From Alphaproteobacteria bacterium (lineage in GTDB: Bacteria > Pseudomonadota > Alphaproteobacteria > GCA-2731375): a stretch of 64,000 bases of DNA. The stretch lies in the NCBI GenBank assembly GCA_965225945.1, contig CBDDBZ010000033.1, positions 224,001 through 288,000 of the forward strand. The letters are read 5' to 3'. A program made the translations under genes and the position numbers. The notes under the pieces were generated by a model, which worked only from the letters and a program-made list of their open reading frames with translations, was not told the origin of the DNA and did no database searches. Position 1 is the first letter of the stretch. Each line of letters opens with the position of its first letter. Shown in pieces: positions 1-64,000 of this stretch.

Positions 1-78
1 TCTGTTGCGTCTTCCCTCCGGCTGGACGCTCGCGTGGATGCTCGCCGGGCTCGAGCGATCCGCCACGAACTCGCCGCC

Positions 79-573
79 TCAGCGCGTCAGGTCGATGGAG
101 GGCGCCGGACCCGGCCTTTCGATCCGGTACACGGTCTCGCCCCGGTCCGTCCACACCTCGACCCGCCGGGGTTTGCTGGGGCCGCGAGACGCGGGACGTT
201 CGCTCCCAGGCCCACGTCGCTCCCCGCCATTCGGGCGAGATGATGCATGGGACGACCGGTGCTCGACGCGGGAGCCCCAATCGTTGGAGTCGTGGCGTCG
301 ACGATTTCCGTTCCCATGGTGGTCGTCGCGAGAGCGTCGATGGCCTCGGTGTCCCCGATGTTCGCGCTCTCGATCATCGAGGTCGAACCCAGCGGTACTA
401 TCGTAACCCAGGAGGTAGAAGATCGGACTGGCACTGAAAAAGCCGTCGAGGCCGGCGCAGACCGGATGCTCACAGGAGCCGTTCTCGTCGTGGATTCTGT
501 TGCCGGCGTGGCAACCCGCCAGCACGAGGGTAGCGAGAAATATGAGGGGCGTGACGACACGCGGCTTGACCAT
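79..573 (-). CDS. Hypothetical His/Arg-rich lipoprotein
   Basis: ATG at 573 preceded by AAGGAG; signal peptide with lipobox LAGC; low-complexity H/R/G/D tract; ends RRVEV...IDLTR. Confidence 0.65.
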   Translation of the reverse strand: MVKPRVVTPLIFLATLVLAGCHAGNRIHDENGSCEHPVCAGLDGFFSASPIFYLLGYDSTAGFDLDDREREHRGHRGHRRSRDDHHGNGNRRRHDSNDWGSRVEHRSSHASSRPNGGERRGPGSERPASRGPSKPRRVEVWTDRGETVYRIERPGPAPSIDLTR

Positions 574-685
574 GGAATTCTCCTTCCGGCGCGCTGCGTC
601 GGGCGACCTCGGTTCGCCGTCGTCGAGCGACGACTCGAAACGACCCTCCCGCTCGCCGAGCCCCGAGCCGAGCGGCACCACCCCC

Positions 686-1251
686 TCAGCGCGTCAGGTC
701 GATGTTGGGGCCCGTAGCCGGGCTCTGGAACCGGTAGCGAGGCTTCCGCCGGTCTTTCCGCACCTCTACCCGCCGTGGTTCCGGCGCCACGCGGGCCTCG
801 CGACGTTGCGCGCGCGACGGTCGGGCGACACATGGGACCTTCGGCGCTCGACCCGGCTCCGCCAAACCTCGGAGCGGGAGCGATGGCGACGCGAGACGCC
901 ATGGCGGTTGCCACCGTGGCGGCCCTGGAAGTGGGGTTGACGGTGGAACGTGCCACCGTGCCAATGACCGCTGAACCGCCGGCGCGGCCGATGGCCCCAA
1001 CGATGAGGGCGATGATGGCGCTGCACGCGATGTGGCCGCCGGAGACCGGTATCGCCGAAGAAGGGGCGAGGATGGCGATACACGTGATGCGGCCGCCGGA
1101 GGCCGCTATTGCGGAAGAAGATGCAGAGCGGCCGATCGCAGAACGCCACCCCGCCACGGTAGCCCCGGCCACCGTGGCCGCCATCGGCGAGCGCCGGCGT
1201 CGCCAGCAAGGCGAAGAGCGCGAGAATGAGCGGTTTGTAGAACGATTTCAT
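686..1251 (-). pseudogene. Secreted His/Arg-rich protein, paralog of 79-573, frameshifted near its 3' end
   Basis: AGAAGG before ATG at 1251; signal peptide ending ALA; ORF stops at 766, while the homologous C-terminus (RRVEV...IDLTR*) lies in another frame ending at 686. Confidence 0.55.
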
Positions 1252-1488
1252 GAACCTTCTCCTTGGCCGGACCCGAGCACGGCTCGGTGTCGATGGCCCG
1301 CACCATGATGCCGGCCGCCTGAACCCAGGCTGAGGCTCGCATTCATTTTGCGTTCATCGCGATCACGATTTCGTGCGAGGACGAAGGGGGCCGGAGATGC
1401 GGGTTTTACCGGCGTTTTTGGCCGCAACCACGCCCGTGCTATATCCTCCCCGGCGCTTGGGGAAGGCCGAGCGCAAGGGGGGTAATCG

Positions 1489-3186
<1,698 letters not shown>

Positions 3187-3306
3187 GCGGGCACCCGGGG
3201 CTCGGCTCGCCGCTCCCGGCGGGCCGTGCATTATGGCCCCCCAGGTCGCACCCCCCAGGTCGGAAGCCCCTTTGCGCCTGATCGCCGAGTGGCTGGCGGC
3301 GGCGCC

Positions 3307-4029
3307 GTGAAGCGGTTCTACGACGCCGTGGCGGTCCAGCCGCTGGCCGACGGTGGCCACGAGATCGCGCTCGACGGCCGGCCGGTGCGCACGCCGCTCC
3401 GCGCCGCACTTCGCCTGCCGACGCTCGCGCTCGCCGAGGCCGTCGCCGAGGAATGGCGTGCCCAGGGCGAGGACATCGAGCCCGCGACGATGCCGATATC
3501 GACCCTCGCCAATACCGCGATCGATCGGGTCGGCGACGACCGCGAAGGGGTGATCGATGCCGTTGCCGCTTATGGCGAGACCGACATGGTGTGCTATCTT
3601 GCGGGCGAGCCTTCGAGTCTCGTCGCGCGCCAGGAGAGGCATTGGCGGCCGATCCGCGAATGGTTGGCGAGCGCGCACGGGATCGAGCTTCTGGCCACTG
3701 CCGGGATCATGCCGCTGGTGCAGGCCCCCGCGACGCTCGCCGCCCTGCGCCGGCTGATCGGCGCGCACGACGATATGGAACTCGCTGCGCTCTCCGAATT
3801 GACCACGCTTTCGGGCTCGCTCGCCATCGCGAATGCGCTCTCTTGGGGCGCCATCGACGTCGAGGCCGCCTGGATCGCGGCCGAGGTGGACGAGGCGCAC
3901 CAGGCCGAACTCTGGGGCCAGGACGAGGAGGCGATGGAGCGCCGCCGGCGCCGCGGCCGGGCATTCCGCGACGCGATGCGCTTCCTGACCCTGGCGCGAG
4001 GTGGACGCAGCGGAGGGCCGTCAGTATAA
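3307..4029 (+). CDS. ATP12 family F1-ATPase chaperone
   Basis: GTG start giving KRFY..., LDGRPVRTP, EW.AQ...I.P.TMP and C-terminal WG.D.EA motifs. Confidence 0.88.
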   Translation: MKRFYDAVAVQPLADGGHEIALDGRPVRTPLRAALRLPTLALAEAVAEEWRAQGEDIEPATMPISTLANTAIDRVGDDREGVIDAVAAYGETDMVCYLAGEPSSLVARQERHWRPIREWLASAHGIELLATAGIMPLVQAPATLAALRRLIGAHDDMELAALSELTTLSGSLAIANALSWGAIDVEAAWIAAEVDEAHQAELWGQDEEAMERRRRRGRAFRDAMRFLTLARGGRSGGPSV

Positions 4030-4084
4030 GTCGCGGGCCGTGGCCGGCACGGCCGCTTCCCGATGACGATGCAAGCCGCTCGAG

Positions 4085-5362
4085 ATGTTCGATATTCGTT
4101 GGATACGCAAGAATCCGGAAGCCTTCGACACCGGTCTCGCCAAGCGCGGGCTGGCGCCTTTGGCCGCTGATCTGGTCGCGCTGGACGGCGAGCGCCGGGC
4201 CGCGACGACGCAGGCGCAGGAAGCCCGCTCGCGGCGCAACGAGGCCTCGAAGCGGATCGGCAAGGCCAAGGCCGGCGGCGAGGACGCGAGCGCGCTGATC
4301 GCCGAAGTGGCGCGAGTGAAGCAAGGCCTGGCCGACGACGAGGCGCGAATTCGCGAGGTCGAGGGGCGCCTTCGCGAGCTTCTGGTCGCACTGCCCAATC
4401 TGCCGGCCGACGACGTGCCCCTCGGCGAAGACGAGGCGGCGAACGTCGAGGCGCGCCAGTGGGGCACGCCGCCCGCGTTCGACTTCGAGCCCAAGCAGCA
4501 TTTCGAGCTCGGCGAGGCGCTGGGCGAGATGGATTTCGAAACCGCCTCGCGCCTCTCGGGCGCGCGCTTCGTCGTGCTCAGCGGCCGGCTGGCGCGCCTG
4601 GAGCGCGCCCTGGCGCAGTTCATGCTCGACATCCACACCGAGGAATTCGGTTACACCGAGGTGAGCCCGCCTTATCTGGTCCGCGGGCACACCGCCTTCG
4701 GCACCGGCAACCTGCCCAAATTCGCGGACGACCTGTTTCGGACGGAGGAAGAACTCTATCTGATCCCGACGGCGGAGATGCCGCTCACCAACCTGGTGCG
4801 CGAGCGGATCTTGGAAGAGGCGGAACTGCCGCTCCGCTTTGTCGCGCACACGCCCTGCTTCCGCGCCGAAGCCGGGGCGGCCGGGCGCGATACCCGGGGC
4901 ATGATCCGCCTGCACCAGTTCGCCAAGGTCGAGCTGGTCTCCATCACCACGCCCGAGGCCTCAGGGCCTGAGCACGAGCGGATGACCGCCTGCGCTGAAG
5001 CCGTCTTGCAACGCCTCGAACTGCCCTATCGGGTGATGGTGCTGTCGAGCGGCGACATGGGCCCCGCGGCGCGCAAGACCTACGACCTCGAGGTGTGGTT
5101 GCCCGGCCAAGGTCTCTATCGGGAGATCTCGAGCTGTTCCGACTGCGGCGACTATCAGGCCCGGCGGATGGACGCGCGCTTCCGACCCGCCGAAGGCAAG
5201 GGCACCCGCTTCGTCCACAGCCTGAACGGGTCCGCGCTCGCGGTCGGCCGGACGCTGGTCGCCGTGCTGGAGAACCGTCAGACGGCCGACGGCTCGGTTA
5301 CGATTCCATCGGCGCTGCGCCCCTACATCGGCGGGTGGGAACGGATCGACGCCGATGGCTGA
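4085..5362 (+). CDS. serS: Serine--tRNA ligase
   Basis: Coiled-coil arm, [46 protein letters not shown]. Confidence 0.98.
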
Positions 5363-6143
5363 CGTCGCCATCCCCGATCTCGGCCAGGCTCGCATCCTCG
5401 TCACCAACGACGACGGGATCCACGCGCCCGGCCTGAAGGTGCTGGAAAAGGTGGCGCGCGGACTTTCCAAGGACGTCTGGGTGGTGGCGCCGGAGACCGA
5501 GCAGAGCGGCGCCTCCCACTCGCTGAGCTTGACCGAGCCGCTGCGCGTTCGCCTGCAATCGCGCCGCCGCTACGCGGTGCGCGGCACGCCGACCGACTGC
5601 GTCCTGATGGCGCTGCACGAGATCCTGGTCGACCGGCCGCCGGACTTGGTGCTCTGCGGCGTCAATCGCGGCGCCAACATGGCCGAGGACGTGACTTATT
5701 CGGGCACCATCGCGGCGGCGATGGAGAGCACGCTCCTGGGCGTGGCGTCGATCGCCTTCAGCCAGTGCGTGGCGCCCGACCATCCGCCCAAATGGTCGAC
5801 CGCCGAGGCCCACGCGCCGAGCGTGATCCGCAAACTGGTGGCGGCCGGTTGGCCGAGCCGGGCCTTTATCAACGTGAACTTTCCCGACGTGCCCCACGCC
5901 GCCGTCACCGGCACGCGGATCTGCCGGCAGGGGAGGCGAGATTTCAACGATCTGCTGATCGATTCCCGGGTCGATCCGCGCGGCCAGCCTTACTATTGGC
6001 TCGGCTTCCGCCGCCAGGATGGCCGCCCGAAGCGCGATACCGATCTCGCCGTCGTGCTGGCGGGCGCCATCGCGGTGACGCCGCTGCAGCTCGATCTCAC
6101 CGACCGTCGGGCGATGAAGGCGCTCGGAGCCGTCCTCGAGTGA
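5355..6143 (+). CDS. surE: 5'/3'-nucleotidase SurE
   Basis: [31 protein letters not shown]. Confidence 0.97.
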
Positions 6144-6778
6144 GCATCGAGGAAGACAAGATCGCGCTGGTCATGACCCTCCGCCGCGAGGGCATCACGG
6201 ATACCCGGGTGCTTTCGGCGCTGGAGCGGGTGCCACGCGGGGCCTTCGTGCCCGACGCCTTTCGCGATCGGGCCTACGAGAACATCGCGCTGCCCATCGG
6301 TCAGGGCCAGACCATCTCTCAGCCCTATGTGATCGCCTTCATGACCGCCGCGCTGGAGATCGGCGTGCGGATGAAGGTATTGGAGGTCGGCACCGGTTCC
6401 GGCTATCAGGCGGCCGTCCTGGCCCGGCTCTGTCGCCGGGTCTACACGGTGGAACGCCATCGCACGCTGCTCAGGGAGGCCGAGGCGCGCTTCCGGGCGC
6501 TCGATCTCCACAACGTCACCACCCGCTACGGCGACGGCCATGCCGGCTGGCCCGAGCAAGCCCCCTTCGACCGGATCATGCTGACGGCGGCGCCCAAAAA
6601 GATACCGGAAACCCTGTTGGCGCAGTTGGGCGAAAATGGGGTGCTGATCGCGCCGGTGGGTCGCCACGGCGATCAGGAGGTGGTGCGGGTGCGTCGCGTC
6701 GACGACGAGTTCGTGCAGGAAAGGCTGCTTCCCGTCCGCTTCGTGCCGATGGTGGCGGGTATCGCCCGTTCGGAATGA
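6140..6778 (+). CDS. pcm: Protein-L-isoaspartate O-methyltransferase
   Basis: GTGA overlap with the surE stop; QTISQPY, VLEVGTGSGYQAA, APFDRI. Confidence 0.95.
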   Translation: MSIEEDKIALVMTLRREGITDTRVLSALERVPRGAFVPDAFRDRAYENIALPIGQGQTISQPYVIAFMTAALEIGVRMKVLEVGTGSGYQAAVLARLCRRVYTVERHRTLLREAEARFRALDLHNVTTRYGDGHAGWPEQAPFDRIMLTAAPKKIPETLLAQLGENGVLIAPVGRHGDQEVVRVRRVDDEFVQERLLPVRFVPMVAGIARSE

Positions 6779-6828
6779 GCCCGCCGGTGGCCGTTGCGAG
6801 GACGATGGGCGGCGCATAAGGTTCGCGC

Positions 6829-7890
6829 ATGATTCGTCGCATCCGGGCGCGGGCCTCGATGGTCTCGACGGCGTTCGCCGTCGTTGCGTCGTGCCTTGTG
6901 ATCGGCGCCTGCACGAGCGATCGGCCCGCTCCCCTCGTCGATCGCACGGAACCGACCGCGCCGATACCCGCGGCCCGGACACCCGCAGCCCCGATTCCGA
7001 CGGCGAAGCCATCTCAGCCCTGGCCCGGCGAACGCTATGTCGTGCAGCCGGGCGACACGGTCCATCTGATCGCCCGGCGTTAAGCGGTACCGCTTCGCGA
7101 CCTGTTGGCGGCGAACGCGATTGCCCCGCCCTATCGCTTGGCGGTGGGCCAGACGCTCCGCCTGCCCAGGTCCAAGCGCCATGTCGTCGTCGCCGGCGAT
7201 ACCGTTTCCGGGCTGGCGCGCGCCTACGGCGTGAGCCCGCGACGCCTGGTGGCCGCCAATCGCCTGGTGCCGCCCTATACCATCCACATCGGCCGGGAAC
7301 TGATCCTGCCCTCGACGATTCCCCGCCACGCGGCGCGACGGCCGACGCCAGGAGTCCGCGTGATCGCCGGCGCCCCCCCCATCCCCACGGCCAGGCCGAG
7401 GCGCGAGGCGCCAAGGGCGCGGCCGGCGCCGAAGCGGCCGCGCGAGCGCGCCGGATCGCGTTTCGCCTGGCCGGTCCGGGGCCGGGTGATTTCGCGCTAC
7501 GGGCCGAAGCCGGGGGGCCTCTACAACGACGGGATCAACATCGCCGCCGGCCACGGCACCGCCGTCCGCGCGGCCGAAAACGGCGTCGTCGCCTATGTCG
7601 GCAACGAACTCGGCGGCTTTGGCAACCTCTTGCTGGTCCGCCACGCCGGCGGCTGGATGACCGCCTATGCGCATAACAGCGAGATCGTGGTGAAACCGGA
7701 GGATCGCGTCCGCCGGGGTCAGGTGATCGCTCGGGTCGGCCGCACCGGCAACGTCGGCACGGCACAGCTCCATTTCGAGCTGCGCCGAGGCGAGGCGGCT
7801 GTCGATCCGCTGAAATACATGGCGCGCCGGGCCGAAGCGGGCGTGCGCTTCAGAGCCGCACCCCGCGACGGCCCGCGAGGTCCTGGATGA
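6829..7890 (+). pseudogene. nlpD: NlpD-like LysM/M23 lipoprotein with an internal in-frame TAA (7081-7083)
   Basis: Lipobox-like IGAC, two LysM repeats and an M23 domain (NDGINI, YAH, LHFELR); the two ORFs are in one frame separated by one stop; canonical position after pcm. Confidence 0.8.
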
Positions 7891-8710
7891 ACTGCCAGGC
7901 GACGCGCCCGTTGCGCCCGCCCCGCGTCATCGACCACTCGATCGCCTCCGCCTCCAGCTCGTCGTCCGGGATCTCGATGCCGTGGTGATCGCGGTAGCCC
8001 CGGATCATCTGGAAAAATTCGTCCTGGCTGCAGTTATGGAAGCCGAGCCAGAGCCCAAAGCGGTCCGACATCGAGACCTTCTCCTCCACCGCCTCGGAGG
8101 GGCTGATCGCGGTCGAACGCTCGTTCTCCATCATGTCGCGAGGCATCAGATGGCGGCGGTTGGAGGTGGCGTAGAAGATCACGTTCTCGGGCCGACCCTC
8201 GATCCCGCCCTCGAGCACCGCCTTCAGCGACTTGTAGCTGGTGTCGTCGTGATCGAAGGAGAGATCGTCGCAGAACAGGAGGCAGCGCAATTCGGCGCCG
8301 CGCATCAGCTTCAAGAGGCGCGGCAGCGAAGGCGTGTCCTCGCGGTGGATCTCGACCAGCTTGAGCCTGCCCGGATACTCGCCCGCGACCTCGGCGTGGA
8401 CCGCCTTCACCAGGCTGCTCTTGCCCATGCCCCTGGCGCCCCAGAGCAGCGCGTTGTTGGCCGGCAGCGCGCGGGCGAAGCGCCGCGTGTTCTCCAGCAG
8501 GATGTCGCGATTGCGCTCGATCCCCACCAGCAGGTCGATCTCGATCCGGCTGACTCGGGCGACGGGCTCCAGGATCTCGCCCTCGGGATGCCAGATGAAG
8601 GCGTCGGCGGCGGCCAAGTCGGCGGGCGCGAGCGGGGGCGGGGCGAGGCGCTCGAGCGCGGCCGCGACGCGTTGCAGGAGGGCTTGATTCTCCGCCGTGG
8701 TTTCCGACAT
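7850..8710 (-). CDS. AAA+ ATPase, DUF815 family
   Basis: Walker A GARGMGKSS, FCDDLSF, YATSNRRHL, EEKVSMSDRFGLWLGF. Confidence 0.9.
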   Translation of the reverse strand: MSETTAENQALLQRVAAALERLAPPPLAPADLAAADAFIWHPEGEILEPVARVSRIEIDLLVGIERNRDILLENTRRFARALPANNALLWGARGMGKSSLVKAVHAEVAGEYPGRLKLVEIHREDTPSLPRLLKLMRGAELRCLLFCDDLSFDHDDTSYKSLKAVLEGGIEGRPENVIFYATSNRRHLMPRDMMENERSTAISPSEAVEEKVSMSDRFGLWLGFHNCSQDEFFQMIRGYRDHHGIEIPDDELEAEAIEWSMTRGGRNGRVAWQFIQDLAGRRGVRL

Positions 8711-8886
8711 GGGAGGCATGGTATCCGCAGTTGCCAGGCGCGCGGAACCTAGCACGGACTCGGGCCCGGTCAACCGCGCGCGGAAGGGGCAATTCATCGG
8801 CCAGGAGCGCCTAAGCCGTTGTTTGCAAATGCCGGGCGGGTCGCTATAGTCCCGCCGCCCCGGGGGCACCACAGGGAGAATTGGCG

Positions 8887-9330
8887 ATGTTCGTTTCCAC
8901 GGCGTACGCGCAGGCGGCCGGTGGCGCCGGCGGGAGCGATTTTCTCCTCCAGATGATGCCGCTGCTATTGATCTTCGTGATCTTTTGGTTTTTCCTCATC
9001 CGCCCGCAGCAGCGCAAGGCGAAGGAACACCGCGAGATGGTCTCGAACCTGAAGCGGAACGATCAGGTTCTGACCGAGGGCGGCATCATCGGCAAGGTGA
9101 CGAAGCTGCTCGACGAAGCCATGGTCCAGGTGGAGATCGCCGACAACGTCCGTGTTCGCGTCGCCCGCGCGAAGATCTCGGAAGTGATGAGCCGCACGCA
9201 GCCCGCCTCGGCCAAGGCCGACTCCAAGAAGGACGACGAGGGCGAGGCCAAGGACGACGGTGCCAAGACGGACGGTGCAAAGGCGAGCGGCGAGAAGAAG
9301 TCGATTTTCAGCTTCGGCCAGAAGAAATAG
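8887..9330 (+). CDS. yajC: Preprotein translocase subunit YajC
   Basis: FWFFLIRPQQR, V.T.GGI.G; upstream of secDF. Confidence 0.95.
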   Translation: MFVSTAYAQAAGGAGGSDFLLQMMPLLLIFVIFWFFLIRPQQRKAKEHREMVSNLKRNDQVLTEGGIIGKVTKLLDEAMVQVEIADNVRVRVARAKISEVMSRTQPASAKADSKKDDEGEAKDDGAKTDGAKASGEKKSIFSFGQKK

Positions 9331-9347
9331 GCGACGGCCCACCCGCG

Positions 9348-10976
9348 ATGCTCTATTTCGCCCGCTGGAAGATCATTCTGGTCCTCTTGATTTGCCTCGC
9401 CGGAGTCGGCTTCACGGGGCCCAACTTCGTCGCCGAACGGACCGCCGAGGCTATCCCTGAGTGGCTGCCGCGCAACCAGATCAGCCTCGGCCTCGACCTC
9501 CAGGGCGGCTCTCACCTGTTGCTGGAGGTGGATGTCGACGCGGTCGTCGCCGAGCGGATGGAGAGCATCGAGGATGCGATCCGGAACGAATTCCGGAGCG
9601 ATCGCATCGGCTATCGCGGCCTCGGCGCCCATGCCGATTACGTCTCCGTCCAGATCCGCAAGCCGGAGCAGTTCGAGCGCGCCCTGGAGCTGGTGCGCGG
9701 CCTCGCCGCGCCGATCAGCTTCAACCCGCTGACCGGGCTCGGCGGCGGCCAGGACCTGGAGATCCAAGAGACGGGTGATGGCGGCATCGAGATCCGGCTA
9801 ACCGAGGCGGCGGTGAGCGAGCGCAAGAGTTCGGCCCTCGACCAGACGATCGAAATCATTCGCCGCCGGATCGACCAACTCGGCACCCGTGAGCCCACCA
9901 TCCAGCGCCAGGGGCAAGAACGGATCCTGGTCCAGCTTCCCGGCCTGCAAGATCCCGAGCGGGTCAAGACCATCCTCGGCAAGACCGCGAAGATGGTCTT
10001 CCGCCTGGTCGACGTCACCACCAGTGCGTCGAGCGTGCGTGCCGGTGGACGGCTTCCGCCGGGATCGCAACTGTTGGAGTCGGACGAACGCGGCCCCGAC
10101 GGCGAGCCGGCCGACTATTACGTCGTGCGCAAGCGGGTGATGGTGAGCGGCGACAAACTGGTCGATGCCCAAGCATCGACGGATTCGCGCACGGGCGAGC
10201 CGGTGGTGAGCTTCCGGTTCGATTCCTCCGGCGCCAAACAGTTCGGCAAGGTGACGCAGGAAAACGTCAACCGCCCCTTCGCCATCGTGCTCGACAACCG
10301 GGTGATCAGCGCGCCGGTGATCCGCGAGCCGATCCTGGGTGGCGCCGGCCAGATTTCCGGCAGCTTCACCTACCAGGAAGTGAACGACCTCGCCGTCCTG
10401 CTGCGCGCCGGCGCGCTGCCGGCCCCGATCAAAATTCTGGAGGAGCGTACGGTCGGACCCGCGCTGGGCGCCGACTCGATCGCCGCCGGCAAGATCGCCA
10501 GCATCATCGGCTTTGTCCTGGTGATGATCTTCATGGTGGTGGCCTATGGCATTTTCGGCATCGCCGCCGACATCGCGCTGATTTTGAACCTGTTCCTGAT
10601 CGTCGGTGCGCTGTCGGCACTTCAGGCGACACTGACGCTTCCCGGCATCGCCGGAATCGTGCTCACCATCGGCATGGCGGTGGACGCGAACGTGCTGGTG
10701 TTCGAGCGCATCCGCGAGGAGATACGGAGCGGAAAGACACCCTTCAACGCCATGGAGGCCGGCTATCGCCGCGCCATCGGCACCATCCTCGACGCCAACA
10801 TCACGACCTTCATCGCCGCCGCGATCCTCTTCGCCATGGGCTCCGGTCCGATCAAGGGTTTCTCCGTGACCTTGGCCATCGGGATCATCACCTCGGTCTT
10901 CACCGCCGTGTTCGTCACGCGGATGATGCTGGTCATCTGGCTGCGCCGCACCCGGCCGCAGACCCTGCCGATCTAG
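9348..10976 (+). CDS. secD: Protein translocase subunit SecD
   Basis: LGLDLQGG, RTVGPALG, GMAVDANVLVFERIREE. Confidence 0.97.
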   Translation: MLYFARWKIILVLLICLAGVGFTGPNFVAERTAEAIPEWLPRNQISLGLDLQGGSHLLLEVDVDAVVAERMESIEDAIRNEFRSDRIGYRGLGAHADYVSVQIRKPEQFERALELVRGLAAPISFNPLTGLGGGQDLEIQETGDGGIEIRLTEAAVSERKSSALDQTIEIIRRRIDQLGTREPTIQRQGQERILVQLPGLQDPERVKTILGKTAKMVFRLVDVTTSASSVRAGGRLPPGSQLLESDERGPDGEPADYYVVRKRVMVSGDKLVDAQASTDSRTGEPVVSFRFDSSGAKQFGKVTQENVNRPFAIVLDNRVISAPVIREPILGGAGQISGSFTYQEVNDLAVLLRAGALPAPIKILEERTVGPALGADSIAAGKIASIIGFVLVMIFMVVAYGIFGIAADIALILNLFLIVGALSALQATLTLPGIAGIVLTIGMAVDANVLVFERIREEIRSGKTPFNAMEAGYRRAIGTILDANITTFIAAAILFAMGSGPIKGFSVTLAIGIITSVFTAVFVTRMMLVIWLRRTRPQTLPI

Positions 10977-10980
10977 AGGG

Positions 10981-11922
10981 ATGGCCATGCTGCGCGGATT
11001 GAAACTGGTTCCAAGCGACACCAAGATCCCCTTTATGAGCTGGCGGCGCTATGCGGTTCCGGCCTCCCTCGCCCTCGCACTTCTCTCGGTAATAGTCGCC
11101 TTCGTGCCCGGACTCAACTTCGGTATCGACTTCCGGGGCGGCATCTTGATCGAGGTTAGAACGCAGGGCCCGGCCGACCTCGGCCAAATGCGCGCTTCGC
11201 TCGGCGACCTCGGCCTCGGCGAGGTGGCGCTGCAGGAATTTGGCCAGGACACCGACGTGCTGATCCGCATCGAGCGCCAACCCGGCGACTCGGAGGCGCA
11301 GAACGCCGCGGTACAGAAGGTTCGCAACACCTTGGGCGAGGGGGTCGATTATCGCCGGGTGGAGTTCGTCGGCCCCAAGGTCAGCGGCGAGCTGATCGAG
11401 GCGGGCGCGATCGCGATCGTCCTCGCCATCGTGTTGATGCTGGTCTACATCTGGTTCCGCTTCGAGTGGCATTTCGGCTTGGGCGCGGTGATCGCCCTGA
11501 TCCACGACGTCTTGCTCTCCATCGGCTTCTTCGGGGTGACACAGCTCGAGTTCAATCTCTCGACCATCGCCGCGCTACTGACCATCGTCGGCTATTCGAT
11601 CAACGATACCGTGGTCGTCTACGACCGGGTGCGCGAGAACCTCCGGAAATATAAATCGACACCCTTGCTCGACGTCCTGAACCGGGCGATCAACGATACG
11701 CTCTCGCGCACCACCATGACCTCGCTGACGACGCTGCTGGCGCTGCTGGCGCTCTTTCTCTTTGGTGGCGAGGTGATCCGGGGCTTCGTCTCGGCGATGA
11801 TCTGGGGCGTCTTGATCGGCACCTATTCCTCCATCTTCATCGCCGCGCCCCTGCTCATGACCCTCGGCCTGGAGCGCCAGCGGGCCCGCGAGATCGGGGA
11901 GGAGGCCGGCGCGGCCGACTAG
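10981..11922 (+). CDS. secF: Protein translocase subunit SecF
   Basis: GIDFRGG, GYSINDTVVVYDRVRE, GTYSSIFIA. Confidence 0.97.
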   Translation: MAMLRGLKLVPSDTKIPFMSWRRYAVPASLALALLSVIVAFVPGLNFGIDFRGGILIEVRTQGPADLGQMRASLGDLGLGEVALQEFGQDTDVLIRIERQPGDSEAQNAAVQKVRNTLGEGVDYRRVEFVGPKVSGELIEAGAIAIVLAIVLMLVYIWFRFEWHFGLGAVIALIHDVLLSIGFFGVTQLEFNLSTIAALLTIVGYSINDTVVVYDRVRENLRKYKSTPLLDVLNRAINDTLSRTTMTSLTTLLALLALFLFGGEVIRGFVSAMIWGVLIGTYSSIFIAAPLLMTLGLERQRAREIGEEAGAAD

Positions 11923-11932
11923 AGCCTGAGCC

Positions 11933-12310
11933 ATGGACATCACCCCGCCCCCCGCCGCCGGCCACCAGGTGATCCAGGCCTACGGCGGCGGCGGCTTCCG
12001 GATCGCCGGCGCGCGACACGAAGGTGCGGTTCTGGTGCTGCCGGAGAAAACCCTTTCCTGGCCCCTCGCGGCACCGCCCGCGATCGACGCCGAAAGCCTG
12101 GCAGCACTTCGCGACACCGACCCTGGCGTCGAGCTGCTGCTGATCGGCACCGGGGCCCGGATGGCGCGGATCGAGACCGAATTGCGCCGGACCGTGAAGT
12201 CCTGGGGCATCGTGCTCGACGCCATGGACACCGGCGCGGCGTGCCGCACTTATAACGTCCTGATGCTGGAGGAGCGGCGCGTGGCGGCGGCGCTGCTGCC
12301 GGTCGACTGA
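11933..12310 (+). CDS. Mth938/NDUFAF3-like protein
   Basis: ELLLIGTG, MDTGAACRTYNVLMLEERRVAAAL. Confidence 0.92.
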   Translation: MDITPPPAAGHQVIQAYGGGGFRIAGARHEGAVLVLPEKTLSWPLAAPPAIDAESLAALRDTDPGVELLLIGTGARMARIETELRRTVKSWGIVLDAMDTGAACRTYNVLMLEERRVAAALLPVD

Positions 12311-13167
12311 CCGGTACGTCACGGGCGCGGGGCGACGCCATCGCCTTTTGCGCCGAGGCGGCGCGCGAGCACGATCGGGAACGCTGGCTGGCGACCCTGC
12401 TGGCGCCGGCCGAGACAAGGGCGCCCCTCCTGGCCCTTCTCGCCTTCAACCTCGAACTCGCCAAAATTCATGAAATCGCCAGCGAGCCGATGCTGGGCGA
12501 GATCCGTCTGCAGTGGTGGCGCGAGGCGATCGAGGACATCGTCGAGGGTCGGACCCGCGCCCACCCGGTGGTCCAGGCCCTGGCGCCCTGCCTGGGCGAG
12601 GGCGTGCTCGCGGCCCGAACCTGCCAGGCGCTGATCGACGGACGGGCAGCGGATCTGGACGAAGAGGGGCCGACCGACATGGTGGCGCTGGAGGCCTATG
12701 TCGAGGCGACGGCGGGGCGCCTCAACCTGGCGGTGGCGGAGATTTCCGGACTGGAGGCATCGCTTCGCGAGGCCGCGGGCCAGGTCGGACGGGCCTGGGG
12801 ATTGCTCGGGCTGTTGCGCGCGGTGCCGTTCCACGCCAGGGCCGGCCGGGTGATGTTGCCGGGCGAGGAATTGGCCGCCGCCGGCGTCGCCCGGCGCGAT
12901 GTCGTGGACGGGCGCTTTTCCCCGGCCATGGGCATGATCGTGGCCCTGGTCGCGGCGCGCGCGATCGAATGCCTGGAGGAGGCGCGACGCCTCGCGCCGC
13001 GGATGCCGCCCCGGGCCCGAGCGGCCTTGCTGCCGGCGCCGCTGGCCCGGGCGCATCGCCGGGCCCTCGCAGGCGTGGGCGACAACCCCTTCGCGCTTCG
13101 TTCCGAGCCGGCGAGCGCCGTGGCGCCACTTCGCCTCGCCTGGCACGCCCTACGTGGCCGCATCTAG
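12307..13167 (+). CDS. Squalene/phytoene synthase family (NDUFAF6-like) protein; start uncertain
   Basis: The frame upstream of M12490 reads ...HDRERWLATLLAP...AFNLELAKI...SEPMLGEIRLQWWRE; the only start candidate seen is CTG overlapping the previous stop. Confidence 0.8.
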   Translation: MTGTSRARGDAIAFCAEAAREHDRERWLATLLAPAETRAPLLALLAFNLELAKIHEIASEPMLGEIRLQWWREAIEDIVEGRTRAHPVVQALAPCLGEGVLAARTCQALIDGRAADLDEEGPTDMVALEAYVEATAGRLNLAVAEISGLEASLREAAGQVGRAWGLLGLLRAVPFHARAGRVMLPGEELAAAGVARRDVVDGRFSPAMGMIVALVAARAIECLEEARRLAPRMPPRARAALLPAPLARAHRRALAGVGDNPFALRSEPASAVAPLRLAWHALRGRI

Positions 13168-13306
13168 ACGACCTCTGTCCACGGCGGTTTCGCATTTGCC
13201 TTATGACCCGACCTCGCCGAACATTCGCCGAACGGCAAGGAGGGCCGCGGATGTCGGATGACGACATGGTGATCCCGCGACGCCGCGCGATCCGGTGGGC
13301 TCGGCG

Positions 13307-14311
13307 ATGAGCGGCGGCGGACTTGTCCCCGGCAAGCTTCCCGCCGCGTTGTTGAGCCGGCTGTTGCGGCGCCACGCCCGCGCGGAGCGCGATGTCAAGC
13401 TCGGTCCCGAGATCGGGGAGGACGCGGCCGTCATCGACATCGCCGACGGTGCGCTGGTGGTGGGCGCCGATCCGATCACGCTCACCGGCGGCGAGGTCGG
13501 CGCGCTCGCCGTCCGCGTCAACGCCAACGACGTCGCGGTCATGGGCGTGCGCCCGCGCTGGTTCCTCGCCGTCGTGCTGCTGCCGCCGGGGACCACCGAG
13601 GCGGAGGTCGAGGCGATTTTCGCCGCCATGGGCGCGGTGCTCGACGAGATGGGAATCGCCCTGGTCGGCGGCCACACGGAGGTGACGGGCGCGGTCACGC
13701 AGCCCCTCGTCGTCGGCCAAATGCTGGGCTGGCGGGCCGACGGCCGCTTCGTCGCCACCGGCACCATGAGGGCGGGAGACGCCGTCCTTCAGGTCGGCAT
13801 GGCGCCGGTCGAGGGCGCGGCGGTGCTGGCCGCCGAGGCCGCCGGGCGGCTCGGCGAGCTCGACCCGGAAATCCTCGATAGTGCGTTGCGGGCGGTGGAC
13901 GATCCCGGCATCTCGGTGGTCGAGTCGGCGCTCTTGGCGGCCGAGCTCGGCGCGACGGCGCTTCATGATCCGACCGAGGGCGGGCTTTCCGCCGGCCTGC
14001 ACGAGCTGGCTGCCGCATCGGGCCTGGCCATCGAGATCGATCCAACCGCCGTCCCCTGGTTCCCGCCCGGGCTCGCGATCTGTCGCGCGCTCGATGCCGA
14101 TCCCTGGGGCACGCTGGCCTCCGGCGCGCTCCTCGCCGCCTTCCCGCCGGATAGGGTGGAGGCCGCGCGGGCGGCGCTCGCGGCCGACGGCCGGCCGGCG
14201 GCGATCATCGGGCGGGCGCGGGCGGGCGCGGGCGTGCGGAAAAGCGATGCCACCCCCCTCCCCCGCCACGAACGGGACGAGGTTTCGCGCATTCTGGCCA
14301 CGATTCTGTAA
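13307..14311 (+). CDS. AIR synthase/PurM-like (HypE/ThiL superfamily) protein
   Basis: GEDAAVID, DPIT, VNANDVA, GGHTEVT, HDPTEGG. Confidence 0.85.
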   Translation: MSGGGLVPGKLPAALLSRLLRRHARAERDVKLGPEIGEDAAVIDIADGALVVGADPITLTGGEVGALAVRVNANDVAVMGVRPRWFLAVVLLPPGTTEAEVEAIFAAMGAVLDEMGIALVGGHTEVTGAVTQPLVVGQMLGWRADGRFVATGTMRAGDAVLQVGMAPVEGAAVLAAEAAGRLGELDPEILDSALRAVDDPGISVVESALLAAELGATALHDPTEGGLSAGLHELAAASGLAIEIDPTAVPWFPPGLAICRALDADPWGTLASGALLAAFPPDRVEAARAALAADGRPAAIIGRARAGAGVRKSDATPLPRHERDEVSRILATIL

Positions 14312-14343
14312 TAATGGCGGGAAGCCGAACGGAGGATTCCACC

Positions 14344-14832
14344 ATGTCGAATGTCGCCGAAGCCACCGACAGCCACGAGGAGAAGCGCGACGCGTTGCGC
14401 CGCCGCTACATTGGCGAGCCGGCGCCGGACGCGGAGCCCGTGGCGACCGGCGGCGTCGACCACCTGGCGCTGATCTGTTCCGACATCGCGGCCACCATCG
14501 ATTTCTACACCGAGGCCGTGGGGATGCGGCTCACCAAGGTGGTCCAGAATCGCGACGAGCCGACCTCGACCCACATCTTTCTCGACATGGGCGGCGGCAA
14601 TCAGCTCGCCTTCTTCGACTTTCCCGAGCACGGACCGGCGCCGACGGTGCGCGGCATCGGCAGCATGCACCATGTCGCGCTGAAGGCGACGGCGGAGAAC
14701 TACCAGCGAATCGTCCAGGGCCTGAAGGCCCAGGGGATCGATCACTCGATCCACGGCTCCGAAGCCAAGGGAAGCGTCTATATGCGCGATCCCGACGGAA
14801 TCCTGGTGGAAGTCACGACCGGCTATGACTGA
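14344..14832 (+). CDS. VOC/glyoxalase family protein
   Basis: GVDHLAL...FY...GM, MHHVAL, YMRDPDGILVE; RBS GGAGG. Confidence 0.88.
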   Translation: MSNVAEATDSHEEKRDALRRRYIGEPAPDAEPVATGGVDHLALICSDIAATIDFYTEAVGMRLTKVVQNRDEPTSTHIFLDMGGGNQLAFFDFPEHGPAPTVRGIGSMHHVALKATAENYQRIVQGLKAQGIDHSIHGSEAKGSVYMRDPDGILVEVTTGYD

Positions 14833-16271
14833 GTCCCGCCGAGCGCCAGGCTGAGCGGGGCGATCTCCTCGGCCGTCCGGCGCGCATAGTCGAGCTCGGG
14901 GACCAACTCGATCATCCGCGCCTGCGCCGCCTCCAGACGGCCGGCGGCATCTTGCGCATCGAGTTCCAGGGCCTTGCCGCCCGCGACGACCCGTCGTCCA
15001 TCGACGTAGACCTCGACCACGGCGCGGTCGGCGGCGTGATAGATCAGGCTCTTCAACGGATCGCGCACCGGCCGCATCGCCGGATGAGCGAGGTCGACCA
15101 GAACGATGTCGGCCTTGCAGTCGACCGCGAGCCGGCCGAGATCGTCGCGCCCCAAGGCGCGTGCCCCGCCGACCGTCGCCATGTGGATCAGATCGCCGGC
15201 CGTCGAGGCGTGCACGTCCTTGCTCGCCACGTGGCTCAAGATCAGGGCGAGGCGCATTTCCTCCAACAGATTGTGGGGTGCCACGTCGGTGCCGAGGCCC
15301 ATGGCGACGCCGGCGCGGAGGTAGGCGCCGACATCCTCCAACTTGTCGCCGTAGCGCGCGAAGGGCGAGGGGCAATGCGCCACCGTCGCCCCGCTTTCCG
15401 CCAGCAGCGACAGGTCGCGCCGGCCATGCCAGCGAAGCGAGGAATGGCTGTCGATGAACAGGCAATGGCCGAGGATCGTTCTCGGGCTCAGGATGCCGAG
15501 TTCGTGGGCGAACTGGACCGGCGTCTTGCCATGGCGGCGGACGATCTCGTTGAACTCGACCACACTCTGCGAGATATGGGTGGTGAAGGGCCGCCCGCCG
15601 GTTTCGGCGAGGTCGAAGGCCTCGCGAAACAGCTCCTCGCTACAGGTCTCGATCTGGGCCGGAAAGACGATGCCCGAAAGCCGACCCGAGGGGTGGCGCT
15701 CCGCCGCCTCGATCAGCCGCGACGCGGTCTCCAAGCCCTGCTTGCCCACCGCCTCGTCCCAATCGAAGCATAACTCCCAGGCATTCTCCAGGCGCCAGCG
15801 GGCCGACTGGAAGGCAGGCCCGACGACGGCGCGGAGACCACTTCTCGCCAACAGGTCGAGCCAACCTTCCATCGGCGCCGAAAGCTCGACCAGCGTCGTG
15901 ACGCCCGAACAGAGGAGATCGGCATAGGCGAGCTCGGCACCCGCCCGCCGGCCCTCCTCGTCGAGCCGGAAGGCCTGCGACCGCTCGTAGAGGCCGGTCA
16001 TGTACTGCTCCGGCACGCCGTGCTCCTCGCGGATGCCCTTGTAGGCCGGCTCGGTCTGCGGGTGGCTATGGAGGTTGATCAGGCCCGGCATCACCAGCCG
16101 GTCGCGGCCGTCGACGATCGCGTCCACGGGCCCGTCGTGTCCGGCGCCGACATGGGTGATGACGTCGTCGGCGAAGACGACATCGACGTCACGCGCGTAG
16201 ATCTGGCAACCCGCCGCCGGGTCCCAAAGCACGGCCCATGCCGCGTTCTCGATCTTGGTGGTTCGAGACAT
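14823..16271 (-). CDS. Metal-dependent amidohydrolase (deaminase/chlorohydrolase-like)
   Basis: PGLINLHSH (HxH), LGHC, GLGTD, ADIVLVD; RBS GGAGG. Confidence 0.88.
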   Translation of the reverse strand: MSRTTKIENAAWAVLWDPAAGCQIYARDVDVVFADDVITHVGAGHDGPVDAIVDGRDRLVMPGLINLHSHPQTEPAYKGIREEHGVPEQYMTGLYERSQAFRLDEEGRRAGAELAYADLLCSGVTTLVELSAPMEGWLDLLARSGLRAVVGPAFQSARWRLENAWELCFDWDEAVGKQGLETASRLIEAAERHPSGRLSGIVFPAQIETCSEELFREAFDLAETGGRPFTTHISQSVVEFNEIVRRHGKTPVQFAHELGILSPRTILGHCLFIDSHSSLRWHGRRDLSLLAESGATVAHCPSPFARYGDKLEDVGAYLRAGVAMGLGTDVAPHNLLEEMRLALILSHVASKDVHASTAGDLIHMATVGGARALGRDDLGRLAVDCKADIVLVDLAHPAMRPVRDPLKSLIYHAADRAVVEVYVDGRRVVAGGKALELDAQDAAGRLEAAQARMIELVPELDYARRTAEEIAPLSLALGGTQS

Positions 16272-16495
16272 TCGCGTTCCTCCCCATAGAGTCTGGCCAG
16301 TCCGCGCGCAAGGGGCGGGTGGTCGAGAAAATGTCGGTTGCACTGCTCCCCGGTTTAGAGCGATGCTGTGGCGGCTTCAATATCCTCGGGCCGCGCCTCG
16401 GAGGTGCTCCATGCGCCGCCAGAGGATCGATGACCGGGGGGTACCGTGACCGGATTGATCCTTGGAGCCTCGTCAAACAGGGGGGGAGACTCTTC

Positions 16496-17641
16496 ATGAC
16501 CACGGATACCACCAAGAAAACAAGCAGCAGCCGCCGCCGGTTCCTCAAGAGCGCCAGCGTCGCGAGCGCCGGCGCCGTGGCCGCCGTGGGGACGGCGCAG
16601 ACACTCGGCTTCCCCTATATTCGCGACGCGAAAGCCGCCACGACCACCACCTGGAAAATTCAAACCTCATGGCCCGGCGGCATCGGCCTCGAGCTTTTCA
16701 AGGACTGGTGCAACGGCATCAAGGAGAAGTCCGGCGGCGAACTGGCGTTCAAGCCCTTCGGGGCCAAGGACGTGGTCGGCGAGTGGCAGCTGTTCGATGC
16801 CGTCAAGAACGGCGTCCTCGACGCCATGAATCCGTTCACCCTCTATTGGGCGGGGCGGATGCCGGCGTCCGTGTTCTTCAGCTCCTATCCGCTGGGGCTG
16901 CGTACGGAGGGCGAGTGGGACACCTTCTTCTACGGCCTCGGCGGCCGTGAGATCGCCCGCGAGCTGTTTGCCAGGTTCGACATGTTCTACGTCGGGCACA
17001 TCCAGCACGGGCCCAACATCATCCACTCGAAAGTGCCGATCCGCTCCATCGACGACTTCAAGGGCCGCAAGATGCGTGTCCCGGGCGGCATGGTGGCCGA
17101 GCTGTTCTCGGCGGCGGGGGCCAAGACGACCCTGCTTCCGGGCTCGGAAATCTTCGCCGCGTTGGAGAAGGAGACCATCGACGTAGCCGACTACGTGGGC
17201 CCGGCCATCAACTACGCGCTGGGCTTCCATCAGGTGACCAAGTACATCTCCATGGGCCCGGCGGGCTTCATGTCGATTTACCAGCCGGTCGACCTCATGG
17301 ACCTGACGGTGGGCATGAAAAGTTGGAACGCGCTGTCTCCGCGGATGAAGGAGTTCGTGGAATGCGAGGTGCACTCTTACTCCGACCATCATTTCGCGGG
17401 CATCCAGAAGGCCGACCAGGACGCCTGGAAGAAATTCACCGAGGCGGGCACGGTGGTGACCCGTCTGTCGGGGGATGACGTGGATGCGTTCACCAAGCTG
17501 GCCGTGCCGTTGTGGTTCAAATGGGCCAACAAGGACAAGGACGCGGCCCGGGTGTTCAAGATCCAGCTCGATTACATGATGTCGGGCAGCCTCGGCTACG
17601 TGACTCCAGACATGATCAAGGGCCACACGCTCAAACTGTAA
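16496..17641 (+). CDS. dctP: TRAP transporter solute-binding protein with Tat signal
   Basis: SRRRFLK twin-arginine signal, WKIQTSWP, DFKGRKMR; followed by dctQ and dctM. Confidence 0.9.
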   Translation: MTTDTTKKTSSSRRRFLKSASVASAGAVAAVGTAQTLGFPYIRDAKAATTTTWKIQTSWPGGIGLELFKDWCNGIKEKSGGELAFKPFGAKDVVGEWQLFDAVKNGVLDAMNPFTLYWAGRMPASVFFSSYPLGLRTEGEWDTFFYGLGGREIARELFARFDMFYVGHIQHGPNIIHSKVPIRSIDDFKGRKMRVPGGMVAELFSAAGAKTTLLPGSEIFAALEKETIDVADYVGPAINYALGFHQVTKYISMGPAGFMSIYQPVDLMDLTVGMKSWNALSPRMKEFVECEVHSYSDHHFAGIQKADQDAWKKFTEAGTVVTRLSGDDVDAFTKLAVPLWFKWANKDKDAARVFKIQLDYMMSGSLGYVTPDMIKGHTLKL

Positions 17642-17680
17642 GGAGCGCGGTATCCCCCAGGGTCGGAGACCCACAAATCC

Positions 17681-17714
17681 GGGGGGGGGCGCCCATTGCG
17701 GCGCCCCCTTCGTT
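17681..17714 (+). terminator. GC-rich hairpin after dctP (terminator or mRNA-stabilising stem)
   Basis: GGGGGGCGC...GCGCCCCC followed by TTCGTT. Confidence 0.5.
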
Positions 17715-17748
17715 ATGGGCGCGCGGGTGACTGCCCGGGATCGGTGAC

Positions 17749-18879
17749 ATGCCAAGCCTGACGTTCATCCTGCCCCACTGGCTGTACTGGTCGGGTCTTC
17801 TGTTGTTTCCGTTGGCCGCCATGTTCATCGTGCGGCGCCAGGTGGCGAAGCCCGAAGCAAAGACCGTGACCCTTCCCATCGCCTATCTTCTGTGGCTTTT
17901 CGGCGGATTCGTCGGGCTGCACCGGTTTTACCTGCGCAGTTTCCTGGGCGCGCTCTACATCCCGCTCTTTGTCGCCATCCTTTTCGGCAACGTCCGCGGG
18001 CGCGAGGCGCGGAACCGGATATCCGGCGCCCGCAACGACCTCATGGGCGCCGAGTTCGACGTCGAGCGCTTCCAAAAGGCCGTCGAGCAGGGCAAGGACG
18101 CGGCCCAGGCGATGCTCGCCAAGGCCGAGCAGGCGCTGGCCGCGATGCACGACCTCTTCGCGGCGGCGAGCGCCAGCTTCGAGCAGTGGCAGACGGTTTC
18201 CGGCGGGTTCGCCATCGCCATCGCCGTGCTGCTGCTGATCGATGCCGTCCTGCTGCCCCGGCTGGCGCGGGCTTGCGCGGAACGGGAGGAGGAGGCGGCA
18301 AAGGTGGCCGGCAAACGGCCCGCCGAGGTGATCGAGGAGGTCACGGGGCCGGCGGCCGACGTCGAGCAGGCGCGGGAGGTGCATGACTACATCACCAACG
18401 CCATCGACAAGATCAACGGCTTCTGTGGGGAGTTCGTCTGCTACTGGTCGGTGATCGCGGTGTTCGTCTACTACTACGAGGTCATCGCCCGCTACGTCTT
18501 CAATTCGCCCACCAATTGGGCGCACGAAAGCATGTTCCTGATGTTCGGCATGCAGTACCTGCTGGCCGGTGCCTATGCCCTGCGCGAGGACTCCCACGTG
18601 CGCGTCGACGTGCTTTACCTCCTGCTCTCCGATCGCGCCAAGGTGATCACCGACATCACCACCTCCGTCTTCTTCTTCCTTTTCACCTCCACCCTGCTGG
18701 TCACCGGCTGGATCTTCTTGATGGACTCCATCGACGTCATGGAGGTGTCCTTCACCGAATGGGCGGTCCAGTACTGGCCGATCAAAATCTCCATCGTCCT
18801 CGGGGCCGTGCTGATCATCCTTCAAGGGCTCTCCAAGCTGATCAAGGACGTCCGGCTGCTGACCCGGGCGGGGGCGTAG
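17749..18879 (+). CDS. dctQ: TRAP small permease DctQ fused to an N-terminal TM2 domain
   Basis: AYLLWLFGGFVGLHRFYL (TM2 motif); C-terminal EVIARYVFNSPTNWAHE...HVRVD. Confidence 0.85.
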   Translation: MPSLTFILPHWLYWSGLLLFPLAAMFIVRRQVAKPEAKTVTLPIAYLLWLFGGFVGLHRFYLRSFLGALYIPLFVAILFGNVRGREARNRISGARNDLMGAEFDVERFQKAVEQGKDAAQAMLAKAEQALAAMHDLFAAASASFEQWQTVSGGFAIAIAVLLLIDAVLLPRLARACAEREEEAAKVAGKRPAEVIEEVTGPAADVEQAREVHDYITNAIDKINGFCGEFVCYWSVIAVFVYYYEVIARYVFNSPTNWAHESMFLMFGMQYLLAGAYALREDSHVRVDVLYLLLSDRAKVITDITTSVFFFLFTSTLLVTGWIFLMDSIDVMEVSFTEWAVQYWPIKISIVLGAVLIILQGLSKLIKDVRLLTRAGA

Positions 18880-18882
18880 CCC

Positions 18883-20247
18883 ATGGGCCTCGAGATCGAC
18901 ATCGGCTGGCTCACCCTGCTCATGTTCGGGTCGCTGGTGATCCTCTTGCTGGCGGGATTGCCGCTGGCCTTCGTGACCGGCGGCCTGGCGTGCATTTTCC
19001 TCTTCGTGTTCGGCGACGCGCGGATGCTCAACATCCTGCCGTCGCGCATCTACCCGTTCATGACCGACTATCAGCTGTCGGCCATCCCGCTGTTCATCTT
19101 CATGGCCTCCATGCTCGAGCGCGCCGGCCTCATCGAAGAGATGTTCGACGTCATCTACAAGATTCTCGGCGGCCTCAAGGGCGGCCTGGCGGTGGCGACC
19201 ATCATCGCCTCGACCATCCTCGCCGCGATGGTCGGCGTCATCGGCGCGGCCGAGGTGACCATGGGCATCATCGCGCTGCCGGCCATGCTCAAGCGCAAGT
19301 ACCACCCGGAGCTGGCGTGTGGCTCCATCCTCGCCGGCGGGACCCTGGGCATCCTGATCCCGCCGTCGATCCTCGCCATCCTGTTCGCGGTCGTCGCCCA
19401 GCAATCGGTGGGCGAGTTGTTCATCGGCGCCGTCATCCCGGGCCTATTGCTGTCGGGCCTCTATATCCTCTACGTGATCGGGCGCAGCTACCTCGACCCG
19501 GCGGTGGGGCCGGCGCTGCCGCCCGAAGAGAGGATCGGCTCGCGCGAGAAGGTCCGCCTGCTAGGGGGCATGATCCCACCCATCATTCTGGTGATTCTGG
19601 TGCTGGGCGTGATCTTCACGGGCGTGGCGACGCCGGTGGAGGCGGCTGGCATCGGCACCTTCGGCGCCATCGTCGTCGCCGCCTTCTACCGGCGCCTGTC
19701 GTGGAGCGGGCTCCGGCAAGCATCGCTGACCACGCTCAAGGCGACGGCCATGGTGCTGTGGATCATCTTCGGCGCCTCGATCTTCGTCGGCTTTTACATC
19801 GTCAGCGGCGGCCAGCAGTTCGTCACCGACAGCCTGCTCGGCACCGGTCTCGGCTCGTATGGCATTTTGCTCATCATGATGATCATGCTGGTGATCCTCG
19901 GCATGTTTCTCGACTGGGTCGGCATCCTGCTGCTGGCGGTTCCGATCTTCGCGCCGATCATGCTGACGCTTCCGTGGGACGGCGTTTTCGGGCTGCCTGG
20001 AGTGGCTCGCGAGGACGTGCCGCTGTGGTTCGGCGTCGTCTACATGGTCAACATGCAGATGTCGTTCCTCAGCCCGCCCTTCGGATACGCGCTGTTCTAC
20101 CTGAAGAGTGTCGCCCCGCCCGAGATCACCATGGCCATCATCTTCCGCTCCGCCATCCCGTTCCTCATCCTCCAGGCGGTGGGGCTGGCGGTGTGCATCA
20201 TCTTCCCGGATATCGTGCTGTGGCTGCCGCGCCAGATTTACGGCTAG
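18883..20247 (+). CDS. dctM: TRAP large permease DctM
   Basis: AIPLFIFM, GGTLGILIPPS, TPVEAAG, LSPPFG. Confidence 0.93.
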   Translation: MGLEIDIGWLTLLMFGSLVILLLAGLPLAFVTGGLACIFLFVFGDARMLNILPSRIYPFMTDYQLSAIPLFIFMASMLERAGLIEEMFDVIYKILGGLKGGLAVATIIASTILAAMVGVIGAAEVTMGIIALPAMLKRKYHPELACGSILAGGTLGILIPPSILAILFAVVAQQSVGELFIGAVIPGLLLSGLYILYVIGRSYLDPAVGPALPPEERIGSREKVRLLGGMIPPIILVILVLGVIFTGVATPVEAAGIGTFGAIVVAAFYRRLSWSGLRQASLTTLKATAMVLWIIFGASIFVGFYIVSGGQQFVTDSLLGTGLGSYGILLIMMIMLVILGMFLDWVGILLLAVPIFAPIMLTLPWDGVFGLPGVAREDVPLWFGVVYMVNMQMSFLSPPFGYALFYLKSVAPPEITMAIIFRSAIPFLILQAVGLAVCIIFPDIVLWLPRQIYG

Positions 20248-20258
20248 AGCACGGCGCC

Positions 20259-21023
20259 TCACATCAGCGACTGGGCCTCGTCGATCGCAATGACCGAGCC
20301 GGTCATGAAGGCGGAGCGGGAGGAGGCCAGCAACAGCACCAGGCCGTCGAGATCCGAGGGCTGGCCGAGCTTTCGGGCCGGAAAACGGCGGATCAGCGCC
20401 TTGCCGCTCTCGCTCTGCCAATGGGCGCGGTTCATCTCGGTCTCGATGTAGCCGGGGCAAATGGCGTTCACCTGGATCGAATAGCGGATCCACTCGATCG
20501 CCATCGCCTTGGTCATCTGCGCGATCGCCGCCTTCGAGATGGCATAGAGCGCGAGTTGCGGCAGCACCTTCAAGCCCAAGAACGAGGACATGTTGATGAT
20601 CTTGCCGCCTTCGCCGCGATCGATCATGCGGCGCGCGACCGCCTGGGCGGCGAAGAAGGCGCCCTTGACGTTGGTGTCCATCACCCCGTCATAGTCCTGG
20701 ACGGTGCAATCGATGGCCGGCTTGGTCACGGCGATGCCAGCGTTGTTGAGCAGGATATCGATGGCGCCCAGTCGGCCCGCGGTAAGTGCCACGCCCGCCT
20801 CGATCGAGGCTGGATCCACCACGTCCATTTCGACCGCCAAGGCGGTGCCGCCCCGGGTCTCGATCCGAGCGGCCAAATCGTCCAGCCGATCGCGCCGGCG
20901 CGCGGTGATTGCGACCCGCGCGCCCGCCGCCGCCAGGGTCGTCGCCAGATGTTCGCCGAGGCCGCTCGACGCGCCCGTGACCAACGCCACCTTGCCGGCG
21001 AGCTCGCCCGTCTCCCTACTCAT
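20259..21023 (-). CDS. Short-chain dehydrogenase/reductase
   Basis: TGASSGLG, NNAG, YAISK, VNAICPG. Confidence 0.93.
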   Translation of the reverse strand: MSRETGELAGKVALVTGASSGLGEHLATTLAAAGARVAITARRRDRLDDLAARIETRGGTALAVEMDVVDPASIEAGVALTAGRLGAIDILLNNAGIAVTKPAIDCTVQDYDGVMDTNVKGAFFAAQAVARRMIDRGEGGKIINMSSFLGLKVLPQLALYAISKAAIAQMTKAMAIEWIRYSIQVNAICPGYIETEMNRAHWQSESGKALIRRFPARKLGQPSDLDGLVLLLASSRSAFMTGSVIAIDEAQSLM

Positions 21024-21161
21024 AGCCGCCTTCCTCCCCCGTCCGACCGACCGAGGGGACCATCACGGCCCGCCAGCGCTCCGGTCGAGGGCGTCGCCGC
21101 GCGAACCACTCCTTAACCGATTCAGGGTAGCATCCGAGTCGAAATTCGAGGAGTTCCCTAA

Positions 21162-22490
21162 ATGAACGTCACTGCGCGCGTTCTCGTCGTCGCCCCGCGC
21201 GAGGCTTACCCGGACATCGGGACGCAGCTCGAGGCGCAAGGCTATGCCAGCCGGACGGCGCACGACTTCGAGGAAGCGCGAGCTTTGAGCCGCGAGACGC
21301 CACCAGACATCGCCATCGTGGCCGCGATGGGTCCCGATGATCCGCGACCGGCGAACGTGGGGTGGGCGCTCGGGCGAGGTCCGGACGACGACCCGCTGCC
21401 GATCCTCTATATCGCCGATGCCGACACCGGCGGCGAGGCACCGCTCGACGATGGTTTGACCGAGTACCTCTCGCCGAGTTTCTCCGAAATCGAGCTGCTG
21501 GCACGACTTCGCGGCCTGACCCGGCTCGCGACGATGCGCGAAGAACTCAACCGGCGCGCCGCCACGACCCGCAGCTACGGCGTCCAGGGACAAGAGGCGT
21601 CTCGGCCGCCGACCACGGTGAGCGACGCCCGATTGCTCCTGGTGGCGGAGAACGACGTCAACGTCGCCCCCTTCCACGCGACGCTGGGTCGCGAAGCGGC
21701 GTTGGCGCTGGTACCCGACCGGGAAGAGGCCGTCCAGCGCCTCGAGCGCGATTCCTTCGACGCGCTGCTCGCCTTCGCCGTCGACGGCGCGGGCAAATGG
21801 CTCGACCTGTTTCATTCGATCCGCGGCAACTCCCGCCTCTACAACCTGCCGATCCTGGTGATCACCAAATCCGCCGACGAGGCCTTCAAGGCCGATGCCT
21901 TCGCGGCCGGTGTCAACGACGTGCTGGCCCAAGACGCCCCGCCGGAGGAAGTCGCCTTCCGCGTGACCAATCAGGTGCGACAGCAGCGCTATCGCTTGTC
22001 GATGCAAGCGATTTACCGCGAGGCGCGCCACCTGGTGACCAGCGATAGCCTGACCGGCCTCTACACGCGGGGTTTCCTCCAGGCCCATCTCGCCACACAA
22101 CTGGCCGAAGCGGAGGTCTCCGAGAAACCGCTGACGCTCGCAATCATGAAGCTGGAAACGCTTTCCTCGGTCAATCAGACCCTGGGCTATGCGGCCGGCG
22201 ACCAGCTTCTTCGCCAGGTCGGCGGCATGATCGGCACGCTGGTCCGGGGCGAGGATCTGGCAGCGCGCCATCGCGGCGATACCTATGCCGTCGTCATGCC
22301 GGATACGATCCTGGCGGACGCCCGAATCGTCACCGGAAGGCTTTGCGGGGTAGTCAACAACAGCAGCTACGCCTTGCCCGACGCCGCCTCGCCCGTGACC
22401 ACGCGCCTCACGACCTGTTGCGTCGAGCGGGTTTCGGGCGACAGCGCCGATACCTTGCTCCGTCGCGCCCGCCTCGGCCTGAAAGGCTGA
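21162..22490 (+). CDS. PleD/PopA-like REC-REC-GGDEF protein with degenerate active site
   Basis: DSLTGLY..., N..LG..AGD; RGED I-site; RGDTY in place of GGEEF. Confidence 0.8.
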   Translation: MNVTARVLVVAPREAYPDIGTQLEAQGYASRTAHDFEEARALSRETPPDIAIVAAMGPDDPRPANVGWALGRGPDDDPLPILYIADADTGGEAPLDDGLTEYLSPSFSEIELLARLRGLTRLATMREELNRRAATTRSYGVQGQEASRPPTTVSDARLLLVAENDVNVAPFHATLGREAALALVPDREEAVQRLERDSFDALLAFAVDGAGKWLDLFHSIRGNSRLYNLPILVITKSADEAFKADAFAAGVNDVLAQDAPPEEVAFRVTNQVRQQRYRLSMQAIYREARHLVTSDSLTGLYTRGFLQAHLATQLAEAEVSEKPLTLAIMKLETLSSVNQTLGYAAGDQLLRQVGGMIGTLVRGEDLAARHRGDTYAVVMPDTILADARIVTGRLCGVVNNSSYALPDAASPVTTRLTTCCVERVSGDSADTLLRRARLGLKG

Positions 22491-22575
22491 GACCAATCGA
22501 GGTGAGTCCCGGCCGTCCCGGCCGCGCGGGCGAAGCCCCTTAACGTCCGCGTCGGCTCGGGGTAAAGTCCGAGCC

Positions 22576-23241
22576 ATGATCGCCATCGACATCATCTCCG
22601 ACACCGTCTGCCCCTGGTGCTATATCGGCAAGCGACGCCTGGAGCGAGCGCTCGCCGCTCGCCCGAACCATGACTTCAAGATCGACTGGCGGCCGTTCCA
22701 ACTGAACCCGGATTTACCGTCCGCCGGCATGGACCGATCGCGCTATCTGGAACTGAAATTCGGCGGCAAGGATCGCGCGAGCCAGATTTACGATCGGGTG
22801 CGGGAAGCCGGCGCGAGCGAGGCCATCTCCTTCGACTTCGAGGCCATCGTGCGGCAGCCGAATACCGTCGATTCCCATCGGCTGACGGGCGAGAGGGGTG
22901 TCCAAGACGCGCTGGTCGAGGACCTGTTCCAGCGCTATTTCCTGAGGGGCGAGAACATCGGTGATCGCGATGTCCTGCTCGAGGCGGCGGAGGCGGCCGG
23001 GATGGACCGGGAGGTCGTGCGCGAAAAACTGACCGCCGGGGAGGACACGGACAGCGTGCGCCTCGAGGAACAGACCGCGCGGCGCATCGGCGTCACGGGT
23101 GTTCCCTGCTTCATCATCGGCGGCAAATACACCGTCTCCGGTGCACAGGACCCCACCGTGTTGGTCAATATGATCGATCTCGCTCAGGGCGACGACAACG
23201 CCGGCGTTCAGGCCGCCGAGGGGGGCGCCGCCGAGGCCTGA
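22576..23241 (+). CDS. DsbA/FrnE family oxidoreductase
   Basis: SDTVCPWCYIG, PFQLNP, GVTGVPCF, SGAQ. Confidence 0.92.
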   Translation: MIAIDIISDTVCPWCYIGKRRLERALAARPNHDFKIDWRPFQLNPDLPSAGMDRSRYLELKFGGKDRASQIYDRVREAGASEAISFDFEAIVRQPNTVDSHRLTGERGVQDALVEDLFQRYFLRGENIGDRDVLLEAAEAAGMDREVVREKLTAGEDTDSVRLEEQTARRIGVTGVPCFIIGGKYTVSGAQDPTVLVNMIDLAQGDDNAGVQAAEGGAAEA

Positions 23242-26200
23242 GCGATTCCGGCCAGGCGGACCAGCAGGTCGCGCGCCCCGCGCAATCGCAATTCCGGCGT
23301 TTCCCACTGTCTCCTGAAGACCAATCGGTGGTCGGGCCGGAGCTTGGCAGTGCCCGCCTGGGAATTGATGAAGGCGACCAGGCCCGCCAGGTTCGCATAG
23401 TCGTTGTCGCGGAAGGCGACGGTGGCGCCACCCGGCCCCGCCTCCAGCTTCTCGATATTGGCCTCGCGGCAGAGCCGCTTCATCTCGACCACCTCGATCA
23501 GATGCGAGACCTCCCGCGGCAATGGGCCGAAGCGGTCCACCAGCTCGGCCGCGAAGGCATCGATCTCGGCGGCTTCCCGCAATCGGCCCAGGCGGCGGTA
23601 GAGGCCGAGGCGGAGATCGAGATCGGCGACGTAATCGCCGGGGATCAGCACCGCCATGCCGAGGGCGATCTGTGGCGACCAATCGCCACGCTCGACCTCG
23701 TCCATCCCCTCGCCATCGCGCGCGCGGGCCACCGCCTCCTCCAGCAATTGCTGGTAGAGCTCGAGCCCGACTTCCTTGATATGGCCAGACTGCTCCTCGC
23801 CCAAGAGATTGCCGGCGCCGCGAATGTCGAGGTCGTGGCTCGCCAGAGAGAAGCCGGCGCCGAGCGTGTCGAGCGCCTGCAGGACCTTCAGGCGTTTCAT
23901 CGCGTTGGCGCTGGGGGCGCGGCGAGGCGGCAGGGTGAAGTAGGAATAGGCCCGCTTCTTGGCCCGCCCGATGCGGCCGCGCAACTGATAGAGCTGGGCC
24001 AGGCCGAACATGTCGGCGCGGTGCACGACGAGGGTGTTGGCGTTGGGAATATCCAGCCCCGATTCGATGATCGTGGTGGTGACCAATACATCGAACGCAC
24101 CGTCGTAGAAGGCGCTCATCACCTCCTCGAGCTCGCCCCCCGACAGCCGCCCATGCGCGGTCACGAACTTCACCTCGGGGATGTTGTCGCGGAGGAAGGT
24201 GGCGGCGTCGGGAAGGTCCTGGATGCGGGGGCAGACGTAGAAGCTCTGTCCGCCGCGATAGTGCTCTCGAAGGATCGCCTCGCGCACGATCACCGGATCG
24301 AACGGCAGGACGAAGGTCCGGACCGCCAGGCGGTCGACCGGTGGCGTCGCGATCAGGCTCAACTCCTTCACGCCGCTCATCGCCAGTTGCAGCGTCCTGG
24401 GGATCGGCGTCGCGGTGAGGGTCAGGACGTGGACGTCCTCCCGCAGTTGCTTCAGCCGTTCCTTGTGCTTGACCCCGAAGTGTTGCTCCTCGTCGACGAT
24501 CAGCAGCTCGAGAGCCTTGAAGCGGATACGCTTGGCGAGCAACGCGTGGGTGCCGATCACGATATCGACGCGACCGCTCTCCATGTCCGCCCGCGTCGCC
24601 GCCGCGTCCTTGGTGGCGACCAGGCGGGACAGTTGACGGATCTCCACCGCGGAATCGCGAAAACGCTCCGCGAAGGTCTCGAAGTGTTGGCGCGCCAACA
24701 GCGTCGTCGGCGTCACCACCGCGACTTGGCCCCCGGCCATCACCGTGGCGAAGGCGCTTCGAAGTGCTACCTCGGTCTTGCCGAAGCCGACGTCGCCGCA
24801 GATCAGGCGGTCCATCGGCCGGCCGGCCGCCAGGTCGGCCATCACGTCCTCGATCGCGCGGCTCTGATCCTCCGTCTCCTCGAAGGGGAAGCGGGCGCAG
24901 AATGTGGCGTAGAGCGGATCGTCCGCGTCGATCTTGGGCGCGGACTTGAGCGCACGGGCCGACGCCACCTTGATCAAGGCCTCCGCCATGTCCTCGAGGC
25001 GAGACTTCAGCCGGGCCTTGCGCGCCTGCCAACCGGCACCGCCCAGGCGGTCGAGGGCGACGCCCGCCTGCTCCGAGCCGTAGCGGGACAGCATCTCGAT
25101 GTTGACCACCGGAAGGTAGAGCTTGTCGCCGCCGTCGTAGCGCAGGTGCAGGCAATCGTGCGGCGCGCCGCCGACGTCGATCGTCAACAGCCCTTCATAG
25201 CGAGCGATCCCATGTTCCGCGTGGACCACCAAGTCGCCGACGCCGAGCTCGGTGGCGCTGGTCAGGAATTCTTCCGCCCGGCGCGATCGCCGGCCGGCGC
25301 GGCGCATGCGATCGCCCAGAATGTCCTGCTCGCCGACGACGACCAGATCGTCGGTCTCGAAGCCGTGCTCCAGCGCCAGCACGATCAACGCCAGCCGGCC
25401 TCGCGCCAGGCCCGCCAGCGCCGGGCCGTCCGCGACCACGCTCGCGTCGTCGATCTCGTAATCCCCGAGCAGCGTCGCCAAACGGTCCGCCGAGCCGGGG
25501 GAGTAAGCGGCGATGGCGACCCGGCGCCCAGCCGATACATGGGCTCGAAGGTGATCGCGAAGGGCGCCGAAGACGTCGAGCCCGTCGTGCTGCCGCTCGG
25601 CGGCAAAATCGCGCCCGCGCCGGCCACCGAGGTCGATCACGCTCTCCGACGGCGGCGCCCGAAACGGCGTCAGGGCCAGCGCGGCGCGCGCCGCCAACAC
25701 CTCGTCCCACTCGCCCTGGCGGAGATAGAGTCGCTCCGACGGCAGCGGATTGTAAGGCGGCGCCTCGTCACCGCGCTGGGCGACATGGTCCTTGCGGGCT
25801 TCGAAATGTTCCTCGATCTGCGACAGGCGGGCGACGACCGCTTCCTCCACCAGGGGGTCGAGAGCGATCCGTGCCTCCGGGAGGAAATCGAACAGGCTTT
25901 CCAGCCCCTCGTGGAACAGCGGCAACCAGTGCTCCATTCCAATGTGACGGCGGCCGGCGCTGACTCCGTGATAGAGCAGGTCCTCCCCGGTCACGGCGCC
26001 GAAGGCGCGGCGATAGCCGGCGCGAAAGCGGTCGATCGAGGCCTGGTCGAGCGAGACCTCGGATACCGGTCCCAAGCGAAATTCCACGGCCTTGCCGGTG
26101 GTGCGCTGGGTCAGCGGATCGAAGAGGCGGATACTCTCCAACTCGTCGCCGAAGAAGTCGAGCCGCATCGGCGCCTCGCCCCCCGGTGGAAAGATGTCCA

Positions 26201-26714
26201 GCAGGCCGCCCCGCTGGGCGAATTCTCCCGGCTCCATCACCGTGCCGGATCGCGAATAGCCGTTTCGCGCCAGAAACGCGCCCAGGGCGTCGAGCGAGAC
26301 CGCGCCCGCGATCCGGCCCTCGAACACCGTGCCGGCGAAGCTCGCCCGCATCGGAACCCGTTGCAGGGCGGCGCTGACGGTGGTGACGAGGATGTGCGGA
26401 CGCCCGGCGCCCGCCCCGGGCTCGGCCAGGCGCGAGAGCATGTCGGCGCGCCTGGCCGCCACCTCCGCGTTGGGCGAGGCGCGATCGTAGGGCAGGCAGT
26501 CCCACGCCGGAAAGCACCAGACCTCGAGCCCGGGATCGAAGAAGGCGAGCGCCTCGGCGAGCGCCATCATCCGTCCCTCGTCCCGCGCGACGTGGAGCAG
26601 ACCACCGTCGAGCCGGCGGGCGAGGCCTGCGAGAAATTGCGCGTCGACCCCCTCCGGCGCGCCGGCGAGCGTCAGGCGCCCAGGCGCGCCGACAACCTGC
26701 TCGATTCCGTTCAT
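23208..26714 (-). CDS. mfd: Transcription-repair coupling factor
   Basis: CGDVGFGKTEVA, DEEQHFG, TATPIPRT, QLRGRIGR, TRCF C-terminus; ATG at 26714 chosen as start. Confidence 0.97.
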   Translation of the reverse strand: MNGIEQVVGAPGRLTLAGAPEGVDAQFLAGLARRLDGGLLHVARDEGRMMALAEALAFFDPGLEVWCFPAWDCLPYDRASPNAEVAARRADMLSRLAEPGAGAGRPHILVTTVSAALQRVPMRASFAGTVFEGRIAGAVSLDALGAFLARNGYSRSGTVMEPGEFAQRGGLLDIFPPGGEAPMRLDFFGDELESIRLFDPLTQRTTGKAVEFRLGPVSEVSLDQASIDRFRAGYRRAFGAVTGEDLLYHGVSAGRRHIGMEHWLPLFHEGLESLFDFLPEARIALDPLVEEAVVARLSQIEEHFEARKDHVAQRGDEAPPYNPLPSERLYLRQGEWDEVLAARAALALTPFRAPPSESVIDLGGRRGRDFAAERQHDGLDVFGALRDHLRAHVSAGRRVAIAAYSPGSADRLATLLGDYEIDDASVVADGPALAGLARGRLALIVLALEHGFETDDLVVVGEQDILGDRMRRAGRRSRRAEEFLTSATELGVGDLVVHAEHGIARYEGLLTIDVGGAPHDCLHLRYDGGDKLYLPVVNIEMLSRYGSEQAGVALDRLGGAGWQARKARLKSRLEDMAEALIKVASARALKSAPKIDADDPLYATFCARFPFEETEDQSRAIEDVMADLAAGRPMDRLICGDVGFGKTEVALRSAFATVMAGGQVAVVTPTTLLARQHFETFAERFRDSAVEIRQLSRLVATKDAAATRADMESGRVDIVIGTHALLAKRIRFKALELLIVDEEQHFGVKHKERLKQLREDVHVLTLTATPIPRTLQLAMSGVKELSLIATPPVDRLAVRTFVLPFDPVIVREAILREHYRGGQSFYVCPRIQDLPDAATFLRDNIPEVKFVTAHGRLSGGELEEVMSAFYDGAFDVLVTTTIIESGLDIPNANTLVVHRADMFGLAQLYQLRGRIGRAKKRAYSYFTLPPRRAPSANAMKRLKVLQALDTLGAGFSLASHDLDIRGAGNLLGEEQSGHIKEVGLELYQQLLEEAVARARDGEGMDEVERGDWSPQIALGMAVLIPGDYVADLDLRLGLYRRLGRLREAAEIDAFAAELVDRFGPLPREVSHLIEVVEMKRLCREANIEKLEAGPGGATVAFRDNDYANLAGLVAFINSQAGTAKLRPDHRLVFRRQWETPELRLRGARDLLVRLAGIAQASAAPPSAA

Positions 26715-27330
26715 ACCAACCGCCAAAAATGGCGACTCCCCGGCCGCCCCGCTCCCGGTTTTCTCCCCTGGCCAAACCCCATAGGATAATTCCGACGGCC
26801 GCTCTCCCGCGTGTTTCATTGGAGAGCGGCCGTGGTTGAGTATGTCGGAGGGAACGAATCGAGGGAAGAGACGGCGAATTGCATCAAGGACGCGTCGGGC
26901 GCGGTGTTGTATCGGGCAAGGTGGCGAGGAGGTCGACGAGAGAATTGGAATGAAAAGCCGTGTTGGCTCGGCGCGAGACGACACCCCCGAGGCCAGGGCC
27001 GGCGATCCGAGCGGGCTCGGGTTCACCAAGGGCAAGGGGCCGCCTTCCCCTCTCCGCCACCGTCGCTCGCCGGGCTAAGTTGCGCGGTCGTTCGAACCCC
27101 GATCTAATGTTCGATATAGTTCGGCGGACGCGACCGTCGACGCCATGGGAACCTGTCCTGGAGCGAGAGAACCATGAGCGATCGCCCGCTTGAGGATAAG
27201 GTCTCGATGTCGGCGGGGGAGAAATGAGGCGTGGCCGCGCAATGGTGACGGTTCGGCTAGCCACGATCCTACTCGCCTGGTGCCTGTCGTTCGCGAGGTC
27301 GAGAAATAGTGTACTCTCCCCCGAAACGGC

Positions 27331-27459
27331 GAATTGAAACGCCGCGAGCAGGAACTGGCGGAGAAGGAAGCGCAACTCCGGGTCGCGCTGGACAATATGC
27401 TGGGCGGCATGATGCTTGGCGATCGAGAGCTCGACTGGGTGCTCTTCATTGCGCAGTAA
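27331..27459 (+). pseudogene. Orphan PAS/coiled-coil sensor fragment
   Basis: Reads ELKRREQELAEKEAQLRVALDNMLGGMMLGDRELDWVLF, resembling [30 protein letters not shown] in the kinase near 31545. Confidence 0.6.
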
Positions 27460-27594
27460 AGCGGGTTGCACGATTGCGATGGCGTTGACGCCAGCCGTCG
27501 TGGATATTCGAGGTTCGAGGATAATTTTATCGCCTGCGGGTACGACGTGTAAGTCGCGAATCTGAGGGAGGAACGAACGAGGGAGAATTGAACG

Positions 27595-28375
27595 ATGCGT
27601 CGCATGCTGACCTGCTTGGTCGCTTCATGGATCTTAATCCTCGGTTGTGGCGTGGCTGCCGCGCAGACGTCGAAGACCATCCGCCTGACCAACGGCGAGT
27701 GGCAGCCCTATCTCTCGAAGGACACGCTGCACTACGAGTACGCTTCGCACATCGTCACCGAGGCCTTTGCCCTCGTCGGCGTCGAGGTCGAAAACGGTTT
27801 CTTCCCATGGAAGCGGTCGTTCAAACTCGTAAAGGAAGGAACTTGGGACGGCACCGTGGTCTGGCTCTACACCGACGAGCGCCGAGAGCATTTTCTTTAC
27901 TCGCAAGGGGTCGTCCAAACGAAGTATGCGTTCTTCTATCTGAAAGGTTCCGATTTCGATTGGAATAGCTACGAGGGATTGAGAGGCATCCGTATTGGCG
28001 GGACGTTGCAATACACATATGGCGAGGGATTTGACGCCGCAGAGAAGGCCGGCATTATCAATACGAATCGGGCGCCAAGCGACGAAATCGGACTCAAGAA
28101 GCTGCTGAAGGGCCGAATCGAAGCGTTTCCCGGCGAGGTCAAGGTGACCTACGCGCAGATTCGCGACACCTTCTCCCAGGAGGACGCGGCGTTGTTCACG
28201 CACCACCCCAAAGCCATAAACGAGGCCCCGATGCACCTCTTGCTGAGCAAAAATGTCGCGGGGAACGAGGCGATGCGCGATCTGTTCAACGAAGGACTGA
28301 AGCGCCTCAAGGTAAAGCGGGCGGTATGACCAGATCATCGCCGACGCTCTGGCCGGCAAGTACGCCAAGCCGTGA
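27595..28375 (+). CDS. Family-3 periplasmic solute-binding protein; probable frameshift near 28313
   Basis: Signal peptide, GEWQPY, PWKR; the expected tail SGRYDQIIADALAGKYAKP* is in another frame ending at 28375, while the ORF stops at 28329. Confidence 0.75.
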
Positions 28376-28380
28376 CGAGG

Positions 28381-28629
28381 CGCGAGAAGAGACATATCAA
28401 GCGGATAACTGGCGCGGCTCTCATGTAGCGCGTCGTGATCGTGATCTCAATGGGGGTGCGAAACATGATTAGAGAGTCCGGCTTTCTTTCGTTCAACACG
28501 ATCCGGGCAAAGTTTCTCGCGAGAAGAGACATATCAAGCGGATAACTGGCGCGGCTCTCATGTAGCGCGTCGTGATCGTGATCTCAATGGGGGTGCGAAA
28601 CATGATTAGAGAGTCCGGCTTTCTTTCGT
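28381..28629. repeat. 112-bp direct repeat (28381-28492 and 28518-28629)
   Basis: Identical copies CGCGAGAAGAG...CTTTCTTTCGT separated by 25 bp. Confidence 0.95.
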
Positions 28630-29077
28630 CATCCCGCTTGTGTTGCTTTCGACGATCGCCGTCTTCGGGCTGTTCGAGTTCGATGCCCGCCGGGACGCAA
28701 ACCGCATGCTTCAGGACAAGCTCGACAAGCTGGTCGCCATCCAGAGCGCGGTGGTCGCCAAATCGCTGTGGAACGTCGCCGACGAGCAGATCAAGTTGAT
28801 TCCTTGCCTATCCGGTTATCACCCACACCCACTATATGTAGTGTGCACCCATTTTCCTGAGTAAAGCTCGGTGCAGGTCGAAGCGGAGATATCTCCGGCG
28901 ATGCCGAGCAGGGACTCGGACGGCATTGTAGCGCCTTTTAGGCGACACTTTAGCGTGGTGGAAATCCTAATCATTGAGTCGGATTTGGCAAAACGCCACG
29001 TTGCATAAAGGACCGTCACTTCATTGAAATTTATCTGAAATCGGAGGTGAACGACACCGATGGAATATTCCAGGAAA

Positions 29078-29386
29078 TCAGAGCTTCATTGAATTGTAGG
29101 ATTCGAGTGCCGGATTATTCACAAATAGCTCTGTGAACTGGTTTTCAAGTTCGCTCAATACGTCATATGAAGTAAACGGATTGAGGATCACGTTCTTGCG
29201 TGTCGCTTCGTCTTCGCTGCGACTCAAAACGCGCAGGAGACTAACAGGCGCGGACGGGTTCTTCGCAACGATTCGTGCCAGCGCGTCGCTTTCTTCGACT
29301 AGTGCCGTCAATCGCTCAGACGATGTCGTTTCATCAGCAGCTTCCCGTCTGGCCGTGGGTTTCTTCGTTTTTCCCTTGGTCGCCAC
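29078..29386 (-). CDS. Small leucine-rich-variant (LRV)/HEAT-like repeat protein, copy 1
   Basis: 102 aa with recurring VAKNPSAP / VILNPFTS / FVNNPAL units. Confidence 0.6.
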   Translation of the reverse strand: MATKGKTKKPTARREAADETTSSERLTALVEESDALARIVAKNPSAPVSLLRVLSRSEDEATRKNVILNPFTSYDVLSELENQFTELFVNNPALESYNSMKL

Positions 29387-29556
29387 CGTTCCGTCCCCCG
29401 ATGTTAAGTACGTGACGTGAATTAAACTCCGGTTCGGTTTTCAGAACAATCAAGAATTAGCCGGATCGCCTCCTCAATGCGCCTGCGCCGGCCCTTGCCT
29501 GCAGTCCAAGGAGACACACTACATATAGTGGGTGTGGGTGATAACCGGATAGGCAA

Positions 29557-29850
29557 GGCTTCAACCTCGAAGACACCCACATGACCGACCCGGAGCGCAT
29601 CTCCAAGCTCACCGCCGTCCTTTCCATCACCTTCTGCTGGGCGCACAAAGTCGGCGATTGGCTCCACGAGGCCGAGCCGATCCGCCTCAAAACCCACAAA
29701 AGGATGGCAAAATCCATCTTCCGATACGGTTTCGAGTGGATAAGGCGACAGCTCGTCAATCCTATCGACAGGCGTCAAGCCATTGAGCTGATTCGTTTCC
29801 TCGTCCCCGGAAAACCACCAGTCCAGGTGCCCAGGCCAAAGCCAGCATGA
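29557..29850 (+). pseudogene. IS4-family transposase C-terminal fragment
   Basis: GFNLEDTHMTDPERISKL...FCWAH...SIFRYG; 5' end cut at the cassette TIR. Confidence 0.75.
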
Positions 29851-30129
29851 ACGAGTCGTGTACTGTGCAATCTGACATTAAGTGCACTGTCACCTAATGC
29901 TGTCGATCACCGATTGAGCAACCTGATGTGTGGAAATTCGGAACGCCGTTGATCAGTCCTTGCCTATCCGGTTATCACCCACACCCACTATATGTAGTGT
30001 GTCTCCTTGGACTGCAGGCAAGGGCCGGCGCAGGCGCATTGAGGAGGCGATCCGGCTAATTCTTGATTGTTCTGAAAACCGAACCGGAGTTTAATTCACG
30101 TCACGTACTTAACATCGGGGGACGGAACG

Positions 30130-30438
30130 GTGGCGACCAAGGGAAAAACGAAGAAACCCACGGCCAGACGGGAAGCTGCTGATGAAACGACATCGTCTGA
30201 GCGATTGACGGCACTAGTCGAAGAAAGCGACGCGCTGGCACGAATCGTTGCGAAGAACCCGTCCGCGCCTGTTAGTCTCCTGCGCGTTTTGAGTCGCAGC
30301 GAAGACGAAGCGACACGCAAGAACGTGATCCTCAATCCGTTTACTTCATATGACGTATTGAGCGAACTTGAAAACCAGTTCACAGAGCTATTTGTGAATA
30401 ATCCGGCACTCGAATCCTACAATTCAATGAAGCTCTGA
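30130..30438 (+). CDS. Small LRV/HEAT-like repeat protein, copy 2
   Basis: Translation identical to copy 1; GTG start after GGGGGA. Confidence 0.6.
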   Translation: MATKGKTKKPTARREAADETTSSERLTALVEESDALARIVAKNPSAPVSLLRVLSRSEDEATRKNVILNPFTSYDVLSELENQFTELFVNNPALESYNSMKL

Positions 30439-32107
30439 TTTCCTGGAATATTCCATCGGTGTCGTTCACCTCCGATTTCAGATAAATTTCAATGAAGTGA
30501 CGGTCCTTTATGCAACGTGGCGTTTTGCCAAATCCGACTCAATGATTAGGATTTCCACCACGCTAAAGTGTCGCCTAAAAGGCGCTACAATGCCGTCCGA
30601 GTCCCTGCTCGGCATCGCCGGAGATATCTCCGCTTCGACCTGCACCGAGCTTTACTCAGGAAAATGGGTGCACACTACATATAGTGGGTGTGGGTGATAA
30701 CCGGATAGGTAAGGTTGATTCTCGCCGCGCTGGCCATCGATCCCGACGTCGAGAGCGCCGCCGTATACGACGAGCGGGACCAGCTCGTCGGCTTTACCGG
30801 ATCGGCCGATGAGATCGAGACACGGCCGTTCTTCGCGTCGAAAGAGATCGTCTACGTCTATGACGAGAAGCCCGAGGTCATCGGCCGGCTGACGGTTGCC
30901 TTGACCGACGCGCGTCTGCAATCCGCCGCACGGGAGCGCATGTTCCTGGCCGGCGTTTTGGCGGCCATTCTCATCGTCTCGGTCGTGTTCAGCGCGTTGC
31001 TCGGCAACCGTCGCACGATCGGCATCCCGCTCGAGCGGCTGCTCGCCTCGATCGACCGTTCGCGCGAGGGCGGCAAACGCCAAGCCGTCGATTGGCGGAG
31101 CAACGACGAGATCGGCGCCGTGGTCTCGGCGTTCAACGAGATGCAGGAACGCCAAAAGGCTTACGAGCAGGATCTCGAGGCAACGCGCGACATGCTCGAG
31201 CGCCGCGTCGAGGAGCGCACCCGCGAGCTCGCCCATCTCGCCCGGTTCCCGTCCGAGGACCCGAGCCCGGTGCTCAGGGTGATGCCCGACGGCGCCGTGC
31301 TCTACGCCAACGATGCCGCGATTGCGGTCAATGGGCTGCTCGAGGGAGGCAGGAAGTCGACGCTCCCGCGCGACCTCGCCGGGGTTTGTGCCGAGGCGTC
31401 TCGCACCGCCGAGGTCCGGGAGAGCGAGTTCGAAAGCGGCGATTGCGTCTTCGCCTTGTCGATCGCACCGGTCGCCGACGAGTCCTACATCAATATTTAC
31501 GGCCGCGACATCACCGAACGCAAACGGGCGGAAGCGGACCTGTCCGAGAAGGAAGCCCAACTCCGTCTGACGCTGAACCGTATGCCCGGCGGCATAAGGC
31601 TTGTCGATAAGGACAGAAATTACGTATTATTCAACTCGCGATACTCCGAATTGTACGATTTTCCCGAAGGACTTCTCAAAGTCGGCGATTCCAGCCGTGT
31701 CGAGAATCTTTACCAGGCCCGACGCGGCGACTTCGGCGACGGCGATCCGGAGACGCTGGTCGATGAATGGCGAAACGAAATTCCGGTGCAAACCGAACCC
31801 GCGAGTTGGGAACGAAGAACGGTTGGCGGGAAAACGCTTCGGGTCCGCACGGCACCAACGCCGGATGGCGGTTTCGTGAATATTGTTACCGACATCACCG
31901 CGCACAAGCGCGCCGAGGAAGCGTCGCGCGAGGCGCGCGACTCCGCCGAATTGGCGACGCAGGCCAAGGCGGCGTTCCTCGCCACAATGAGCCATGAGAT
32001 CCGCACGCCCATGAACGGCGTCATCGGCATGGTCGACCTGCTGCGCCGGACCACGCTGGATGATGATCAACGCCAGATGATGACGACCGTGCGCGAATCG
32101 GCGTATT

Positions 32108-32138
<31 letters not shown>

Positions 32139-33995
32139 CTTCTCGAAGATCGAGGCCGGCAAGCTCGATCTCGAGGCGATCCCGATCTCGATCTGCGATG
32201 CCCTCGAAGGCGTCGGCGAAACCCTTGCGCCCACCGCCAGAAACAAGGGCATCCGGCTCAGCACCTACGTCGATCCCGCCATTCCCGATGCGGTTGTCGG
32301 TGACCAAACGCGCATCCGCCAGATCCTTTTTAATCTGGGCGGCAACGCGATCAAGTTCACCGAAGCGGGCAAGGTGCTGATTCGCGCCGACAGGGTGCCC
32401 TCGAAGGCGAAGAAGAAGGTGACCGTCCGCTTCCAGATCATCGATTCAGGCATCGGAATTCCGAAGGAGGCTCAAAGGGAGCTGTTCCAGGCCTTCACCC
32501 AAGCCGAACGTTCGACGGCGCGGCGCTACGGCGGCACCGGGCTGGGGCTCTCGATTGTCCAGCGCTTGGCCAAGATGATGAAGGGTTCGATCGAGGTGGA
32601 GAGCACGCCCGGAAAGGGTTCCGTCTTCACGCTCACGGCGAGCTTCCCCGTGGCCGAGGAGCATCGCATCAAATCCGACGGCCTCGATCTCGCTGGCCTG
32701 AACGTCCTCTTGCTCGTTAGGGACGACGACGTGCGGGAGTTGTTCTCCCGATATCTACGACATTGGAATGCCGAGGTCACTCTGTGCGGGCAGATCGGCC
32801 GAACGAAGCGGCTCGCGCCGGATGCCGTGGCTAAGGGCAAGCCGTTCGATGTCATCGTCATTGGTTCGGGATGGTCGCCTAAAAAGCAGGCCGATGTCAT
32901 CGCGTCCATTCGCGGCGCCGAGGGCCTGGCCGGGACCCGGTTCACCGTCATGGCTTCAACCCGTACGAAGGTGGATCGAATGCATATTGCCGAGACCGCG
33001 ATTGTGGATGCGGACCCACTGCGCCGAGCCAGATTTATCCGCGCCGTCGCCATGGCGGCCGGTCGGGCCAGCCCGGAAGTTCAGTTCGATGAGGATGTAG
33101 TTGCCGCCAAGGGCAGACCGGCGCCCTCGGTCGAGGAAGCCGAAGCGATGGGACAGCTCATCCTGGTGGCCGAGGACGACGTCACGAATCAACAGGTCAT
33201 CCTTCGCCAGCTCAATGTACTCGGCTATGCGGCGACGATCGCAACCGACGGCAAGGAAGCGATGGAGGCCTTGCGGACCAGATCCCACGCTCTGCTGCTG
33301 ACGGACTGCCACATGCCGAACATGGATGGCTACGAGCTGACCGAGGCCATCAGGAAGGCCGAAAAGAAAACCGGAACGCGCCGCCCCATCATCGCGATCA
33401 CCGCCAGCGCGCTGAAAGCGGAGATCGATCGGTGCTTCGAGTCGGGGATGGACGACTATCTCTCCAAACCGCTGGAGATGTCGAAGCTGAACGAGGCCCT
33501 GCGCAAATGGATGCCGGTCCCCGATGACGGATTGCCGGTTGCGGCCGTGGAAGCGCCCGCGATGACGCCGGCCAAGGGTGAACAAGACGACGGCCCGACC
33601 GGTCCCCTCGACCCGAACGCCCTGAAAAGCTTGTTCGGCGACGCCGCCGACACCATCCGTAAACTCCTCGCGAAATTCGTTGCGTCGGCGTCGGAGACGG
33701 TCGCCCAAATCGAAGACGCCTGCAGGCGGAAATCGGCTGAGGAGGTGGGCGCCCTCGGCCACAAATTGAAGTCGTCGTCGAGACAGATTGGGGCATACGC
33801 TCTGTCCGAGGTTTGTGTCGTACTAGAGCGAGCGGGCGCGGCATCCGATTGGCCGACGATCGAGAGCGATGTGCCGATACTGCGCGAGCGCATGAGCGAG
33901 GTGGCCGACTTCATCGCCAATCAGTCTTGAGGCGAACACGCGTGCTACCGATGCGATGCGCGGTGCCAGAACCAGGATGAAGCCATGACGGTTCC

Positions 33996-34500
33996 TTAGT
34001 GTCTGGCCCAAAAAGAGTTGAGTGATTTCAGTATGTTGTGATTCTCTCGTTTGTGTTGAAGCAAATTAGGAGGCACGATGTGTGGACTGAAATGACTCAG
34101 CCGCAGCATGACTGGTCCAGCCTACGATATATAAGTGATCTGACGGAGGCGGAATGGAACTCGATTGCGCCCTGTTGCCATCGGTCAGGCGTCTGGGTCG
34201 CCCACGGAGGAGCGATTTTCGCGAACTGCCGAACGCGATCGTACCCATGGCGCGCACGGGTTGGCAATGGAGGATATTGCCGCGCGAGTTCCCGCCGCGC
34301 TCGACCCTGTAGCGCTAGTTTTACGCCTGGCGTCGCGACGCCGTCCTGCACGATCTCGACCATCATCCCCCAATGGCGGCGGCTTGCTGCTCGGCGCCCT
34401 GGTCGGCGATATCCAGGACCGCGACGGCGCGACGGTGCTGCAGGCGTCGCTCCGAGAGGCCTTCCCCGGGCGGTGCCATGGCTTCGCCGACGGCGCCATC
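33996..34500 (+). mobile_element. Degraded IS5-family (IS1031-like) element remnant
   Basis: AGGAGG then WTEMTQ...LRYISDLTEAEW..I.P, and later DIQDRDGA; several frameshifts and deletions. Confidence 0.7.
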
Positions 34501-34733
34501 ACTTGGCAAACGAGGAAATGCGGGAGGCCCACCACCTGGTTCACACGGTGAAGGGGGCGGCCGGACATTTGGCGGCGTTGGAACTGTACGCTCATGCCGA
34601 AAAACTCGAGCACGCCTTGCTAGAGCCCCATTCCAAGGGGCTTGCCGATCTGGTAAATTATTTCGAAGCTGCCTTTAACGAGGCCGTCGGCGCGGCGGAA
34701 CGATTGGCTTCGACGCGTCGGGCGCGGGGCTAG
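34501..34733 (+). pseudogene. Hpt domain C-terminal remnant
   Basis: AHHLVHTVKGAAGHLAA...LE motif; N-terminus lost at the IS remnant. Confidence 0.65.
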
Positions 34734-34767
34734 TGGGAATCTTCACCTCGACCGCAACCCGTGGAGA

Positions 34768-36035
34768 ATGTATGGCATGACCGATTCATCGCCAAAGACC
34801 TACAAATTCTTCGTCGTGGATGACGACCCGTTCTTCATCGAGGCTCTGAGCGGCCTGCTCGAAGCCGAGGGGCATGACGTCCGCTCGACCTCGACGAGCG
34901 GCGAGGCCATCGCCAAAATTCGCGAGGCCCGGCCCGATTGCGTGCTGACCGACCTGTTGATGCCCGGCACCGACGGAATGCAGCTGGTGAAGACGATAAA
35001 GCAAGACGCCGAGCTGGCGGGAATCAAGGTCATCGTGGTGTCGGCCAAGTCCTTCGGCTTCGATAAACGGCAAGCCAGGAAATTCGGAGCCGATGCGTTT
35101 ATCGAAAAACCCTTCGACGCCGACGGATTTTTCAGCGTCGTCGACCAGGTGATGGAAGATAAGATCGAAGTCACGTTCTGGGGCGTGCGCGGCACCCTTC
35201 CCGTCGCCGGGCGACGCTCGTTACGCTACGGCGGAAACACCTCCTGCGTGACATTGTCTCTTCCCCAGGGGCGTCTCTTCCCCAGGGGCGGTTTTTCATT
35301 TTCGATGCCGGCACCGGCATCAAGGAGCTATCCAATGCCCTGGCGGCCGGAAACAAATTGAACTTGGACGCCAAGATATTCATTTCGCACCCGCATTGGG
35401 ATCACATCAACGCCCTGCCCTTCTTCGCGCCGCTCTATCTTCCGGGCAACGAATTTGAAATCTCCGGCCCGGTGCACGCGGATATGTCCATGCGGGAGCT
35501 GATTTCGGCACAAATGGACGATGTATTTTTCCCGATAACCATGAAGGAATTCGGCGCGCGGGTTTATTTTCGGGACCTGGGCGAAGAGGAATTCGAAATC
35601 GAGGGGCTCGCCGTCAAGACCATGTTGCTCAGCCATCCGGGAAATTGCCTCGGATATCGGGTCGAATACGGCGGCCGATCGGTTTGCTATATTACCGACA
35701 ATGAACTCTTTCTTCCCGACTCTCCACAGCACAATCCGCATTACCTCGACCGCTTGACGGCGTTCGTGGCGGGCACCGACGCCTTGATAACCGAATGCAC
35801 ATACACGGACGAGGAATACGCGACCAAGGTCGGCTGGGGCCATTCCTGCGTCAGCCAGGTCGTCGATCTCGCCCACCGGGCAAAGGCCGAAAATCTGTAC
35901 ATCGTCCATCACGACCCCGATCAAGACGACGACGACATCGATGCTAAATTGGCAAGCGCCCAGAGCAGACTGGCTTCGCTCAACTCGGACACCCGATGCC
36001 GGGCCCCGGTCGAGGCGGAGACGATAAAAATCTAG
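34768..36035 (+). pseudogene. Response regulator receiver fused to an MBL-fold hydrolase, frameshifted
   Basis: REC (VVDDD, DLLMP, KP), FWGVRG...YGGNTSC, SHPHWDHI; 17-bp tandem duplication at 35256-35289 shifts the frame. Confidence 0.85.
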
Positions 36036-36045
36036 CCGCGTAACT

Positions 36046-37221
36046 TATACCAATTGACCTTGAGGGAGACTCACTTTGAGGATTCCCATGGTGGATGATT
36101 TCTGACTCAATTCCGGTGATTCGGAGTTGAGGAGGTTCACCATGGGAGCGGCGATCGGGTTACGAGAGGATTTCGATGCGGCGGAGCTGCGTCGCTTGGC
36201 GAAGCTTTCCAAGGATGCCGGCCAGAGCCGCCGGCTCTTGGCTCTCGCGGTGATCTATGACGGTGGGCGGCGGACGGATGCGGCACGGACCGGCCACGTG
36301 GGGCTTCAGGTGATCCGAGATTGGGTGTTGCATTTCAACGCCGAGGGCCCGGACGGCTTGATCGATCGCAAGGCGCCCGGTGCGGTGGCGAAGCTCGACG
36401 ATGCACAACGCCAGGCGCTGGGGGCACGCGTCGATGCGGGGCCGAACCCGGCGGTCGACGGCGTGGTGCGCTGGCGGCTGAAGGATCTGGCGGGCTGGAT
36501 CCGGGATATGTTCGCGATCTCGCTCGACGAGACCACGGTGAGCCGGGAATTGAAGGCGATGGGCTTCACGAAGATGACGGCGCGTCCGCGCCACCATGCC
36601 CAGGAGGAGGGCGTCATCGAGGATTTTAAAAAAAATTCCCCGAGCTGGTGGCGCAAGCCCGCCGGCGCCTGCCCGACGGCACCGAGATAGAAATCTGGTG
36701 GCAGGACGAAGCCCGTGTCGGCCAGAAGAACAAGATCACTCGGCGCTGGGCGCGGCGCGGAACCCGGCCCCGCGCACCGCATGACCAGCGCACCAAATCA
36801 GCCTATATCTTCGGCGCCATCTGTCCCGAACGCGGCGTCGGCGCCGCCCTCGTGCTCCCCCACTGCGACACCCAGGCCATGCAGCTGCATCTGGAGGAGA
36901 TCTCCTCCCGGGTAGGCGCGCGCGCGCATGCCCTCCTGCTCCTCGATCAGGCGGGTTGGCACACCACGGACAAGCTGAAGATCCCCGCCAACGTTACCCT
37001 CCTGCCCCTGCCACCACGCTCGCCGGAGCTCAATCCGACCGAAAACATCTGGCAGTTCATGCGCGACAACTGGCTGTCCAACTTGGTCTTCCAATCCGAC
37101 GAGCAGATCATCACCTCCTGCTGCGAAGCCTGGAACAAGCTCATCGATCAACCATGGAACATCACGTCCATCGGGCGGCGTAAATGGGCGCATGAGTTCT
37201 GGTTAATGCCGATTGGTATTA
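36046..37221 (+). mobile_element. IS630-family element, two-ORF transposase (36142-36690 and ~36630-37229) with a slippery A-run
   Basis: Ends TACCAAT.../...ATTGGTA; TTTTAAAAAAAA near 36624-36635; QDEAR, DQAGWH, SPELNPTENIW (DDE). Confidence 0.9.
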
Positions 37222-37225
37222 GAGC

Positions 37226-38286
37226 ATGACCCGGGGAAATCGATTTAGCGGATTGATCCTCGGCACCGCCGTCGGCGACGCGCTCGGCCTGCCGTTCGAA
37301 GGGCTGGGGCGGCGGCGGATCGCGCGCCTGCACGAGGGACGCTGGCGCCATCGCTTTCTCTTCGGTCGTGGCTTCGTCAGCGACGATACCAACCACACCC
37401 TCCTCGTCGCGCTTTCGCTCATCGCCGCGCCCCGCGCGCGGGAGCGCTTCGAGGCCATCCTGGCGCGCCGCCTCCGGTGGTGGCTGGTTGGACTGCCGCT
37501 GGGCGCGGGCCGCGCCACCTACCTCTCGATCCTCCGCCTGTGGCTCGGGTTCCCTCCGAGCCGAAGCGGTATCCATTCCGCCGGCAACGGCCCGGCGATG
37601 CGAAGTGCGGCGATCGGCGCGTTCTTCGCCGATGATCGGGTGGCGCTCGACGACTATGTCGAAGCCTCGACCCGGATCACCCACACCGATCCCCGCGCCC
37701 TGGTCGGTGCCCGTGCCGTGGCGCTCGTCGCCGCCCTGATCGTGGCCACGGATTGCGACCGCCGCCCGGAGATCGACGCGCTGGACGCCGCCTTGCGCCC
37801 GGCGGGCGAAGGCGACGCGGCGTGGTCGGAGCTTTGCGACCAGATACGACGTGCCGCCACCGATCGACTTTCGGTCGCAGACTTCGCCGGCCGGCTCGGC
37901 CTCGGCGATGGCGTCAGCGGTTTCATCTATCACACCGTCCCCGTGGCGATTTACGCCTGGCATGCCCATTGGGGTGACTTCGAGGCGACCCCGGCCGAGG
38001 TCCTGGAAGCGGGCGGCGATACGGATACGGTCGTGGCGCCGGCGCGCTCGCCGGCGCCACGACGGGAGAGGACGGCATCCCGAAGGATTGGATCGATGGT
38101 CTCGCCGCCTGGCCGCACGGTGTCGGCTACATGCGCCGGGTGGCGGCGCACCTGGAGCATGTCGCGACGACGGGTTCGGCGGCCGCCCCGCCGGCTTGCT
38201 TCTGGCCCCTGTTGCCGATGCGAAATCTGCTCGGAAACTATGTGGCCCTGGCCCATCTGGCGAAACGGTTGGTTCCGTCGGGCTGA
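37226..38286 (+). pseudogene. ADP-ribosylglycohydrolase (DraG/ARH family), frameshifted near 38035
   Basis: GTAVGDALG, SDDT, GNGPAMR, TH, GGDTDT; the continuation AGALAGA...IPKDW is in another frame ending at 38286. Confidence 0.8.
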
Positions 38287-38317
38287 GGCCTTGCCCGAAT
38301 TCTCGCAATCGAGCCCT

Positions 38318-41300
38318 CTACTCGAGCGCGAGGAGTAGCGCTTCGGCGTCCTTCAAGTCGGGGGTGTCGAAGCCTTCCCGGAACCAGCCGTGGATCGGTG
38401 CCAGAAGGTCACGTGCCGTGTCCCTCCAACCTTGATCGCGCCACAGCGTGGCGAGGGAGGTTGCCGCGCGAAGTTCCCAAGACTTCGCCTGCTGATCGCG
38501 TGCAATCGAAATCGCCTGGCCAAAGCACCTCTCGGCATCGACTTCTCGATCGCTCGGCTCGTCACACCGCAGCAGAAGTACCCCCTTCAAACGCCGCAGC
38601 TCCGCCTCGACCAGTCGGTCACCGGTCCGATCGACCACCGCGAGGGCGTCGTTCAGGGCTTCGCGGGCCTCTTCAAACCTGCCGGCGGCGAGACAGCTAT
38701 CGACCAGGGCGAAGGGCCACCAAGCCTCCGTCTTCGGCACGGGCATGTCGAGGCCGCGACGGATCTCCGCCATGCCGTCGTCGAGCGATCCACACAGGAC
38801 CAGGGCTCGCCCGCGATAGACGGTAGCGAAGGCCAAGAAGAACGGAAGCTCGTAGTCGGTCGCGAGCGCGATCGTTCGATCGGCCTCGATCCGGCTTTGC
38901 TCCACGTCGCGAAGCAACGCGTAGACGAAGGTCGTCACGATCCCCACGACGGCCCGTGAATAGGGGTGGTTCAGGTGGTCGGCATGCTCGACAGCTCGTC
39001 GCAGCAGACGGTCGGCGCGCTCCGGATAGCCCAATATCCACAGTGCGGCACCCGCCATGCATGATGACACGACGAAGGGATCCTGCCCGTAGGTCATGGC
39101 ATTTTCACCATGGGCCGCGGGATCGTAGAGCTCGAGCCCATGTTCGAAATGATCACGCGCCATGGCAAAATCACCGCGCCAAAGCGCTGTTTGCCCGAGG
39201 GCCCGATACGATTCGACGGCGTAAGTCGAGCTCTCTCGCGATTGTGCCAGTTGCAACAGTTCGTGACCGATTTCGCGAGCGGCATCCAGGCGCGAGCCGA
39301 CCTGATAACAGAGCCACAACCCCCGCAATACGGCAAAGAGCTGATAGGCGTCGGGCACCCGCCGGCAAAGTTCTCGCGCGCGAAGGAAGGCCGATTCCAC
39401 CTCGGGCGCGGCCTGTCCCTTGGTGGCCGTGTAGGCCATGCCCAGGCGGGCCTGTAGTTCGACCTCCGATCGAATGCGCTCGCCGTCCTCGGGCAGTTCA
39501 GGAAGCACCTCGAGCGCTCGCGTCAGGTGTTCCACCGCGTCACGATGCGCCGATCGCTCCACGGCCCGGCGCGCCGCCAACTGCCAGTAGTGAATACCTC
39601 GCTCGAAGTCGCCGGCAGAGACGAAATGGTGGGCGACGAGCTCCGGCTCCGCCTCGACGCGACCCGCGAAGTCGGTCTCCAGCGAGCGCGCAATCCGCCC
39701 GTGCAAAATTCGCCGCTTAGCCAGCAACAGGCTCTCATAGGCCGTATCGCGGACCAGCGCATGTTTGAACGTGTAGCGAGCATCCGGCGGCACGCCGCGA
39801 CGAAACAACAACTCCGCGCCCTCGAGCTGATCGAGCGCCTCCCCGAGCGCTCCATCGTCGAGCGGTGAGATGGCCGGCAAGAGTGGGAAGTCGAACTGGC
39901 GGCCGATGCAGGCGGCGCTCTGCGCCACCTCCTTGACGGGTTGCAGGCGATCGAGACGTGCCATCAACGAGTCGTGCAACGTCGCGGGGATAGCCAACCG
40001 GCTCAAGGATCCTTCGAGCACGTAGGCATCGTCGGTTTCGGTCAGTCCATCAGATTCGAGCAAAGTCTTGGTCAACTCCTCGACGAACAGCGGTACGCCG
40101 TCGGTCCTGGCGACGATTTCGTCGAGGAGCTCGGCGGGAAGCACCTTGCCATCCGTCATGCCCTCGGCGATGGCGAGGATATGGTCACGGCCGAGGCGAT
40201 TGAGGGCGAGACGGGTGACATTCGGGTGTCCACCGAAGCCATGCGTGAAGGTGGGACGCGCGGTCACGAGGATGAACACGGGCGCATCGCCCACGTGATC
40301 GAGACACAGATCGAGGAATTCCAGCGTCGTCGCATCGATCCAATGCGCGTCCTCGACGACGAACAGGACGGGCTTCGCGCGCGACAGGCCGACGAGTTGA
40401 TCGGCGAGCGCATCGAGGGTGCGGTTGCGCCGTTGTTGCGGCGAGAGGTCGAGTTTGCCGTGACGGACCTCGCCGTCAAGACCGATCAGCTCGGCGATCA
40501 GCGCCGTCGCCATGGCATTGCTCTCGCCGGCCAGGGACAGAAGCGCCTCGAGTTTGTCGAGCCCGATCTGGTTCGTGTCCTCGGGCTGGATCCGAGCGGC
40601 CATGTTCAATTGCCGAACGGCCGGGTGAAGGGCCGAGTCGGCGTGATAGGGAGAGCACTGATAAGTCACCCGAATGTTATCGTCCCCGGCCACGGCGTCG
40701 ATCAGCGCGCGGGTGATCCGCGACTTGCCGATCCCGGCCTCGCCGCTCAGAAACACCATCTGGCCTTCGCCCGCCCGCGCCTGGCGCCAGCGCTCCCGCA
40801 GCAGGGCCAATTCCTGCTCGCGCCCGATCAAGGGGAGGACCTTGTCCGAGGAACGAGCCTCGAAGCGGCTTTCGAAGCGGCGTTCTCCACTTACCTCATA
40901 GGCGGTCACCGGGCCTTCCAGCCCCTTGAGATCGAGGGAAGCGAGCTCAGCCAGGACGAACCGTCGCCCGACGAGCCTCGAAGCGGCTTTCGAAGCGGCG
41001 TTCTCCACTTACCTCAGACTCTTCGTGGCCTCCGATATGACGACCCGTCCGGGACCCGCGACAGCTTGCAGACGCGCCGCCAAATTCGGCGTGACGCCTA
41101 GCACAGCCTCCTCCTGCGCCGCGCCCTCGCCGATCAGGTCGCCGACCACGACCCGCCCCGTGGCGATGCCGATGCGCACTTGCAACGGGCCCGTGGTGTC
41201 GCGCGCGAGTTCCCGGACCGCGCGAACGATCGACAGTGCCGAATGGATCGCGCGGGCGGCATCGTCCTCGTGCGCCACGGGATAGCCGAAATAGGCGATC

Positions 41301-41722
41301 ACGGCATCGCCCATGAACTTGGCGACATGGCCTCCGTAGCCCGTGATCTCGCTGGCGACCCTGCTCTGATAGGCTCGCATCACCTCGCGCAGGTCTTCGG
41401 GATCGAGCTGTTGCGACAACTCGGTCGAGCCGACGAGATCGCAAAATAAGACTGTCAACTGGCGCCGTTCGGCGTCCTGACCGACCCGCGGGTGCGGCAA
41501 GGCTTCGGGTCCGTCGGGGGTGGGCGACGCCATTTGCCGATCACGGAGCTCGGTGATCGCCTTCAGGGCGCGGCGGCGGGGGCCGATCGGCAGCCCCAAT
41601 TCCTCGAGATCGTCTTCGGTGATTTCCGGGAGGTCGTCGAGGGCGATCTCGTTCGCGGCAAAGACATCTCGATACTTCCCAAGACCGAGATCAATGAGCC
41701 AACCGTCGATATCGCTTCCCAT
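38318..41722 (-). pseudogene. SAM + class III adenylate/guanylate cyclase + AAA ATPase + TPR protein, split by a 42-nt insertion containing a stop
   Basis: ERRQLTVLFCDLVGST, GEAGIGKSR, EDAHW, WELRAA; the two ORFs share a frame, with TAA at 41009-41011. Confidence 0.87.
40853..41016. repeat. 46-bp direct repeat (40853-40898 and 40971-41016)
   Basis: ACGAGCCTCGAAGCGGCTTTCGAAGCGGCGTTCTCCACTTACCTCA present twice. Confidence 0.93.
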
Positions 41723-41816
41723 GGCGGCCCTCCCGCGTGCCATCGTAGCAGAGCAACCCCGAGGTTGCGGGCAAGCTTCGAGCACCTGCGAGATGGCACC
41801 GCCCAGCCCGTCCCGC

Positions 41817-42957
41817 TAGTGTTCCGATCCTAACAAAAGTTTCCCAAAGGGCTTGCGTTCTGCGATTCTGGGGGAATGACGAAGACATTGGCATGCATCT
41901 GGCTGTCTCCCGCGGAGCGGGCGACGCTGGAAGGGTTGGTTTCTGGGCGGAACACGCCGCAGAAGCTGGTTTGGCGGGCACGGATCGTGTTGCTGTCGGC
42001 TGACGGGATCGGCACGATGACGATCGTCCGGTTGGTCGGCAAAAGTAAGGTGACGGTGTGGCGCTGGCAGGAGCGCTACCTTGCCAAAGGCATCGCCGGA
42101 CTGCGCCGCGATGCGACGCGACCGGGACGCAAGCCGCCGCTGAGCGCCGAGGTGATCGAGCGGGTTGTGCATAAGACCTTGCACGAGACGCCGGAGGCGG
42201 CGACGCATTGGAGCATCCGCAAGATGGCCCGTGCCGTCGGCCTCAGCTACACCAGCGTGCAGCGGGTCTGGAAGGCGCACGGCCTCAAGCCGCACCTGGT
42301 GAAGACCTTCAAGCTGTCGAATGACGAGCACTTCGTCGAGAAGGTGCGCGATATCGTCGGTCTCTATCTCGATCCGCCGGACAAGGCGCTGGTTCTCTCG
42401 GTCGACGAGAAGAGCCAGATCCAGGCGCTCGACCGCACACAGCCCGGCTTGCCGATCAAGAAGGGCCGAGCCGGCACCATGACGCATGACTACAAGCGCC
42501 ACGGCACGACGACATTGTTCGCCGCGCTCGACGTCGCCACCGGCAAGGTCATCGGCCACTGCATGAAGCGGCACCGCCATCAGGAATGGCTGAAATTCCT
42601 GCGCCGTATCGACGCCGAGACGCCCAAGAAGCTCGACCTGCATCTGATCGCCGACAACTACGCCACCCACAAGCATCCCAAGGTCAAGGCGTGGTTGGCA
42701 AAACATCCTCGCTTCCATATGCACTTCACTCCGACATCCGCCTCCTGGCTCAGCCAGGTCGAACGCTTCTTCGGCCTGATCACCAGCGATCAAATCCGTT
42801 GCGGCGTGTTCAAGAGCGTCGCCGAACTCGAAACAGCCATTCAGGAATACCTCGAGCACCACAATGCCGATCCAAAACCCTTCGTATGGACCGCTTCCGC
42901 CACCGCCATACTCGAAAAAGTCGCTCGTGGGCGACAGGCGTTAGAGTCGGTACACTA
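41817..42957 (+). mobile_element. IS630-family element, apparently intact (transposase 41876-42958)
   Basis: TIRs TAGTGTTCCGATCCTAAC / GTTAGAGTCGGTACACTA within CTAG; VDEKSQIQAL, DNYATH, SWLSQVE. Confidence 0.95.
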
Positions 42958-43023
42958 GTCTAGCCTCATCTCGCCCGGCGCCTTCCACGCCATCGCCGTG
43001 GCGCCCCTCATCCTTGGCGGTCC

Positions 43024-43890
43024 ATGAAACCACCGGCTTTCGAGTACTTCGCCCCGGAGAGCCTCGAGGAGGCGGTCGCACTGCTCGCGCGCCACGGCGA
43101 CGACGCCAAGCTGTTGGCCGGCGGCCAGAGCCTCGTGGCGATGCTCAACTTTCGTCTGCTGAGTCCCGCCGTCATCGTCGATATCAACCGAATCCCCGAA
43201 CTCGACCAGATCGAGGAACGGGCCAGTGGGCTTCGGATCGGCGCGCTCACCCGCCACCATCGCCTGGAGATGTCCGAGGCCGTCCACGCCCGGTTTCCGG
43301 TGCTGACCGCGGCCATGGCTCATGTTGCGCACCTGGCCATTCGCAATCGGGGGACCCTCGGTGGCAGCCTCGCGCACGGCGATCCGGCGGCCGAGTTGCC
43401 GATGATCGCGGTCCTGCTGGAGGCGCGGATCACCGCCACGGGCAGCGGCGGCGAGCGCGAAATCGAGGCGGGCCGGTTCTTCTCGGGCGCGCTCGCCACC
43501 GTGCTTCGAGACGACGAAATCATCACCCGGATCGACCTCCCGGTGCTTGCCCAAGGCACCGGCTGGGGATTCGAGGAGTTCGCGCGACGGGCCGGCGATT
43601 TCGGGCTCGCGGGCGCGGCGGCGACGGTGACGCTTTCGGGCACGCGGGCGCGCGAGGTCCGCATCGCGCTTCTGGGCGTCGACGCCACGCCCGTCCGCGC
43701 GCGCGAAGCCGAGGCGATCCTCGTGGACACCGAGGGCGACGGCGACAGCCTCGACGCCGCGATTCTGGTGCTCCGCGCGTCGATCACGCCCGGCGAGGAT
43801 CTCCACGCCTCGCCCGACTACCGGCGCCATCTGGCGGGCGTCCTGGCGAAACGCGCGCTCACCTCCGCCTGGGCCAGGGCGGCCCCATGA
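43024..43890 (+). CDS. Molybdenum hydroxylase FAD-binding subunit (CoxM/XdhB-like)
   Basis: MKPPAFEY, AGGQSL, IRNRGTLGGS, DPAAE. Confidence 0.92.
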   Translation: MKPPAFEYFAPESLEEAVALLARHGDDAKLLAGGQSLVAMLNFRLLSPAVIVDINRIPELDQIEERASGLRIGALTRHHRLEMSEAVHARFPVLTAAMAHVAHLAIRNRGTLGGSLAHGDPAAELPMIAVLLEARITATGSGGEREIEAGRFFSGALATVLRDDEIITRIDLPVLAQGTGWGFEEFARRAGDFGLAGAAATVTLSGTRAREVRIALLGVDATPVRAREAEAILVDTEGDGDSLDAAILVLRASITPGEDLHASPDYRRHLAGVLAKRALTSAWARAAP

Positions 43891-44372
43891 GCAAGCGACG
43901 GGCGATCTCGCTGACCGTGAACGGCGCCACTTTCGAGCGGGAGGTGGAGCCCCGGCTGCTGCTGTCGGATTTTCTCCGCGACACGCTCGGCCTGACCGGC
44001 ACCCATGTCGGCTGCGAGCATGGCGTTTGTGGCGCCTGCACCGTCATCGTCGACGGCGACAGCCAGCGATCCTGCCTCACGCTCGCCGTGCAATGTGACG
44101 GCGCCGAAATCGAGACCGTCGAGGGCCTGGGCCGGATCGAGGAAATGAGCCGGCTGCAACGGGCTTTTCGCGAGCACCACGCGTTGCAGTGCGGCTTCTG
44201 CACGCCCGGCCTGTTGATGACGATCACCGACCTCTTGGCGAAGTATCCGTTGGCGAGCGAGGCGGAAATCCGGGCCGGCCTCGCGGGCAACATCTGCCGT
44301 TGTACCGGCTATGACAACATCGTCCGCGCGGTACGCGCTCTGGTCGACGAGCGGGAAGGCATTGCGCCGTGA
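43887..44372 (+). CDS. Molybdenum hydroxylase 2Fe-2S subunit (CoxS-like)
   Basis: GCEHGVCGAC, QCGFCTPG, CRCTGY; ATGA overlap. Confidence 0.93.
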   Translation: MSKRRAISLTVNGATFEREVEPRLLLSDFLRDTLGLTGTHVGCEHGVCGACTVIVDGDSQRSCLTLAVQCDGAEIETVEGLGRIEEMSRLQRAFREHHALQCGFCTPGLLMTITDLLAKYPLASEAEIRAGLAGNICRCTGYDNIVRAVRALVDEREGIAP

Positions 44373-46768
44373 CGGACGAGACGGTGACGGCGCGGCCCAA
44401 GGCCGTCGGCGCCCGGGTCCAACGGCTCGAGGATCCCCGCTTTCTCACCGGCCACGGCGCCTTCGTGGACGACCGCCGCCTGCCCGACACGCTGCACGTG
44501 GCGTTCCGTCGGAGCGAGCATGCCCATGCCCGGATCACCGGGATCGATTGCGCCGCCGCCCGGGAGATGGCGGGCGTCGTCGGCGTGTTCGTGGCGGCCG
44601 ATATCGGGGCGCTGACCCGGCCCCTTTGGGCGCTGTCGCGGATGCCGGACTATACCGCGACGAGCTTCGTGGCGCTGGCCGGCGACAAGGTTCGCCATGT
44701 GGGCGAGCCGATCGCCGCCGTCGTCGCCGAAAGCCGCTACATCGCGGAGGACGCGGTGGAATGCATCGATGTCGGCTTCGAAGCCCTGCCCGCCCTCGGC
44801 CATGCCGAGGCGGCGCTCGCCGAGGATGCGTCGCTGCTGCATGACGAGGCCGCCACCAACGTCCTGGCCAGGCGCACGTTCACCCAGGGCGACGTCGATG
44901 GCGCGATGGCCACGGCCCACCTGAAGGTCGCCGGGCGCTTTCGATGTCGCCGCAAGACGCCGGCGGCGCTGGAGAACCGGGCCTATCACGCCGAATTTGA
45001 ACCCGGCCGGCAATTGTTGACGCTCTATTCCTCGACCCAGGTGCCCGGCTTGGTGCGTGATGCGCTGGCCGACATTCTGGACCTGCCGGGCCATCGAATT
45101 CGCGTCGTCGCTCCCGATGTCGGCGGTGGGTTCGGCGGCAAGGCCTCGCTCTACCCGGAAGAGGTCGTCGTCTCGGTCCTCGCGCGCCGGCTCGCCCGCA
45201 CCATCAAGTGGACCGGCGACCGCTTGGAAGACCTGGCGACGACGAGCCAGGCGTTCGACGAAATCGTCGATGCCGAATTGGCGGTCGGCGCCGAGGGTGA
45301 ACTTCTGGCCCTCGAGGCCGACGTCGTCGGCGACGTCGGCGCCTATTCCATCTATCCCTGGACGGCCGCGCTGGAGCCGGTGCAGGTCGCCAGCTTCCTG
45401 CCCGGCCCCTACCGCTTGGCGCATTACCGCGCTTCGGTACGCGCGGTCGCCACCTCGAAGGCGCCGACGGGCCCCTATCGCGGCGTCGGCCGCCCGATCG
45501 CCGCCTTCGTCATGGAACGCCTGATCGACATGGCCGCCCACCGGCTCGGCATCGATTCCGTCGAGATGCGGGCGCGAAACCTCGTGGCCGAGGACGAGTT
45601 TCCCTACAAGACCGGCTCGGGCCTGGTCTGGGATCGTTCCGGCTTCCGGGAATGCCTCGAGGCGGCTTGCGAAAGAAGCGACTATGCTGGCCTCCGCGCG
45701 CGCCAAGCCGAGGCCCGCGCGGCCGGCCGCTGGTTCGGCATCGGCATCGCGTCCTATGCCGAGTTGACCGGCATCGGCTCGCGGATTTCGGCGGCACCAG
45801 GCATGGTGATCAACACCGGCACCGAGACCGCCACCATACGGATGGACGCCACCGGCGCCATCAGCGCCGCCTTCGGCATCGCCTCTCACGGTCAAGGACT
45901 GGAGACGACGCTCGCCCAGATCGTTGCCGACGAGCTCGGCGCGGCGATCGACGAGATCGACATCGTCCAGGGCGACAGCGCCGCCGTCGCCCACGGCACG
46001 GGCACCTATGCCAGTCGTAGCGCGGTGCTGGCGGGCGGCGCGGCCACGCTCTCGGCCCGAGCCCTGCGCGAGAACATCGTCCAGGTGGCCGCGCAGCTCT
46101 TCGAGGCCGCGCCCGCCGACATCGAGATCGCGAATGGCATCGTTTCCGTCGCCGGCACCGACAGGCGAATGGGTTTTCGCGACCTGGCCCGAGCGTTCTA
46201 TTCCGAGATGGGCCGCCTGCCTAGGCAAGTCCGCGAGACCCTGGAGCTGGAAGTGACGCGGGTCTACGACCCCTTCCTCGGCACCACCACGTCGGCGACA
46301 CACATCGCGGTGGTCGACATCGACCCCCTGACCTACGCCGTCGACATTCTGAAATACGTCGTCGCGGAGGACTGTGGGCGGGTGATCAATCCGGCGATCG
46401 TCGAGGGACAGGTCCACGGCGGCGTCGCCCAGGGAATCGGCGCCGCCCTCTTCGAGGAGGTCTGTTACGACGAGAACGGACAACACCTGACAGGCAGCTT
46501 CGTCGACTATGTCGTGCCGTCGGCGGCGGAAATCCCAGCGATGGACGTCGTCCATATCGAGACCGAGCTTCCCGCCACGCTCGGCGGCTTTCGCGGCATG
46601 GGCGAAGGCGGCACGATCGGGGCTGTGGGCGCGATCGCCAACGCGGTGTCCGACGCGCTCCGGCCCCTCGGCATCGAGATCATGGAACTCCCGGTGACGC
46701 CCGAACGGCTGTTTCGACTTGTCCGGGACGCGAAGGCGCGGCAACGGGGAGACGAGGAGGCGAGATGA
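44369..46768 (+). CDS. Molybdenum hydroxylase large subunit (CoxL/XdhA family, not form I CO dehydrogenase)
   Basis: GGGFGGK, HGQG, EGQVHGG, GMGE; active-site loop PYRGVGR rather than AYRCSFR. Confidence 0.92.
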   Translation: MTDETVTARPKAVGARVQRLEDPRFLTGHGAFVDDRRLPDTLHVAFRRSEHAHARITGIDCAAAREMAGVVGVFVAADIGALTRPLWALSRMPDYTATSFVALAGDKVRHVGEPIAAVVAESRYIAEDAVECIDVGFEALPALGHAEAALAEDASLLHDEAATNVLARRTFTQGDVDGAMATAHLKVAGRFRCRRKTPAALENRAYHAEFEPGRQLLTLYSSTQVPGLVRDALADILDLPGHRIRVVAPDVGGGFGGKASLYPEEVVVSVLARRLARTIKWTGDRLEDLATTSQAFDEIVDAELAVGAEGELLALEADVVGDVGAYSIYPWTAALEPVQVASFLPGPYRLAHYRASVRAVATSKAPTGPYRGVGRPIAAFVMERLIDMAAHRLGIDSVEMRARNLVAEDEFPYKTGSGLVWDRSGFRECLEAACERSDYAGLRARQAEARAAGRWFGIGIASYAELTGIGSRISAAPGMVINTGTETATIRMDATGAISAAFGIASHGQGLETTLAQIVADELGAAIDEIDIVQGDSAAVAHGTGTYASRSAVLAGGAATLSARALRENIVQVAAQLFEAAPADIEIANGIVSVAGTDRRMGFRDLARAFYSEMGRLPRQVRETLELEVTRVYDPFLGTTTSATHIAVVDIDPLTYAVDILKYVVAEDCGRVINPAIVEGQVHGGVAQGIGAALFEEVCYDENGQHLTGSFVDYVVPSAAEIPAMDVVHIETELPATLGGFRGMGEGGTIGAVGAIANAVSDALRPLGIEIMELPVTPERLFRLVRDAKARQRGDEEAR

Positions 46769-47523
46769 ATTTGGGGATCGAAGGCAAGGTCGCTCTGGTC
46801 ACCGGGGCCGCGCGCGATATCGGACGCGAGATCGCCCGTGCGCTCGCCGCCGAGGGCGCGAAACTGGCGATCAACTACAACAGCTCGGGCCGGGCGGCGG
46901 CCGCGCTGGTCGAGGAGATTACCTCCCAGGGTGGCACGGCCCGGGCCTACCAGGGCGACGTCGGCGACTATCGGGCGGTCGAAGCCATGGCGGGCAAAAT
47001 CGAGACGGATCTCGGTGCCATCCACATTCTGGTCAACAACGCCGGATGGGTGGAACCCAAGACCTTCCTCGAGTCGACGCCCGAGGAATGGAAGCGCCAG
47101 ATCGACGTCGGGCTCTATGGCGTGATTCATTGCTGCCACGCCGTCGGGCGGCGGATGATCGCCAACGAGGGCGGACGCATCATCAACATCGCCGGGGATT
47201 CGGCCCGGGTCGGCGAACGGCGCCTGGCGGTGACCGCGTCGTCGCGGGGTGGTGTCCTCTCACTCACCAAGTCGCTCGCGCGCGAGTTCGGCGGCGCCGC
47301 CATCACGGTCAACGCCATCGCCTTCGGCCTGATCGAAACTTCGCACAGCGATAAGGTTTGGCTCGACGAGCACCGCGATCGGATCGTGCGCCACTATCCC
47401 CTGGGGCGGATCGGCACGCCCGAAGACGTGGCGCCGATGGTCGCCTTCATGGCCTCGGCCGGCGCCGGCTGGATCACCGGCCAGGTCATGAGCATCAACG
47501 GCGGCTATAGCATGGTTGGGTGA
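46765..47523 (+). CDS. Short-chain dehydrogenase/reductase (atypical catalytic motif)
   Basis: TGAARDIG, NNAG; TASSR in place of YxxxK. Confidence 0.85.
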   Translation: MNLGIEGKVALVTGAARDIGREIARALAAEGAKLAINYNSSGRAAAALVEEITSQGGTARAYQGDVGDYRAVEAMAGKIETDLGAIHILVNNAGWVEPKTFLESTPEEWKRQIDVGLYGVIHCCHAVGRRMIANEGGRIINIAGDSARVGERRLAVTASSRGGVLSLTKSLAREFGGAAITVNAIAFGLIETSHSDKVWLDEHRDRIVRHYPLGRIGTPEDVAPMVAFMASAGAGWITGQVMSINGGYSMVG

Positions 47524-47713
47524 ACGCGCCGTCCCGACAAAGCCGCGCGGCCGGACTGCCCGACGGCGGCAAACATAGCGCCTCGGAAGACCCGGCCACC
47601 AAGTGGCCGCGATCGTCGGAATGCGCGGGCAAGCCACGGCGACCGCCGCGAGGCGTTGACCGGTGGAATGCGGGCCACGTATCGTTGGCCCGCGCGAGGT
47701 CAGATGCGGGGCG

Positions 47714-49048
47714 CTATCGTTCCTCAAAACCTATTCTGCAGCGGGGGGGGGGGGGGGGGGGTCCGAGACGAACGACCCGGGCGACAGTGTCGGTCGTTGG
47801 ACCCGGCGGAAAGATTGCAACGGTCGCATCGGCCGATATGCAGGCGGAATGCTGGCGCTGTGTTCTTTTTCTCAACGGTGTCGGCGCAGCGGAAACGGGC
47901 CGCTCGCTTCTTGCAGCACCTCCTGGGACAGTGCCGTTGTCGGTCCTTAGGCCGCGAGGCGCTCGTACCGGTGATGAAGTCCTCCAACTCGAGGAAACGC
48001 AACCACCTTTCCGCCGTCGGCCGACTGGACGGGCCGTCCGTCGGGCGTATCCTTCCCGAGCGCCAAGTGCGTGCGAGACCCGTGGTAGTAGGCGAGGTAG
48101 GAACAAAGAATCTGTCGGAGATGGCGCTCGTTGAGAACAATGACGTGGTCCAGACAATCTCGCCTGATCGAGCCGATTGCCCTTTCGACGAACGGATTTT
48201 GCCATGGGCTTCGCGGCGCCGTCACAACCTCCTCGATGCCCATCGCCTTCAACCGCTCCCGAAACTCCTGACCGTACGCCCCGTCCCGATCACGCATGAT
48301 ATACCGTGGTGCCGTGTCCCACGGAAAAACCTCGCGGATCTGCTGCGCCACCCACGCCGTGGTCGGGTGTGCTGTAACACCGACGTGCTCGATGCGCCGC
48401 CGTTCGTGGCGTAGCACGATGAAGACGAACAGAACGGCGAACGTGGCCGTCGGCACCACAAAGAAATCGGCCGAGACGAGGCAGCCGACGTGGTTGTCGA
48501 GGAACGTCCGCCACGTCTGCGACGGTGGCTTCCGATGCCGCACCATGTACCTCGATACCGTCGCCTCCGATGCCTCGATTCCCAGCTTCATGAGTTCGCC
48601 GTGGATGCGAGGAGCGCCCCACAAGGGGTTCTCCCGACACATTCGACGGATGAGTTCGCGGACATCCTTGGGCACCGGAGGCCGTCCTGGTTTGCCGCGC
48701 CTGGATTTCCAGGTCCAGAATGCACGAAATCCCCTGCGGTGCCAGCCGATGACGGTTTCCGGCCTTACGATCACCAGCACCTCGCGCCAGCGCGGCCAAA
48801 GGCGGGAAAGGATGACCCAGAACAAGCGGTCGAGCGTCTGGAGCCGCGGCCGTCGCCTTTCCCGCTTCAGGATTGCCACCTGCTGGCGGAGGGCGAGGTT
48901 TTGCAGGTGTAGCGACGCGCGGCTGAGGAAGCTCTCGCGCAGCGTGGTGGAGAGAATCATGATGGTCGCTTGCATGCCGACGACGGTAGTCGGCAGTGGC
49001 CGGAAACGCTATGATTTCTGCGGCAGATGGGGTTTTGACGAGCCACAG
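47714..49048 (-). mobile_element. IS element with an rve integrase-core transposase (IS481/IS3-like; ORF 47947-48975)
   Basis: WGAPRIHGEL, ADFF, RDRD, SPWQNPFVER; imperfect TIRs CTATCGTTCCTCAAAACC / CTGTGGCTCGTCAAAACC (21/29 identical). Confidence 0.85.
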
Positions 49049-49190
49049 CCAAATCCGCGGATATACCCGCTGTGATTCGTCTCTCCCGTCCAGGACAGGA
49101 TGCTTCCAGCCGCACAACCTCCGGTAATTTCAAGCAAATCAGCGACAGCCGGGTGAACCTGTTTTACTATATGAATCAATGACTTAGAAT

Positions 49191-49264
49191 TGGCTGGGGG
49201 AGAAGGATTCGAACCTTCACTGGCGGAGTCAGAGTCCGCTGTCCTACCATTAGACGATCCCCCA
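49191..49264 (-). tRNA. tRNA-Gln(CTG)
   Basis: TGGGGGATCGTCTAATGGTAGGAC...CTCTGAC...GGTTCGAATCC...CCA. Confidence 0.96.
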
Positions 49265-49486
49265 TATCCGGGTGGCCAAGGCAGCGAAGCGCCCGCGTCA
49301 TGATTTAGGTTTCACCGCCGCCGTTGTCAATCGGCCTCGCCACGCCCGCCGCCCCCGCCTCTCGCGCTGTCGCCGGGAGCGGGCGCGGCTCGCCATCCTC
49401 CGCCCTCGGCTGGACGGAGCCGACGGGCGATGTCATATTCCGGCCGGCGTCGAGGCGGGCGCGCGACACGGGGAAGAGTGAAATCG

Positions 49487-49837
49487 ATGAGCGCCACCAT
49501 CGGCACGAGGCTGATGACCTGGTGGAAGGGCGAGCGAGTCGGCGAGGACAACTTCGGCAACGCCTATTACCGCGAGAAGGACGGCGGCAAGCGGCGCTGG
49601 GTGATCTTCGCCGGCCGGCCCGAAGCCTCGAAGGTGCCGCCCGAATGGCACGCTTGGCTGCACCGCACCGTCGAGGAAGCCCCGAGCGAGAGCGCGCCCC
49701 CTCGCCACGATTGGGAGAAGGCGCACCTCCCCAACTTCACCGGCACCGATCACGCCTACCACCCGCTGGGAAGCCTCATCGGCGGCGGCGTACGGGCGCC
49801 CGCGACCGGGGACTACGAGCCCTGGCGGCCGAACTGA
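49487..49837 (+). CDS. NADH:ubiquinone oxidoreductase subunit NDUFA12-like
   Basis: VGED.FGN.YY, RRWV, VPPEWHAWLH, PNFTGT. Confidence 0.93.
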   Translation: MSATIGTRLMTWWKGERVGEDNFGNAYYREKDGGKRRWVIFAGRPEASKVPPEWHAWLHRTVEEAPSESAPPRHDWEKAHLPNFTGTDHAYHPLGSLIGGGVRAPATGDYEPWRPN

Positions 49838-49865
49838 CGCGCGGCTCTGATTGCGCCGGCCCGCC

Positions 49866-50282
49866 ATGGTCCCGCCTCTCGCCCTTCTTTCGCTGCTTCT
49901 GGGGGCCTTCGTCGCCCTCGAGGCGAGCGCCCAGACGACCTCCGCCTCGATCCGGGGCGACATCGTCGTCGTGCGCGGCCTCGACCGGATCACCGCCCGG
50001 GTCACCGACATGGAGATCGCCCTCGGCGAGGCCCGGAGCTTCGGCCGCCTGGTGATCACCGCCCGGGTCTGCTATTCGCGCCCGCCCGAGGAGCCGCCGG
50101 AGACCTCCGCCTTCCTCGAGATCAAGGAGTTTCGCCACGGCGAAACTCAGTCGACGCCGCTCTTTACCGGCTGGATGTTCGCCTCCAGCCCGGCCCTCTC
50201 GGCGCTGGAGCACGCCGTCTACGACGTCTGGGTGATCGCCTGCAAAACGGCCGCGCCCGAGGCGCCCTCGGCCAAGCAGTAG
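49866..50282 (+). CDS. DUF2155 family protein
   Basis: LDRITAR, FTGWMFASSPALSALEHAVYDVWV. Confidence 0.88.
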   Translation: MVPPLALLSLLLGAFVALEASAQTTSASIRGDIVVVRGLDRITARVTDMEIALGEARSFGRLVITARVCYSRPPEEPPETSAFLEIKEFRHGETQSTPLFTGWMFASSPALSALEHAVYDVWVIACKTAAPEAPSAKQ

Positions 50283-50869
50283 AAGTCGCCTCGGGCGTCG
50301 AGCGCGCTCGCCAGCAGTTGGTGATAGCGCTCGCGGGCGATTTCGACGGCGCCGAACTGGGCCAGATGCGTGGTGGTGAACTGCGCGTCGAGCAGGAGGT
50401 AGCCGCCGGCGAGCAGACGGGCCACCAGATGCACCAGGCCCACCTTGCTGGCATCGCGTTCATGGCTGAACATGCTCTCGCCGAAGAAGGCGGCGCCCAG
50501 CGCCACGCCATAGAGCCCGCCGACCAGCCGGCCCTCGCGCCAGACCTCGAGGCTGTGGACGAAGCCTTGGGCGTGGAGATCGCCGTAGAGATCGACGATC
50601 CGCTGGTTGATCCAGGTCCCCTTGGTGTCCCGTCGCGCGGCGGCGCAGGCCCTGATCACGCCCTCGAAGCGGCGGTCGACGGAAACCTCGAAGCGCTCGG
50701 CGCGAACGGTGCGGGCGAGCCGCCGCGGCACGTGGAATTGCCTCGGCGGAATGATGCAGCGATGCTCGGGGTCGACCCAGAAGAGCGCGTCGTCCCGCCC
50801 ATCCTCGGCCATCGGAAAGACTCCGGCGGCATAAGCGCGCAGCACCAGATCGGGCGTGATCTCGACCAT
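50219..50869 (-). CDS. aat: Leucyl/phenylalanyl-tRNA--protein transferase
   Basis: AY..GVFPM, TWI, HSLEVW, GGLYG, FFGESMFS, DASK. Confidence 0.95.
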   Translation of the reverse strand: MVEITPDLVLRAYAAGVFPMAEDGRDDALFWVDPEHRCIIPPRQFHVPRRLARTVRAERFEVSVDRRFEGVIRACAAARRDTKGTWINQRIVDLYGDLHAQGFVHSLEVWREGRLVGGLYGVALGAAFFGESMFSHERDASKVGLVHLVARLLAGGYLLLDAQFTTTHLAQFGAVEIARERYHQLLASALDARGDFYCLAEGASGAAVLQAITQTS

Positions 50870-51028
50870 CGGCCGGGCGGTCTCCCTCGCGTTACGCAGG
50901 CTGGGCCCACCGATCATGAACCGGCCGGCCCAGCCTGTGCAACGTGCCCCGCTTTCACCATCCTCGGCTCGCCTCGGTCACCTGCGAGAGCCTTTCCTAC
51001 AGCTCATCGTGTTCGCTAGACTTCCGCC

Positions 51029-51150
51029 ATGTTCGAGGGCACTCAGCGCAAACTGGCGGCGATCTCGGCTGGCGACGTCGTCGGTTACGGCCGCCTTAGG
51101 GGCGATGGCGAAGAGGGAACCCTGGCGCGCCCGAAGGCCCACCGGCACCG
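51029..51150 (+). pseudogene. Adenylate/guanylate cyclase N-terminal remnant
   Basis: QRKLAAISAGDVVGYGRL...EEGTLAR.KAHR, a decayed form of the RRLAAILAADVVGYSRLM motif. Confidence 0.6.
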
Positions 51151-51255
51151 ATGGCGGTCCATGTCATGTCTCGGCCGACCCGGCAGAGCCGAAACCGGCG
51201 TCAACTCATCTCATCGGCGGTGGATCCGCCATCGAAGACGGCTCGATGGTGGACG

Positions 51256-52074
51256 ATGAGAAGTCTCGAAGAACAGGCGCAAATTGAACGCTTTGCGAAG
51301 ACCTATCTCTGTGCCCAAACACCAACCATGCGGGCGATCGAACGCAGCGTTTGCGGTTGCGACTACGGCGGAACGAGCTGGACTACGCGTGAACAATGCG
51401 AGCAAATCAGTGCGCTCTTGGAACTACGCCCGGGAATGCGGCTGCTGGATGTAGGTGCAGGCTCCGGTTGGCCGGCGCTGTACATGACCGGGTCGAGCGG
51501 TTGCGACATCGTGCTCGTCGATCTTCCCTTGGCGGGACTTAAGATCGCCGCCGAGCGCGCGGTTTTGGATGGCATAATCAGCCGTTGCCGGGTCGCTGTC
51601 GCCGACGGCGCGAACCTGCCGTTTCCCGACGAGTGCTTCGATGCCGTCAGCCACAGCGACCTGCTCTGCTGCCTCGGGCCCAAGCGCGCGGTTCTCGGGG
51701 CCTGTCGGCGGGTGATCCGCCGAGGCGGCCGCATGGTTTTCTCGGTGCTCTCCGTCGCGCCGGGGCTTTCGCCGGCAGATTATTCGCGTGCCGTCGAGAA
51801 CGGGCCGGAATTCATCGAATCGGAGGCCGATTATTCGACGCTGCTCACCGAGACGGGTTGGGGACGTGTCGAGCGTTTCGACCTGACGACGGACTATGCC
51901 GCCTCATGTCGCCGTCAGCTTGAAGCCGATGAAGAGCACGAGGAGGCATTGCAGACGCTCATTGGCGCCTCCGAGTTTGGGGAGCGCAATGTCGGGTGGC
52001 GATCAAAACTCACGGCCATCGGCGACGGGCTCCTACGACGCGAGCTCTTCGTCGCAACAAGCAGCTCGACATAG
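51256..52074 (+). CDS. Class I SAM-dependent methyltransferase
   Basis: LLDVGAGSG, ADG..LPF.D..FD. Confidence 0.85.
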   Translation: MRSLEEQAQIERFAKTYLCAQTPTMRAIERSVCGCDYGGTSWTTREQCEQISALLELRPGMRLLDVGAGSGWPALYMTGSSGCDIVLVDLPLAGLKIAAERAVLDGIISRCRVAVADGANLPFPDECFDAVSHSDLLCCLGPKRAVLGACRRVIRRGGRMVFSVLSVAPGLSPADYSRAVENGPEFIESEADYSTLLTETGWGRVERFDLTTDYAASCRRQLEADEEHEEALQTLIGASEFGERNVGWRSKLTAIGDGLLRRELFVATSSST

Positions 52075-52286
52075 GCTCGATTGCCGAAATTTCCGGACGA
52101 CCGCCACTAGCGCGCGAACGGCCCATTGTCCGGGCGGATCCCCCCTGACCATTAGGGCTTTCTAATGGAAGGCCCGTTGCTGAGGGGACTCCTGACGTCG
52201 ATTCGGCAAAACCCGGCGTTCGGCCATCAATATCGTCTATCGGGGGTAGACTTCCCGTCGGGCGAGGGAGGCCGATTCGGTGATTC

Positions 52287-52428
52287 CTAGAGCAATATTC
52301 GAACGGATGGAATCGGCGCGGTTCCCTCCGTTCGGATAGATTTGCTCTATTCTTCAATAAGATAGCGCAGCTTTATCCGCCAGTTGGATCGCCGGAAGCG
52401 ATTTCCTTTCGGACGGATGCGGCTCTAG
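52287..52428. repeat. MITE-like intergenic palindromic element with CTAGAGC ends
   Basis: CTAGAGC...GCTCTAG termini, internal stem-loops, AT-rich centre. Confidence 0.6.
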
Positions 52429-52542
52429 CCAGAACCGGTCATGGCGATGCCATTCCAATGGCATGGATTGTCCGGTCCTTGGTCGTTAGTCTTCTGGGCG
52501 AGGATGAGACGGGGCGTTTAGCTGGAGTTGGGGGAATGCGAA

Positions 52543-53013
52543 ATGGCAAATAAGGACCAATTCGAAAAATTCAGAAAGATGCTGTGGCCGAAGATCGAGG
52601 ATGCTTCCACGGCCATGGAGGCCTCGAAACTTGCGCAGTGGGTCGGAGTTCTGATTGCCATCGGATATGGGCTTGCTCTGGTTCTTGCGATATCAACCGA
52701 TCAATATCCCGATGGAACACCAGCTGAAGACGAAGCGGAACTGTATGGGATGGCTTTCTTTTCCGTCGTGCTGCTATTGCTCGCCTTGTTGTTCTGGTTT
52801 CTGGCCCGACAGGGCAAGGGCTGGGCTGTCTTGATCTTATCCGTATGGGGCCTGATCGAGGCGGTCGTTAAGCTGGTCACATTGCCCGGTCAGGGTGTCA
52901 TCCTGACGATATTGATAATCCTGTTTTGCATCAGTGGGATTCGGGGCTGGTTTGGCGTCCGCAAATTCGGCCAACCAGGCGTGCCGCCAGACGAGACGGC
53001 TGTCTCCGAATAG
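52543..53013 (+). CDS. Hypothetical membrane protein (about 4 TM), lower GC
   Basis: Open frame with hydrophobic segments; GGGGA upstream. Confidence 0.65.
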   Translation: MANKDQFEKFRKMLWPKIEDASTAMEASKLAQWVGVLIAIGYGLALVLAISTDQYPDGTPAEDEAELYGMAFFSVVLLLLALLFWFLARQGKGWAVLILSVWGLIEAVVKLVTLPGQGVILTILIILFCISGIRGWFGVRKFGQPGVPPDETAVSE

Positions 53014-53122
53014 GAGTGTCACCCTCGCCGCGTCTGCCCAGATGACGGATTGCGCGTCCGTCCCCTTCCGAGCGAGTTAGCCTACAGTCGTGCCTCGGCA
53101 TCGCAGCCGACGGGAGGGCCGG

Positions 53123-53968
53123 ATGAAGCGTCTGGTCATGATCGGCCTTGCCGTCTTGCTTCTCGCCGGCCTGGCGCTGGCCGGCCATGCCACCTTGATC
53201 GAGCCGGACCGGCTGGTGACGCGACGCCTCGGCCTCGCCTCGCCCCACTGGCCGGCCGGGCGAGCCCCGCTCCGCATCGTGGCGATCTCCGACCTCCACG
53301 CGGGCGCCCCCCATATCGACGCCGGGAAGATCGCCGAGATCGTGCGACGGGTAAACGCGGAAGCTCCAGACCTGATCCTGCTGCTGGGGGATTTCGTCAT
53401 CCATGGCGTCATCGGCGGAAGCTTCATGGCGCCGGAGACGCTAGCCGCGCTGTTGGCGCCGCTCAGGGCGCGCTATGGGGTGGTCGCGGTGTTGGGCAAT
53501 CACGACTGGTGGCTCGACGGCGAACGGGTCCGAGCAGCGCTCGAGGCCCAAGGCATCACCGTCCTGGAAAACGCCGCCGTGGCGCTCGGCGAAGGCGAGG
53601 AGCGCTTCCACGTCGCCGGTCTCGCCGACGATTCGAGCCGGACACCGGACGGCCGGGCCGCGCTCGAGGAGGTGCCGGAGGAAGCGCCGGTCATCATGGC
53701 GATGCACAATCCGGCGGCGATCGAAGTTGTGCCGCGCCGGGTCGCCCTCTCGCTGGCCGGCCACACCCATGGCGGACAGATCTATCTGCCGTGGCTGTTT
53801 GATCCGGTGGTGCCCGGGCGGGCCGGACCCGACCTCGCCCATGGCCTGATCCGCCGCGACGGCAAGCCGATCTACGTCACGGGCGGGATCGGCACCTCGA
53901 TTCTGCCGGTGCGGCTCAACATGCCGCCCGAAATCACCGTGCTGACCCTGAGCCACGGGCTCGAATGA
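53123..53968 (+). CDS. Metallophosphoesterase (YkuE-like)
   Basis: SDLH, GD, GNHD, HNP, GHTHGGQ. Confidence 0.92.
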   Translation: MKRLVMIGLAVLLLAGLALAGHATLIEPDRLVTRRLGLASPHWPAGRAPLRIVAISDLHAGAPHIDAGKIAEIVRRVNAEAPDLILLLGDFVIHGVIGGSFMAPETLAALLAPLRARYGVVAVLGNHDWWLDGERVRAALEAQGITVLENAAVALGEGEERFHVAGLADDSSRTPDGRAALEEVPEEAPVIMAMHNPAAIEVVPRRVALSLAGHTHGGQIYLPWLFDPVVPGRAGPDLAHGLIRRDGKPIYVTGGIGTSILPVRLNMPPEITVLTLSHGLE

Positions 53969-54061
53969 CGCCGCCTCGCGGCGTTGTTCGCGGCCGAGCT
54001 ATCCTATAGAGACGCGGAGCTAGAGACGCGGAGCGCGGGAACGGCCGGGGGAGAAGGCGAG

Positions 54062-55549
54062 ATGGCGAGGGCGGACGGGCAATACGACGTGGTCGTGGTC
54101 GGCGGCGGCAATGCCGCCTTCTCGGCCGCGCTGGCGGCCCAGGAACGCGGCGCCCGAGTGGCGGTGCTGGAACGCGCGCCCGAGGAGGAAAGCGGCGGCA
54201 ACAGCCGATTTACCGCCGGCGCCATTCGCTTCGCCTACCGGAGCGTCGAGGACATCCAGCAGCTCACCGAACTGACCGAGGAGGAGGTCGCCACCACCGA
54301 CTTCGGCACCTACACCGAGGATCAGTTCTTCGACGACATGTTCCGCGTGACCAAGTACCGCGCCGATCCGGACCTGGTCGAGATCCTGGTCAGGCGGAGC
54401 TTCGAGACCATGGTGTGGATGCATGGCAACGGCATCCGCTTCGTGCCGATCTACGGCCGGCAAGCCTTCAAGGTGGACGGCAGGTTCAAGTTCTGGGGCG
54501 GGTTGGCGCTGGAGACCTGGGGCGGCGGTCCGGGCCTGGTGGACTCCGAGACCAAAATCGCCACGGAGCGCGGCATCGACGTGCTCTATCGCTGTCGCGC
54601 GCTCGAGCTGCTGCAGGACGGCGACCGGGTCCATGGCGTCAAGGTGCGCCACGCCGGCGAGCGCTATGAAATCCAAGCCCGCTCGGTCGTCCTGGCGAGC
54701 GGCGGCTTCCAGGCCGACCCCGAGATGCGGACCCGCTACCTGGGACCGGGGTGGGAACTCGCCAAGGTCCGCGGCACCCGCTTCAACACCGGCGACGGCA
54801 TCAAGATGGCGCTCGACGTCGGCGCCGCGGCGCGCGGCAACTGGTCCGGCTGTCACGCCGTCGGCTGGGACTTCAATGCGCCGGAATTCGGCGACCTCGC
54901 GGTCGGCGACGGCTTCCAGAAGCACTCCTATCCCTTCGGCATCATGGTGAACGCCACCGGCCGGCGCTTCCTCGACGAGGGCGCGGATTTCCGCAACTAC
55001 ACCTACGCCAAATACGGCCGGGTGATCCTGGAGCAGCCAGACAATTTCGCCTGGCAGATTTTCGACAAGAAGGTGCTGCACCTCCTGCGCGACGAATACC
55101 GGATCCGTCAGGTGACCAAGGTCTCGGCCGAGAGCCTGGAGGAGCTGGCGGGCAAGCTGGAAGGGGTCGACCGACAAGACTTCCTCGACGAGATCGCCAA
55201 TTACAACGCCGCCGTCCGCACCGACATCGGCTTCGATCCGAACGTCAAGGACGGGCGGGGGACGCAAGGCCTAGCCCTCGACAAGACCAACTGGGCCAAC
55301 ACCATCGAGGAGCCGCCCTACGAAGCCTATCAGGTCGGCTGCGGCATCACCTTCACCTTCGGCGGCTTGCGGATCGACACCCAGGCCCAGGTTCTCGACA
55401 CCGACCTGGAGCCGATACCCGGGCTCTTCGCGGCCGGCGAGTTGGTGGGCGGCCTGTTCTATTTCAACTACCCCGGCGGCAGCGGGTTGATATCGGGCTC
55501 GGTGTTCGGACGATTGGCCGGCACCTCGGCCGCTGGCGGCAACGAATAA
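54062..55549 (+). CDS. tcuA: FAD-dependent tricarballylate dehydrogenase-like flavoprotein
   Basis: VGGGNAA, GGNSRFT, RFLDEG, GITFTFGG, NYPGGSGL. Confidence 0.8.
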   Translation: MARADGQYDVVVVGGGNAAFSAALAAQERGARVAVLERAPEEESGGNSRFTAGAIRFAYRSVEDIQQLTELTEEEVATTDFGTYTEDQFFDDMFRVTKYRADPDLVEILVRRSFETMVWMHGNGIRFVPIYGRQAFKVDGRFKFWGGLALETWGGGPGLVDSETKIATERGIDVLYRCRALELLQDGDRVHGVKVRHAGERYEIQARSVVLASGGFQADPEMRTRYLGPGWELAKVRGTRFNTGDGIKMALDVGAAARGNWSGCHAVGWDFNAPEFGDLAVGDGFQKHSYPFGIMVNATGRRFLDEGADFRNYTYAKYGRVILEQPDNFAWQIFDKKVLHLLRDEYRIRQVTKVSAESLEELAGKLEGVDRQDFLDEIANYNAAVRTDIGFDPNVKDGRGTQGLALDKTNWANTIEEPPYEAYQVGCGITFTFGGLRIDTQAQVLDTDLEPIPGLFAAGELVGGLFYFNYPGGSGLISGSVFGRLAGTSAAGGNE

Positions 55550-55590
55550 TACCGGTGAGCCTATGAGCTGACCTGTCCGCCACAACGGAT

Positions 55591-55699
55591 GTCATCGCGA
55601 GCGAAGCGTGGCGATCCAGAGCCACGCGAAAGATGTCGACGTATCCGGGCGGCTTCGAAGCCGCCTGGATTGCCACGGTGCGCAGCACCTCGCGATGAC
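55591..55699. repeat. REP-like palindromic element
   Basis: GTCATCGCGAG..CGTGGCGATCCAG / CTGGATTGCCACG..CTCGCGATGAC inverted arms. Confidence 0.7.
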
Positions 55700-55792
55700 G
55701 GCTTTGCGGCGCGCAGCACCTCGCGATTGACGGCGGTGCGAGCTGCCGGCGAGGAGTCGAATCATCGGATCGACACTATGATGGTACCAGCC

Positions 55793-56110
55793 CTTCTCAC
55801 CTTCGATGGTGAGCGAGGTGCCGGGGGCTGTAAAGGTTGAGCCTTCGGCTCCCCGCTACGCGGCTTCGACCTTGACAGCCCCCGTCCCCTCACTCCCACG
55901 CTCCGCCATGAGAAGTATTGGGGAGAGGAGGCCATCGTGTTCCCTCGACGTCGATCCCGCCGGATAACCGCTATCGCATATCCTTTCCTTACCCCCGCTC
56001 CACGCCATTAGTTGGCATGGCGGAGCAGGAAAGGTGAGCGACGCCGCCAGTCAAGGCCGGAGCCGCGCAGCGGTGGCCCGTAGGGCCAGCCTTTACTTGC
56101 GGCGGCGCCC
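55793..56110. other. Two branched (Y-shaped) hairpins
   Basis: Long stems with AAGG/CCTT cores, each enclosing two 3-nt-loop mini-hairpins. Confidence 0.55.
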
Positions 56111-56389
56111 GACGGATCATCGAGTCTGCCATCGAGGGCGGAAATACGAGCACCTTTGCGAAGCGAAAAAGACCCCCGGACACGCGAGCCTTCTTCCCCT
56201 CCGAATGGCGCTACGACCCGCGCATCGCGGGACCGGTTTACTCTCTCGCGGCCGCGCCAAAACGTCAAAGTGCCGGGCGCGCGGCCCTGGCTCGCCACGC
56301 CTCGCCCGGCCCGACGACTCGTGCGGCCGATGGCTCCGTTCATAGGCTCGCCGGTATGATACCAACCGACGTAAGTCCCGACCGCGACG

Positions 56390-56908
56390 TCAGATCCGCT
56401 TTTCCCTCGGGTTGAAGATCTGCGGCGGCGCCTGTGGTCGCTTCAGGGGTGGCATCGGCGGCGGGCGAATTTCGACGTTGAGATCGCCGAGATCCTCCAG
56501 GCTCTTCTTGAAGAAGGGCCTGGTGATGACGATACCGACGCGGCGGCGGACCGCCTCGTCCACCGCATCCTCCAGCTTCTCGGCGAGCTTCAGGTTCCAC
56601 GGCACGACATAGGCGCGCGGCTCGATCGAACCGTCGAGGCGGAGCCAGAGATAGATCGCCTTGCCCTCGTCGAGGCTGACGCCCAGCAGCGCCGCGCTCT
56701 CGACGTGGCGCTCGTACCACTCGAAGCTGGCGGGCTTGGGCTTGCCCAGGACCTCGACGATCTGGGCATAGACCACCGGCAGGAACAGCGCGGTAACGGC
56801 GGTGGCGAGGATGCGGATGCGCGCCCGGCGCGGCGCCCAGATCGCGAAGGCGGCGAGGGCCGCGGCGAGGGCCGTCGCGGCGGCGAATACATAGAAGAGA
56901 ATGCTCAT
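56390..56908 (-). CDS. Hypothetical 2-TM membrane protein with a Pro-rich C-terminus
   Basis: ATG 2 nt after the upstream stop; GGAG RBS; two hydrophobic helices. Confidence 0.8.
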   Translation of the reverse strand: MSILFYVFAAATALAAALAAFAIWAPRRARIRILATAVTALFLPVVYAQIVEVLGKPKPASFEWYERHVESAALLGVSLDEGKAIYLWLRLDGSIEPRAYVVPWNLKLAEKLEDAVDEAVRRRVGIVITRPFFKKSLEDLGDLNVEIRPPPMPPLKRPQAPPQIFNPREKRI

Positions 56909-56910
56909 AC

Positions 56911-57507
56911 CTATCTCCCGGTGATCAGCGGGCGGCGCAGCGTGCTGACGCTGCCCTCGACCAGTTCACCCTCGCTCGTCAGGCGAAAGCGGAACGCCGT
57001 CTCCTCCTGACCGTGGCGCTCCAGTTTCACCGTGGTGGCGAGAAGTTGGCGCGTGTCCTCGAGCCACTTCTTGACGCTCACGACGATGCTGACGGGCACC
57101 GTATCACCCTTCGAGAGCGGCCCGTACATGTGCACGTTGATGATATATTCGCCCGGCGGAATGCCCCGGCTGTAGCTGACCTCGTAGTTGCGGTCGGTGG
57201 CGTCGCCCTCGATCCCGAGGTCGTCGCGCAGCAGGTTGAAGGTCTGCCCCCCCTGGTTCCAATAGCCCACCGGGACCTCACGCGGCGCCTTTACCCAGAG
57301 ATCGACGTCGACCGGCAGATCGTTGGGCCATTGCATCTCGACGATGACGTTGCCGGGCGCCCTGTGCTCGTCGGTCTCGGTCTTCACCGGGCGGACGTGG
57401 GGCAGCAGCATGATCACCATGGCGACGAAGCCGATCAACGCCAGCAGGATGACGTCGCGAAAGACGGTGCCCCAGCTTTCCTCGTCGAGCGGATCAAGAC
57501 CCTGCAC
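56911..57507 (-). CDS. Single-TM MotB/ExbD-like protein with a YfaP/DUF2135-like periplasmic domain
   Basis: FRDVILLALIGF (Asp at start of TM); W...VDVDLWV..P, LRDD.G, NYE, PGEYIINVH.Y. Confidence 0.7.
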   Translation of the reverse strand: MQGLDPLDEESWGTVFRDVILLALIGFVAMVIMLLPHVRPVKTETDEHRAPGNVIVEMQWPNDLPVDVDLWVKAPREVPVGYWNQGGQTFNLLRDDLGIEGDATDRNYEVSYSRGIPPGEYIINVHMYGPLSKGDTVPVSIVVSVKKWLEDTRQLLATTVKLERHGQEETAFRFRLTSEGELVEGSVSTLRRPLITGR

Positions 57508-58120
57508 GACGCTCCCCCAATTCCATCGCCCCGGCGATGAGGTCGACCGTGCCGCTCACCAGGATTCGATAGTTGAGGGTGAGCCAGATGTAGAGCACGG
57601 CGCCGGTGAGCGTGGTGTGCAGCGCCACCGACATGCCGTTGATCAAGGTCGCCACCATCGAGGAGACGTTCTCGACGTCCCCCGCCGCTTTCGGATCGAC
57701 GCCGGAGAGCGCGACGATGAAGCCGATCACCGTGCCCACCAGGCCGAGGAAGATCAGGGCGTTGGCGATATCGCGAATGCCGACGATGCGGTCCGTCAAA
57801 CGCAGGCGAAGCGCCGCCGCCATGGTGGCGCGGCCCTCGGACTCCGCGCCCTGGAGCTGGGCCAGATAGCGACCGGCCCAACTTTCCGGGTCCGGCGCGG
57901 CGGCCAGCACCGCGTCGAGGTCGGCACTGTGGCGCCACACCCGGAACCCGCAGAGGCAGAGGCCATAAAGGAACACGAGGACGATCAGAGCCGAGAGTTC
58001 CCGGAGATGGCCGTATATCAGGCCGTCGAGCCAGCCTTGCAGGAAGGCCGCCACGACCAGTGCCGTCGCGACGATGTTGACCAGCAGAAAGCGGACGAAC
58101 AGCAGATATCGATGTTGCAA
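57494..58120 (-). CDS. MotA/TolQ/ExbB proton channel family protein
   Basis: LGLVGTVIGFIVAL and GMSVALHTTLTG; GAGGGG RBS before TTG. Confidence 0.88.
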   Translation of the reverse strand: MQHRYLLFVRFLLVNIVATALVVAAFLQGWLDGLIYGHLRELSALIVLVFLYGLCLCGFRVWRHSADLDAVLAAAPDPESWAGRYLAQLQGAESEGRATMAAALRLRLTDRIVGIRDIANALIFLGLVGTVIGFIVALSGVDPKAAGDVENVSSMVATLINGMSVALHTTLTGAVLYIWLTLNYRILVSGTVDLIAGAMELGERRAGS

Positions 58121-58177
58121 GCGGCGGTCCCCTCGATGCGGTCGGCTTTCCGCCGCCCCGGCTCCGAAGGCGACAGT

Positions 58178-58447
58178 CTATTGGATAGAATCCAACATAT
58201 GGTACCCCTACGACGGTTTCCCGAGCTCGTCCGGAAAGGCGCCTGGTGCGCCGTGATGGGAGCGCATCACAAGCGCCGGTCAACGCGTCCGGCGGGCTCG
58301 GGAAGCCGCCCTTCGGGTCCCCTATCCTGGCTTCTCGGGGCGTCGGGCACCCTTGACGATGTGCCGGCATCGCCGGCGGGCGCCCTCCTGGCGAGAAACC
58401 AGGATAGGGGATCGTAGGGGTACCATATGTTGGATTCTATCCACTAG
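58178..58447. other. Highly structured non-coding element (MITE or ncRNA) closed by a perfect 32-bp inverted repeat
   Basis: 58182-58213 is the exact reverse complement of 58412-58443; internal stems 58214-58235/58288-58308 and 58318-58337/58392-58411. Confidence 0.8.
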
Positions 58448-58548
58448 CACCGCGCGCGCGATCCGGCCGATCACGTTGGCGCGCCGAGCACCCGGCATGG
58501 CGGACGGGTAACACTTGCCCGAAAATTCGCCTCGGCGCGCGGTTCCGC

Positions 58549-58576
58549 TTCGAATTCGCGAAGCTTGCTGTATAAC
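58549..58576 (+). promoter_or_regulatory. Possible sigma70-type promoter upstream of the repeat array
   Basis: TTCGAA-N16-TATAAC immediately before the first repeat unit. Confidence 0.3.
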
Positions 58577-59099
58577 TCTACGAAGCGCGGGAGTGGTCTA
58601 CGAAGCGCTCTACGAAGCGCGGGAGTGGTCTACGAAGCGCGGGAGTGGTCTACGAAGCGCGGGAGTGGTCTACGAAGCGCGGGAGTGGTCTACGAAGCGC
58701 GGGAGTGGTCTACGAAGCGCGGGAGTGGTCTACGAAGCGCGGGAGTGGTCTACGAAGCGCGGGAGTGGTCTACGAAGCGCGGGAGTGGTCTACGAAGCGC
58801 GGGAGTGGTCTACGAAGCGCGGGAGTGGTCTACGAAGCGCGGGAGTGGTCTACGAAGCGCGGGAGTGGTCTACGAAGCGCGGGAGTGGTCTACGAAGCGC
58901 GGGAGTGGTCTACGAAGCGCGGGAGTGGTCTACGAAGCGCGGGAGTGGTCTACGAAGCGCGGGAGTGGTCTACGAAGCGCGGGAGTGGTCTACGAAGCGC
59001 GGGAGTGGTCTACGAAGCGCGGGAGTGGTCTACGAAGCGCGGGAGTGGTCTACGAAGCGCGGGAGTGGTCTACGAAGCCGGGAGTGGTCTACGAAGCGC
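58577..59099. repeat. 20-bp tandem repeat array (TCTACGAAGCGCGGGAGTGG), about 26 copies
   Basis: One unit, a 12-nt partial, 23 perfect units (58609-59068), a 19-nt variant and a 12-nt partial; no spacers. Confidence 0.97.
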
Positions 59100-59515
59100 T
59101 GCGATTTGTCGGACTTTTGGCCGTGTTGATCTTGGCGGGATGCGCCAACAAGGTGATGCCCTTATACATCGGTGGCACGCTGGAGGTGCCGATGCAGCAT
59201 TTGGGTGTGGCGCATGGCGCCTACGACGCCGATTTTGGGCAGCGCGTCTTCGTCTTCGCCAAATCCGACTTCGGCTGGGGGGCCCGGTCGGAGAATACCA
59301 ACTACTACGCCATCGGCCCGACCGAAAAACACTATTCCGAGGTCAAGGGCAGCTTTTCGAACTGCGAATATGCCCTTTACGCCAAGCCGAACACACCCAG
59401 GCCAGTCGGACCCGGGGATTGGGAGGTCGTCAGCTACCAGCAGCTCGATTCCCAGGTCTGCGAGCGCCTGCCGGTGCCGAGCGCCGTGGTCGCGCGCTGG
59501 TTCCCGATCCCCTAG
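59084..59515 (+). CDS. Hypothetical lipoprotein; start uncertain (GTG inside the last repeat unit)
   Basis: VYEALRFVGLLAVLILAGC signal peptide and lipobox followed by a globular region. Confidence 0.7.
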   Translation: MVYEALRFVGLLAVLILAGCANKVMPLYIGGTLEVPMQHLGVAHGAYDADFGQRVFVFAKSDFGWGARSENTNYYAIGPTEKHYSEVKGSFSNCEYALYAKPNTPRPVGPGDWEVVSYQQLDSQVCERLPVPSAVVARWFPIP

Positions 59516-59828
59516 CGCAATATCCGCACGGATGCTGCTCTAGCACCACCTGCAACGCGAATTGCGCGACGGGGCCGCCCATGGCGGCCCTCGTCGTCAG
59601 GGCATGATTCGCTCACGCGGATCGCCCGACCACCGCGGGGGCACGCGAGCAATTCGCCACGGCTCGAGGGGGCTTCTCACGAGGATCGCCCCGCATCGTG
59701 AGCAATCGTGATCGCTGTCGGGCGCGGCGGTGATGGCGATCGCCTCGACGACGCCTCGGGCAATGTTTTGCGGTAATCTCGGCAAGGCCGGGCACGCCCG
59801 AGCGGACGAGAGGGAAGGAAAACACATC

Positions 59829-61010
59829 ATGTCGGACACCGGGCCACTTTCACGCTTCACCGTGATCGATCTGACGCGCGCGCGCGCGGGGCCGACCGCC
59901 GTCCGGCAACTCGCCGATTGGGGCGCCAAGGTGGTCAAGATCGAGATGCCACCCGAGGCTGGCGGCGATACGCTCGGTGGCGATCGCGATAGCTTCGATT
60001 TCCAGAACCTGCATCGCAACAAGCGCGCCATGACACTCGACATGAAGGACCCGCGCGGTCGCGACCTGCTGCTCGCCATGGCCCGCGAGGCCGATGTCCT
60101 GGTGGAGAACTTCCGCCCCCGGGTCAAGCATCGCCTGGGAATCGACTATGAGACCATCGCCGAGATCAATCCGCGCATCGTCTATGGGTCGATCTCCGGA
60201 TTCGGCCAGCAAGGTCCCTATGCCGAGCGCCCTGGGCTCGATCAGATCGCCCAAGGGCTGGGCGGCCTGATGTCGGTGACCGGGCTGCCCGGACAGGGCC
60301 CGCTCCGAGTCGGCATCCCGATCGCCGACCTCTCCGCCGGCTTCAATCTGGCCATGGGTATCCTCATCGCGCTCTTGGAGCGCGAGAGCTCCGGCCAGGG
60401 ACAGTGGGTCACGAGCTCCCTGCTGGAGGCCCAGATCACGATGATGGATCTGCAGGCCGCGCGCTATCTGATCCGGGGCGAGGTGCCGGGACAGGCCGGC
60501 AACAACCACCCGGTGCACACACCGACCGGGGTTTTCGAGACCCGTGACGGCGCGATCAACATCCAAGCGAGCGCCCAGCACCTCTTCAAGCGGCTATGCG
60601 AGGCGCTCGGCGCGCCGGAGATCTACGATGATCCGAACTACGCCGACGGTCCGGGTCGCACGGCGCGTCGCGATGAATTGAACGAGGCGATCACCGCCTA
60701 TACGCGCCGACGCGGCACCGATGAATGGATCGAATTCCTGGCCGAGGCGGGCGTCCCTTGCGGGCCGATCTACAGCCTCGATGAGACCTTCGCCGACCCT
60801 CAGGTCCAGACCTTGGCCATGGCGCCCGAGGTGGTTCATCCCAGGCTCGGTGTCCAGCGGCTCGTCGGCCAAGCGGTCAAGCTGTCGCGGACCCCGATGC
60901 AAATGCGCGAGGCGACGCCGGAACTCGGCGCCGACACCGACGCGATCCTGGGCGAGCTCGGCCTCGGTCCCGACGAGATCGCCGCGTTACGCGCGGACGG
61001 CGTGGTCTGA
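59829..61010 (+). CDS. CoA-transferase family III (CaiB/BaiF)
   Basis: AGP...LADWGA.V.KIE, RNKR, ENFRP, SISGFGQ.GPY. Confidence 0.94.
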   Translation: MSDTGPLSRFTVIDLTRARAGPTAVRQLADWGAKVVKIEMPPEAGGDTLGGDRDSFDFQNLHRNKRAMTLDMKDPRGRDLLLAMAREADVLVENFRPRVKHRLGIDYETIAEINPRIVYGSISGFGQQGPYAERPGLDQIAQGLGGLMSVTGLPGQGPLRVGIPIADLSAGFNLAMGILIALLERESSGQGQWVTSSLLEAQITMMDLQAARYLIRGEVPGQAGNNHPVHTPTGVFETRDGAINIQASAQHLFKRLCEALGAPEIYDDPNYADGPGRTARRDELNEAITAYTRRRGTDEWIEFLAEAGVPCGPIYSLDETFADPQVQTLAMAPEVVHPRLGVQRLVGQAVKLSRTPMQMREATPELGADTDAILGELGLGPDEIAALRADGVV

Positions 61011-61217
61011 GTGCAATGAGATAAATTGCGACTCGCCGGCCGACCCGCGCCTTCCCAGCCCCCGGAATTGGTGCCCTCGGGGGGTGGTTGGGCCGGGGGA
61101 GCGGGCGGTCAGGGTCCGATCCGCCAGCTGCGTTCGAACCTAGCGCGGGAACGATGATATACTCCGCGCGGTCGAAGCATGGAGGCGCCCGGGCGGCGCG
61201 CCGGAACGAAGGCCGGA

Positions 61218-62621
61218 ATGAAGGACAGTTACGATCTAATCGTCATCGGGGCCGGTCCGGCAGGCGAGAAAGGGGCGGCGCAGGCGGCCTATTTCGGCAA
61301 GTCGGTGGCACTTGTCGAGATGGCTGAGGTGCCCGGCGGCGCCGGCGTGAACAGCGGCACGCTGCCGTCCAAGACACTCCGCGAAACCGCCTTGCACCTC
61401 ACGGGCTTTCGCCATCGGGGCCTCTACGGTGTCGACATGCGCTTGCGCCGCGAGGTCGAGGCGCGGGACTTCCTGCATCGCGCGCCGCGCGTGGCACGGG
61501 CCGAACATCGTCGGATCGCCGACAATCTGGCGCGCCACGGTATCGATACGGTGCGAGGCCGCGCTCGCTTCGTCGAGCCGCATGTCATCGAGGTCTCCCG
61601 CGACGCGGAACCGGGACTGCGTCTCGGGGGCGAGGTGTTCCTGATCGCCACCGGTTCCTCGCCGCGGCGACCCACCGACCTGCCCTTCGAGGATTCCAGG
61701 ATCTATGATTCCGATACCATTCTCGACATCGACAAGCTGCCCGAGCGGCTGCTGGTCGTCGGTGGCGGCGTGGTCGGCGCGGAATACGCCTGCATGTTCG
61801 CCGCGCTCGATATTCAGGTCCATCTGGTGGATGGCCGCGACCGTCTGCTCGGCTTCATGGACGACGAGATCTCGGCGGTGCTGGCCCGCGAGATGATCGG
61901 AATGGGTGTGGAACTGCTGCTCAAGCAAAAGGTCGAAGCGGTGGAGACCGGGGACGTGCTCACGGTGAGGCTCGCCTCGGGCCGACGGTTCGAAGTCGAC
62001 GCGTTGTTGGCCGCGACCGGGCGCCTCGGGAACAGCGCCGACATGGGTCTGGAGGATGTCGGGATAGATGTCGGACCGCGCGGCCATATCGAGGTCGACG
62101 ACTGCTTCCGCACCAGCCTATCCCATGTCCACGCCGTGGGCGACGTCATCGGCTTCCCGGCGCTCGCCTCCACGTCCATGGAGCAGGCGCGAGTCGCCAT
62201 GGTTCATGCCTTCGACCTCGGCTACAAGACCGCCCTCGCCGCCATCTTGCCGTTCGGGATCTACACCATTCCCGAATGCTCCATGGCCGGGGCGACGGAA
62301 GAGAGCCTGATCGAGGCGAACGTCGACTACGTCGCCGGCCGGGCCCGCTTTGCCGACAACGCCCGGGGCCGGATCGTGGGCGACGACAGCGGCTTCCTGA
62401 AGCTGCTGTTCGAGACCGACTCGATGCGGCTCCTAGGCGTCCACGTGATCGGCGAGCAGGCGAGCGAACTCGTCCATATTGGCCTGACGGCGCTGCTGTG
62501 CGAGGCGAAGGCCGAGCTCTTCATTCAGACCTGTTACAATCATCCGACGCTGTCGGAGGTCTATAAATACGCCGCCTACGATGCCATCGGCGAACGCGAC
62601 CGCCGCCGACCGAGCGGTTAG
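61218..62621 (+). CDS. sthA: Soluble pyridine nucleotide transhydrogenase
   Basis: GAGPAGEKGA, GTLPSKTLRE, GDVIGFPALASTSMEQ, GIYTIPE, N.PTLSE.YK. Confidence 0.88.
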   Translation: MKDSYDLIVIGAGPAGEKGAAQAAYFGKSVALVEMAEVPGGAGVNSGTLPSKTLRETALHLTGFRHRGLYGVDMRLRREVEARDFLHRAPRVARAEHRRIADNLARHGIDTVRGRARFVEPHVIEVSRDAEPGLRLGGEVFLIATGSSPRRPTDLPFEDSRIYDSDTILDIDKLPERLLVVGGGVVGAEYACMFAALDIQVHLVDGRDRLLGFMDDEISAVLAREMIGMGVELLLKQKVEAVETGDVLTVRLASGRRFEVDALLAATGRLGNSADMGLEDVGIDVGPRGHIEVDDCFRTSLSHVHAVGDVIGFPALASTSMEQARVAMVHAFDLGYKTALAAILPFGIYTIPECSMAGATEESLIEANVDYVAGRARFADNARGRIVGDDSGFLKLLFETDSMRLLGVHVIGEQASELVHIGLTALLCEAKAELFIQTCYNHPTLSEVYKYAAYDAIGERDRRRPSG

Positions 62622-62712
62622 CGGCAAGGGCGACGTGCGGCCTATCGCGCCGCGATGCCGGACATGGACGGCTGATCGACTCGTTGAGACAGTGCCGAGA
62701 GAGCAAAGCGCG

Positions 62713-63108
62713 ATGTCCTTGCCGATCCATCACATGGTAGCGGGTGGCCCCAGGCCGGTCGCCCCGTTTTCGCATGCCGTGGAGGCCGACGGCTGGATAT
62801 TTCTGACCGGTCAAGTGCCGAGCGACCCGGCGGCTCCCGACGCGTCCTTGCCGCCGGGCGTGGCGGCGCAGACGCGACGGGTGATGGAGAATCTACGGCT
62901 GGTTTTGGGAGGGCTCGGCTTGGATTTCGCCAATGTCACCGTCGCGAGAGTCTATCTCACCGATTTCAAGCGCGATTACGCAGGTATGAACGGGGTCTAC
63001 CAGTCCTATTTCGAAGCGGACAAGCTGCCGGCGCGGACTTGCGTAGGCGTCACCGGACTGGCGCTCGACGCCTTGGTCGAAATCGATCTCGTGGCCAGGC
63101 GGCCGTAG
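62713..63108 (+). CDS. RidA/YjgF family protein
   Basis: PFSHAV, TGQ, MN.VY..YF, PARTCVGV, VEID. Confidence 0.92.
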   Translation: MSLPIHHMVAGGPRPVAPFSHAVEADGWIFLTGQVPSDPAAPDASLPPGVAAQTRRVMENLRLVLGGLGLDFANVTVARVYLTDFKRDYAGMNGVYQSYFEADKLPARTCVGVTGLALDALVEIDLVARRP

Positions 63109-63194
63109 GAAGCGAACCGCGGTCTCGATGATTGCGGTTTCGCGATCACCGGGCCCCATGAGGATGGTCTGGAGGCCAACGGCGATACGGCGCT

Positions 63195-63271
63195 TGGCGA
63201 CCCCGGCAGGATTCGAACCCGCGACCTGTGGAGTAGAAATCCACTGCTCTATCCAGCTGAGCTACGGGGCC
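63195..63271 (-). tRNA. tRNA-Arg(TCT)
   Basis: GGCCCCGTAGCTCAGCTGGATAGAGC...TTTCTAC...GGTTCGAATCC...CCA. Confidence 0.96.
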
Positions 63272-63399
63272 TCCGGACGCCTCGGAATACACCCTGAAAA
63301 TATCGTATACATTGGTTTAAATATGACAATCAAGTTATTGAAAAATAGTTGTTCTTCGATATTCAACTTTCACCTCGCCGAGCTTGCGGCTCTGGCCCG

Positions 63400-63723
63400 T
63401 CAGGAGCTCTCGTAAGGTGCGGAGCCGGGGCCGCGCACGCTCGAATAGCTGAAGTTGTCGGCGTAGACCTTCGGCCGGACCCGGCGCTCGCGCGGCTCGC
63501 GGATCTGATAGTCGATTCCGCGCCGCCGACAGAAGGCGATCGCCGCCGCCTCGCTCTCGAACTCGAGGCGAAGTTGCTGGCGGGTATCGGCCGACGCGGT
63601 CCAGCCCATCAGCGGCTCGACCTCGCGGGCCGCGGTCGGATCGAACTCCAGCCGCCAGCTCGCCGTCTTGGCCCCCCCCGACTGCATCGCCGTCCTCGCC
63701 GGTCGAAAGATTACCGCCTTCAT
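63400..63723 (-). CDS. ETC complex I subunit (NDUFS4-like)
   Basis: PARTAMQSG, W.LEF, PLMGWT.S.D, YADNF. Confidence 0.92.
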   Translation of the reverse strand: MKAVIFRPARTAMQSGGAKTASWRLEFDPTAAREVEPLMGWTASADTRQQLRLEFESEAAAIAFCRRRGIDYQIREPRERRVRPKVYADNFSYSSVRGPGSAPYESS

Positions 63724-63775
63724 CGGGCCGCCCCCGTTCCTTAGGCCCGCGACTATCGGAAATGGCCGCGCGGCG

Positions 63776-63852
63776 TGGTCGGGGAGACTGGATTCGAACC
63801 AGCGACCCTCTGCTCCCAAAGCAGATGCGCTACCAGGCTGCGCCACTCCCCG
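63776..63852 (-). tRNA. tRNA-Pro(TGG)
   Basis: CGGGGAGTGGCGCAGCCTGGTAGCGC...TTTGGGA...GGTTCGAATCC...CCA. Confidence 0.96.
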
Positions 63853-64000
63853 ATCGCGGAAAACTGCGGTTTTTTAGTGACGGTGTCAAATCAAAAAGGG
63901 AATTTTGCGAAACAAATGGCGTCCAAAGTCGCGTCCACTCGTTCCCGCCGCGTTCGCCCCGCTACTGGCGGAGGTACGGCCATGAAACCCCGTCATGGGA

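Follow-up and report, generated by a model that had tools for sequence, protein, structure and literature searches.

A probable composite transposon armed with two inverted, transposase-less IS1595-type cassettes in a kinase gene of an alphaproteobacterium

In the window analyzed here, a stretch of 64,000 nucleotides from the genome of an alphaproteobacterium (GenBank assembly GCA_965225945.1, contig CBDDBZ010000033.1, positions 224,001 to 288,000), the segment 28803–30713 is, in all likelihood and to judge from its sequence, a composite transposon formed by a pair of inverted 755-bp mobile insertion cassettes and the DNA between them. A repeat search of the window recovered the low-GC inverted pair that a first reading of the letters alone (hereafter, the sequence-only reading) had described: two arms of 757 nt each (28802–29558 and 29958–30714), 399 nt apart, with terminal repeats of ~44 nt on both cassette copies and a GC content of 51.1% for the unit vs. 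66.3% for the genome. Chance cannot account for 757 repeated nt with a single mismatch, and the mismatch already noticed at 30710 (position 5 of the unit) is the sole difference between the two arms. The true ends lie one base further in, because a genome-wide census of the other copies fixes the unit proper at 755 bp (CTTGCC...GGCAAG): copy 1 occupies 28803–29557 on the forward strand, is 100% identical to many genomic copies, and has the end with the transposase remnant as its outer end, and copy 2 lies inverted at 29959–30713 on the reverse strand. The insert therefore measures 1,911 bp, with both borders one base inside those first proposed, and the enclosed DNA, put at about 400 bp, comes to 399 nt between the 757-nt arms and 401 bp between the 755-bp units. 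An 8-bp target site duplication (TSD), GTTGATTC, is found at 28795–28802 and again at 30714–30721; the main version of the sequence-only reading had set each border of the insert off by one base, and it is the alternative offered with it, in which the terminal repeat is 1 nt shorter, that gives the correct 8-mer. This duplication is present at the outer flanks only (GTTGATTC / GTTGATTC), the inner flanks GCTTCAAC and GATCAGTC being unlike each other and unlike the outer ones, in line with the earlier remark that the inner ends have no matching TSD.

The insert splits, after about codon 54, a hybrid sensor histidine kinase gene (28640–33930, forward strand), delimited from its domains, its reading frame, and uninterrupted public alleles. 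The upstream kinase ORF reads in frame from 28640 into the insert, and the downstream ORF (30715–33930) encodes HAMP, PAS, HisKA, HATPase_c, Response_reg, and Hpt domains according to Pfam. With the insert and one duplication taken out, ...EQIKLI runs on in frame into LAALAIDP..., so the claim that a precise removal restores the kinase frame holds. The corresponding empty site was found in the contigs of three of four public runs (X16, X17, and X1, from three studies), which join 28794 to 30714 and thereby skip 1,919 nt, with exactly 8 shared letters at the joint. The remaining run, X15, has a contig that enters the left end with 22 nt inside the element, and it is not counted as an occupied allele since the bridging rule is 31 nt. 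When the empty site was sought in two genomes of the same genus, no orthologue of the kinase sensor region was found, only PAS-domain matches, and a promoter/terminator scan of the region gave chance-level counts (2 found vs. 1.5 expected).

The 401 bp enclosed by the two cassettes consist of a 310-bp tail of an IS4-family insertion sequence (IS) (29558–29867, forward strand), a stretch of 44 bp (29868–29911), and a 47-bp left end of an IS256-family IS (29912–29958, forward strand). The first, truncated where copy 1 inserted, corresponds to positions 914–1223 of a 1,223-bp IS, which it matches at 100%, and codes for the last ~96 aa of a transposase whose full version matches NF033591 (264 bits, cut-off 152) and PF01609, as expected from the IS4 transposase tail recognized earlier. 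The last, truncated where copy 2 inserted, matches positions 1–47 of a 1,340-bp IS, the transposase of which matches NF033543 (304.9 bits) and PF00872. Both parental simple insertions are present elsewhere in the genome: the left junction of a copy-1-type insertion into the IS4-family IS survives at G000:C32:58709, and a simple unit insertion at the same site of the IS256-family IS, with the duplication GACTGATC, is found at G000:C1:537-1310. A BLAST search of the inner segment against the genome returned full-length matches only in the window (contig C33) and at a second locus on contig C38; the 44-bp stretch occurs nowhere in the genome outside these two composite copies and presumably stems from the site at which the composite arose. 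An ancestral locus (IS4-type IS, 44 bp, IS256-type IS) was absent from this genome in the same search.

These fragments suggest how the composite may have been built. At a previous site, 44 bp would have separated an IS4-family IS from an IS256-family IS, and each of the two would have received one cassette, in opposite orientations. A DDE transposase of the IS1595 family, acting in trans on the two outermost ends, would then have brought the whole block into an 8-bp target of the GWWYRWWC type in the 5' part of the kinase gene, interrupting this gene and giving rise to the two copies of GTTGATTC.

As judged from its ends and coding remnant, the 755-bp unit itself is a non-autonomous cassette derived from an ISAcr1-like IS of the IS1595 family, in which an LRV_2 gene would have come to stand in place of the rest of the transposase gene, the ~44-bp terminal repeats and ~33 codons being kept. 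The cassette has no functional transposase, as its ORFs (102, 95, 66, 46, and 45 aa) contain no Pfam transposase domain. What is left of the transposase gene is its last ~33 codons, within a 66-aa ORF (28819–29019, reverse strand, in copy 1; 30497–30697, forward strand, in copy 2) that has no Pfam match of its own and to which tblastn aligned residues 279–338 of the transposase of IS-B, a complete IS of the same genome, at 39% identity over 79 aa. The 102-aa ORF (29078–29386, reverse strand, in copy 1; 30130–30438, forward strand, in copy 2) matches the Pfam family LRV_2, and the portrayal of the units as non-autonomous and gene-carrying is thus sound. The further suggestion of a recently active family is backed by 74 matches of at least 600 nt in the genome, 57 of which are at least 99% identical (counted from the match table). 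Solo cassettes are present among the genomic copies. The duplication is perfect at 47 of the 61 end-paired copies and one letter off at 4 more, the flanks of the other 10 differing by at least two letters. The consensus target, GWWYRWWC, makes for an A/T-rich TSD in a 66% GC genome. Outside this genome, an exact scan of metagenome contigs with 39 nt of the terminal repeat returned 14 stretches, with no other cargo between the same ends, because the ends lie 754–755 bp apart wherever both are present. The plasmid collection yielded ISAcr1-type ends only and not the cassette, and the protein collection yielded 234 related proteins, mostly from contigs shorter than 2 kb. A widespread cassette family is thereby defined, of which no published description was found in the literature searched.

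Which transposase could mobilize such cassettes in trans? The most likely donor, from sequence comparison, is IS-B, a 1,105-bp IS of the same genome, where 7 or more of its transposase genes are intact, and thus a candidate for the autonomous partner with the same ends that the sequence-only reading had proposed to look for. The transposase of IS-B is matched by PF12762 (E 3.6e-37) and PF12760, as well as by the NF033547 model, "IS1595 family transposase", with 192.6 bits for a cut-off of 75, and IS-B displays the N-terminal zinc ribbon, the ISXO2-like DDE domain, the length of ~1 kb, and the 8-bp TSD (GTTCGATC) of that family; its transposase and the one annotated for ISAcr1 share 81.7% identity. 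Of 32 bases compared at the left end of IS-B, 30 match the cassette terminal repeat; at the right end, the first 16 bases match and 8 of 43 positions differ, and cassette positions 1–127 are 77% identical to this end. At G000:C26:1261-3128, a cassette and IS-B adjoin, with the 8-mer GTTCGATC before, between, and after them. When 301 genomes were sampled evenly from the class, 3 had the LRV gene and 4 the IS-B-type transposase (E ≤ 1e-120); the latter is present at 99–100% identity in all 3 LRV-positive genomes vs. 1 of the 298 LRV-negative ones, counts that are not independent since two of the genomes concerned, G029 and G218, come from a single family. LRV cassettes were also present in 5 more genomes, 3 of which encode a transposase at least 80% identical. 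The terminal repeat, which had been left without a family in the sequence-only reading, can on these similarities be assigned to IS1595 and is ISAcr1-like.

The same composite could in principle have been moved by a different driver, either another IS1595-family subfamily of the genome or a closer partner that is now absent. The genome does carry many other IS1595-type transposase genes, 25–48% identical to that of IS-B, one subfamily of which (36% identical) has ends with the common core CCTATCCGGTTA; besides, the cassette repeats are identical to neither IS-B end (2 of 32 positions differ on the left and 8 of 43 on the right), and the transposase remnant is only 39% identical to the IS-B C-terminus over its 79 aligned aa. 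However, the terminal 15–16 bases, and 30 of 32 at the left end, are common to the cassette and IS-B only, the two have used an identical 8-bp target on contig C26, and the occurrence of the IS-B-type transposase in LRV-positive genomes (3 of 3, vs. 1 of 298 LRV-negative ones) also points to IS-B, such that we consider another driver unlikely, albeit worth keeping in mind.

That the composite moved as one piece from its outer ends, as had been put forward, is supported by sequence at several levels. In addition to the outer-only 8-bp TSD and to the empty sites in three of four runs, the same composite is found with a different flank at G000:C38:118397-120226, with 1 mismatch in 1,830 nt; this copy is without 82 nt of one outer end, so that its TSD is not readable. 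A second composite, at G000:C24:55786-61169, is made of two direct cassette copies around 3,874 bp of host metabolic genes; its outer 8-mers match, and its host segment also occurs without flanking units on contig C34, in keeping with the proposed ability of the family to move host DNA. With regard to the window, one could alternatively imagine that the structure was built in place, a solo cassette first entering the kinase gene and then becoming a composite through recombination (or gene conversion) with one elsewhere, such as that of C38. The 74 near-identical copies make homologous recombination plausible, and rearranged copies without duplications do exist (the 10 of 61 pairs with flank differences of at least two letters, and a nested pile on contig C32). 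Yet, the right-side homology available for a conversion would be the 44-bp inverted terminal repeat only, both outer ends and the duplication would have to be reproduced exactly, and the C24 composite, with different content, also has matching outer 8-mers, when transposition explains both; construction in place is on these grounds highly improbable. Lastly, an assembly artefact (a fold-back chimera or a repeat mis-join) is scarcely credible, even though the element is a 74-copy repeat and the window differs from the contigs of three runs by 104 nt directly upstream (28521–28624), given that a fold-back would have inverted the flanks too, when the kinase has the same orientation on both sides and the 8-bp TSD is perfect, that the center is an asymmetric 401 bp of two different IS fragments, and that the same 1,830 nt recur in a second contig with another flank. 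The public runs consist of short contigs that break at repeats and none of which bridges the inner junctions, so the internal arrangement rests on the assembly, at two loci.

Among IS families, attention was first drawn to passenger genes in IS1595. Siguier et al. reportedly described the "transporter IS" of this family in 2009, and De Palmenaer et al. are said to have described MIC231 of Bacillus cereus as a mobile insertion cassette in 2004. By analogy, the cassette would resemble both, having IS ends around a non-transposition gene, no transposase, and presumed mobilization in trans, with the difference that MIC231 is of the IS4 family and the present cassette of the IS1595 family. ISAcr1, annotated on Acidiphilium plasmids such as NC_009468.1, is an IS1595-family IS of 1,080 bp with an 8-bp TSD and very similar ends, its right end being close to the cassette terminal repeat (84% identity over cassette positions 1–69); ISAcr1 is autonomous, whereas the cassette keeps ~33 transposase codons along with an LRV_2 gene. 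The terminal repeat thus does resemble that of a catalogued element, but a full-text literature search for ISAcr1 found no publication, and none on ISAcr1 forming composites. Mobile insertion cassettes (MIC231, B. cereus) and the IS1595 "transporter IS" are both cited in PMC3129680.

Composites made from non-autonomous elements are already known as TIME-COMPs. As described in 2014 (PMC4133298), these comprise two non-autonomous copies, inverted (COMP1) or direct (COMP2), around unrelated DNA and transpose as a single unit, with a TSD at the outer ends only and a transposase acting in trans, and their mobility was shown by trap plasmids. The composite of the window is similarly bracketed by non-autonomous copies with an outer TSD, and the COMP1 arms, too, differ by one base. 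In contrast, TIME-COMPs belong to the Tn3 superfamily, with a 5-bp TSD and 262-bp gene-less miniature inverted-repeat elements (MITEs), when here the ends are of the IS1595 family, the TSD is of 8 bp, and the arms are 755-bp units, each with a conserved gene; mobility is experimental for the former and deduced here from two loci and empty sites (PMC4133298). Tn7560 is a pseudo-compound transposon bounded by ISApl4, of the IS1595 family, for members of which 8-bp A/T-rich duplications are reported (PMC12561309). It shares with our case the IS1595 ends, the 8-bp A/T-rich TSDs, the many copies per genome, and the cargo between two copies, but its arms are complete autonomous ISs in direct orientation, whereas the arms here are without transposase (PMC12561309). 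In Acinetobacter, integrons flanked by 439-bp gene-less MITEs likewise have one non-autonomous element at both ends and a TSD suggesting joint movement; their cargo is resistance genes, as opposed to IS debris (window) or metabolic genes (C24) here (PMC3934969). From this perspective, a single genome shows successive stages in which elements without a transposase capture genes: solo cassettes, two parental insertions, a composite of IS debris at two sites and polymorphic in nature, and the C24 composite, having copied 3.9 kb of host metabolic genes. The IS1595 family, and with it cassettes that carry a gene, would hereby join the Tn3-derived MITEs, for which such behavior has been demonstrated in experiments.

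The passenger gene raises a question of its own. The 102-aa ORF matches PF25591, LRV_2 (E 2.6e-8, 34.1 bits, cut-off 27), and is in this respect a putatively non-transposition gene; NCBIfam gave no match for it, a profile search of PDB sequences a single meaningless one (E 0.92), the ESM Atlas LRV-type clusters only, and the literature searched nothing linking "leucine rich repeat variant" with transposition. Its AlphaFold2 model (35 sequences) is all-helical with a mean pLDDT of only 66.6, and the predicted complex with the IS-B transposase scored 0.02, vs. a mark of 0.32, which speaks neither for nor against an interaction. The LRV protein could be the element's own factor, for instance by binding the borrowed ISAcr1-type transposase or the element ends, and thereby favor mobilization or maintenance of the cassette over its autonomous partner. 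We regard this as a long shot, allowed by four observations. First, the gene occupies the former position of the transposase gene, in the same orientation. Second, it is intact and under purifying selection in the cassette lineages of several genomes (dN/dS of 0.17–0.34 over 10 pairwise comparisons of 5 intact ORFs), old copies decaying. Third, it is accompanied by one and the same transposase in different taxonomic families. Fourth, the cassette far outnumbers its partner, with 74 matches vs. 7 intact transposase genes. If this were true, the family would be a parasite of a parasite with a gene of its own. Purifying selection on the only gene of the family turns what a non-autonomous element gains from such a load into a concrete, testable question. 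For annotation purposes, a "hypothetical protein" repeated 50 times in this genome, as exact copies of the LRV ORF, is a mobile cassette.

The cassette from which the composite is built is a high-copy mobile element of the source genome (G000; 6.27 Mb, 39 contigs), in which the window occupies C33:224001-288000. BLAST of the unit against this genome returned 305 matches, 74 of them at least 600 nt long, and by count from the BLAST table 57 of these 74 are at least 99% identical. A scan with its terminal 28 nt (at most 2 mismatches) recovered 161 unit-type ends, giving 61 pairs of ends 600–1000 nt apart, whose flanking 8-mers are identical in 47 cases, one letter off in 4, and two or more letters off in 10. 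This census defines an element that is 755 bp long (CTTGCC...GGCAAG) and duplicates 8 bp of its target, and the 47 duplicated targets yield a palindromic, A/T-rich consensus, GWWYRWWC, with which the composite's target in the kinase gene, GTTGATTC, agrees.

The sequence-only reading had described two inverted copies of a low-GC unit with terminal inverted repeats, differing at one base. Repeat search recovered this architecture, with arms of 757 nt at 28802–29558 and 29958–30714, 399 nt apart and each terminated by inverted repeats of ~44 nt; the single mismatch lies at unit position 5 (window 30710), and G+C content is 51.1% in the unit and 66.3% in the genome as a whole. The repeated unit thus stood, its length being corrected from 757 to 755 bp by comparison of end pairs across G000, and the outer flanks are indeed identical, over 8 bp, the alternative that the sequence-only reading gave for a repeat 1 nt shorter. 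With ends and duplication fixed, the window copies are therefore placed at 28803–29557 and 29959–30713. As claimed, the inner ends lack a matching duplication: their flanks (GCTTCAAC and GATCAGTC) match nothing, while GTTGATTC stands on both outer sides. The insertion interrupts, after about codon 54, a gene for a hybrid histidine kinase with HAMP, PAS, HisKA, HATPase_c, receiver, and Hpt domains.

The composite is real and recently mobile, and the earlier proposal that its outer ends moved as one unit is upheld by a second copy at another locus, by empty sites, and by the outer-only duplication. The second copy (G000:C38:118397-120226) is inverted relative to the window, has another flank, shows 1 mismatch in 1830 aligned bases, and lacks 82 nt at one outer end. 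When contigs of four public sequencing runs were compared with window 28300–31200, those from X16, X17, and X1 (three studies) joined 28794 to 30714; this joint omits 1919 nt with 8 letters shared, so the insert and one duplication are missing. The joint was not seen in contigs of the fourth run, X15, one of which extends 22 nt into the composite's left end, under the bridging threshold. No contig of the four runs bridges the inner junctions, so that support for the inner arrangement comes from the assembly, which shows it at two loci. Shortly before the kinase gene begins (window 28381–28629), a 112-nt stretch occurs twice, 100% identical and 137 nt apart; 104 nt of this region (28521–28624) are missing from contigs of X15, X16, and X17 alike, which also differ there at one other letter. 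Either the duplication is polymorphic or the window's assembly differs here.

The DNA between the arms includes pieces of two other ISs. Window 29558–29867 corresponds to positions 914–1223 of a 1223-bp IS4-type IS, as the suspected IS4 tail implied; this IS is flanked by 9-bp duplications, the transposase it encodes is recognised by PF01609 and, at 264 bits (cut-off 152), by NF033591 (IS4 family), and roughly 60 places in G000 match the captured tail by BLAST. It is followed by a 44-bp segment (29868–29911) found by BLAST within G000 in the composite's two copies only, and by the left end (positions 1–47; window 29912–29958) of a 1340-bp IS256-type IS (transposase PF00872; NF033543, 304.9 bits), 46 bp of which give 31 short-query BLAST matches in G000, mostly full copies. 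Both parental insertions persist elsewhere in the genome: at C32:58709, IS4-type positions 1–923 pass into a unit at the same 8-mer as in the composite, GCTTCAAC, and at C1:537-1310 a unit is inserted at positions 40–47 of the IS256-type IS, with duplication GACTGATC and the composite's orientation. The former junction belongs to a nested pile (locus L026, G000:C32:57789-62500) in which IS4-type positions 1–923, the cassette's first 87 nt, a complete IS256-type IS, an inverted 35-nt IS4-type piece, a complete inverted cassette, IS-B (the partner IS treated below), and another IS256-type IS succeed one another, preserving, in rearranged form, the two junctions of the cassette's ancestral insertion in the IS4-type IS. 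IS256-type positions 40–47 (window 29951–29958) are an insertion hot spot, struck by cassette and IS-B in several contigs (e.g. G000:C1:1312, C14:59328, C27:160121, C32:62049), and a further cassette lies 3 nt away from these positions at C26:91468. The same outer flanks occur at C14 and C27, which may represent a single locus present twice in the assembly.

The cassette family forms composites repeatedly. When all end pairs within 15 kb in G000 were tested for identical outer 8-mers, the search yielded, besides interrupted single copies, G000:C24:55786-61169 (locus L078; outer 8-mers GATCAGAC), where two direct units enclose 3874 bp of host DNA, bearing out the supposed ability to move such DNA. 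Its cargo encodes a TPP-dependent enzyme (PF02775) and a putative oxidoreductase (PF16490, Oxidoreduct_C). The same segment lies without units at C34:100947-105008 (99.6% identical), where the composite's outer flanks have no match. The window composite adds an example to an already described kind, composites of non-autonomous elements, of which TIME-COMP1 and TIME-COMP2 are reported as experimentally captured cases (PMC4133298). As described there, TIME-COMP1 has inverted arms one base different, as in the window, and TIME-COMP2 direct arms, as in C24; MITE-bounded integrons (PMC3934969) and further TIME-COMPs are also on record, and both cassettes (MICs) and ISs that carry passenger genes are established classes of element (PMC3129680). 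The IS1595-family pseudo-compound transposon Tn7560, with 8-bp A/T-rich duplications, is described as having complete ISs for arms (PMC12561309), whereas those of the window composite are transposase-less.

The terminal repeats, left without an IS family by the sequence-only reading, can now be assigned to IS1595 as ISAcr1-like from the ends of IS-B and ISAcr1; a full-text literature search gave no paper on ISAcr1, and no published account of it forming such composites was found. IS-B (canonical form 1105 bp, e.g. G000:C32:60944-62048) represents a second repeat family in G000, which has both ends 77% identical to unit positions 1–127 (BLAST). The protein it encodes, 339 aa long, contains PF12760 (zinc ribbon) and PF12762 (ISXO2-like DDE domain; E 3.6e-37) and matches NF033547, "IS1595 family transposase", at 192.6 bits (cut-off 75). 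The left end of IS-B shares 30/32 bases with the unit's terminal repeat, and its right end the first 16 bases and 35/43 overall. In a plasmid collection, proteins bearing the annotation "IS1595-like element ISAcr1 family transposase" share 81.7% identity with that of IS-B, and 8 records fall in the 80–90% band; ISAcr1 on NC_009468.1 is 1080 bp long, is flanked on both sides by ATATATTG, and resembles the unit's repeat very closely at its right end. The unit carries no complete transposase, as had been noted, only a C-terminal remnant, a 66-aa ORF pairing with IS-B transposase residues 279–338 (39% over 79 aa). From these end matches and this alignment, the unit is an ISAcr1-like IS whose transposase gene has been replaced except for the last ~33 codons.

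By tblastn, G000 holds 7 full-length IS-B transposase genes (99.4–100% identity) and two further ones with a 9-aa duplication. IS-B is mostly present there in a 1633-bp form, in which the complete 1105-bp IS is joined to a 514-bp copy of its right end in inverted orientation. This form moves by means of a right end on either side, with 8-bp duplications; such forms (1633 or 1658 bp) lie at G000:C14:57695-59327 (locus L031), C33:95821-97478, C38:177697-179355, from C27:160122, and on C1 and C15. Deletion derivatives of 1122 bp, without the first 14 codons, are also present.

We consider it probable that IS-B, or a near-identical IS, drives the cassette. The class was sampled evenly with 301 genomes, G000 among them. 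Three of these, G000, G029, and G218, have the LRV gene (E <= 1e-10); 4 have the IS-B-type transposase (E <= 1e-120), namely these three, at 99–100% identity, and G183, with a partial copy. Since G029 and G218 are members of the same taxonomic family, which is not that of G000, these are fewer than three independent co-occurrences. Both genomes have a 99% identical partner transposase, with 7 matches among those listed in each, as well as the LRV cassette gene; such identity across families, together with the shared gene, points to recent joint horizontal spread. Among five other genomes reached through LRV loci, the transposase is at least 80% identical in 3 and 51% identical in one, and no IS-B-type transposase was found in the remaining one. 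Cassette and IS-B also lie end to end with exactly 8 bp between them at C32:60935-60944 and at C26:1261-3128, the latter in the order GTTCGATC, unit, GTTCGATC, IS-B, GTTCGATC, and in an X15 contig the right end of a cassette is likewise followed, after 7 letters, by a left end; these arrangements are either duplications reused as targets or tandem or circle-type junctions.

The conserved passenger gene of the cassette is a 102-aa ORF matching Pfam LRV_2 (PF25591; E 2.6e-8, 34.1 bits, cut-off 27) and oriented as the former transposase gene; a literature search found no publication linking LRV proteins with transposons. G000 holds 50 exact copies of this 309-nt ORF, and 234 of 251 candidates in a protein collection are relatives at E <= 0.001, the 120 listed being 74–99% identical, mostly 102 aa long, and mostly on contigs under 2 kb. 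Among 15 related loci checked in a species-genome collection, unit-type end motifs flank the ORF on both sides in 8 and on one side in 2, and are absent from 5, all distant relatives (41–56% identity). Six of the 8 have ends only ~520–545 bp apart, and a shorter cassette form without the transposase remnant thus exists. Five intact ORFs, the window's and 4 from other genomes, give dN/dS of 0.17–0.34 over 10 pairwise comparisons; the ORF is disrupted in all 5 older copies examined in G000 (80–94% identical) and in 3 of the 7 loci inspected in other genomes. Selection thus keeps the gene intact in living cassette lineages. In G041, the genome of locus L044, cassette and IS both start with GTGCC rather than CTTGCC, and ~70 short scattered matches (62% identity) to transposase residues 10–48 are probably another high-copy derivative family, whose copies would have kept the transposase gene's 5' end rather than its 3' end.
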